DNA of 35,268 bases from Candidatus Micrarchaeota archaeon (lineage in GTDB: Archaea; Micrarchaeota; Micrarchaeia; Norongarragalinales; Norongarragalinaceae). A program made the translations under genes and the position numbers. Each line of letters opens with the position of its first letter. Position 1 is the first letter of the stretch. The stretch spans positions 1 to 35,268 of the forward strand of contig JACQQD010000007.1 of the NCBI GenBank assembly GCA_016207165.1, read 5' to 3'. This document shows, piece after piece, positions 1-35,268 of the stretch. The notes beneath the pieces are model-generated. The model did no database searches. It was not told where the DNA came from and saw only the letters and a program-made list of their open reading frames with translations.

Positions 1-137
1 GCCATGAAAAGCCCAGCGGCCACTACCGCCGGGTTTTCGGAAAGCGATTCACCGGAAACAAAGCCCACGGTCAGCATCAACGCGAAAAATACCAGTGCAT
101 GGTGTTCCCATCCACTCCCGGAAATGTTGGCATCCAT
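1..137 (-). CDS. N-terminus of a probable membrane protein, truncated by the window edge
   Basis: Manual translation from the ATG at 137 gives MDANISGSGWEHHALVFFALMLTVGFVSGESLSENPAVVAAGLFMA..., open to the edge and hydrophobic; divergent from the TrmB gene. Confidence 0.5.
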   Translation of the reverse strand, partial: MDANISGSGWEHHALVFFALMLTVGFVSGESLSENPAVVAAGLFM

Positions 138-191
138 GCCACGAAAATGGTCCGGACGGCTTTTCTTGAATTGTGGGGGATAAACCACCAC

Positions 192-202
192 AAATATAAA
201 TA
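192..202 (+). promoter_or_regulatory. Putative TATA box for the TrmB-family gene
   Basis: AAATATAAATA 20-30 nt upstream of the ATG at 222. Confidence 0.45.
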
Positions 203-221
203 TGGCCTTCCTAGCGTCTTC

Positions 222-971
222 ATGCAGTTCCAGGATGGCATTGCGGCGCTCCGGAAACTAGGTTTGGGCGAGCCGGAGGCCCGCATTTATGCGGCGCTGG
301 CGGAACTGGGCCCGTCCACCGCCGAACGCTTGGCCCAATTCACAGGCATCCACCGCCGGACGGTGTACGACGCCGTTTCTTTGTTGTCGTCCAACGGGTT
401 GGTGGCTCCGGCGTTTCTTGAGGGAAAAAAGCGTTTCATGACCACGGGTTCCGCCGCCCTTTTGTCTTGGGTGGAGGAAAACAAGGCGTTGGCGCAGGAA
501 TTCGTGGCCATGCAGGAAAAAAAGAAGACAGGGCAATTGCCCAAACCCGTCGTGCGCGTGTTCGTGGGAAAGCAGGCGCTCAAAACCGTGTGGTGGGAGA
601 AGCTCGAAGAAGGGAAACCCATTTACTGGTATGCCGGCGCGATGCAGGGAGCGCGAGGCATCATGAAGGATTTTTACCCCATTTGGCGCGCCCGCCGCGT
701 CAGGAAAAACGTGCCTGTCAAAATGATTTTCGTCGATGTGCCTGAGGTCTATGACTTCATCAAGGACGAGCGGTTCTTCGAGGGCAGAAGCATTCCGGCC
801 GAGCGTTACTCGGATTCGCCGTGGTGGCTGTACGGCGACAAGATGGCGATTGTGTTCTGGCGCGAGGAGCCCTTGGCCATCGTCATTCAGGACGCGGAAT
901 TGGCGCGCACCTACCGCCACTTTTTTGAAGTCGCATGGAAGGACGCCAAGCCCCGCGTCAAGAACCGGTAG
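222..971 (+). CDS. TrmB-family transcriptional regulator
   Basis: N-terminal winged HTH signature LRKLGLGEPEARIYAALAELGPSTAERLAQFTGIHRRTVYDAV plus a C-terminal effector-domain-like region (YGDKMAIV...IVIQDAELARTYRHFFE); the ATG at 222 is preferred over 99. Confidence 0.85.
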   Translation: MQFQDGIAALRKLGLGEPEARIYAALAELGPSTAERLAQFTGIHRRTVYDAVSLLSSNGLVAPAFLEGKKRFMTTGSAALLSWVEENKALAQEFVAMQEKKKTGQLPKPVVRVFVGKQALKTVWWEKLEEGKPIYWYAGAMQGARGIMKDFYPIWRARRVRKNVPVKMIFVDVPEVYDFIKDERFFEGRSIPAERYSDSPWWLYGDKMAIVFWREEPLAIVIQDAELARTYRHFFEVAWKDAKPRVKNR

Positions 972-1066
972 AACTTTTTTCTACCCAATGTTTTTCAAGT
1001 CCTTAAGGCCCATGGCCTCATATGGAATTAAGAGGGTTTAAGTTATCAGCAAACCATATAATCAAA

Positions 1067-1279
1067 ATGGCAAAAGGAATCAAGACGACGCTGTTAATTC
1101 AGGACGAATTGTACGAGTTGCTGGTAGAAGAATCAAAGCAAAAATACGGGTCCCTCCGGAGAGTGTCGGAAACATTGAACGACATCCTGCGGGCGCATTT
1201 TGCAAAAAGGAATGATTTTTTTGGGATTTCCAAGCCATTTGACGAGCCGTTTGTGCGCGACAAGGCGGACCGGGTTTGA
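1067..1279 (+). CDS. Putative antitoxin (VapB/RHH-like)
   Basis: 70 aa with an RHH-like start (KTTLLIQDELYELL), 3 nt upstream of a PIN-domain gene. Confidence 0.7.
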   Translation: MAKGIKTTLLIQDELYELLVEESKQKYGSLRRVSETLNDILRAHFAKRNDFFGISKPFDEPFVRDKADRV

Positions 1280-1282
1280 CGT

Positions 1283-1657
1283 ATGCATCTTCTTGATTCC
1301 TCGGTTTGGATTGACTATTTTACCGGTGCGCCATGGACTCGTCAAGTGGCGTCCATCGTTCAGTCCAGCGAACCCATTTTCCTGTCCGTAGTAAATCTGG
1401 TTGAAATCTACTCCAAGTACTTGTTACGCTCGGAATCTGAGGCTGAAAAAATCAAGCGAATTCTGCTTTCCCGCTGTCGTATCATTGAAGTGAACCAAGA
1501 CATCGCCTTGCAAGCATCAGCGCTCAAAGCCAAACACACCATGGCCATTGCTGACGCCATGATTTTGGCGACGGCAAGAAGCCAAGGCGTTTCCCTGTTG
1601 ACGTACGACTCGGACTTCCAGGGTCTCAAAGGCGTCCGCGTCCTGAAGCGCCGCTAG
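1283..1657 (+). CDS. vapC: VapC/PIN-domain ribonuclease toxin
   Basis: PIN motifs LLDSSVWI, NLVEI, ADAMILATA, LLTYDSDF. Confidence 0.9.
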   Translation: MHLLDSSVWIDYFTGAPWTRQVASIVQSSEPIFLSVVNLVEIYSKYLLRSESEAEKIKRILLSRCRIIEVNQDIALQASALKAKHTMAIADAMILATARSQGVSLLTYDSDFQGLKGVRVLKRR

Positions 1658-2244
1658 GGCCCAAAGCCCATCTTTTCCAGTTCCTTCTCCGCGCTTTTGG
1701 CGTCCTTGAACACGATGCCGTGGATTCCCAACTTTTTGGCGGCCGCCACATTTTCCTCCAAGTCGTCCAAAAAGACGGTGTTTGCGGCGGTGGAATGGGT
1801 TTCCTTCAAAATGATTTGGTAGAGCCGTTCGTCGGGTTTCTTGATTCCGTACTGGCCGGAATAGTACACGTAATCGTATACGTGGGAAAAACCCCACTTG
1901 CGGGACCAAAGCGAAAACAATTCGGGCCCCATGTTGGTCAGCGCCGCCACCTTGTATTTTTTCCGCAAGCGTTGGATGAGGTCCTTGGTGCCTTCGACCT
2001 CGTACAACGCTTCCAGGTTCATGTCGCCGGAGATGTACACCCCATGGATGTCGAACAGCACGGTTTTCTTGACCAGATACTTCTTGATCGTGGGCCGGAT
2101 GAACGACGCCACAAGATACGCGATGACGACCAGGGCCAAGCCGGCGACAAAATCGGATGCCAGCGGGAGGAAAACGATGGTGACAAACGCGGTGAGAATC
2201 AAGTGCCACCAGTCGACGAACACGGATACGCCCTTGAAAACCAT
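1654..2244 (-). CDS. HAD-superfamily hydrolase with N-terminal transmembrane segments
   Basis: Motif I-like LFDIHGV, motif II LTN, motif III KKPD, motif IV FLDDLEENV; about 45-aa hydrophobic N-terminus. Confidence 0.8.
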   Translation of the reverse strand: MVFKGVSVFVDWWHLILTAFVTIVFLPLASDFVAGLALVVIAYLVASFIRPTIKKYLVKKTVLFDIHGVYISGDMNLEALYEVEGTKDLIQRLRKKYKVAALTNMGPELFSLWSRKWGFSHVYDYVYYSGQYGIKKPDERLYQIILKETHSTAANTVFLDDLEENVAAAKKLGIHGIVFKDAKSAEKELEKMGFGP

Positions 2245-2282
2245 GTGGAAATAGTTTCTCGGTTCCCTGTTTTATAGCCTTG

Positions 2283-3353
2283 TCACGGGTAAAAGTCAAG
2301 CCGCGGGTCCCAAATCTTGCGCCAGTACGCCTTGCGGTTTTTCTCGCCTTTCGGCGGGTTCCACGTGGCGTATCCTTGCGCGAATGTCCTGCTTTTCCCC
2401 GCTTCAAGCAATGTTTTCGTCGGCCTCCAGTCCCATTCCGCGCGCTCGCAGAGTTTTTTGAACGCGTAGCAACGAATCCACAGCGACTTCTCAATGATTT
2501 TTTCTTCCGGCATTTTCAAAAGCGCCGTCCACTGCGCCTTGGCCGTCTCGGCAATCCCGTCGGTCAACTCGTCTACTTCTTCAAGGTCCGTCACGCTTTT
2601 TTCGTCCACCAGGAGACGCCAGCCTTTCAGCGCGTTCACGGCGTTGCCGTCAAAACGCGTGTGGCAGGAAATCAAGTCAACGGAAATGGTGATGCCTTCG
2701 TACGCCTGGAACCAGTCCAGCCGCTTGAAAGGCATTTTTCTGGCTTCGGGCCACAGCAAGTCGGGCTTGAGGTCCGGAGCGGCTTTGTGCAGCAACGCGG
2801 TCTTGTCGTCAAGCCGGTACGGGCCGTCGTTGACCGCGCCAATGCCCATGAAAAAATCCAGGTACCACGCCGCCGCCAAGTTGTACGATGCGTTGTACAG
2901 TTTCCCAAGACTTCGAGCCGCTGACACCGTCCCTTCCTGGAATGGCTGCGTCATGGTTTGACGGATTTTTTCGTCGGAATCCAGGATGCACTCGCGTTTT
3001 TTTCCGAAGGGGTTGTGTTTGAAGCCCGCACGGAAAACGTTTTCAAAAAAACGCGCTGTGCGCAAACGTTTTTCCCTAGGCCAGCGCGCCGCTTTCATGG
3101 TTTCCAAAACGAAGAAAAAGTGCTCCCATGCCAGCGCCGGCGAAAACGCGTCGGCGATGTCCGAGAAAGGGATTTGGCGTTCCTCGCACGCGTCCATCAA
3201 GCCTTCGAACCACTCCAGCCACTCTGCGGCGGCCAACGGCATGACGTGTTGGTGCGAACAGGGCTGAAGCGTCGAGAAATCCATGTTGCCCAAGGCCGCT
3301 TCCACGGCGTCCAGGTACTCATCCAACCAAGAATACGATTCCTTTTCCACCAT
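2283..3353 (-). CDS. Hypothetical protein (356 aa)
   Basis: Long, protein-like ORF co-oriented between the PEP-mobile-domain gene and the HAD gene; start uncertain; no motif recognised. Confidence 0.7.
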   Translation of the reverse strand: MVEKESYSWLDEYLDAVEAALGNMDFSTLQPCSHQHVMPLAAAEWLEWFEGLMDACEERQIPFSDIADAFSPALAWEHFFFVLETMKAARWPREKRLRTARFFENVFRAGFKHNPFGKKRECILDSDEKIRQTMTQPFQEGTVSAARSLGKLYNASYNLAAAWYLDFFMGIGAVNDGPYRLDDKTALLHKAAPDLKPDLLWPEARKMPFKRLDWFQAYEGITISVDLISCHTRFDGNAVNALKGWRLLVDEKSVTDLEEVDELTDGIAETAKAQWTALLKMPEEKIIEKSLWIRCYAFKKLCERAEWDWRPTKTLLEAGKSRTFAQGYATWNPPKGEKNRKAYWRKIWDPRLDFYP

Positions 3354-3645
3354 CGACTTGCACGTCCACGCCGTTCTTGAGAGTCTTCGTCGCGGTCTTC
3401 GCGTTCACAACGCAGGGAATCCCCAGTTCCCGCGACAAGATGGATGGGTGACTCGTCATTCCCCCAATGTCGCAGACAATGGCCGCCGCTTTATTCATCA
3501 TCAACACCATGGTTGGATCCGTGATGCGCGTGACGAGCACTTCGCCCTCCCGGAAATCCGCTTCTTCATCCGTCCCCGAAACGATGCGGACTTTTCCTTT
3601 GGCGATGCCGGGCGACGTGCCTAATCCGGAAAGGATCTTTCTCAT
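3319..3645 (-). CDS. Stand-alone PEP-utilising enzyme mobile (phospho-His swivel) domain protein
   Basis: G...SPGIAKGKVRIV, GEVLVTRITDP, and GGMTSHPSILSRELGIPCVV containing the phospho-accepting His. Confidence 0.9.
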   Translation of the reverse strand: MRKILSGLGTSPGIAKGKVRIVSGTDEEADFREGEVLVTRITDPTMVLMMNKAAAIVCDIGGMTSHPSILSRELGIPCVVNAKTATKTLKNGVDVQVDGGKGIVFLVG

Positions 3646-3700
3646 TTGGTACTCTTGGCCAACGTCACCTTATTATCCGTTCGTTGGATTTGCTTATCCC

Positions 3701-5155
3701 ATGGACCCCGTGGAAACCAGCCGCCGCTTGTCCGAGCACGGCATTTCGGGCCACCATTCCTTCAATCCAGCTCTTAGAGCCCATTTCCTGGAGGGCCTGG
3801 AACATAAGTCCCGCAACAAGCGCATCAATCCGGAGGCGCTCCGCCGGTTCTTCGACCACTTTGAACGCGTCCGCGATCACGCAGGCAACGATTCCACGAT
3901 TCGGTCCGCGTTGGCCGAATTGGAGGACCATGAACCCGGAGCCACTCCGCCCAAGCAAGTCCTTCAACAGCTTTCAAGGCGACTGGTTGAACTAGGTACG
4001 CCCTTGGGCGTCATGCCGCTAGACGTCGTGCCGACTCCGGCTTCTTTCGACGTTTCCCTTCCTGACTTGCCGCCGGCTCCAAAACCTCCCGCCAGGCCAG
4101 AAGCACTCCGTGTTTCTGCGGCTCCATCCAAGTCCCCGGCCATTGAGTCCCGTGCTTTTCCGGGTTTTCCGCCGCGTCCTTCACGCGATTCAGCCAGCAT
4201 GGACCCGGAAAAACCGTGGCGAATATCCCGTGAACGCTTTGACAAGATCCGGCCCCGTCGGCCCTCCGAAGTAGGCGTTCCAGCTGGAGGCAACGCTTCT
4301 TCTGGACCGCAGGAACCGACTTTAACCCCACCCAAAAAATCCGCTCCTACCCAGAAGAAAAAACCTAGGCCCACGCCCCGTGAACCTGGTGACGCGGTAT
4401 CGGTGCTCCAAGAGTGGACGCCGCCGAAACGCCTTAAGGTCGTGTACCATTTACCTCAGCCACCCCGCCCAAATGTGTTGAGTCGTTTGGCCATGACGGC
4501 GTTGATTCGTTCCACGCGGAGGGCCCGGCGCCGCCATTGGAGCGAGTTGATTGGGAAGGCGTTGCGCGGCGAGCCGGTTTCCCTGTGTTTCGTGTCGGAT
4601 TTGGACATGGATGTCGGGCCTTTCGCGCGTTTCGCAACGGCTCACGCGTTGGGCCAGTTCCAGGAAGCTCCCGCCAACACGCACGTCTCGGTATCGTCCA
4701 AGGGACTTGTCGGAGTCGTGCGGGAAGACGGCGTCAACCCGCTTCATTCTCAAGTCTACGCGTCTTTCGAACACCAAATGGAACGGTTCCCATGGCTGAA
4801 AATGGCGTTGGACGAGTTTCGATCCACTCCGCTTCAGCCGGATTCGTCGGAGTTTCAGGGTCCTGCCGCCCTGATTTTCGGCACCCCCGAACAACGTGAA
4901 TTGTTTTTGGCGTGTTTTAAGGACTTTAAGGTACGCCGGGAAGCCGCCCAGAAGTCGTTCGTCTTACCGCGCCTGGTTTCCTCCAAACGCCGCCGAAAGC
5001 CCCGAGGCATCCCGGATTTCGACTTGCTTGACCTTCCCGAATCCCCGTATTCCCCGGACGCCTACCAAGCCGTCATCCAGGCCGACATTCTTTCCTACAC
5101 GGAAGAACTCGCCAGGAAAATCGCCCAGCGCTTCACGCCGTCACAAAATCCCTAG
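3701..5155 (+). CDS. Hypothetical protein with a Pro/Ser/Arg-rich central linker
   Basis: Long ORF; ATG at 3701 chosen to avoid overlap with the divergent gene; no family recognised. Confidence 0.65.
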   Translation: MDPVETSRRLSEHGISGHHSFNPALRAHFLEGLEHKSRNKRINPEALRRFFDHFERVRDHAGNDSTIRSALAELEDHEPGATPPKQVLQQLSRRLVELGTPLGVMPLDVVPTPASFDVSLPDLPPAPKPPARPEALRVSAAPSKSPAIESRAFPGFPPRPSRDSASMDPEKPWRISRERFDKIRPRRPSEVGVPAGGNASSGPQEPTLTPPKKSAPTQKKKPRPTPREPGDAVSVLQEWTPPKRLKVVYHLPQPPRPNVLSRLAMTALIRSTRRARRRHWSELIGKALRGEPVSLCFVSDLDMDVGPFARFATAHALGQFQEAPANTHVSVSSKGLVGVVREDGVNPLHSQVYASFEHQMERFPWLKMALDEFRSTPLQPDSSEFQGPAALIFGTPEQRELFLACFKDFKVRREAAQKSFVLPRLVSSKRRRKPRGIPDFDLLDLPESPYSPDAYQAVIQADILSYTEELARKIAQRFTPSQNP

Positions 5156-5764
5156 CGTTTTCCGCACGTCTTCCGAGGAAACCTGTTCGAAATCCTCGTA
5201 GAATTGGCCCACCGCGTAAAAGTTGGGGGTGACGTGGGGACACAAAAATTCGTCCACCTGCGTCTTAATTTCTTCGGCGGCGTCCGTGGGAGCGCATCCA
5301 ATGGCCACCACGACCTTGGCTGTCCCTTGCCTTTTCAGCCACATCAATCCGGCTTTCAGCGTGGCGCCGGTGGCCATGCCGTCGTCAACGACGACCACGG
5401 TTTTTCCCGTCAACGCCGGCATTTCATGGGCGCCAAAGGCTTTTTTGCGGGTTCGCACTTCCTCGGTTTTTTCCTGCACCATTTTTTCCAGGTATTCGGG
5501 GTCCGGCTGGATTTGCTTCAAAAGCGAGTCGTTCCACACGGGTTTTTCGTCGGGTCCAATGGCTCCAAGCGCCAATTCTTCTTGGCCGGGCGCGCCGATT
5601 TTTCGGACGATCAACACGGAAAACGGCGCGTTCAGGGCGGAGGCAATGGGTTGGGCCACCAGAACGCCGCCGCGGGGAATGCCCAATACGACGACGCGTT
5701 GGCTTTTCAAGTGCGTCAATTGTTTGGCCAACTGGTTTCCGGCGTCCAGGCGGTCTTGGAACAT
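5141..5764 (-). CDS. Type I phosphoribosyltransferase family protein
   Basis: MFQDRLDAG start, LGIPRGG, and PRPP-binding loop VVVVDDGMATGAT. Confidence 0.9.
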   Translation of the reverse strand: MFQDRLDAGNQLAKQLTHLKSQRVVVLGIPRGGVLVAQPIASALNAPFSVLIVRKIGAPGQEELALGAIGPDEKPVWNDSLLKQIQPDPEYLEKMVQEKTEEVRTRKKAFGAHEMPALTGKTVVVVDDGMATGATLKAGLMWLKRQGTAKVVVAIGCAPTDAAEEIKTQVDEFLCPHVTPNFYAVGQFYEDFEQVSSEDVRKTLGIL

Positions 5765-5927
5765 CGGATTTCTTTTGTGGCCGCGTGCGTTATTCTGGCT
5801 TTTGGATGGATGAGTCCGCACACCCGGCTTTCCGCAATGTTTTGGAAGTCACGCCGCCTTTACGTGTTTTTTAGTTCCAACCGCTTTTTGCATCTTTTGG
5901 GTGCGGCTTACGTAGCGGCCTTTGCGT

Positions 5928-6079
5928 TATAGCAAGACCGACAAATGAAACAAACCGCCAAACGGTTTGTTGCATGCTGCAAGCCGTTATCGGCTTGCAT
6001 CATTTTACGACGAATAGGTCGGTCTTGCTAGACAGCAAACCATGACTATTAAGTCGGGAAACTTTCATGGTTTGCTGTA
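5928..6079. repeat. Paired palindromic repeat element, copy 1 (MITE/REP-like)
   Basis: TA + TAGCAAGACCGAC...GTCGGTCTTGCTA (5930-6030) + GA + CAGCAAACCATGA...TCATGGTTTGCTG (6033-6077) + TA; homologous to 19813-19906 and 33179-33330. Confidence 0.9.
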
Positions 6080-6100
6080 ACCTTGTCCGCCGGTTGTTGT

Positions 6101-8905
6101 CTAACTGTTCGTGCGGATGGTGATTGCGCTGTCCACTTCGTCTTGACCGAGGCGTACGCTGACGAGGGCGAAACTGAGCACGGTTTGGCCACCGCTTTTA
6201 TACGTCAACCCCGCGTTGGGCCCGCAGTCTTGTCCCCCTTCAAAGCAGGCGGGCTGCACTTGGATTCTTTCTACGTGGGAGCCATCGGCTTTGAAGACCT
6301 CGAAGTCTACCGGCACTTCAAACGTGTATTGCGGGGATACTTTTTGATCCGCCATTTTGTTGGCGTACGTTCCCCAGGGCACGCCGTCGCCCACCACAAT
6401 GCCGAACTTGACGCTGTAGCCGCTTGAAAACGTTACGCAATCGCCCAATTTGAGGGTCTGCGTTCCAGACGCAGTCGGGCAGGATGCCGGTTTTTCGTTG
6501 GTCCGCGAGAAACGCGTGTAGTAATTCCAGTTGGCCACGGGTTTGAGGACTTTTTGTGCGGCGGCGGGTTTGAATTCCACGGCGTGCATGGCGCTGGTTT
6601 CGTACTGGTACGCGATGCCTTTCGTGCTCGGGTCCACATCGATGACGCGCTTGTTTCCGGAGTCGGAAATCAGCCAGTGCCCGTTGGATCGAACCGTAGC
6701 GCTTTGCGGGTCATTCAATTGGTTGGCTCCGGCGCCCTTGGTTCCCGTTGTGCCGTACTGGTTCACGATGGCGCCTGTGGCGGGGTCGACTTGGATGACG
6801 CGTTGGCTGCCCGAATCCGTGATGAGCCAGTGGCCGTTGGGCATTTCAACCGCCCGGCTTGGGTGCTTCAGTCCCGTGAATTGGCGCACGATGGCGCCTG
6901 TGGAGGGGTCAACTTGGATGACGCGGTGGTTGTCGTACTGTTCCAAGTAACTGTCTCCGTCGGTGACCAGCCAGTGGCCGTTGGATAATTCGACCACGTC
7001 GCGGGGGTTGAATCGTTCGTCCACGGTGTTTTCAAAGACGCCCTGGTTGTCCGGCGGCTCGTATTTTCGCACGATGGCGGTCGCGTCGCTGGGTTCTTTG
7101 GCGGGGTCAATTTCGATGATGCGTGCGTTGGCGGTGTCCGCCACCAGGATGTGGGCATTTTTCATGGGTACGGCGGCGCGGGGGCTGTCCAAGTAACCGG
7201 ATCCATTCCCGCGGGAGCCTTGCTCTCCGGTCACCCAGTAGGGAAATTCTCCGTACTGGTAGACGTTCTTGTTCGTGCTCGGGTCCACTTGCACGACGCG
7301 GTAGTGCTCCAAATCGGTAATCAGGATGTGACCGTTTGGCATTCCGACGGCGGACGTCGGAATTCTTAGTGCCGACGGGCCGACGCTTCCGGAGTACAAG
7401 TACGCGACGGCTTCCGGTTCAGAAACCGGTTTGGCGGGATCCACTACGATCACGCGGAAGCCTTTCTCGTCGGTAATCAGGATGCCGTTTTGGGGCGGCG
7501 TCGCCAGTTTTTCGATGGCTGCGGGCGCCGGCGTTACGCTGGGCTGGGGTGTCGTCGTGGGAGCCGGGCTTGACGTTGTGGTGGGCTCTGGTTCTGTTGA
7601 AGGCGCCTGGGGAATGAATTGCGTGACGGTTTCTGAAGCCGAAAACCCGCTTCCTTGGACGCTCCAGGAAAGTGGGAATCCGTATTCGGCGTCCAAGCAA
7701 GCCGATCCTTTCAAGTCGGAAAAGGCGTTGCCGCCGAGGCTATTCAATTCGGCCAGTCCTTGGGGGGTCAGCGACAAGGCCAGTCGCGTGCACGTGCGGT
7801 CGCCGAAGATGGACGTGCCTTGGTTTTCCACTTTCAGCAATTCGCTGACGGGCAAATCGGGTGCAAATACTTTGACGGCTTCTTCCAACGCGTTGTTGTC
7901 CAATGCCGCAAAAAGCTGTTCGACTTGGTCTTGCGTTGGATTAATGCAGTTCTTTGTTCCGGCGGCGGCTTGGATGGGATTCAACTGAGTGGGAGCAAAT
8001 TCGGGGTTGGTCAATACAAGCTGGCCTTCCGAATTTGAAGCGATGGTCTTGGGTTTGGGTGGTGCCGCCGGCCCGGCCGGTACGCCGTTTTCGCATTGGT
8101 AACACGTCGTGTCGGACGTGCAGACTTGGCCGGTGAATTTTGGTCCGGGGTACGTGCATGGATTGGGTGTTGGGGCGGGGGTGGACGTGGCGCCGGTTCC
8201 AGTTGTTGGAGTTGGACTGGGGGTTGCCTGCGTGTTGCGGATGCAGTCAGGCAGGCCTCCGGATTGGAAACCGCAGGCTTCATCCGGCGCGCAACAGGTA
8301 TAAACAAAGTTGGCGCCGCACAGGTGGTAGGGCGGGTTTCCCGGCGGGGTGTAACACGTGTCGGCAAATGACAGCGATTCGGGGGCGGACTGCGTTGCGA
8401 TTCGACTGGACGAGGTCACGCAGATGCTGGACGCGTCGGTCTTGGATAGATGCGCTTGGATGGTCTCGACGGGGTTTGCATCGGAGTCCAGGCTGGTCCA
8501 CGTCACGTCGAAGCTGTCGGTGGTGGCGCTGAAGCTTTTCTGGTAGGATGGCGCGGAAATGAGGCGTTTGACCGTCGATGTGACGTCTTCGTCGTCAAAA
8601 GACATTTCGTCCATGGCACGCAGGGCCAATGAAAACGATCCTTGGCCTTCCGTAGTCATTTGGTAGGCTTTCGGGGCACTGGTTTTCATTTCCGCAAGTC
8701 CAGCAAGGAATCCGCCGGAGACGGGGACTTCTTGTTGGGCTTGTTTTACGGCTTGGCTTCCAACGGGTTCTGGAGTCGGAGTAGGGGCTTCAGTTGGTAA
8801 GGCCGTTGGCGTCGCCGTCGGAGTGGCGGTTCCACCCAGGCAACCGAAAACCAGTATGCTGGCGGCCAAAACCGCGAAAAGACCCCATTTCATTGGAAAA
8901 ACCAC
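6101..8905 (-). CDS. Large surface lipoprotein with Pro/Thr linkers, Cys-rich modules and NHL-like beta-propeller repeats
   Basis: Signal peptide with lipobox-like LVFGC; PT repeats; repeated NGHWLITDSG.QRVIQVDP.TGAIV units. Confidence 0.8.
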   Translation of the reverse strand: MVFPMKWGLFAVLAASILVFGCLGGTATPTATPTALPTEAPTPTPEPVGSQAVKQAQQEVPVSGGFLAGLAEMKTSAPKAYQMTTEGQGSFSLALRAMDEMSFDDEDVTSTVKRLISAPSYQKSFSATTDSFDVTWTSLDSDANPVETIQAHLSKTDASSICVTSSSRIATQSAPESLSFADTCYTPPGNPPYHLCGANFVYTCCAPDEACGFQSGGLPDCIRNTQATPSPTPTTGTGATSTPAPTPNPCTYPGPKFTGQVCTSDTTCYQCENGVPAGPAAPPKPKTIASNSEGQLVLTNPEFAPTQLNPIQAAAGTKNCINPTQDQVEQLFAALDNNALEEAVKVFAPDLPVSELLKVENQGTSIFGDRTCTRLALSLTPQGLAELNSLGGNAFSDLKGSACLDAEYGFPLSWSVQGSGFSASETVTQFIPQAPSTEPEPTTTSSPAPTTTPQPSVTPAPAAIEKLATPPQNGILITDEKGFRVIVVDPAKPVSEPEAVAYLYSGSVGPSALRIPTSAVGMPNGHILITDLEHYRVVQVDPSTNKNVYQYGEFPYWVTGEQGSRGNGSGYLDSPRAAVPMKNAHILVADTANARIIEIDPAKEPSDATAIVRKYEPPDNQGVFENTVDERFNPRDVVELSNGHWLVTDGDSYLEQYDNHRVIQVDPSTGAIVRQFTGLKHPSRAVEMPNGHWLITDSGSQRVIQVDPATGAIVNQYGTTGTKGAGANQLNDPQSATVRSNGHWLISDSGNKRVIDVDPSTKGIAYQYETSAMHAVEFKPAAAQKVLKPVANWNYYTRFSRTNEKPASCPTASGTQTLKLGDCVTFSSGYSVKFGIVVGDGVPWGTYANKMADQKVSPQYTFEVPVDFEVFKADGSHVERIQVQPACFEGGQDCGPNAGLTYKSGGQTVLSFALVSVRLGQDEVDSAITIRTNS

Positions 8906-9037
8906 CCGGAAGCAAAAAAGCGCGTTGTCGCTTGATTTCTAGCTAATGGCGTGGCTAATTAAATGGTTTCGGTTGGTTTGACGGTTTGTCAACTGAAAAG
9001 CATTATTTAATCCGGACGTCCCTTAACGGCTACTCCC

Positions 9038-10231
9038 ATGGTGGAATTCAAAGACGTGTTGGCTTCCAGGCAGACCGTGTTTGCCTACAAGCAAGCCTTG
9101 TCTCCTCACTTCGTGCCGGAAACCCTTCCGTATAGGGAACTGGAACTGCGGCGAATGATGGAAGCCATTGCGCCGGTGTTGGAGGGCCAGAAAGCCAAGA
9201 ACCTGTTTTTGTACGGCAAAACCGGCACCGGCAAATCGTCGTGCACGCGCTACGTCATCCAGAAATTGGACGCCGAGCAAAAGCCGTCGGTCAAGGCGTT
9301 GTACATGAATTGCCGCGTGTACGACTCGCGATACAAAGTCCTCCAAAAAGTCATCCACCACTTCCACCCGGACTTCGCCAAGACGGGGTACTCGTTTGCC
9401 GTTCTGTACGAAAAACTCTTGGATTGGGTCGAGGAGGAAGCCAGGCAGTTGGTTGTGGCGTTGGACGAGATCGACATGGTCAAGGACTTGGACAACCTGG
9501 TCTATACCTTGACGCGGGCCAACGACGACTTGCGTTCCGGAAGCATTTCGCTTATTGGCGTGTCCAACAAAGTGGACTTCAAACACCGCCTGGACGCCCG
9601 GTCGCGCTCCTCCTTGTGCGAAGAAGAACTCGTATTTCAGCCCTACAACGCGGAACAGCTCACCGGCATTCTCAAGAAACGCGGGGCGCAGGCCTTCAAG
9701 GAAGGCGTTTTGAAGGAAAGCGCCGTCAACCTGGCCGCCGCCATTGCCGCGTCCGAAAACGGCGACGCGCGGTACGCGCTTTTGCTGTTGCTTCGCGCCG
9801 GCGAGCTTTGCGACGAAAAGAAAAAAGCCGACGTGTTGGACGTGGACGTGGAGGCTTCCCGAAAGGCGGCGGAAGAGGAAAAAGCGTTTGAAGTCATTGG
9901 CACCCTCCCCGAACACCAGCAATTGTTGTTGTACGGCTTGGCCACCCTGGCCAGCGATGTGACGTACAAGCGGTTGGTCGAGGAGGACGGCGACAAACTC
10001 TACTTTTCCGGGGAAGTCTACGAACGCTATGCCGCCACGGTAAAGAAACTCGGCAAAAAACCGCGAACGAGCCGCTGGTACCGGGAATACTTGAAGGAAC
10101 TGGATAATTTGGGGCTGATTAACACCGTCCAAAGCGGGAAAGGCGTTCGCGGCCACACCACCTTGATTCGGTTGTCGTATGAGCCGGAGCGCGTCAAACA
10201 AGTCATCGAGCAAAAGGTCCTCGGCGAATAA
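9038..10231 (+). CDS. cdc6: Orc1/Cdc6 replication initiation protein
   Basis: Walker A GKTGTGKS, Walker B LDEID, FQPYNAEQL, GDARYA sensor region, C-terminal winged helix (ELDNLGLI...GVRGHT). Confidence 0.95.
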   Translation: MVEFKDVLASRQTVFAYKQALSPHFVPETLPYRELELRRMMEAIAPVLEGQKAKNLFLYGKTGTGKSSCTRYVIQKLDAEQKPSVKALYMNCRVYDSRYKVLQKVIHHFHPDFAKTGYSFAVLYEKLLDWVEEEARQLVVALDEIDMVKDLDNLVYTLTRANDDLRSGSISLIGVSNKVDFKHRLDARSRSSLCEEELVFQPYNAEQLTGILKKRGAQAFKEGVLKESAVNLAAAIAASENGDARYALLLLLRAGELCDEKKKADVLDVDVEASRKAAEEEKAFEVIGTLPEHQQLLLYGLATLASDVTYKRLVEEDGDKLYFSGEVYERYAATVKKLGKKPRTSRWYREYLKELDNLGLINTVQSGKGVRGHTTLIRLSYEPERVKQVIEQKVLGE

Positions 10232-10373
10232 ACTCCGTCAATTGACGTAAGCCTGCGTCGGTTAAAAGCGGCCGTCTTTGAGTTCTTTGTGTTAAACCCA
10301 TTTCCAGGGAGCCACCGGCTTTTCTTGCATTTTTTTGCGCCCCATAGCCTCCAGGATGGGATTAGGTGATTGA

Positions 10374-10976
10374 ATGAACGAATGGATTGAAACGTGGAAG
10401 ACTGTTTTGACGAATCCAAAAGACGTCTTTGCCAGCCAGAAAAAGTCGGCGTCCACCATGGCCGGATTGAAGCAATTCGCCATCGCGGGCTTGGTTTCCG
10501 GCATTTTGGCGGCCATCGTCGTCATGTTGACGCCGGCTGGCGCCTTGTTGGGCGTCGTGGGTTCGTTGACGGTCTTGGTCACTACCGTGATTGGCACCGT
10601 GATTGGCTCCCTGATCGGGTACGGCATCTTGTACTTGATCGCCAAGCTCTTGGGCGGAAAAGGCGGATTCGGCGTACACTATTTCCTGCCGTCGCTTTTT
10701 GCCGTGCCCCTCGCGCTGGTCAACGGCCTCATCAGCCTCATTGCCGTCTTCGCGGCGCCGGTGGGTCTGCTTGGCATGCTGGTCAGCTTGTTCATGCTGT
10801 ACTTGCTGACGTTGGCTTTCAAGGAAGCCCACGGCTTTGACACCATGAAAGCCGTTTTGGTGTGGTTGATTCCGGCCCTCCTGGTGGGCATCGTCGTGCT
10901 CGTCGTGGGCGCCGCGCTTTTGGCCACCTTGGGCTTGGGCGGCTTGGGTGCCTTGGGCAGTTTGCCCACCGCGTAA
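10374..10976 (+). CDS. Yip1-family multi-pass membrane protein
   Basis: WKTVLTNPKDVF start, about 5 TM helices, LIAKLLGGKG motif; SD-like AGGTGA upstream. Confidence 0.8.
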   Translation: MNEWIETWKTVLTNPKDVFASQKKSASTMAGLKQFAIAGLVSGILAAIVVMLTPAGALLGVVGSLTVLVTTVIGTVIGSLIGYGILYLIAKLLGGKGGFGVHYFLPSLFAVPLALVNGLISLIAVFAAPVGLLGMLVSLFMLYLLTLAFKEAHGFDTMKAVLVWLIPALLVGIVVLVVGAALLATLGLGGLGALGSLPTA

Positions 10977-10997
10977 GCACCCGGAATGTTTGGGGAA

Positions 10998-11040
10998 CTT
11001 TTTTCCCCTCCCCCTTTTCTTTTTTTTGTTTTCTTTTTTC
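10998..11040 (+). terminator. Oligo-T/pyrimidine tract, putative archaeal terminator
   Basis: Long T/C run just downstream of the Yip1 gene stop. Confidence 0.55.
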
Positions 11041-11141
11041 CCGCGTCCCTTCCGTAATTTGCAGGCCAGGGACAAGCCTTTTATAACCGCCTGGAGCAAT
11101 TAGTCGCAAGCAATTCTTTTGCGAAAGGTGACGTTTGGATT

Positions 11142-11504
11142 ATGGGCATTTTGTCGAAACTGACGCAGTCGTTGGGCATTTCCAGTGATATGAACGTGGA
11201 CGAATTCATGTCCGCCGCGGAAGCGGAAGACGTGGACGTCATGCACCAATCCGCCAAGTTCTACGTCAAGCCCATCGCGCTTCAATCCGACGGCGACGTG
11301 GCCATCGTCCAGGAAGAACTCGCCCACGAAAACCTCGTGTTGTTGAACATCTCGCCGATGGCGAGAAACCCGACGCGCCTGAAGGCCGTCGTCCAGCAAC
11401 TCAAGGAATTCACGCTCAAGCAGAACGGCGACATGGCCCGCATCGACGAAGACAAGATTTTGCTCACGCCCGCGGAAGTCAAAATCGTCAAGCGCCGCCG
11501 ATAA
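11142..11504 (+). CDS. sepF: Archaeal cell division protein SepF
   Basis: YVKPIAL...EELAHENLVLLNISPM...LKEFTLKQNGDMARIDEDKILLTPAEVKI pattern. Confidence 0.85.
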   Translation: MGILSKLTQSLGISSDMNVDEFMSAAEAEDVDVMHQSAKFYVKPIALQSDGDVAIVQEELAHENLVLLNISPMARNPTRLKAVVQQLKEFTLKQNGDMARIDEDKILLTPAEVKIVKRRR

Positions 11505-11520
11505 ACTCGTTGCCGTCCGC

Positions 11521-12051
11521 ATGGAATTGGAGCCGTTTTCCCAACGCGTCGTCGAACTGAAAGCAAAAGGCTTGTTTCACGAACCCAATTTTGAGTTTGC
11601 GCCTTTGGGCCGATTGGAATGGGTGGCGCCCCGCGTGACCGCTTCCAACCTGGGCCGAGCGGTTTCCTTTCACTTGGATGCCACGGAATCCAGGCTCCGC
11701 CGCCAAGGAATCAATCCCTTCGGGCGTAAGGCCGTCGAGGCCCACCCTGAGTTACCCGAAGCATTGATGCGTTCGGACCATTACGAGGAAACGCACTACA
11801 TTCTGCAAAAAGCCAAGGAATTTCTGGACAGCGACCACGGAAAACAGTTTTTGGCCGCTGGAAACCCGCCGTCGCAAGTTTTGTGGAACGCGCAGGAAGG
11901 CATGACGGCCCTCCAACAGCACTTGCGGCAACTTTCCGAACACTTCCCTGATTTTTACTTGGACTTTGCGTCCAACAATTTTTTGTTCCGCGGCTTCAAC
12001 GAAAAGGGTCACCCCATTCTCAGCGTGATTGACCAGGCGCGGCGGATTTGA
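11521..12051 (+). CDS. Hypothetical protein with a possible kinase-like C-terminal motif
   Basis: Co-oriented ORF 16 nt after sepF; ends YLDFASNNFLF...SVIDQ. Confidence 0.6.
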   Translation: MELEPFSQRVVELKAKGLFHEPNFEFAPLGRLEWVAPRVTASNLGRAVSFHLDATESRLRRQGINPFGRKAVEAHPELPEALMRSDHYEETHYILQKAKEFLDSDHGKQFLAAGNPPSQVLWNAQEGMTALQQHLRQLSEHFPDFYLDFASNNFLFRGFNEKGHPILSVIDQARRI

Positions 12052-12113
12052 CGCGCGCGGACTGCAAACAAAATCCAGTGCCTTAAAATACGCGACTGGC
12101 GTCAAACCATTTT

Positions 12114-13133
12114 ATGCTCCTGGATGCCCCTGCCTTCAAGCCCGTGCTCACGCCGGAAGCCGCGCTTTCCATCGTCACCAAAACCGTTCACGGATCGGGC
12201 TGGGACAAGTATACCGTCGCCGACATCAAGTTGGTGTACACGCCTTACTACGTTTTTTCCTTTGACGTGTTGGCTAGCGAAGGCCAGAGCCCGTCCGGAC
12301 AGACGGCGCTCAACGCGCACAACGGGGAACTCAACGACTTCGTGCCCATTTTGTTTGACCGGCCGCTCAAGCAGATCAAGGAAACCGAGCCCAACGCCGA
12401 AGTTGAGCGCGCCTCGATTTCCGCTTCCGAAGCCAAGGAGGCGGCCGCCGCCAAGTTGGCATCGCACGTGGGACTCAAGAAAGACGCCGTCGTCGTTTCG
12501 GCCGTCCGGAAAATGTATGTTCCAACATTCCGGATTTGGCTGGATGTCGCCGGCGACACGCACAAGTTCGAAGTCGACGCTTTGCTTGGAGTGCCGCAAG
12601 GACTGGAGGGGCTTCCGGCTAAACCCGAGACGTTTGACCACTCCCTGCGAAGCACGTTGGACAAGATGAAAAATCCGGCGGGCTGGGTGGACTTGGTCAA
12701 ATCGCTTTTCTCGCCCACCGGCTCACCGTATTCGCGCTACTTGATTCTCGGCGTCATCATTTTGGTTCTCCTCGTCATCGTCGGCAGTCGCCAAGGACTT
12801 TTGGCCTCCGGTGGCGGCGTTGAATGCGGGCTGGATGAGGCGTACCTGGGCGCCAAACCGTTTTTGGTCGGCGAGCGGCCCGTGGCTCCGGCGCTTGGGG
12901 CCAACAACACCGTCTTCGTGCAAGGCACCTGCTTTTTCCAGAACAAGGGCTCAAAACCCGCGAACATGGTGGCCAGAATGACGATCAAGTCAGGACCGAG
13001 AATCGTCGCCGCGGAATCCGTGGCCGTCACGCAACTGCCGGTGTCGGATGTCAAAAGCGAGAAGCCCTTTGAACTGCGGTGGGACGACTCGGAGCCCAGA
13101 GACGTCACCTTCCAGTATGAACGCTTGGTTTGA
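12114..13133 (+). CDS. Hypothetical single-pass membrane protein
   Basis: 339-aa ORF with one central TM helix (YLILGVIILVLLVIVG) and a beta-rich C-terminal region. Confidence 0.75.
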   Translation: MLLDAPAFKPVLTPEAALSIVTKTVHGSGWDKYTVADIKLVYTPYYVFSFDVLASEGQSPSGQTALNAHNGELNDFVPILFDRPLKQIKETEPNAEVERASISASEAKEAAAAKLASHVGLKKDAVVVSAVRKMYVPTFRIWLDVAGDTHKFEVDALLGVPQGLEGLPAKPETFDHSLRSTLDKMKNPAGWVDLVKSLFSPTGSPYSRYLILGVIILVLLVIVGSRQGLLASGGGVECGLDEAYLGAKPFLVGERPVAPALGANNTVFVQGTCFFQNKGSKPANMVARMTIKSGPRIVAAESVAVTQLPVSDVKSEKPFELRWDDSEPRDVTFQYERLV

Positions 13134-13207
13134 CGCGGGGAGATAAAATTCCTTCTTCAGGGCGTCAAAACGCTTTTGGAAACCGATTCTTCCCGAACAA
13201 AAACGGT

Positions 13208-13897
13208 TCAAGCGGCATGCTTTTTTCTCCCGGCTTTCTTTTCCAGCCGGCTTAACGCCGTCAGCAACGCCCGCGCTTCATCGTCGGACACGTGCGCCCG
13301 CTCCAAGACGTTGCGAAACGCCGCCCCCACTTTTTCCTGGTCCTTGACGGACTTGATGTGCGAGACGACGTGTTGCCACGATTCTTGTACGCGTTGGCGG
13401 AGGGCCCGCGACGCGTGTCCGTGTACGGGCGTGAACGGAATTTGCGACAACGCGTACAATACCAAGGCCACGGCGTGCGATAAATTCAGCACCGGGTGTT
13501 CGGGGTTGGCCGGCACATGCACCAGGACGTCGCAGGCGTTGACCTCGGATTCCGTCAAGCCGACGCCTTCGCTTCCAAACACGATGGCGGCTTTTCCGTG
13601 CACGTGGTCTTTAAGTTGGGGTAGCGGAACGCAGGTCTTGAGTTTCCGGTGGAACCGCCGCAGAACGCCGGTGGTCCCGATGACGACATCGCACCCGCGG
13701 ACCGCTTCCTTTAGTGTCCCGGCTGTTTTGGCGTTCCGCAACACTTCCTCGGAGTGCTTGGCGTACATGTACGCCGTCTTGCTTTTCTTTTTGGAACCCA
13801 CGATGCAAAGCTCTGCAAAACCGAAGTTCTTCATCACGCGGCAGACCAATCCCACGTTGGAGGAGTAAATCGGCCGAACCAATACCACGCGGTGCAT
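13208..13897 (-). CDS. trmJ: TrmJ/LasT-family SPOUT RNA methyltransferase
   Basis: VVLVRP...NVGLVCRVMKNFG, IVFGSEGVGL, PVLNLSHAV; true start is the ATG at 13897, not 15208. Confidence 0.9.
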   Translation of the reverse strand: MHRVVLVRPIYSSNVGLVCRVMKNFGFAELCIVGSKKKSKTAYMYAKHSEEVLRNAKTAGTLKEAVRGCDVVIGTTGVLRRFHRKLKTCVPLPQLKDHVHGKAAIVFGSEGVGLTESEVNACDVLVHVPANPEHPVLNLSHAVALVLYALSQIPFTPVHGHASRALRQRVQESWQHVVSHIKSVKDQEKVGAAFRNVLERAHVSDDEARALLTALSRLEKKAGRKKHAA

Positions 13898-13951
13898 GGG
13901 TAGACCAAGAGAACCAATCTTTTTAAGTTCCCGCGCTGCTTCTATCTCGCT

Positions 13952-15211
13952 ATGCGCCGCGCGTTTTGCTTCTGGGTTTTCTTGGCGATGCTTTGGCCCC
14001 AGGCCGCCGCCGTCTCTTCCAACGAGGCCCTGGAAACCTTGGGGGATTGCCTTCGGGAAAGCAACCCGCAACTGAAACCCTTGACGCAACCGTTCTTCTT
14101 GGATAGCGTCGGCTACTGGGCGTTTTATTACCCGTTGGGACACTCCCGGAAAATGGTGGTGGCCGTCGGCCAGGATGACGGCGTCTTGGTTCAGGACCGC
14201 GACCGGTTGGAGCGCTTGTCCGCCGGACTTTACAACCACTTGGTCCTCAAGGACTACGTTGACGCCACCGGCTGGTCCGCCGAGAAACTGGAGGCGACCA
14301 GCGACGCGTCCTTGAACGTGATTGACGACCAGTACAGCAAACTGCAAGTCTTCCAGAACCAAGTCCAGCCCAAGTACCCCGACTTGAACCTGCAATCCGT
14401 GGAATTCACGCTGGACTCTCTTCGGGGCCAAGCCGAGGCATTCCATGCGCAGTTGCAGAATACGGCGTCGGAACAACAGTTCTACGACGGCACGTGGAGC
14501 GCGGAGGGCTCCGGCTTTTTGCTGGATCAATACAACGCCTCCTTTACGGCCATGTTCAAGACCTTTGACGTGTACGACGGGTACACGGCTACCATCACCG
14601 CGGTTCAAACCCAAGTCTACGAGCAAAGCATTCCCGACCCCGACAACAAAAACATCAACACCAATTTGGACAACTTGCGCAATGCGGGGCTGGCCAACGT
14701 GTACGCCAAAGCCAAGGCGGCGGACCCCCGGAAAGCGGTGGCGTCCTATCTTTCCCAGCGCGACCAATGGGTCGAAGACGCCGTTTCGTCGTTTGAATTC
14801 CAGGATCTTTCCTGCCGCGCCAACGCGGCGTACAAGAATGCCTTGACGGAATACCAGCAAATCCAGCGGGGGGAACGCAACATCCAGGCCGCCGGGTTTT
14901 CTTCCGACGTCCAACGCGTCAAGAACGAGTGGGCCAAGTTCGAGACGGCGTACAACCAACGCAACGCCGACGGCTACCAATACGTATTGGACAACGCGCC
15001 ATCGCTTCAAACCTCGATGACGGACTTGCGCGACCGCTACCAGAAAAGCCTGGAGCCAACGCCCCAGCCCGCGCCGAAATCCACGGGCCCGGATGCCTCC
15101 ACGATCCTCATCGTCGTCGTGGTTTTGGCGTTGGCGGCGTACGGCTACAACCAGTACAAAAAACAGAAAGAAGAACAGGACGGCGGCGCCACCGGGGATT
15201 CCGGGCACTAA
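13952..15211 (+). CDS. Exported helical protein with a C-terminal membrane anchor
   Basis: Signal peptide, Q/N-rich helical body, C-terminal TM followed by basic residues. Confidence 0.8.
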   Translation: MRRAFCFWVFLAMLWPQAAAVSSNEALETLGDCLRESNPQLKPLTQPFFLDSVGYWAFYYPLGHSRKMVVAVGQDDGVLVQDRDRLERLSAGLYNHLVLKDYVDATGWSAEKLEATSDASLNVIDDQYSKLQVFQNQVQPKYPDLNLQSVEFTLDSLRGQAEAFHAQLQNTASEQQFYDGTWSAEGSGFLLDQYNASFTAMFKTFDVYDGYTATITAVQTQVYEQSIPDPDNKNINTNLDNLRNAGLANVYAKAKAADPRKAVASYLSQRDQWVEDAVSSFEFQDLSCRANAAYKNALTEYQQIQRGERNIQAAGFSSDVQRVKNEWAKFETAYNQRNADGYQYVLDNAPSLQTSMTDLRDRYQKSLEPTPQPAPKSTGPDASTILIVVVVLALAAYGYNQYKKQKEEQDGGATGDSGH

Positions 15212-15397
15212 ATCAGGGGGCGGCGGAACGGCCCCAATTCGTTTTGGCCAAAATGGGGCCGGAAGTGGTTTTACGTCGTAAAACGGGCAACACGTTTAAA
15301 AACCCAAAGGCCGTTACGCCTTCACGCATTTTCCCCTCGGAAACGTTCTGGGAGAGAAATGACGCAAACCCAACAAACCTACAGGTGGTAGAAAGAA

Positions 15398-15556
15398 ATG
15401 GCTGGAAAAAAACCGTTTGGTGGATACACCATTGACTTCAGCAAAGTCGCCGACTGGCCGATCAGCAAGATGTTCGGCAAGGGCAAGATCACGCCGTCGG
15501 AAATGACGAAGCTCTGCTGGAAGTTCGTCAAGGCCAACAAGCTGTCCTCCAAGTAA
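15398..15556 (+). CDS. Small basic SWIB-like protein (52 aa; not in ORF track)
   Basis: MAGKKPFGGYTIDFSKVADWPISKMFGKGKITPSEMTKLCWKFVKANKLSSK; SD-like AGGTGG upstream, oligo-T tract downstream, codon usage like neighbouring genes. Confidence 0.8.
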   Translation: MAGKKPFGGYTIDFSKVADWPISKMFGKGKITPSEMTKLCWKFVKANKLSSK

Positions 15557-15579
15557 ACGACCCAAATCGCTTTCATTGA

Positions 15580-15612
15580 ATTTTTTTTCTTTTTCTTTTC
15601 TTTTTCGTTTTT
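15580..15612 (+). terminator. Oligo-T tract, putative terminator
   Basis: Near-continuous T runs following the small basic gene. Confidence 0.6.
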
Positions 15613-15613
15613 C

Positions 15614-15705
15614 GGATTGGTTTTGCGTCCGGCGCGGTCCGAGAGAAAGTCACCCGTTCCCCATCCGGCTGCCGCCACCAAGCCGTATCCGATGAACCCA
15701 ATCAT
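15614..15705 (-). pseudogene. Fragment resembling the first helix of an EamA/DMT transporter
   Basis: MIGFIGYGLVAAAGWGTGDFLSDRAGRK then runs into a poly-A tract (the opposite strand's terminator). Confidence 0.5.
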
Positions 15706-15795
15706 TTTGTCCTATTTCGGCCGCAACGTATTTAAGCTTCCGTCGGCTACCTTAAAACCTGATTCTAAAATTCAAGTGATGGGAGAGCGTACAGC

Positions 15796-16881
15796 ATGAA
15801 AAACGCGGTGGGGTTACTGGTCTTTTCGGACGGCTCCTATTTGCAGGGCCAAGGCATTGGCTATCCTCGGACCAGCATCGGCGAACTCGTTTTCAACACC
15901 TCCATGACCGGATACCAGGAAGCCCTCACCGATCCTTCCTACGCAGGCCAGGTCCTGGTTTTTTCCTATCCGCTCATCGGCAACTACGGCATCAGCCCCA
16001 AGGCCTTTGAATCCAGCAAGTCCTGGGTGGAAGGCGTCATCGTCTCGCAGGCCTGCGAAAAACCGCAGCACTACGATTCCGGCACGGATTTGAACGACTT
16101 TCTGCGTGCCCAGCGCGTGCCCGGCATCGCGGGATTGGATACGCGGGCGTTGGTGCAAAAAATCCGCGTGGGAGGCGTCAAACCCGTGGCCTTGGACATC
16201 ATCGATGAGGACTTGGTGGATACGCACGTCAAGCGCCTCCAAAAAAAGGCGTTGGGCTTTGACTACGAAAAAGAGAATTTCGTCGCCCGCGTTTCCCGAA
16301 CGAAAATCCAGTCCTATTCGCCCATGGAACCCAAGCAAGCCGTCGTGCTGGTGGATTGCGGGGCCAAGCAAAGCATCGTGCGCGATTTGTTGCAACGCAA
16401 CTGCCGCGTGCACGTGGTGCCTTACAACGCCTCGGCGTCCAGCATCCTGAAGCTCAAACCCGATGGCGTCATGTTCTCCAACGGCCCCGGTGACCCGGAG
16501 CAGTTGAAGCAAACCGTTTCCGCGTGCAAGGACTTGCTTGGCAAAGTACCGGTGTTCGGCATCTGCCTCGGCCACCAAATTCTGGGTCAAGCCCTTGGTG
16601 CGAAAACCTTCAAACTCAAGTTCGGCCACCGCGGCGCCAACCACGCCGTTCAAGACGTGCGAACCGGGAAGATTTGGATCACCTCGCAAAACCACGGCTA
16701 TGCCGTCCACCAAATTCCCGCGAAAGCCGAAGAATGGCTGAAAAACTGTTTGGACGGCACCAACGAGGGATTGTTGTGCGACAAGTACAACGCTTTCAGC
16801 GTGCAATTCCACCCCGAAGCCAATCCCGGCCCCTACGACGCCAACGCCTTGTTCGACGAATTTTTGGAGCGGATGAGTTGA
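15796..16881 (+). CDS. carA: Carbamoyl-phosphate synthase small subunit
   Basis: GELVFNTSMTGYQEALTDPSYAGQ, SNGPGDP, GICLGHQ, FGHRGANH, QFHPEA. Confidence 0.97.
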   Translation: MKNAVGLLVFSDGSYLQGQGIGYPRTSIGELVFNTSMTGYQEALTDPSYAGQVLVFSYPLIGNYGISPKAFESSKSWVEGVIVSQACEKPQHYDSGTDLNDFLRAQRVPGIAGLDTRALVQKIRVGGVKPVALDIIDEDLVDTHVKRLQKKALGFDYEKENFVARVSRTKIQSYSPMEPKQAVVLVDCGAKQSIVRDLLQRNCRVHVVPYNASASSILKLKPDGVMFSNGPGDPEQLKQTVSACKDLLGKVPVFGICLGHQILGQALGAKTFKLKFGHRGANHAVQDVRTGKIWITSQNHGYAVHQIPAKAEEWLKNCLDGTNEGLLCDKYNAFSVQFHPEANPGPYDANALFDEFLERMS

Positions 16882-19833
16882 ATGCCGAAAGACAAATCCA
16901 TACAAAACGTCTTGGTCTTCGGCTCCGGACCCATCATCATCGGCCAGTCCGCCGAATTCGATTACTCCGGGTCCCAGGCATGCCTGGCGTTAAGAGAGGA
17001 AGGCGTGCGCGTGGTTTTAGTCAACAGCAACCCCGCCACCATCCAGACGGATTTGGACATGGCCGACGAAGTGTACTTGGAGCCGTTGACCCCGGAAATC
17101 GTGGAGAAAATCATTGAAAAAGAAAAACCGGACGCCGTACTGCCAACGCTTTCCGGCCAAACGGGTTTGAACCTGGCCGTCGCGCTCAAATCCGCGTTCA
17201 AGCAGTTCAACGTCCAAGTCATCGGCACCTCCGTTGAAACCATCGAGTTGGCCGAAGACCGCGAAAAATTCCGCGACCTCATGGTCGCGCTGGGGGAGCC
17301 CGTGCCGGAGAGCCACCGCGTCAAGACCGTCGACGAGTTGGCCGCCGCCGCGAAGAAAATCGGTTTGCCCGTCCTGCTTCGACCCGACTATTGCCTCGGC
17401 GGCGAAGGCACCGTGTTTGTCACCGACGAGAACGATTTGAGAACCAAAGGCAAGTACGCGCTTCAGATGTCCGGCACGCACCAAGTGCTCGTCGAAAAAA
17501 GCGTGTTCGGCAAAGCCGAATTGGAGTATGAAGTCATTCGGGACGGAAACGACAATTGCATCACCATCTGCTCCATGGAGAACCTGGACCCCGTTGGAGT
17601 CCACACCGGCGAGAGCATCGTGGTGGCTCCGGCGCAAACGCTGTCGGACGACGACCACCAGAAACTCCGCTCTTCCGCCATCCGCATCGTGCGCGCCTTG
17701 GCCGTCAAGGGCGCGTGCAACATCCAGTTCGCGTTGGACCAAGAGACCGGCGGATACTGGGTCATTGAAGTCAACCCCCGCGCGTCCCGGTCTTCCGCTC
17801 TGGCATCCAAAGCCACCGGGTACCCCATTGCGCGGGTCGCCGCCAAAATCGCGTTGGGTTACACGCTCACGGAAATCCAGAACAAAATCACGGGCAAGAC
17901 CGCGGCCTTTGAGCCCGCCCTGGATTACGTCGTGCTCAAGATTCCCCGTTGGCCCTTTGACAAGTTCGGGTTAAACGAACTTATTGGCACGTCCATGAAG
18001 TCCACCGGCGAGACCATGGCCATCGGGAAAACGTTCGAGGAATCCGTGTGCAAGGCCGTGCGGTCCCTGGATTTGAAGGGCACCGACGTGTTAAGCAACG
18101 CGTCGTACGACGCCACGGAAAAGAGGTTGTTCCACCTCATCGAGCGCCTCAAAACGGAACGCGTCGAACACGTGGCCGAGGCCACGAAAATCAACGCGTG
18201 GTTCCTGCACAAACTGAAAAACCTCTCCGCCACCAAGACGGGCCTCGTCGACTTTGCCGCATTGCAGGAAAGAAAACCCGTGTTCAACATGGTGGACACG
18301 TGCGCCGGCGAATTTGCGGCAAAGACGCCGTACTATTACTCGACTTTGTTTGCCGACCACGACGAAGCCGTGGCCTCGGCCAAAAAGAAAATCGTGATTT
18401 TAGGCGGCGGCCCCATACGCATCGGCCAAGGCATCGAGTTTGACTACTGCACCGTAAAAGCCATCCAGGCGCTTCGCGAAGCCGGGTTTGAGACCATCGT
18501 GGTGAACAACAATCCGGAAACCGTGTCCACCGATTTTGACGTTTCCGACAAGCTCTATTTCGAGCCGCTGACCGTCAAAGACGTGCACCGCATCATCCAA
18601 ACGGAAAAGCCTGACGGCGTTCTGGTGCAGTTTGGCGGCCAAACCGCGCTCAACCTCGCCGAACCCCTGGCGGCGCTGGGAGTAAACGTGTTGGGCACCA
18701 CCGTTGAAAACTTGAATCGAGCCGGAGACCGAAAGCAGTTCAAGGAACTCATGACTCGTTTAGCCATTCCAACAGTCAAAAGCGCGGTGGCCCGCTCCCA
18801 AACGGAAGCCTTGGACGTCTCCAAGACCCTTTCTTTTCCGCTGTTGTTGCGCCCCTCCTTTGTCCTGGGCGGACGCGCCATGTTCGTGGTGCACAACCTC
18901 AAACAACTGGAGCACCGAATCGAGGAATCGCTTCTGATTTCCGAAGGCAAGCCCGTCATCATGGACGAATTCCTCGAAGGAGCCGTGGAATTGGATGTCG
19001 ACTGCCTGGGCGACGGGAAAAATTGCCTGGTCGCCGGCGTCATGGAGCAAGTAGAGGAAACCGGCATCCACTCCGGCGACTCCGCCTGCGTGCTCCCGGC
19101 GCAAACCCTGTCCAAGAACGTGTTGGAACGCGTCAACCTATTCGCAAAACGCATTGTCACCACCCTGGAAATCAAGGGGTTCTGCAACATCCAGATGGCC
19201 GTCAAGGACAACGAGATTTACGTCATCGAAGTCAACCCCCGCGCCAGCCGAACCATTCCCTTTGTCTCCAAAGCCACCGGATTGCCTCTAGCCAAAATGG
19301 CCGCCCTCATTCAAGCCGGGGAACTCACCTTGGACCGCGTGCCGGAACCTAAAACCCGGCTGGTGGCCGTCAAGGCGCCCGTGTTTCCCTTCAAACGCTT
19401 CCCCTTGGTTGACCCTCTTCTAAACGCGGAAATGAAGTCCACGGGCGAAACCATGGGTTTCGGCAAAACGTTTGCCGAAGCCTATTTGAAGGCCTTGCAC
19501 GCCGCCGGCCAGCGGTTCGGGAAAAACGTGTTCGTCGACCAAGACAAAAAGCATGCCGCCCGCATGAAGTCGGCGTTCAAGGACGCCGGCCTGACGGTAA
19601 CCAACACGCTGGAAGAAGCGGACTTCGCCGTGAGCACCGAGGAAGGCCAAGAAAACGCCTCCCTTCGAAGGCAATGCATTGCCGAAGGAAAGACCTGCGT
19701 CACCAGCTTGTTTGCCGCCCTGCGCTTGGCGGAGGCCATCAAGTCCGCACCCCATTTTGAATTGGTTGCGTTGTCCAAGGTCCACGACGCCCAGCCTACC
19801 CAAACCCGAACTTACAGCAAGACCGGCGAATAA
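16882..19833 (+). CDS. carB: Carbamoyl-phosphate synthase large subunit
   Basis: GSGPIIIGQSAEFDYSG, two ATP-grasp halves (IEVNPRASR twice), MKSTGE motifs. Confidence 0.97.
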   Translation: MPKDKSIQNVLVFGSGPIIIGQSAEFDYSGSQACLALREEGVRVVLVNSNPATIQTDLDMADEVYLEPLTPEIVEKIIEKEKPDAVLPTLSGQTGLNLAVALKSAFKQFNVQVIGTSVETIELAEDREKFRDLMVALGEPVPESHRVKTVDELAAAAKKIGLPVLLRPDYCLGGEGTVFVTDENDLRTKGKYALQMSGTHQVLVEKSVFGKAELEYEVIRDGNDNCITICSMENLDPVGVHTGESIVVAPAQTLSDDDHQKLRSSAIRIVRALAVKGACNIQFALDQETGGYWVIEVNPRASRSSALASKATGYPIARVAAKIALGYTLTEIQNKITGKTAAFEPALDYVVLKIPRWPFDKFGLNELIGTSMKSTGETMAIGKTFEESVCKAVRSLDLKGTDVLSNASYDATEKRLFHLIERLKTERVEHVAEATKINAWFLHKLKNLSATKTGLVDFAALQERKPVFNMVDTCAGEFAAKTPYYYSTLFADHDEAVASAKKKIVILGGGPIRIGQGIEFDYCTVKAIQALREAGFETIVVNNNPETVSTDFDVSDKLYFEPLTVKDVHRIIQTEKPDGVLVQFGGQTALNLAEPLAALGVNVLGTTVENLNRAGDRKQFKELMTRLAIPTVKSAVARSQTEALDVSKTLSFPLLLRPSFVLGGRAMFVVHNLKQLEHRIEESLLISEGKPVIMDEFLEGAVELDVDCLGDGKNCLVAGVMEQVEETGIHSGDSACVLPAQTLSKNVLERVNLFAKRIVTTLEIKGFCNIQMAVKDNEIYVIEVNPRASRTIPFVSKATGLPLAKMAALIQAGELTLDRVPEPKTRLVAVKAPVFPFKRFPLVDPLLNAEMKSTGETMGFGKTFAEAYLKALHAAGQRFGKNVFVDQDKKHAARMKSAFKDAGLTVTNTLEEADFAVSTEEGQENASLRRQCIAEGKTCVTSLFAALRLAEAIKSAPHFELVALSKVHDAQPTQTRTYSKTGE

Positions 19834-19906
19834 CACGACGAAATAGGCCGGTCTTGCTGTCTAGCAAGCCAAGAAAGTAGTCGGGAAACTTTCTTGGCTT
19901 GCTATA
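19813..19906. repeat. Paired palindromic repeat element, copy 2 (short form)
   Basis: TA + CAGCAAGACCGGC-19nt-GCCGGTCTTGCTG + TC + TAGCAAGCCAAGAAAGT-9nt-ACTTTCTTGGCTTGCTA + TA. Confidence 0.9.
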
Positions 19907-19982
19907 AGGCCTCCACGAATGCCTTAAAGAACCCGGATGGCCCCAATTATTTTTCAAACGATTACGTTGAGGCCGGTTTGCC

Positions 19983-21131
19983 ATGATGAAGCGAAAATTC
20001 CTTGAAAAAGCGAAAAGCGACGTCAAACAATCCTACGACCGCGACGCGTACCTCATCCAAGCCGTCCGCGCCCTGGATGACTTGGATGAAACCAAGTCGC
20101 TTTTGTTCCAACGCCTGGACGAATGGTTCAAAATCCATTTCCCGGAAGCCCGGCTTGACAACGAGGAATCCTTCGTTTTTCTCATCCAACACATCGGAAA
20201 ACCAGACGCCTTTGAAAAATTGGCGCAACGCGTCGGCGACGAAAAAGCCTCGGAACTGAAAGCCAAAAAACAAAAAAGTTTCGGCGCGAAACTCGAGAAA
20301 GACGACGAAGACGCTCTGAATGCGTTTTCCTCGAGTTATCTGGCCCTCCACGAGAACCGCAAGAAACTCGAGCAATACATTGATGTTCTTTCCCAAACCG
20401 TCATGCCCAATGCCAGGGCGATGGTGGGCGCACTGGTTTCCGCCCGCCTGCTGTCCATCGCCGGTTCCCTTGAGCGACTGGCCACGTTTCCCGCGTCTAC
20501 CCTGCAAGTGCTTGGCGCCGAGAAAGCCTTGTTCAAGCACCTCCGCCGCGGGTCGCTTCCACCCAAGCACGGCGTTTTATTCCAAGTGCCGGTAGTCAAC
20601 AGCCAGCCACTTGACAAGCGCGGCAAAGCCGCGCGCGCCTTGGCCGGAAAACTGGCCATCGCCTTGAAAGCCGACTACTACTCCAAGAAAGACATTTCCG
20701 CCAAACTCTTGGAAGACTTGAACAAACGCCTCGTGCAAATCGACGCGTTGCCTCACCGCGACGTCAAACCCTTGACTCGCGACGACTTCCGTGAACCACT
20801 CCGGCGCTTTGGCGGAGGCGGCGGATTCCGTGACCGGCCTCCCCGCGATCGGCCCTTTCAAAAACCCTTTCGGCGCGAAGGCGGTTTTGAGCGAAGGGAA
20901 GGCGCCCGCCCATTCCGACGCGAAGGCGGCTTTGACCGAAGCGGCGCATCCAGCGGAAGACCGTTCCGGAAACCCTTTGGCTCGCGCCCATCCGGCGACC
21001 GGCCCCGCGGAGACTCGTCCGGCGGCAGGCCTTTCCGCAAGTCTTTCGGGGACCGCCCAAGCGGCGACCGACCCATGGGCGGCAAGCCCTTCCGCAAACC
21101 CTTCAAGAAGCGCCGCAACGACTACAACTAG
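19983..21131 (+). CDS. nop5: Nop5 (Nop56/58) C/D box sRNP protein with a low-complexity C-terminal tail
   Basis: IQAVRALDDLD, EWFKIHFPE, PASTLQVLGAEKALF, PKHGVLF, RGKAARALAGK; adjacent to fibrillarin. Confidence 0.93.
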   Translation: MMKRKFLEKAKSDVKQSYDRDAYLIQAVRALDDLDETKSLLFQRLDEWFKIHFPEARLDNEESFVFLIQHIGKPDAFEKLAQRVGDEKASELKAKKQKSFGAKLEKDDEDALNAFSSSYLALHENRKKLEQYIDVLSQTVMPNARAMVGALVSARLLSIAGSLERLATFPASTLQVLGAEKALFKHLRRGSLPPKHGVLFQVPVVNSQPLDKRGKAARALAGKLAIALKADYYSKKDISAKLLEDLNKRLVQIDALPHRDVKPLTRDDFREPLRRFGGGGGFRDRPPRDRPFQKPFRREGGFERREGARPFRREGGFDRSGASSGRPFRKPFGSRPSGDRPRGDSSGGRPFRKSFGDRPSGDRPMGGKPFRKPFKKRRNDYN

Positions 21132-21146
21132 TTTCTGCGTGTCGCC

Positions 21147-21803
21147 ATGAAACCGGTTTTTCCAGGCGTGTATGAATCCCGTGGGCAACTTTTCACGCAA
21201 AGCCGACTTGAAGGCTTCAAAGTCCACGGCGAAGCCGTCATCCACCGAGGCGGCATGGCGTACCGCCACTTCAACCCCAACCACTCCAAGCTGGCCGCCG
21301 CAATAGCCAACGGCTTAAAGACTTTTCCGTTCACCCCCGGCTCCAAAACCCTGTATTTGGGTGCGGCCCAAGGAGTCACCGTCTCGTTTCTGTCGGACAT
21401 CGTCGGAAGCCAAGGCGAAATCTACGCCGTGGAAATCTCGAAACGCGCCATGCGCGACCTGATTTTCGTCTGCGAAAAACGCGACAACATCCTGCCCATT
21501 TTGGCGGATGCATCCAAACCCGATGAATACGCCGGCGACGTGGGGCAAGTCGACGTCGTTTTTGAGGACGTGGCCGCCAAAAACCAAGCCGAGATTTTGT
21601 TGGCCAACGCCGACGCGTGCCTAAAGCCAGGCGGCTTTGCCCTCATCGCCATCAAAAGCCAGAGCATCGATTCGGCGGCGGACCCCGAAAAAATCTTCCA
21701 CCAAACCATCACGAAAATCGCGCGGCACCTCCAGCACGCGCAGACGATTTCCCTGGAGCCCTTCGAAAAAGACCACGTTTTGGCCGTGTTTCAAAAGAGT
21801 TAA
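21147..21803 (+). CDS. flpA: Fibrillarin-like rRNA/tRNA 2'-O-methyltransferase
   Basis: SKLAAAI, LYLGAAQGVTVSFLSD, NILPILADA, LEPFEKDH. Confidence 0.95.
   Translation: MKPVFPGVYESRGQLFTQSRLEGFKVHGEAVIHRGGMAYRHFNPNHSKLAAAIANGLKTFPFTPGSKTLYLGAAQGVTVSFLSDIVGSQGEIYAVEISKRAMRDLIFVCEKRDNILPILADASKPDEYAGDVGQVDVVFEDVAAKNQAEILLANADACLKPGGFALIAIKSQSIDSAADPEKIFHQTITKIARHLQHAQTISLEPFEKDHVLAVFQKS
21763..21803 (+). repeat. 41-bp direct repeat, left copy (3' end of flpA)
   Basis: TCGAAAAAGACCACGTTTTGGCCGTGTTTCAAAAGAGTTAA; 39/41 identical to 22346-22386. Confidence 0.9.
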
Positions 21804-21837
21804 ATGCGCGAAAAAGCATGCTTCACATGTAACGGAT

Positions 21838-22044
21838 ATGACGAGATACACGGTCATTGTTGAAAAAGACGAGGACGGATGGTTGGTCTCAGAAGTCGTA
21901 GGCCTTCCCGGTTGCCACACGCAAGCCAAGACCATGGACGAATTGTTGACGCGCACCAAAGAAGCCATCCAAGGGTATTTGGAAGCCGTCCAGGAAAAAG
22001 CGCCCTCCGAATCCTTTGTCGGCGTCCAATTGCTTGACGTGTAG
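21838..22044 (+). CDS. hicB: HicB-family antitoxin (short form)
   Basis: YTVIVEKDEDG...LPGCHTQAKTMDEL...EAIQGYLE; ATG at 21838. Confidence 0.9.
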   Translation: MTRYTVIVEKDEDGWLVSEVVGLPGCHTQAKTMDELLTRTKEAIQGYLEAVQEKAPSESFVGVQLLDV

Positions 22045-22077
22045 CCTCTTCTATGTCTTGCTGACTGAAGTGATCGT

Positions 22078-22311
22078 ATGGCTAAGTTGCGTCTTCTGAC
22101 TGGCAACGAAGTTGCACGGATCGTCGAAAAACTGGGTTTCGTTTTCCATCATCAACGCGGAAGCCACCTGGTTTACAAGCACTCCGACGGGCGCGTTACG
22201 ACCATTCCCAGCCACTCCGGTGAAAAAATCGGGCCCGGTTTGTTGCTTAAAATCATCAAGAAAGACTTGGGTTTGACTCGGAAAGAATTTGAGAAACTGT
22301 CCGGCGAGTGA
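22078..22311 (+). CDS. hicA: HicA-family mRNA interferase toxin
   Basis: LGFVFHHQRGSHLVYKH...TTIPSH...GLLLKIIK. Confidence 0.92.
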   Translation: MAKLRLLTGNEVARIVEKLGFVFHHQRGSHLVYKHSDGRVTTIPSHSGEKIGPGLLLKIIKKDLGLTRKEFEKLSGE

Positions 22312-22345
22312 ACGGTGCCTGTTTGGCCATCCAACGTGAAGTCCC

Positions 22346-22386
22346 TCGAAAAAGACCACGTGCTGGCCGTGTTTCAAAAGAGTTAA
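22346..22386 (+). repeat. 41-bp direct repeat, right copy (duplicate of the flpA 3' end)
   Basis: TCGAAAAAGACCACGTGCTGGCCGTGTTTCAAAAGAGTTAA. Confidence 0.9.
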
Positions 22387-22457
22387 CTCTTGCGCAGTGT
22401 TCCGCTAGCCTACCCGTTTATTATATCGCCCAAGCGCATACCTTTCTGGTTTCCTTT

Positions 22458-23735
22458 ATGAGCCATTTTTCGAGTCTGCAGCTGCTGGCCCAGAGTCGAG
22501 ACACAGGCCACGAACTGATTCGAGGGGTTTTTGGACTCCGAAGCAGTGAGCAATTGCGTACAATGCGTGTTGGCGCCGCGTATCCTCAAGCCCTTCCTCG
22601 CCAGCGAGAAGTATTGAAGAGGGCTTTCTTGGATCATCTCATCGAAGTAGGGCTTGTTGATCCCGAAAATGTCAAGCGCGTGGTTTTGTTCAGGCGTGCG
22701 CCCGCGCGGAAAGTTCGCGTGGATGAGTATCAGGACGAGGATAAATTGTGGGATTACGATAACCGGAAACGCATTGTGGTGGACAGCCGTGATTTTGGAG
22801 TTGAATTTAAAGACGGAAGCAAAGAGCGGCTTACCGTTGACGTTCTTCATACCGCCGGAGATGCCGCGTTTCGTGCGTTCGTTGAGGCCCCGGAAGGCCG
22901 AAGGCCTGAAATTCACGAGAGAACCATTGAGCAAGTAGCCAATCATGTTGGAATTGACTGGGCGGATTCGGAAGTCGATGCATGGCGAAGAATCCACGCG
23001 GCCCGTTCAACTACGGGCAAGTCGGATCCGCGCTCGAATTGGATGATTGATGTGGCGATGAGCGCCCCGGAATTCTTGGTGGTTCGTCGAACCAGTCAAA
23101 GAAAACCATTGTCAAGCGGCTTTTACCCGAAAACCGAACCATTGAGCGACACCATGAGTTCTTGGAACTTGTTGGAGCGTGCGCGGGATCATGCCGAGCG
23201 TTGGCGTTTGATTCCCGGTGCCCAACCTAAGCGTTCAGCTCCGCAACCAAGAAGTCTGCCTAAAAAACTAGATTTAGGCGGGTTGGAAGACTCTTTGAAT
23301 CATAAGTTAAGCAAAACAGAAATCACAGAACTGGAGGAGGAAATGTCGGCCTTGGGCCACGATTGGTCTAATGTTGAAGACAAGCTTGAGGACGACGGCC
23401 ACCGAATTGAATTTGTAGGCCAACCCATTCTTGCGATTCGACAATATACTAACGGGAAAGAAATCCCCGAAGTTCCGATGGACCGGAAAATGCGTGAATT
23501 ATGGCCTCGCATGTCGGCTAAAGAACGATGGGAACATCACATTGGTATTCAAGAGCACTCCGCCAAAGGGCATCCTGAAATCCGTCCGGTGATAATGTCA
23601 CAAATCCGGCAAGCGCTACAAAACTGGGAAGAACAGCACGGGGGTACGCATGAGGCCACCATCGAAAAGTTTGAGCACGGTGATTGGTCCAGGGCCTACC
23701 ATTTGACTGTCAAAGTAAAGCGAAAGAAAAAGTAG
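22458..23735 (+). CDS. Hypothetical charged protein
   Basis: Long ORF; ATG at 22458 preferred (TTATTATA upstream); visibly more A/T-ending codons than core genes. Confidence 0.7.
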   Translation: MSHFSSLQLLAQSRDTGHELIRGVFGLRSSEQLRTMRVGAAYPQALPRQREVLKRAFLDHLIEVGLVDPENVKRVVLFRRAPARKVRVDEYQDEDKLWDYDNRKRIVVDSRDFGVEFKDGSKERLTVDVLHTAGDAAFRAFVEAPEGRRPEIHERTIEQVANHVGIDWADSEVDAWRRIHAARSTTGKSDPRSNWMIDVAMSAPEFLVVRRTSQRKPLSSGFYPKTEPLSDTMSSWNLLERARDHAERWRLIPGAQPKRSAPQPRSLPKKLDLGGLEDSLNHKLSKTEITELEEEMSALGHDWSNVEDKLEDDGHRIEFVGQPILAIRQYTNGKEIPEVPMDRKMRELWPRMSAKERWEHHIGIQEHSAKGHPEIRPVIMSQIRQALQNWEEQHGGTHEATIEKFEHGDWSRAYHLTVKVKRKKK

Positions 23736-23784
23736 TTCGGACCAAACGCAGGCCACGCGGCTTCCAACACAATCTAGGCCGAGT

Positions 23785-24783
23785 TCATGCCGTCGTCTGG
23801 TTTCCGCAGAGTTCGGAGTGCAATTGGCAAATGGCTTGCTTGAGTTTGTCGGATTCCCGGACGCTGGTGGTGTACTGGCAGTCCACCACGAACAAAGGCG
23901 CGCCGTACACGCCGTACCGGTCCGCGGTCTTCTCGTTCTCGTCAAACGCGTCCGCTCCGACTTCTTCAATGCAGAGCGCTTCGTCGGATTTCGACACGTT
24001 CAGAACGTCGCGGTTTTCCTCCAGCGAATGAATGGCCACGCAACGTTGCCTCAAGTCCAGTTTCGCGCCGAATTCCGCGGACGCGTTTTTTGCGGCATCG
24101 CCGCTGAGCACCGAGAACCGAGCGTCAAGGGATGCGTTGTTGTACTGCGTGCCGTTGTCGTAAAAAACCGGCCGACAGAAGGCGCACGTCGGCGAATAGA
24201 ATTCCTCCAACTTTACTTCGCCTTCCACCGAACAGCTGGGCGTGGAAATGATTTGGCCGGTCAACGGCGGAAACGCGTACACGCCTTGCGCGGTTTCCTG
24301 CAGCGAGAATCGTATGCTCACCAACGAATTCATGAACTCCACGAGCCGCGGGTTGACCGCCAAGTCCGACGACGAAGAAAAGAACGTGGGCACGTGCTTG
24401 ACGCCGGCCGCCAAAGCCGGGTTGGCGTTGTCCTTGACGTCGACCAACTCCAAGCCGATGCGTTGCTCTAAAAGCGCTTGCCGGGTCTGGTCGATGTTGG
24501 AAAGAAGGGCGGCGTTGTCGCACAAGACGCAATCCGAGTCGTAAAACAGGACGACTTTGCCAGTCACTTGGGAAGCGGAAAGCTGGGATTCAACGGCCTG
24601 CAATCGTTGTTGTTGGTTGACCAGCAACGAGTTGGCTTCCTGGACTTGGGTTTGCAGGGTGGCCACCTGGTTTTTCAAGCCGTTGACCTGCGAAAACGTG
24701 TAGAACGCCGATCCAAGGACCACGAGCAAAATGACTGCCAAGGACGCGTACAAAACGAGCTGTTGGTTTGCCATGAAACCCAT
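23785..24783 (-). CDS. Membrane-anchored protein with a coiled coil and two thioredoxin-like CxxC domains
   Basis: N-terminal TM, Q-rich coil, FYDSDCVLC...GVKHVPTF and FYSPTCAFC...YGVYGAPLF; start may be 24774. Confidence 0.8.
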   Translation of the reverse strand: MGFMANQQLVLYASLAVILLVVLGSAFYTFSQVNGLKNQVATLQTQVQEANSLLVNQQQRLQAVESQLSASQVTGKVVLFYDSDCVLCDNAALLSNIDQTRQALLEQRIGLELVDVKDNANPALAAGVKHVPTFFSSSSDLAVNPRLVEFMNSLVSIRFSLQETAQGVYAFPPLTGQIISTPSCSVEGEVKLEEFYSPTCAFCRPVFYDNGTQYNNASLDARFSVLSGDAAKNASAEFGAKLDLRQRCVAIHSLEENRDVLNVSKSDEALCIEEVGADAFDENEKTADRYGVYGAPLFVVDCQYTTSVRESDKLKQAICQLHSELCGNQTTA

Positions 24784-24911
24784 CTCCCTCCAAAAAAAGT
24801 CCGATTCCTACTTTTTGGCGCCACCTCGGTATTTAACCGTTCGCCAAACCACGCGACGACGCCTTTAAATACCATTTAGGCCTTTTGCTTGCTTGAGGAG
24901 GCAACGTCGTT

Positions 24912-25022
24912 ATGGCCAAATGGAAGTGCGGAGTTTGCGGCTACATTCATGAAGGCGACGAGCCGCCGGAACAATGCCCCGTGTGCGGCTCTCCCAAAGA
25001 ACAGTTCAGCAAAATCCAGTGA
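24912..25022 (+). CDS. Rubredoxin-like small metal-binding protein (36 aa; not in ORF track)
   Basis: MAKWKCGVCGYIHEGDEPPEQCPVCGSPKEQFSKIQ; SD GAGGAGG and TTTAAATA upstream. Confidence 0.9.
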   Translation: MAKWKCGVCGYIHEGDEPPEQCPVCGSPKEQFSKIQ

Positions 25023-25042
25023 AGCGGCCACGGGCCAGCAGC

Positions 25043-25048
25043 TTTAAA
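25043..25048 (+). promoter_or_regulatory. Putative TATA box of the tRNA gene
   Basis: TTTAAA about 32 nt upstream of the mature tRNA 5' end. Confidence 0.5.
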
Positions 25049-25079
25049 TGCCGCATCGGCCCTTACCCTGTACGTCCAG

Positions 25080-25198
25080 AGCCCCGTCGTCTAGTGGTCA
25101 AGGATAACAGCCTCTGGAGCTGTGGACAGCGGTTCGAATTGCATCGCTTTAGGGGTTTTTGCGTCCGAAGCGGCCGCACGAACATCCGCTCGGGGCTA
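25080..25198 (+). tRNA. tRNA-Gln(CTG) with a 46-nt intron at position 59/60 (exons 25080-25138 and 25185-25198)
   Basis: Acceptor stem AGCCCCG/CGGGGCT, anticodon arm ACAGC-CTCTGGA-GCTGT, T stem AGCGG/CCGCT; the BHB motif restores T-loop TTCGAAT; CCA not encoded. Confidence 0.93.
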
Positions 25199-25220
25199 TA
25201 ACGAAAAAAGGTGAATTTTT

Positions 25221-25433
25221 TTGGGCAGAGTCAAAGGAAAAGCCATTAAAACCGCGGCCAAGACCCTGGTTAACCAGTTCAGCCGCGCATTTACCTCGAG
25301 CTTTGACGAAAACAAGGCCAAAGTCAACGAATTGGGCATTCTTCCGGATAGCAAGAAGGAACGCATGAAGCTGGCCGGCGAAATTACCGTCCTGATGAAG
25401 CGAAAAGCCGCATTCGACCCGCAAAAGAATTAA
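25221..25433 (+). CDS. rps17e: 30S ribosomal protein S17e
   Basis: MGRVK...IK..A..L...F...F..NK...SKK.R.KLAG.IT pattern; TTG start with SD GGTGA. Confidence 0.9.
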   Translation: MGRVKGKAIKTAAKTLVNQFSRAFTSSFDENKAKVNELGILPDSKKERMKLAGEITVLMKRKAAFDPQKN

Positions 25434-25460
25434 ATAATGCTTTGGCCCCATACAGGAAAA

Positions 25461-25562
25461 GGTTGAGCGGGTCAACCAATCCAAAGGGCATTCTTTGGTC
25501 TCTTCTTTGCCATGGGGGTGCCTCCGGCTTCGGTGCCCGCCAGCCCCATAACCTTTGAAAGG
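25461..25562 (+). promoter_or_regulatory. Putative structured 5' leader of the argF-pyr operon
   Basis: Four successive inverted repeats with a pyrimidine tract after the second. Confidence 0.4.
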
Positions 25563-25573
25563 ATTTACCTGAA

Positions 25574-26512
25574 ATGCCCGGATTGCACTGCAAAGACCTC
25601 CTTTGCGTGCAAGACTTTTCTGCTTCCGAACTGCAGGGACTCATCGACTATGCCCTGAAGCTGAAACACGGCCAGATTCCCGACGCATCCACCCTGTTGT
25701 CTGGAAAAAGCCTGGGCATGCTCTTCCAGAAGCCCTCCACCCGCACCCGCGTCTCTTTTGAAGCCGGCATGACGAAACTCGGCGGCCACGCCTTGTACTT
25801 AAACGCGCAAGACCTCCAGTTGGGCCGCAATGAAACCCTGGAAGACACCGCCAAAACCTTGTCCCGGTACCTCGACGGCCTCATGGTGCGCCTCTTTCGG
25901 CATCAAGACGCCGTGGACCTCGCGCGCCACGCCTCCATACCCGTCATCAACGGCTTAACCGATCTTTTTCATCCTTGTCAATCCTTGGCCGACGCCTTGA
26001 CCATCCAAGAACTCAAAGGCCACGTCGCCGGAACGAAAATCGCCTTTGTCGGCAACGCCGGCGACAACGTCGGCCATTCCCTGGTGCTTTGCGCCACGAA
26101 ACTGGGTGCCCACGTGCGCGTCGCCGCCCCCAAAGGCTACCAACCCTCCGACGACGTCACGCGGTGGGCCCAACAAAACGCGAAACAAAGCCGGGGTAGC
26201 CTCTTGATCACGGAATCCGTGGACGAGGCCGTGGCGGACGCCGACGTCGTGTACGCCGACACGTGGGTGAGCATGGGCCAGGAAGCCGAAAAACAAAAGC
26301 GCCTTTCAGACCTTGACGGCTACCAAGTCACGCAAGCCGTCATGAATAAAACCAACGCCGCCGTGTTCATGCATGACTTGCCGGCGTACCGAGGCGTCGA
26401 AGTCGCGGCCGACGTAATCGACGGCCCGCACAGCGTCGTCTTTGACCAAGCCGAAAACCGGTTGTGGGCCCAGAACGCCGTGCTGGTGGCATTGTTGGGG
26501 GAAAAAAAATGA
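25574..26512 (+). CDS. argF: Ornithine carbamoyltransferase
   Basis: STRTRVSF, HPCQSLAD, DTWVSMGQE, FMHDLPA, QAENRL. Confidence 0.95.
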   Translation: MPGLHCKDLLCVQDFSASELQGLIDYALKLKHGQIPDASTLLSGKSLGMLFQKPSTRTRVSFEAGMTKLGGHALYLNAQDLQLGRNETLEDTAKTLSRYLDGLMVRLFRHQDAVDLARHASIPVINGLTDLFHPCQSLADALTIQELKGHVAGTKIAFVGNAGDNVGHSLVLCATKLGAHVRVAAPKGYQPSDDVTRWAQQNAKQSRGSLLITESVDEAVADADVVYADTWVSMGQEAEKQKRLSDLDGYQVTQAVMNKTNAAVFMHDLPAYRGVEVAADVIDGPHSVVFDQAENRLWAQNAVLVALLGEKK

Positions 26513-27405
26513 ACTTGATTTCCATGCGGGAAACGTCCAAGGCCTTCATCGAAGACATTCTCAAGACCGCGAAAAAACACGAGAAAACCGCCCGCGAAAA
26601 AAAAGTCCTCTCCACCCTTGACGACAAGACCCTCGGCATCCTCTTCTTTGAGCCGTCCACGCGCACGCGGCTTTCGTTTCAAGCCGCCATGCGGCGTTTG
26701 GGCGGCGAATCCATTGGTTTTAACGACGCCCACTTTTCCTCGTCGGCCAAAGGCGAAACCCTCTCGGACACCATTCGAGTCGTGGAAGGGTACGTCGACG
26801 CCATCGTCCTGCGGCACTCCGTGGAAGGCGCGGCCGCCCGAGCGGCGGAAGTCACCACGCTGCCGGTAATCAACGCCGGCGACGGCGCCAACCAGCACCC
26901 CACCCAAGCCTTGTTGGACTTGTACACCATCCAGAAAGAAAAAGGAAAACTCGAGGGCCTCACCGTGGTTTTGGCTGGCGACCTCAAGTACGGCCGCACC
27001 GTGCATTCCCTCATGTACGCGTTGAGCCACTTTGGCTGCACCATCCAATTGCATTGCCCGCCCAGCCTGAAAATGCCGGAATCCATTGTCGAGGAAGTCC
27101 GCCAAAAAACGACGGTCGAGGAAGTCACCGACTTTACGCAAGCCGACGTGGTCTACGCCACCCGCGTCCAGCGCGAACGCTTTGCCGACCCCGAAGAATA
27201 CCAGAAAAGCCTCTACGTCATTGACGCCGACGTGATGGCCACCCTCAAAAAGGACGCCATGCTGATGCACCCGCTGCCCCGCGTCCAGGAAATCACGCCC
27301 GACGTCGACTTGGACCCGCGCGCCAAGTACTTCGAGCAAACCTTTTACGGCGTGCCGGTGCGCATGGCCATTCTGGAAACGCTGATGGAGGGCAAGAACC
27401 CATGA
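26509..27405 (+). CDS. pyrB: Aspartate carbamoyltransferase catalytic subunit
   Basis: FFEPSTRTRLSF, KGETLSDT, HPTQALLD, TRVQRERF, MHPLPR; ATG overlaps the argF stop. Confidence 0.96.
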   Translation: MNLISMRETSKAFIEDILKTAKKHEKTAREKKVLSTLDDKTLGILFFEPSTRTRLSFQAAMRRLGGESIGFNDAHFSSSAKGETLSDTIRVVEGYVDAIVLRHSVEGAAARAAEVTTLPVINAGDGANQHPTQALLDLYTIQKEKGKLEGLTVVLAGDLKYGRTVHSLMYALSHFGCTIQLHCPPSLKMPESIVEEVRQKTTVEEVTDFTQADVVYATRVQRERFADPEEYQKSLYVIDADVMATLKKDAMLMHPLPRVQEITPDVDLDPRAKYFEQTFYGVPVRMAILETLMEGKNP

Positions 27406-27875
27406 CTGCCAACAAGGAAAACGAGTTTCTCAAAGCCAAGAAAATCGAGAACGGAACCGTCATCGACCACATCCCCAAGGGCTCGGCGTTGAAAGTGCTT
27501 TCCATCCTGAAAATCGGCGACGACTTCCCCGGCACCGTCACCGTTTTGATGAACGTGCCCTCCTCGCACTACGGCGAAAAAGACATCATCAAAATCGAAG
27601 GCAAGAAACTCGCCAAAAAAGAGGTGGCGCAAATCGCGTTGATTGCCCCCACCGCGTCCGTGAACACCATCCAACACTTTTCCGTCGTCGACAAGTACGT
27701 CGTCCAAACGCCCAAAAAGTTGGAGGGCGTCATGCCGTGCCCCAACCCCAACTGCATTACGAGGAGAGAAGGCGAATCCCATTTGGACGTCGAGCAAACC
27801 AACCCCTTCCGCGTCCGCTGTGCGTATTGTGAAAAAGTCTACGGCGAAGACGACCTCAAAGCCGCTTTGGAATGA
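27402..27875 (+). CDS. pyrI: Aspartate carbamoyltransferase regulatory subunit
   Basis: IENGTVIDHI, KDIIKIE, Zn ligands CPNPNC and CAYC. Confidence 0.96.
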   Translation: MTANKENEFLKAKKIENGTVIDHIPKGSALKVLSILKIGDDFPGTVTVLMNVPSSHYGEKDIIKIEGKKLAKKEVAQIALIAPTASVNTIQHFSVVDKYVVQTPKKLEGVMPCPNPNCITRREGESHLDVEQTNPFRVRCAYCEKVYGEDDLKAALE

Positions 27876-27882
27876 ACGACAC

Positions 27883-28563
27883 ATGTTTCGCGACGCGCTT
27901 GAACAGGCCGCCAAAGAACGCCAAAGCCGGCTGGTCCTGGCGTTGGACGAACCGGATTCCAAAAAAGCGTTCTCCGTACTGCGCAAAACCGCCAAATACC
28001 TGCTTTGCGTCAAGCTTCACCCCGAAATGCCCTTGATTTGGAAAACCACGCACGAAAAAGCCATCTCCAAAATCAAGAAGCACGTGCCCTACGTCATTCT
28101 GGACGCCAAACTCGCTGACATCGGCTCCAGCAACGCCTTCAAGTCCGATTACTATTTCGCCCAAGGCGTTGACGCCATCATTGCCCACGGATTTCCCGGA
28201 ATGGACAGCGTCAAGTCCATCCAGCGCGACGGCAAAGGCGTCTTTTTGTTGTGCGCCATGACCAGCCCCGGCCACCTCTTCAGCGAAGAACTCGCCGTGA
28301 AGTTGGCGGCCATGGGCCAACAACTCAACGTCGACGGCCTGGTGGCTCCCGGCAACCAATACGAACTGCTTTCCAAAATCCACGCCGCCGCGCCTGCGTT
28401 ACCCATCGCGTCTCCAGGCCTCGGCACGCAAGGCGGCGACGCCAAGCTTGCCGCCCAAAACGGAACCCGCTACGCCATCGTCGGCCGCTCCATTTTAACC
28501 GCCGAAAAACCAGGAATCGAAGCCCGCCGCACGCGCGACGCCGTCAACGAGGTGCTGAAATGA
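27883..28563 (+). CDS. pyrF: Orotidine 5'-phosphate decarboxylase
   Basis: LALD, DAKLADIG (DxKxxD), SPGLGTQGG, IVGRSI. Confidence 0.93.
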   Translation: MFRDALEQAAKERQSRLVLALDEPDSKKAFSVLRKTAKYLLCVKLHPEMPLIWKTTHEKAISKIKKHVPYVILDAKLADIGSSNAFKSDYYFAQGVDAIIAHGFPGMDSVKSIQRDGKGVFLLCAMTSPGHLFSEELAVKLAAMGQQLNVDGLVAPGNQYELLSKIHAAAPALPIASPGLGTQGGDAKLAAQNGTRYAIVGRSILTAEKPGIEARRTRDAVNEVLK

Positions 28564-29228
28564 ACGAAAGCCAGGAAGAACTCGCCGAGTTCTTGGTCAA
28601 ACACAAGGCCCTGCAATTCGGCGAATTCACGCTGAAATCCGGACGCAAGAGCCCGTACTACTACAACATTCGTTCCCTTTCCACCGGAGAGGCCATCTCC
28701 AAAATCGCTTCCGTTTACGCCCAAAAAATCATGGACGAAAACTTGGAACCCGACGTCTTGTTCGGCCCCGCCTACGCCGGCATCCCCTTGGCTGTAGCCA
28801 CCGCCCTTTACTTGAACGACCACCACGACCAAAACGTGCGTTTTGCTTTCGACCGAAAGGAAGTCAAGGAATACGGCGACGCCAACACCAAAGCCCTCAT
28901 CGGCTCCCTTCAAGAAGGCGACCGCGTGCTGATCATCGACGACATGATGACCACCGGCGGCACCAAACTGGAAGCCAAGCAAAAAATCGAGGCCTTCGCC
29001 TCCGTTGACGTCATCGGCATCCTGATTTCCTTTGACCGAATGGAAAAAGACGAAAACGGCGTCTACGCCGCTAAATCCCTCAAAGACCAGGGCCTGCCCG
29101 TCTACTCCGTGCTTGACGCTCCCTCCGTATTCGAATTCCTTCGCAACCGAAACATCGGCGGAGCCGTCCACGTCACCGACGCGCATTTCCAGGCCTTCCA
29201 AGCCTACCGCAAACAATACGGGGTTTAA
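28560..29228 (+). CDS. pyrE: Orotate phosphoribosyltransferase
   Basis: FGEFTLKSGRKSPYY, LFGPAYAGIP, DRKEVK, IIDDMMTTGG. Confidence 0.95.
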   Translation: MNESQEELAEFLVKHKALQFGEFTLKSGRKSPYYYNIRSLSTGEAISKIASVYAQKIMDENLEPDVLFGPAYAGIPLAVATALYLNDHHDQNVRFAFDRKEVKEYGDANTKALIGSLQEGDRVLIIDDMMTTGGTKLEAKQKIEAFASVDVIGILISFDRMEKDENGVYAAKSLKDQGLPVYSVLDAPSVFEFLRNRNIGGAVHVTDAHFQAFQAYRKQYGV

Positions 29229-29614
29229 GCCGACTGCTCGCCGTGCTCTTCGGCCAACACGCTTCGCGCGGCCCGAATCACGGCGGAAAGATGGTGGAAT
29301 TGGTCTTCGGATAACTTAAGAAGCGGCAGTTCGGCCTCACTTCCGTGTTGAAGGGTAATGGTCACTTTGTGGCTTTGGTCCCTGCGGGTTCTTGGGGTTT
29401 TTTGATCCGTAAAGCGAATGACGGCCTGCGTCGTGCCGCCCTTCGGGCGACTGAATTCAATCCACGTGCCGGTTTCATGCGTCAACACTTCCCCAAACGA
29501 CTGCCATCCCGGGCCTGCCACCTCAGAAAATCGTTGGGCCAAGCTCCCCCGCGGCCGAACCAAAGTCAACCTCGGTTGCACGTCCTCCTTCCGTCGATCC
29601 ATGACCCCTTTCAT
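29225..29614 (-). CDS. Hypothetical protein
   Basis: ORF fills the pyrE-pyrC gap; stop overlaps the pyrE stop; TTTATAATT upstream on the minus strand. Confidence 0.55.
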   Translation of the reverse strand: MKGVMDRRKEDVQPRLTLVRPRGSLAQRFSEVAGPGWQSFGEVLTHETGTWIEFSRPKGGTTQAVIRFTDQKTPRTRRDQSHKVTITLQHGSEAELPLLKLSEDQFHHLSAVIRAARSVLAEEHGEQSA

Positions 29615-29718
29615 GGCGTCTCCAATTATAAATTCCTGCCACTACGGCGTGCCTCACAAGATTTAATTCCCGGTAACCCCTTCCATGTCTTCAAACGCAG
29701 CGATACCCGGTGACCCAC

Positions 29719-31068
29719 ATGGCCAAACCAAAAACTTTCTTCATCCGAAACGCACGAGCCGTGGACGCGGTCAACCACCTCAAACCCATCGAACTTTCCA
29801 TCCAAGGCCAAACCATCGCCCACGTCGGCCCGCCGGGATCCCTCCATCCCACTCCCGACGCAGACATCCTGGATGCGCAAAACCAACTCGTTTTACCGGG
29901 ATTCATCGACTGCCACGTGCATTTACGCGACTCGGGTGCCTCCGATTCCATCCAGCGCGCCAAGGAAGACTTCTCTACCGGCACCAAAGCCGCCATTGCC
30001 GGCGGCGTGACGACGGTGCTTGACATGCCCAACACCAATCCCCCGACGGCCACGCCGGAGGCCTTCCAAACCAAATTGGTTCATGCCCGCCGAACCGCGT
30101 ACTGCGACTTCGGCTTGTTTGCCGGCGCGACGAACGACAACGCCAACACCGTCCACCAACTCGTCCACGACGGCGCCGTGGCCGTCAAAATGTACATGGG
30201 TGCGTCCACAGGCAGCCTGTTGGTGGACGCCCCTGGAAAAGAGGAACCGTTTTTCAAGTCCGCGGCAGATCACGGCTTTGTTTTGGCCCTCCACGCGGAA
30301 AGCCAGGATTGCCTCAAACGCCACGAAGCCCTGTTTAACGAAACCAAAAAGCCCCGCCACTCGCAAGTGCGCCCCCCGCAATGTGCGGAACACGCGGTTG
30401 AGGCCGCCATGCAATTCATCCGCAAATACGAGAACCAGACCTACATCTGCCACGCCTCCACCGCCCAAGAAGTCGAACTCGTCCGCCACGCCAAAACCCA
30501 GGGCCTGCCGGTCTTCATGGAGGCATGCACCCACCACTTGTTTTTGACGGCCGACGAGGAACTCTACCACGAAAACCGCGTCAAAATGAATCCCCCCCTC
30601 CGAAGCAAACACGACGTGGACGCGCTCTGGAAGGCGTTAAACGACGGCACCATTGACACCGTCGCCACCGACCACGCGCCCCACACCCTCCAGGAGAAAA
30701 ACCAGAATTACTGGGAGGCGCCCGCGGGCGTTCCAGGACTTGAAACACTCATGCCCCTCATGCTTTCCGCCGCCTTGCAAGGCAAAACAACGCTGGAAAC
30801 CGTCCAAAAAACTTGCTGCGAAAACCCGGCGAAAATCTTTGGCCTCAACCAAAAAGGCCAACTCAAACCAGGCCTTGACGCCGACTTGGTCTTCGTGGAC
30901 TTGGACACGGAAAAACCAGTCGACGAATCAACGCTTTTCACTCGATGCGGCTGGTCCCCGTACACCGGAAAACGCTTAAGAGGCTGGCCCACCCAAGTAC
31001 TGCTTCGAGGCCAAACCGTTTACGCAAACGGATTCCTTCACGGGCCCTTGGGGCGAAGCGTGAAATAA
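29719..31068 (+). CDS. pyrC: Dihydroorotase
   Basis: PGFIDCHVHLR, AGGVTTVLDMPNT, KMNPPLR, ATDHAPH; SD GGTGA before the ATG at 29719. Confidence 0.93.
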   Translation: MAKPKTFFIRNARAVDAVNHLKPIELSIQGQTIAHVGPPGSLHPTPDADILDAQNQLVLPGFIDCHVHLRDSGASDSIQRAKEDFSTGTKAAIAGGVTTVLDMPNTNPPTATPEAFQTKLVHARRTAYCDFGLFAGATNDNANTVHQLVHDGAVAVKMYMGASTGSLLVDAPGKEEPFFKSAADHGFVLALHAESQDCLKRHEALFNETKKPRHSQVRPPQCAEHAVEAAMQFIRKYENQTYICHASTAQEVELVRHAKTQGLPVFMEACTHHLFLTADEELYHENRVKMNPPLRSKHDVDALWKALNDGTIDTVATDHAPHTLQEKNQNYWEAPAGVPGLETLMPLMLSAALQGKTTLETVQKTCCENPAKIFGLNQKGQLKPGLDADLVFVDLDTEKPVDESTLFTRCGWSPYTGKRLRGWPTQVLLRGQTVYANGFLHGPLGRSVK

Positions 31069-31069
31069 A

Positions 31070-31987
31070 ATGGCGACGCTGTCCACGCAATTCCTCGGAA
31101 AAAAATTCAAGAACCCTTTTGTTCTGGCCTCCGGATTCATGGGCGTCACCGGATTGTCCATGGCTTCCGCCGCCAAGCACGGCTTTGGAGCCGTCACCAT
31201 CAAGTCCCTGTCCCTTCAACCCCGCAAAGGCCACCCTGCTCCTGTAATCGTCGAATTCGACCGCGGCCTCATCAACGCCGTGGGCCTGTCCAATCCCGGA
31301 GTCAAAGAAGGCGCCGACGAACTGGCGTTGGCCAAGAAAGAAGCCGGCGTGCCGGTGTTCGCCTCCGTGTTCGCGGACACCGTCGAACACTTCGCCGAAG
31401 CCGCCAAAGCCGTTTCCAAGGCAAAACCCGACTTTTTGGAAATCGATGTTTCGTGCCCCAACGTCGACAACGAATTCGGCACCCCCTTTGCCTGCGACCC
31501 CAAAGCCGCCTACGACGTCACCCGCGCCGTCAAGAAAGCCGTCCCCATTCCGCTCAGCGTCAAACTCTCGCCCAACGTGCCGCACCTGGGGCCCATCGCG
31601 CGACAAGTCGAAAAAGCTGGCGCGGACGCAATCAACGCCATCAACACCCTCAAAGGCATGGTCATCCAACCCGAAGCAAGAAGGCCGGTACTGACGAATA
31701 AGTTCGGCGGCATTTCCGGGCCCGCGCTTTTCCCAGTAGCCACGCGCTGCATTTATGAAGCCTACCAATCCGCGAAGATTCCCATCATCGGCACCGGAGG
31801 CGTTACCACGGGACGCGACGCGGCCTCCCACCTCATGGCCGGAGCCAGCCTGGTGGGAATCGGCTCGGCGCTTCATTTCCGGGGCCTTGACGCCGCCAAA
31901 ACCATTGGAAAAGAACTTTTGGAATTCATGGAACTGGAAGGCTACAAAAAAGTCCAAGACATGGTGGGGTTAGCGCATGAGGCGTGA
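31070..31987 (+). CDS. pyrD: Dihydroorotate dehydrogenase, family 1B catalytic subunit
   Basis: NPFVLASG, NAVGLSNPG, SCPN, VKLSPN, INTL, GGISGP. Confidence 0.95.
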   Translation: MATLSTQFLGKKFKNPFVLASGFMGVTGLSMASAAKHGFGAVTIKSLSLQPRKGHPAPVIVEFDRGLINAVGLSNPGVKEGADELALAKKEAGVPVFASVFADTVEHFAEAAKAVSKAKPDFLEIDVSCPNVDNEFGTPFACDPKAAYDVTRAVKKAVPIPLSVKLSPNVPHLGPIARQVEKAGADAINAINTLKGMVIQPEARRPVLTNKFGGISGPALFPVATRCIYEAYQSAKIPIIGTGGVTTGRDAASHLMAGASLVGIGSALHFRGLDAAKTIGKELLEFMELEGYKKVQDMVGLAHEA

Positions 31988-31996
31988 GGTGTCCCA

Positions 31997-32383
31997 ATGA
32001 CGGAAGTACTGGACGTCATCGGGCGAATGCACAACCACGTGATTGAACACGGGTTCCAACGGTTCGGCGTTACCAAGCCACCCGAACCACGAGAGATTCA
32101 AGGACACTCCTTGAAAGTCTATAGAGTCATCTATGAGAATCCAACGGGTTATCACGCGCCATCCATGGATGAACAAGCGCCTTCGGACGACCCCATTGAA
32201 CGACTTCGAAGCCAACTCACGGAAAAATACCCCAATGTTTTGGTCCACCACTACCGAGGTGCCACGGACTTGGAGGGCTTTACCACCATCGACTTTGCCG
32301 ACAAAAACGATCCAACGCTTTCAAAGGCCGACGTTCTCAATGTCTACGCGCGACTGGGCATGGGCCCAAGGGGACTAAAATGA
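31997..32383 (+). CDS. Hypothetical protein between pyrD and pyrK
   Basis: SD GAGGTG; stop overlaps the pyrK ATG (ATGA). Confidence 0.65.
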   Translation: MTEVLDVIGRMHNHVIEHGFQRFGVTKPPEPREIQGHSLKVYRVIYENPTGYHAPSMDEQAPSDDPIERLRSQLTEKYPNVLVHHYRGATDLEGFTTIDFADKNDPTLSKADVLNVYARLGMGPRGLK

Positions 32384-33174
32384 AGCTTTCCGCCGCCTTT
32401 GAAATGGTCCGCCTCTTGGAGGTCAAAAACGAGAATCCCTCCACCAAGACCTTCGTCTTTGAGCACGACTTGGGAGCCAAGCCCGGCCAATTCGTTATGG
32501 CCTGGATTCCCACAGTCAACGAGAAACCCATGAGCGTGGGCGGCGACGAAGGCAACACGTTTTCCCTGACTGTGGCCAACGTGGGAACGTTTTCCGAAGC
32601 CTTCCAAAAACTCAAACCCGGCGACCGCATCGGCGTTCGGGGCCCGTATGGACGCGCCTACCAGTTGAAAGGCAAGCGCGTGGCCATGGTCGGCGGCGGA
32701 TTTGGCTCCGCGCCGCTTCGCTTCCTTGCGGAACTCGCCCGGAAAAAGGCGGTGCACGTGGACTTCATCCAAGGCGCGCGCTCCAAGGACCGATTGATCC
32801 TGGAAAAGGACATCCAAAAACTCGGCTGCCACCTGCATGTTGCGACGAACGACGGCTCCAAAGGAAAAAAAGGAATGGTGACCGACGTGTTGGCGGAACT
32901 CTTGAAGGCCAACCGCTACGACGGCGTGTACGCCTGCGGCCCCGAATTGATGATGCAGGCCGTCGGCAAGCTTTGCGAAAAACACGCCACGTACTGCGAA
33001 ATCTCGGTGGAACGCTACATGAAGTGCGGATTCGGCGTGTGCGGCCAATGCGATTGCGGCGGTCTTCTGACTTGCGTGGAAGGCACCGTGGTGGACTACC
33101 AGAAAATTAAGGACAACCCTGATTTCGGCAGAATCCACCGCGACGCCTCCGGACAAAAACACTTCTTCAAATGA
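32380..33174 (+). CDS. pyrK: Dihydroorotate dehydrogenase electron transfer subunit
   Basis: PGQFVM, RGPYG, GGGFGSAP, ACGPELM, [2Fe-2S] motif CGFGVCGQC...C. Confidence 0.95.
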   Translation: MKLSAAFEMVRLLEVKNENPSTKTFVFEHDLGAKPGQFVMAWIPTVNEKPMSVGGDEGNTFSLTVANVGTFSEAFQKLKPGDRIGVRGPYGRAYQLKGKRVAMVGGGFGSAPLRFLAELARKKAVHVDFIQGARSKDRLILEKDIQKLGCHLHVATNDGSKGKKGMVTDVLAELLKANRYDGVYACGPELMMQAVGKLCEKHATYCEISVERYMKCGFGVCGQCDCGGLLTCVEGTVVDYQKIKDNPDFGRIHRDASGQKHFFK

Positions 33175-33178
33175 GGAT

Positions 33179-33330
33179 TATAGCAAGACCGGCAAATGAA
33201 ACAAACCGCCAAGCGGTTTGCTGCATGCTGCAAGCCGTTATCGGCTTGCATCATTTCACGACGAATAGGCCGGTCTTGCTAGACAGCAAACCAAGACTAT
33301 TTTATCTGTTTACTTTCTTGGTTTGCTGTA
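33179..33330. repeat. Paired palindromic repeat element, copy 3
   Basis: First unit 33181-33281 differs from copy 1 at 5 of 101 nt; second unit 33284-33328 has 13-bp arms CAGCAAACCAAGA/TCTTGGTTTGCTG. Confidence 0.9.
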
Positions 33331-33818
33331 TGGAACGGCTCAACGTGCTTGGAGACCTCAAAGCGAACCTCAAACGCTACGGCATTTCCATGACGGGTGT
33401 TTCGCGCGTAACCGTCATCCATCCCTTGGATTCCAGAGAAAATTTCGACCTACAATCCGGAGTAGTAACGCGGCAACCTCGTGCGGCCGGACGAAACGAA
33501 CAGAAATTCGAGGGTTTCCAAGTTTTTCTTGACGGCCCAACCCAACAGTTGAACGGAAACCACGCATTCAATGAGCTCTGCCGCTGGCTCATGCAAAACA
33601 GGGAAATTGCTGTCCGCACCCACGAAGAACACGTGATTTCCCCGCGTTGGCCGCAAGCCCAAGACGCCGAAAGACTTCGGCAGGAAGGACACGGCGTCCG
33701 CGCGGACATGCTGGAAACCGATTACGGCACGCCCCAAACCACGTTGCTGGTTTACAGCAAAAACCCGCTTTCCGATTCCCTGATGGAAAAGGCAAGAGCC
33801 CTGGTGCAACACCCGTGA
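33330..33818 (+). CDS. Hypothetical protein
   Basis: MERLNVLGDL...; ATG overlaps the terminal TA of repeat copy 3; stop overlaps the next GTG start. Confidence 0.6.
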   Translation: MERLNVLGDLKANLKRYGISMTGVSRVTVIHPLDSRENFDLQSGVVTRQPRAAGRNEQKFEGFQVFLDGPTQQLNGNHAFNELCRWLMQNREIAVRTHEEHVISPRWPQAQDAERLRQEGHGVRADMLETDYGTPQTTLLVYSKNPLSDSLMEKARALVQHP

Positions 33819-34522
33819 ACATCCATTACCTCCAGCACGCCGACTACGAAAGCCCTGTCCACATCCATGCCTGGGCGGAAAACCGCGGCTATCCCTTCAT
33901 CGGCCACCAAGTCCACCAAGGCGACTCGCTGCCCGAATTGGATGACTTCGATATGCTCGTCGTCATGGGCGGACCCATGGGAGTCCACGACGAAGAACAA
34001 TACCCTTGGCTGAAGCAGGAAAAACAACTCATCCGCGAAGCCGTGTCCAATGGAAAACTCGTTTTAGGCATTTGCCTCGGCCACCAACTGCTCGCCGACG
34101 CGCTGGGCGGCACCGTAGGCAAAAGCCCGCAACCGGAAACCGGTTTCTTTGATGTCACGTTTCTGCCCGGAATCCAGGATTCGCCCGTGTTCGGCTTTTT
34201 GGCCGGAGAAACCGTGAAGGCCTGCCAAATCCACGGCGACGCCGTTTTAAAGATGCCGCAAGGCGCGCGGCAGATTGCCTCCAACGATGCCTGCCCCGTC
34301 CAAGCCTTTGAGTTAAACGGCGGAAAAGTGGTGGGATTGCAGTTCCACTTGGAGTTGACCGCGGAACGATTGGAAGACGTGTTTTTATGCGCGCCGAACT
34401 ACTTTAAAAAAAATGAAAAATACACGCATTCCATTGAAAAAATGCGGTCGGAAGTGCCAAAGTACGCGCCGCACGCCCACGAGGTCCTCGAGCAAATCCT
34501 GGACAATATGGTGAACGCATGA
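33815..34522 (+). CDS. Class I glutamine amidotransferase-like protein
   Basis: VMGGPMGV, YPWL, GICLGHQL, HGD, LQFHLE; GTG start. Confidence 0.9.
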   Translation: MNIHYLQHADYESPVHIHAWAENRGYPFIGHQVHQGDSLPELDDFDMLVVMGGPMGVHDEEQYPWLKQEKQLIREAVSNGKLVLGICLGHQLLADALGGTVGKSPQPETGFFDVTFLPGIQDSPVFGFLAGETVKACQIHGDAVLKMPQGARQIASNDACPVQAFELNGGKVVGLQFHLELTAERLEDVFLCAPNYFKKNEKYTHSIEKMRSEVPKYAPHAHEVLEQILDNMVNA

Positions 34523-35268
34523 CACGCCCGCTTCGCATCGCCGTCGTCGAGCACCACGGCCATGAAAACGTTCGGACGCTGTTCCACGACTGGGCGGAAC
34601 GTAACGGGTACGCGGAGCCCGTGGTCTATAATGCCAGCGGAAAAGACCAAGAGCTACCGGACCACCGCAAGTACGACGTGTTGATTTACATGGGCGGCAC
34701 ACCCAACCTCCACGAAATCGACCAGCATCCCTGGATTTCTCGCGAACAAGCGCTCATGCGGCAGGCCGCGCAAGCCGGAAAAATCCAGTTGGGAATCTGT
34801 TTTGGGTCCCAAAACATGGCGGCAGCTTTTGGGGGAGGCGTCCACCAAAAGGCCAGACCTGTCCGGGAATGGGATGCCGTGACGCTGACGGCGAACGGAA
34901 AAAAATCCAAGGTGTTTCCACGAACCCCTGAAGCCATCCAGATGCTCCTCAACCACGAATACGGCTTGCACACGCCGCCAAATGCCCGCGTCACGCTGTG
35001 GGCGCAACACGCGCCCATGGCCTTTGAATTGCACGACGGCCGCACAGTCGGCATTTTGCCGCACCCCGAAGCCACACCCCAACGCGTCGAACTCGCGAGG
35101 AAAAATGCCAGACTCCTTATCCAACAAGGCCGCTTGGATGAAACGGAATTCCGGCGCATGGTGGACGGCATCCACGAATACGGCCCCGCCGCCAACGCCT
35201 ACCTTCTGGAACTGTTGGACAACATGGTGCGCCGTCACTACCCTCAAAATGCCCTCCCAATTAGCTAC
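34519..35268 (+). CDS. Second, divergent class I glutamine amidotransferase-like protein, truncated by the window edge
   Basis: Manual translation MTRPLRIAVVEHHGHE...YMGGTP...HPWI...GICFGSQ...LPHPE...LLDNMV; open to the window end, so absent from the ORF track. Confidence 0.85.
   Translation, partial: MTRPLRIAVVEHHGHENVRTLFHDWAERNGYAEPVVYNASGKDQELPDHRKYDVLIYMGGTPNLHEIDQHPWISREQALMRQAAQAGKIQLGICFGSQNMAAAFGGGVHQKARPVREWDAVTLTANGKKSKVFPRTPEAIQMLLNHEYGLHTPPNARVTLWAQHAPMAFELHDGRTVGILPHPEATPQRVELARKNARLLIQQGRLDETEFRRMVDGIHEYGPAANAYLLELLDNMVRRHYPQNALPISY

What the first reader, a model, noticed from the sequence alone, without database searches (positions are those of the whole stretch)
5928..6079. 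Unrecognised family of paired palindromic units with compensatory changes (3 copies, 6 units in 35 kb)
Seen: copies at 5928-6079, 19813-19906 and 33179-33330 share the skeleton TA-YAGCAA...TTGCTR-NN-YAGCAA...TTGCTR-TA. Three units are exactly 45 nt, with perfect 13-bp arms around a 19-nt spacer starting CTATT: CTATTAAGTCGGGAAACTT, CTATTTTATCTGTTTACTT, and CTATTTCGTCGTGTTATTC on the minus strand of copy 2. Arms differ between units but always stay perfectly complementary (GACCGAC/GTCGGTC vs GACCGGC/GCCGGTC; CATGA/TCATG vs CAAGA/TCTTG; AAACC/GGTTT vs AAGCC/GGCTT). The two units of each copy point away from each other. All copies sit at gene 3' ends, and copy 1 is oppositely oriented relative to transcription. 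Inference: an archaeal REP/REPIN- or MITE-like element (TA flanks recall IS630/Tc1-mariner target duplication), a hairpin recombination substrate, or a structured RNA. No cognate transposase is in the window.
Basis: partly seen in the sequence, partly recalled or inferred. Interest (0 to 1): 0.85.

Follow-up and report, generated by a model that had tools for sequence, protein, structure and literature searches.

The report
Mobile hairpin-pair repeats in Micrarchaeota
The genome of a tiny groundwater archaeon carries dozens of copies of a roughly 90-base element made of two DNA hairpins, which behaves like a miniature jumping gene of a kind described mainly in bacteria, although the enzyme that moves it was not found.

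Summary
The junction motif occurs 3 times in the window against 0 in 100 shuffles.

The window is a whole contig of a 1.27-Mb Micrarchaeota (DPANN) genome. That genome holds about 45 such units at about 30 loci. Nearly all are doublets of two 43-45-nt hairpins in inverted order, joined by GA/TC and bounded by TA.

Across 79 distinct units, 95% of stem cells pair and 10 of 13 pairs show two-sided changes. Wobble pairs are not enriched on either strand.

Copies at unlinked loci are 94-99% identical. None of 7 syntenic sites filled in a congener is filled here. The family was found in 13 of 68 genomes of the order.

No transposase co-occurs with it, and Rfam has no match.

Verdict: a new REP/BIME-like, TA-targeting family of mobile palindromic repeats in archaea. 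It is most likely recognised as a DNA hairpin. The mobilising enzyme is unknown.

The parts
5928..6079 (.). Copy 1: TA + unit with nested insert + GA + unit + TA (doublet, 152 nt)
5930..6030 (-). Copy 1, first unit. Arms are 5930-5942 and 6018-6030 (GACCGAC/GTCGGTC core). The loop is in minus orientation and is interrupted by the nested element.
   Evidence: I1
5946..6002 (.). Nested 57-nt second element: TGA-hairpin-GCATGC-hairpin-TCA, inserted at T|TT of the loop
   Evidence: The uninterrupted loop is seen in other units.
6031..6032 (.). Inner spacer GA
6033..6077 (+). Copy 1, second unit: 45 nt, core ACCATGA/TCATGGT, loop CTATTAAGTCGGGAAACTT
   Evidence: I4
19813..19906 (.). Copy 2: plain 94-nt doublet. 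The stop codon of carB (16882-19833) lies in the loop of its first unit.
19815..19859 (-). Copy 2, first unit: core GACCGGC/GCCGGTC, loop CTATTTCGTCGTGTTATTC on the minus strand
   Evidence: I6
19860..19861 (.). Inner spacer TC
19862..19904 (+). Copy 2, second unit: 43 nt, core GCCAAGA/TCTTGGC, with the stem extended to 17 bp by AAGT/ACTT
   Evidence: I2
33179..33330 (.). Copy 3: doublet with nested insert, lying exactly between the stop of 32380-33174 and the ATG at 33330 of the next gene
33181..33281 (-). Copy 3, first unit: arms 33181-33193 and 33269-33281, core GACCGGC/GCCGGTC
   Evidence: I10
33197..33253 (.). Nested 57-nt second element
33282..33283 (.). Inner spacer GA
33284..33328 (+). 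Copy 3, second unit: core ACCAAGA/TCTTGGT, loop CTATTTTATCTGTTTACTT
   Evidence: I5

Best explanation
This is a family of short, non-coding, non-autonomous mobile repeats of Micrarchaeota.

Anatomy. The module is a 43-45-nt hairpin unit. It has a conserved 6-bp foot (YAGCAA/TTGCTR), a 7-bp stem core that varies freely but stays complementary, and a conserved 17-19-nt loop (CTATT-nn-GTCG-K-G...ACTT). Two units in inverted order (loop minus, then loop plus) are joined by GA or TC to make the ~90-nt doublet. The doublet is bounded by TA on both sides.

Shown. The family is dispersed and multi-copy. Copies at unlinked loci are 94-99% identical. Insertion sites are not shared between congeneric genomes, although the elements are about 90% identical between genomes whose genes are about 70% identical. 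The outer TA is host sequence. Elements lie mostly next to, or inside the last codons of, gene 3' ends. A second small hairpin-pair element has inserted into these units at two independent places.

Inferred. The element inserts at W-TA-W sites and leaves TA on both sides. The form that is recognised or maintained is a DNA hairpin (single-stranded DNA or a cruciform). The reasons are that only Watson-Crick complementarity is kept, on either strand, while the loop and foot are conserved in sequence. It is therefore probably copied in trans by a structure-specific enzyme, in the way RAYT acts on bacterial REPs. That enzyme is not identified. It is none of the Pfam transposase families tested, or it lies outside the assemblies. 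Effects on the host (new stop codons, hairpins in 3' untranslated regions) are likely by-products.
For: Census and spread:
- Own genome: nhmmer finds about 45 units at about 30 loci. The covariance model gives 55 matches, with some palindromic units scoring on both strands.
- Distribution: BLAST of copy 2 hits 5 of 31 relatives' genomes, own genome included. The model hits 13 of 68 genomes of the order, with high counts in G000 (55), G001 (68), G009 (41), G002 (27) and G063 (19).
- A 19-specified-base pattern finds 12 stretches among 185,579 species genomes. Ten are in three Candidatus Micrarchaeota MAGs. It also finds 38 metagenome stretches.

Architecture:
- Units are almost always in (minus, plus) doublets in all these sources.
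- Inner spacers are TC 21, GA 16 and TT 2 of 39.

Covariation on 79 distinct units:
- 95.3% of 1026 cells pair, against 74.2% in shuffles and 27-56% with slid partners.
- 10 of 13 pairs have two-sided changes.
- 214 cells show two-sided change, against 64.7 in shuffles. 0 of 500 shuffles reach the observed values.
- Of the 59 non-Watson-Crick cells, 11 are G-T/T-G, 10 are A-C/C-A and 38 are other.

Mobility:
- The best copy pairs at unlinked loci are 94-99% identical.
- 0 of 7 syntenic G001 element sites are filled in G000 (20 loci fetched, 18 with a unit, 7 with both flanks in one G000 region).
- Window copies 2 and 3 are absent at the orthologous junctions of G001. Copy 2 is also absent in G002.
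- Elements are 89-92% identical between genomes whose flanking genes are 70-73% identical.

TA as host target:
- 36 of 62 clusters have TA on both sides. My reading of the other 26 is that the GA/TC on one side is the inner spacer next to a degenerate partner.
- In two independent tandem arrays, doublets are separated by a single shared TA (L083-type locus and L036).
- At copy 3, the A of the right-hand TA is the A of the downstream gene's ATG, and that ATG is present in the element-free G001 ortholog.

Nested insertions:
- The 57-nt second element occurs 4 times, always inside main units, at two different sites. Uninterrupted relatives serve as empty sites.

Polarity:
- Relative to the adjacent gene, polarity is 6 versus 5 of 11 assessable doublets.
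Against: - No precise empty site at high identity was obtained. TA duplication is therefore inferred, not shown.
- No mobilising enzyme was found. Y1_Tnp and DDE_3 were detected in 0 of the 5 element-bearing genomes then known, although both were detected in element-free relatives.
- The TnpB zinc ribbon is only in G002 and G009. Resolvase is only in G000. DDE_Tnp_1 is only in G001 and G009. rve is only in G001 and G009. IS110 is only in G009.
- No gene family recurs next to the elements in different contexts.
- All genomes are MAGs, 71-90% complete. Repeats and IS elements are often missing from such assemblies, so absence is weak evidence.
- Perfect arms could be kept by templated correction of quasi-palindromes rather than by selection. 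In that case the hairpin need not be the form the enzyme recognises.
- The symmetric ends and TA flanks fit a double-strand DDE mechanism as well.
- The gene calls behind the context counts come from my own crude caller.
Confidence: 0.6

Rival explanations
1. It is an ordinary TA-duplicating MITE of the IS630/Tc1-mariner type. A DDE transposase, encoded elsewhere or not assembled, moves it as double-stranded DNA. The self-complementarity of each unit is incidental, or is kept by replication template switching.
For: - TA is invariant on both outer sides, and position -3 is A or T in 81% of 124 ends.
- Tandem doublets share one TA.
- The ends are symmetric and the element is about 90 nt long.
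- That IS630-family elements duplicate TA is recalled, not tested here.
- Archaeal MITEs are known in Sulfolobus, Halobacterium and Haloquadratum (passages of PMC10969869).
Against: - DDE_3 was not detected in G000, G001, G002, G009 or G024, although 3 element-free relatives have it. The Transposase_1 search was uninformative because its controls were silent.
- A double-strand binding site does not explain why 7 variable positions in each arm stay complementary in 79 distinct units, nor why even the foot co-varies (TAGTCG/CGACTA in L118).
- The outermost base is variable (T 54, C 17 of 79).
Confidence: 0.2
2. It is a host-useful RNA module in 3' untranslated regions, acting as a terminator, mRNA stabiliser or processing site. 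The hairpins would be selected at the RNA level, and the mobility would be secondary.
For: - 26 of 29 intergenic loci face at least one gene 3' end: 17 tandem, 9 convergent and 3 divergent.
- Many loci lie within 0-30 nt of a stop codon.
- The doublet reads the same way in either transcription direction.
- Bacterial REPs have such roles (abstract start of PMC3733652).
Against: - Rfam has no match at gathering score or at E up to 1.
- Wobble pairs are 11 of 1026 cells on one strand and 10 on the other, fewer than the 38 other mismatches.
- Polarity relative to the gene is 6 versus 5.
- Positions are not conserved between congeners (0 of 7).
- No T-tract follows the elements.
- No expression data could be obtained.
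Confidence: 0.1
3. The units are folded recombination sites for a tyrosine or serine recombinase (attC-like or dif-like), or cruciform binding sites for a chromosome-architecture protein.
For: - The foot-spacer-foot junction (TTGCTR-NN-YAGCAA) looks like a short inverted core site.
- G000 has two copies of a tyrosine recombinase with a zinc ribbon and one resolvase.
- Loops are conserved in sequence.
Against: - The recombinase family occurs in element-free genomes (G007, G011, G017, G020, G021). It was not found with this query in G024, which has elements.
- The resolvase is present in only 1 of 5 genomes.
- The elements are dispersed doublets between housekeeping genes, not cassette arrays.
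- A fixed protein site would not tolerate free variation of 7 bp per arm.
Confidence: 0.07

Closest known systems
Bacterial REP dimers / BIMEs and REPIN-RAYT systems
   Same: - Short extragenic palindromic stem-loops are present in tens of copies.
- The stem is up to 13 bp and the loop up to 20 nt.
- Units are mostly paired in inverted orientation only a few bp apart.
- Partners often have different stems or loops ('heterodimers').
- Some copies lie inside the ends of ORFs.
- Stems co-vary.
For the bacterial side I rely on passages of PMC3733652.
   Different: - There is no GTAG or CGTC tag at one end. The conserved end is a symmetric YAGCAA/TTGCTR foot.
- TA is invariant on both flanks.
- Each unit folds on itself rather than with its partner.
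- No Y1_Tnp/RAYT gene was found in the element-bearing genomes.
- The host is a DPANN archaeon. In PMC3733652 the word 'archaea' occurs only in the reference list.
TA-flanked MITEs (IS630/Tc1-mariner-derived, such as the Sulfolobus SM elements; the Correia elements of Neisseria)
   Same: - The element is about 90-150 nt, non-coding and multi-copy.
- It has inverted ends and TA on both sides, with an AT-rich target.
- It is intergenic or sits at gene ends.
That these known families duplicate TA is recalled. Their existence and copy numbers come from passages of PMC10969869.
   Different: - No related transposase with these ends was found.
- Each half is itself a perfect palindrome whose arms co-vary.
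- TA duplication has not been shown on an empty site.
IS200/IS605-derived palindrome-associated elements (PATEs)
   Same: Small non-autonomous elements built from hairpin-forming ends and thought to move as single-stranded DNA. This description is recalled.
   Different: - The units here are in inverted, not direct, orientation.
- Both flanks carry the same TA, rather than a target tetranucleotide on one side only.
- Y1_Tnp was found in 0 of 5 and the TnpB zinc ribbon in 2 of 5 element-bearing genomes.
Integron attC sites
   Same: These are folded single-strand hairpins conserved in structure more than in sequence. This description is recalled.
   Different: There are no cassette arrays and no adjacent integrase. 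The elements are dispersed as doublets between housekeeping genes.

Membership tests
REP / BIME / REPIN-RAYT | Short extragenic palindromic stem-loop repeated many times in the genome | tested here: met
   About 45 units of 43-45 nt are at about 30 loci. 95.3% of stem cells pair.
REP / BIME / REPIN-RAYT | Conserved GTAG (or CGTC) tag at one end of the palindrome (abstract start and passages of PMC3733652) | tested here: not met
   The consensus of 79 units has a symmetric YAGCAA/TTGCTR foot. It has no one-sided tag.
REP / BIME / REPIN-RAYT | Units commonly in inverted dimers | tested here: met
   The (minus, plus) order is seen in the own genome, in relatives and in metagenome loci. The spacer is 2 nt in 39 of 39 strictly defined junctions.
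REP / BIME / REPIN-RAYT | A RAYT (Y1_Tnp, PF01797) gene in the same genome, usually flanked by REPs | tested here: not met
   There is no match in G000, G001, G002, G009 or G024. 6 of 31 genomes, all without high-copy elements, do match, and the controls ring in 6 of 14. No gene recurs as a neighbour. The genomes are 71-90% complete.
IS630/Tc1-mariner-type MITE | TA target-site duplication | tested here: inconclusive
   TA lies at both outer ends (36 of 62 clusters outright, the rest explained by degenerate partners). Tandem doublets share a single TA. The right-hand A is the ancestral ATG at copy 3. No precise empty site was found.
IS630/Tc1-mariner-type MITE | An autonomous relative with the same ends that encodes a DDE_3 transposase | tested here: not met
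   PF13358 was found in 3 of 31 relatives, none of which bears elements. PF01359 found nothing, but its controls were silent. ISfinder was not available.
IS200/IS605-derived PATE | Asymmetric ends with hairpins in direct orientation, and insertion next to a specific tetranucleotide on one side only (recalled) | tested here: not met
   Unit order is inverted and the flanks are the same TA on both sides.
Integron attC | Sites bound gene cassettes in an array next to an integron integrase | tested here: not met
   The genes between neighbouring elements are ordinary (a methyltransferase). The elements are dispersed over 9 of 12 contigs.
Any Rfam RNA family | Match to a curated covariance model | tested here: not met
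   There are 0 matches at gathering score in the window. At E up to 1, the only hit is a chance miRNA-precursor match of 25.5 bits against a gathering score of 63.
Correia-type elements | Sequence similarity of the ends to the Neisseria family | not tested
   No reference sequence was at hand, and a sequence from memory is not admissible.

The most novel reading that the evidence does not exclude
DPANN archaea may harbour a previously unrecognised hairpin-dependent (single-stranded DNA) mobile system. Small self-folding modules with an AGCAA/TTGCT foot would be copied and inserted at TA sites, and into the loops and foot junctions of one another. The enzyme would belong to no known transposase family (not Y1-HUH, not DDE_3). 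Alternatively, the modules could spread by a replication-coupled templating process with no dedicated transposase at all.
Probability: 0.25. Interest if true: 0.8.

Novelty: new variant of a known kind. Interest (0 to 1): 0.55.

Why it matters
- REP/BIME-type self-folding repeat doublets and their RAYT partners are treated in the papers I saw as a bacterial phenomenon. A clear, strongly co-varying counterpart in a reduced DPANN archaeon, without a RAYT, extends that biology to archaea. It also points to an unidentified mobilising activity.
- The element changes the ends of genes. The stop codon of carbamoyl-phosphate synthase lies inside one copy, and another copy sits between a stop codon and the next start codon.
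- It breaks short-read assemblies. Contigs end at the copies.
- It is a ready-made strain marker for these uncultured organisms.
- The 79-unit alignment and the covariance model make the family searchable.

Tried and rejected
- Precise empty sites were not obtained.
  - Logan contigs of four DNA runs from one study (X1-X4) end at the repeats. No listed joint spans a copy. 33 further joints were not shown. The only repeat-related joint links copy 3 to copy 2 (33301 to 19879).
  - Syntenic metagenome contigs are only 72-82% identical and have different intergenic regions.
  - An all-against-all megablast of every held locus at 90% identity or more gave 0 indels of element size.
- Expression could not be assessed. 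No RNA holder is listed.
- Enzyme searches:
  - Found in none of the element-bearing genomes tested: PF01797 and PF13358.
  - Found in only some of them: PF07282, PF00239, PF01609, PF00665 and PF01548.
  - Uninformative: PF01359, whose controls were silent.
  - A two-copy tyrosine recombinase with a zinc ribbon is not co-distributed with the element.
  - The multi-copy genes of G000 are ordinary (transporters, FtsZ and the like).
  - No gene family recurs as a neighbour among 773 ORFs within 1.2 kb of elements.
  - A DDE_Tnp_1 ORF lies 175 nt from an element in G009 (L022). It has no second unit on its other side, and the G009 copies share no ends.
- Similar sequence elsewhere: 0 in viral contigs, 0 in plasmids and 0 in phages.
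- Rejected readings: integron attC, a CRISPR array, and a terminator with a T-tract, for the reasons given in the report.
- L098 was set aside as evidence of context. Its two flanks are reverse complements of each other, which is probably an assembly fold-back. Its two units were kept in alignment A1.
- Literature:
  - (Micrarchaeota + palindromic): 13 papers, 10 listed.
  - (archaea + REPIN + RAYT): 11 papers, 10 listed.
  - (DPANN / MITE / miniature inverted-repeat, at least 2 terms): 1,626 papers, 10 listed.
  - By title and abstract start, none of the listed papers describes this family.
  - I read only passages of PMC3733652, PMC11602168 and PMC10969869. The other papers I saw only as listings.
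  - The archaeal MITE lists of PMC11602168 are in supplementary files that I could not open. They may already contain these sequences as unnamed entries.

Full report
**What is there**

The three copies are exactly as described. Each is bounded by TA and holds two hairpin units joined by two bases (GA in copies 1 and 3, TC in copy 2).

A unit is 43-45 nt and has three parts:
- a conserved foot, YAGCAA at the 5' end and TTGCTR at the 3' end;
- seven further stem pairs that differ between units but stay complementary;
- a loop of 17-19 nt.

The junction motif occurs 3 times in the window and never in 100 shuffles. Six of the 11 inverted repeats the window contains belong to these copies. As single-stranded DNA, either strand of copy 2 folds into two adjacent hairpins with z-scores near -9, and copy 1 folds with z -11.

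In copies 1 and 3 the first unit looks as if it had a 75-nt spacer. That spacer is the normal loop interrupted by a separate 57-nt element (5946-6002 and 33197-33253). This second element is itself two small hairpins around GCATGC.

**Whose genome**

The window is a whole contig of a 1.27-Mb, 12-contig assembly with 56% G+C, estimated 90% complete. Its genes are archaeal: aNOP56, Orc1/Cdc6, and the carbamoyl-phosphate synthase and dihydroorotate dehydrogenase subunits.

A pattern scan of one genome per species returned 12 stretches. Ten lie in three records titled Candidatus Micrarchaeota archaeon from groundwater. The other two lie in unrelated bacterial MAGs, and I take them to be chance matches.

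**Size and spread of the family**

- In the own genome a profile search finds about 45 units at about 30 loci on 9 of 12 contigs.
- BLAST with copy 2 finds the family in 5 of 31 genomes, the own genome included.
- A covariance model built from 79 distinct units finds it in 13 of 68 genomes of the order. The hits are spread over four families, with high counts in five genomes and a few matches in the rest. The low-count genomes may hold chance matches or relics.
- The same pattern finds 38 stretches in metagenome contigs, and none in viral contigs, plasmids or phages.

In all these sources the units come almost always as doublets in the order loop-minus then loop-plus. Of 39 strictly defined inner junctions, 21 have TC, 16 have GA and 2 have TT.

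**Are the compensatory changes real?**

Yes. On the 79 distinct units:
- 95.3% of 1026 stem cells form a standard pair, against 74.2% when the 3' letters are shuffled and 27-56% when partners are slid;
- 10 of 13 pairs show changes on both sides;
- 214 cells show a two-sided change, against 64.7 expected;
- none of 500 shuffles reaches the observed values.

The sequences are related, so the shuffle count is not a probability. The slid controls and the many distinct stem cores (about 20 different 7-mers) nevertheless make the case strong.

Even the foot co-varies in one relative. The loop and foot are the parts conserved in sequence.

Among the 59 cells that are not Watson-Crick, 11 are G-T type on the modelled strand, 10 would be G-T type on the other strand, and 38 are other mismatches. 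So there is no tolerance for wobble pairs on either strand. This argues for complementarity at the DNA level rather than for an RNA helix.

**Is it mobile?**

- Within the genome, doublets at unlinked loci are 94-99% identical.
- Between genomes, the elements are 89-92% identical while the flanking genes are 70-73% identical.
- I fetched 20 element loci of the congener G001. Of these, 18 contained a unit and 7 had both flanks in one G000 region. None of the 7 is filled in G000. An eighth candidate (L118) turned out to lie at the other end of the gene.
- Conversely, copy 2 is missing between carB and the NOP56 gene in G001 and G002. Copy 3 is missing between the two orthologous genes in G001.
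- The nested 57-nt element gives direct insertion evidence, because uninterrupted units serve as empty sites. It sits at T|TT in the loop of three closely related units and at T|TT just inside the 3' foot of an unrelated unit.

**The TA**

Of 62 strictly defined clusters, 36 have TA on both sides. The other 26 have GA or TC on one side. I read that as the inner spacer next to a partner too degenerate for my pattern. Position -3 is A or T in 81% of 124 ends, in a genome of 56% G+C.

Three observations indicate that TA is host target rather than element:
- Positions -3 and +3 are not complementary to each other in most loci, so the palindrome stops at TA.
- In two independent tandem arrays the doublets are separated by one TA, not two.
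- At copy 3 the A of the right-hand TA is the first base of the downstream gene's ATG. The element-free G001 ortholog also starts with that ATG and the same first residues.

This fits insertion at a W-TA-W site with TA on both sides afterwards. A precise empty site was not obtained, so the duplication is inferred.

**Context and polarity**

These counts rest on a crude gene caller of my own. Of 32 loci, 29 are intergenic. Of those 29, 17 lie between tandem genes, 9 between convergent genes and 3 between divergent genes.

Many loci lie within 30 nt of a stop codon. In about five loci the stop lies inside the element, as for carB in the window.

The genes between neighbouring elements are ordinary, for example a methyltransferase.

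The polarity of the doublet (GA versus TC, read in the sense of the adjacent gene) is 6 versus 5 in the 11 assessable cases.

**What moves it**

Not found. The results for transposase and recombinase families were:
- Y1_Tnp and DDE_3 were detected in none of G000, G001, G002, G009 and G024, although both were detected in element-free relatives and in control genomes.
- The TnpB zinc ribbon, DDE_Tnp_1, rve and IS110 domains occur in only some element-bearing genomes, and in none of these cases in G000.
- G000 has one resolvase that the others lack.
- G000 also has a two-copy tyrosine recombinase whose family is present in element-free genomes as well.
- No gene family recurs beside the elements.

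All these genomes are incomplete MAGs, so these are failures to find a gene, not proofs of absence.

**How it most likely works**

I commit to a non-autonomous mobile element that is recognised, or at least maintained, as a DNA hairpin and that inserts at TA.

Shown:
- the family is dispersed and recently copied;
- insertion sites differ between species;
- the outer TA belongs to the host;
- the stems are complementary at Watson-Crick level only, while loop and foot are conserved;
- small hairpin modules have inserted into one another.

Inferred:
- TA is duplicated on insertion;
- the folded single strand is the substrate;
- an enzyme acting in trans does the copying.

The closest working analogue is the bacterial REP dimer or BIME with its RAYT. 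Passages of PMC3733652 describe stems of 5-13 bp, loops of 2-20 nt, predominant inverted dimers only 1-5 bp apart in some families, heterodimers with different stems, and copies inside ORF ends. All of these are seen here.

It is not a member of that family as defined. It has no GTAG or CGTC tag and no RAYT.

The TA flanks resemble TA-duplicating MITEs, which is my recollection for the IS630 type and for Correia elements. No matching transposase was found, and a double-strand mechanism does not explain the co-varying arms.

Templated correction of quasi-palindromes during replication (recalled) could keep the arms perfect without selection. The near-identical copies 1 and 3 differ at 5 of the first 109 positions, and two of those five differences form one compensated pair. 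That fits either selection or templating. In the third composite copy, a 5-nt loop of the nested hairpin is the reverse complement of the loop in the other two copies. This again points to events at the hairpin level.

**Rivals**

- An ordinary DDE-type MITE remains possible (0.2).
- A 3'-UTR RNA function is possible as a secondary use. It is not favoured as the reason the hairpins are kept (0.1).
- A recombinase or architectural binding site is unlikely (0.07).

**Novelty**

My three searches listed no description of this family by title or abstract start.
- A review lists archaeal MITEs only for Sulfolobus, Halobacterium, Haloquadratum, Desulfurococcus and 'several other' genomes (passage of PMC10969869).
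- A large automated census mentions high MITE densities in two other DPANN genomes (passage of PMC11602168). Its sequence lists are in supplements that I could not open.

I rate the finding as a new variant of a known kind. It is a REP/BIME-like hairpin doublet with MITE-like TA flanks, in archaea, with no recognisable mobiliser.

Noticed in passing
window 5946-6002 and 33197-33253; also G000:C8:128019-128075 and G000:C12:35254-35313: A second small element (TGA-hairpin-GCATGC-hairpin-TCA, about 57 nt) occurs 4 times in the genome, and only inside units of the main family. Three copies sit at the same loop position. One divergent copy, whose hairpins carry the AGCAA/TTGCT foot, sits just inside a 3' foot. 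Both sites are T|TT.
   Followed up: partly
G000:C8:128112-128168 (L043), L033:2745-2860, L034:3470-3585: A third kind of insert lies between or inside the two units. It is an array of 2-4 small hairpins of two module types (CACAAA...TTTGTG-TGG and CCTTGC...GCAAGA), inserted right after the 5' foot. The elements seem to collect small hairpin modules.
   Followed up: no
window 33208-33212 versus G000:C8:128030-128034: The 5-nt loop of the first nested hairpin is CCAAG in copy 3 and CTTGG, its reverse complement, in the C8 copy. The stems are identical. This is a loop inversion, or the whole hairpin has flipped.
   Followed up: no
window 16882-19833: The carbamoyl-phosphate synthase large subunit is 983 aa against a profile length of about 1058. 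Its last codons and its stop codon come from copy 2 of the element, and the G001 ortholog ends differently.
   Followed up: partly
window 33171-33333: Copy 3 sits exactly between the stop codon of the dihydroorotate dehydrogenase electron-transfer subunit and the ATG of the next gene. This separates a GAGGA motif from the start codon by 150 nt. If the two hairpins fold in the mRNA, the motif and the start codon would be brought close together again. This is speculation.
   Followed up: no
window 9038-10231: An Orc1/Cdc6 gene (Cdc6 lid and winged-helix domains). A replication origin may lie in the adjacent intergenic region 8906-9037. I did not examine it.
   Followed up: no
G000:C3:309-1529 and G000:C5:32405-33694: Two copies (62% identical) of a 406-aa tyrosine recombinase with a C-terminal zinc ribbon. 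The family is widespread in the order (15 of 31 genomes) and is probably the integrase of an integrated element.
   Followed up: partly
L098 (metagenome contig Ga0209343_10076196), around 1404-1508: The two flanks of the doublet are reverse complements of each other over at least 50 nt. The contig is probably an assembly fold-back at the palindromic element.
   Followed up: no
window 19090-19877 and 33207-33274: In all four public runs the assembler's contigs stop at the element copies. One contig joins copy 3 to copy 2. The repeats therefore fragment short-read assemblies of these organisms.
   Followed up: no
window 6101-8905 (minus strand): A 934-aa protein with NHL and beta-propeller repeats and no other annotation lies directly upstream of copy 1.
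   Followed up: no
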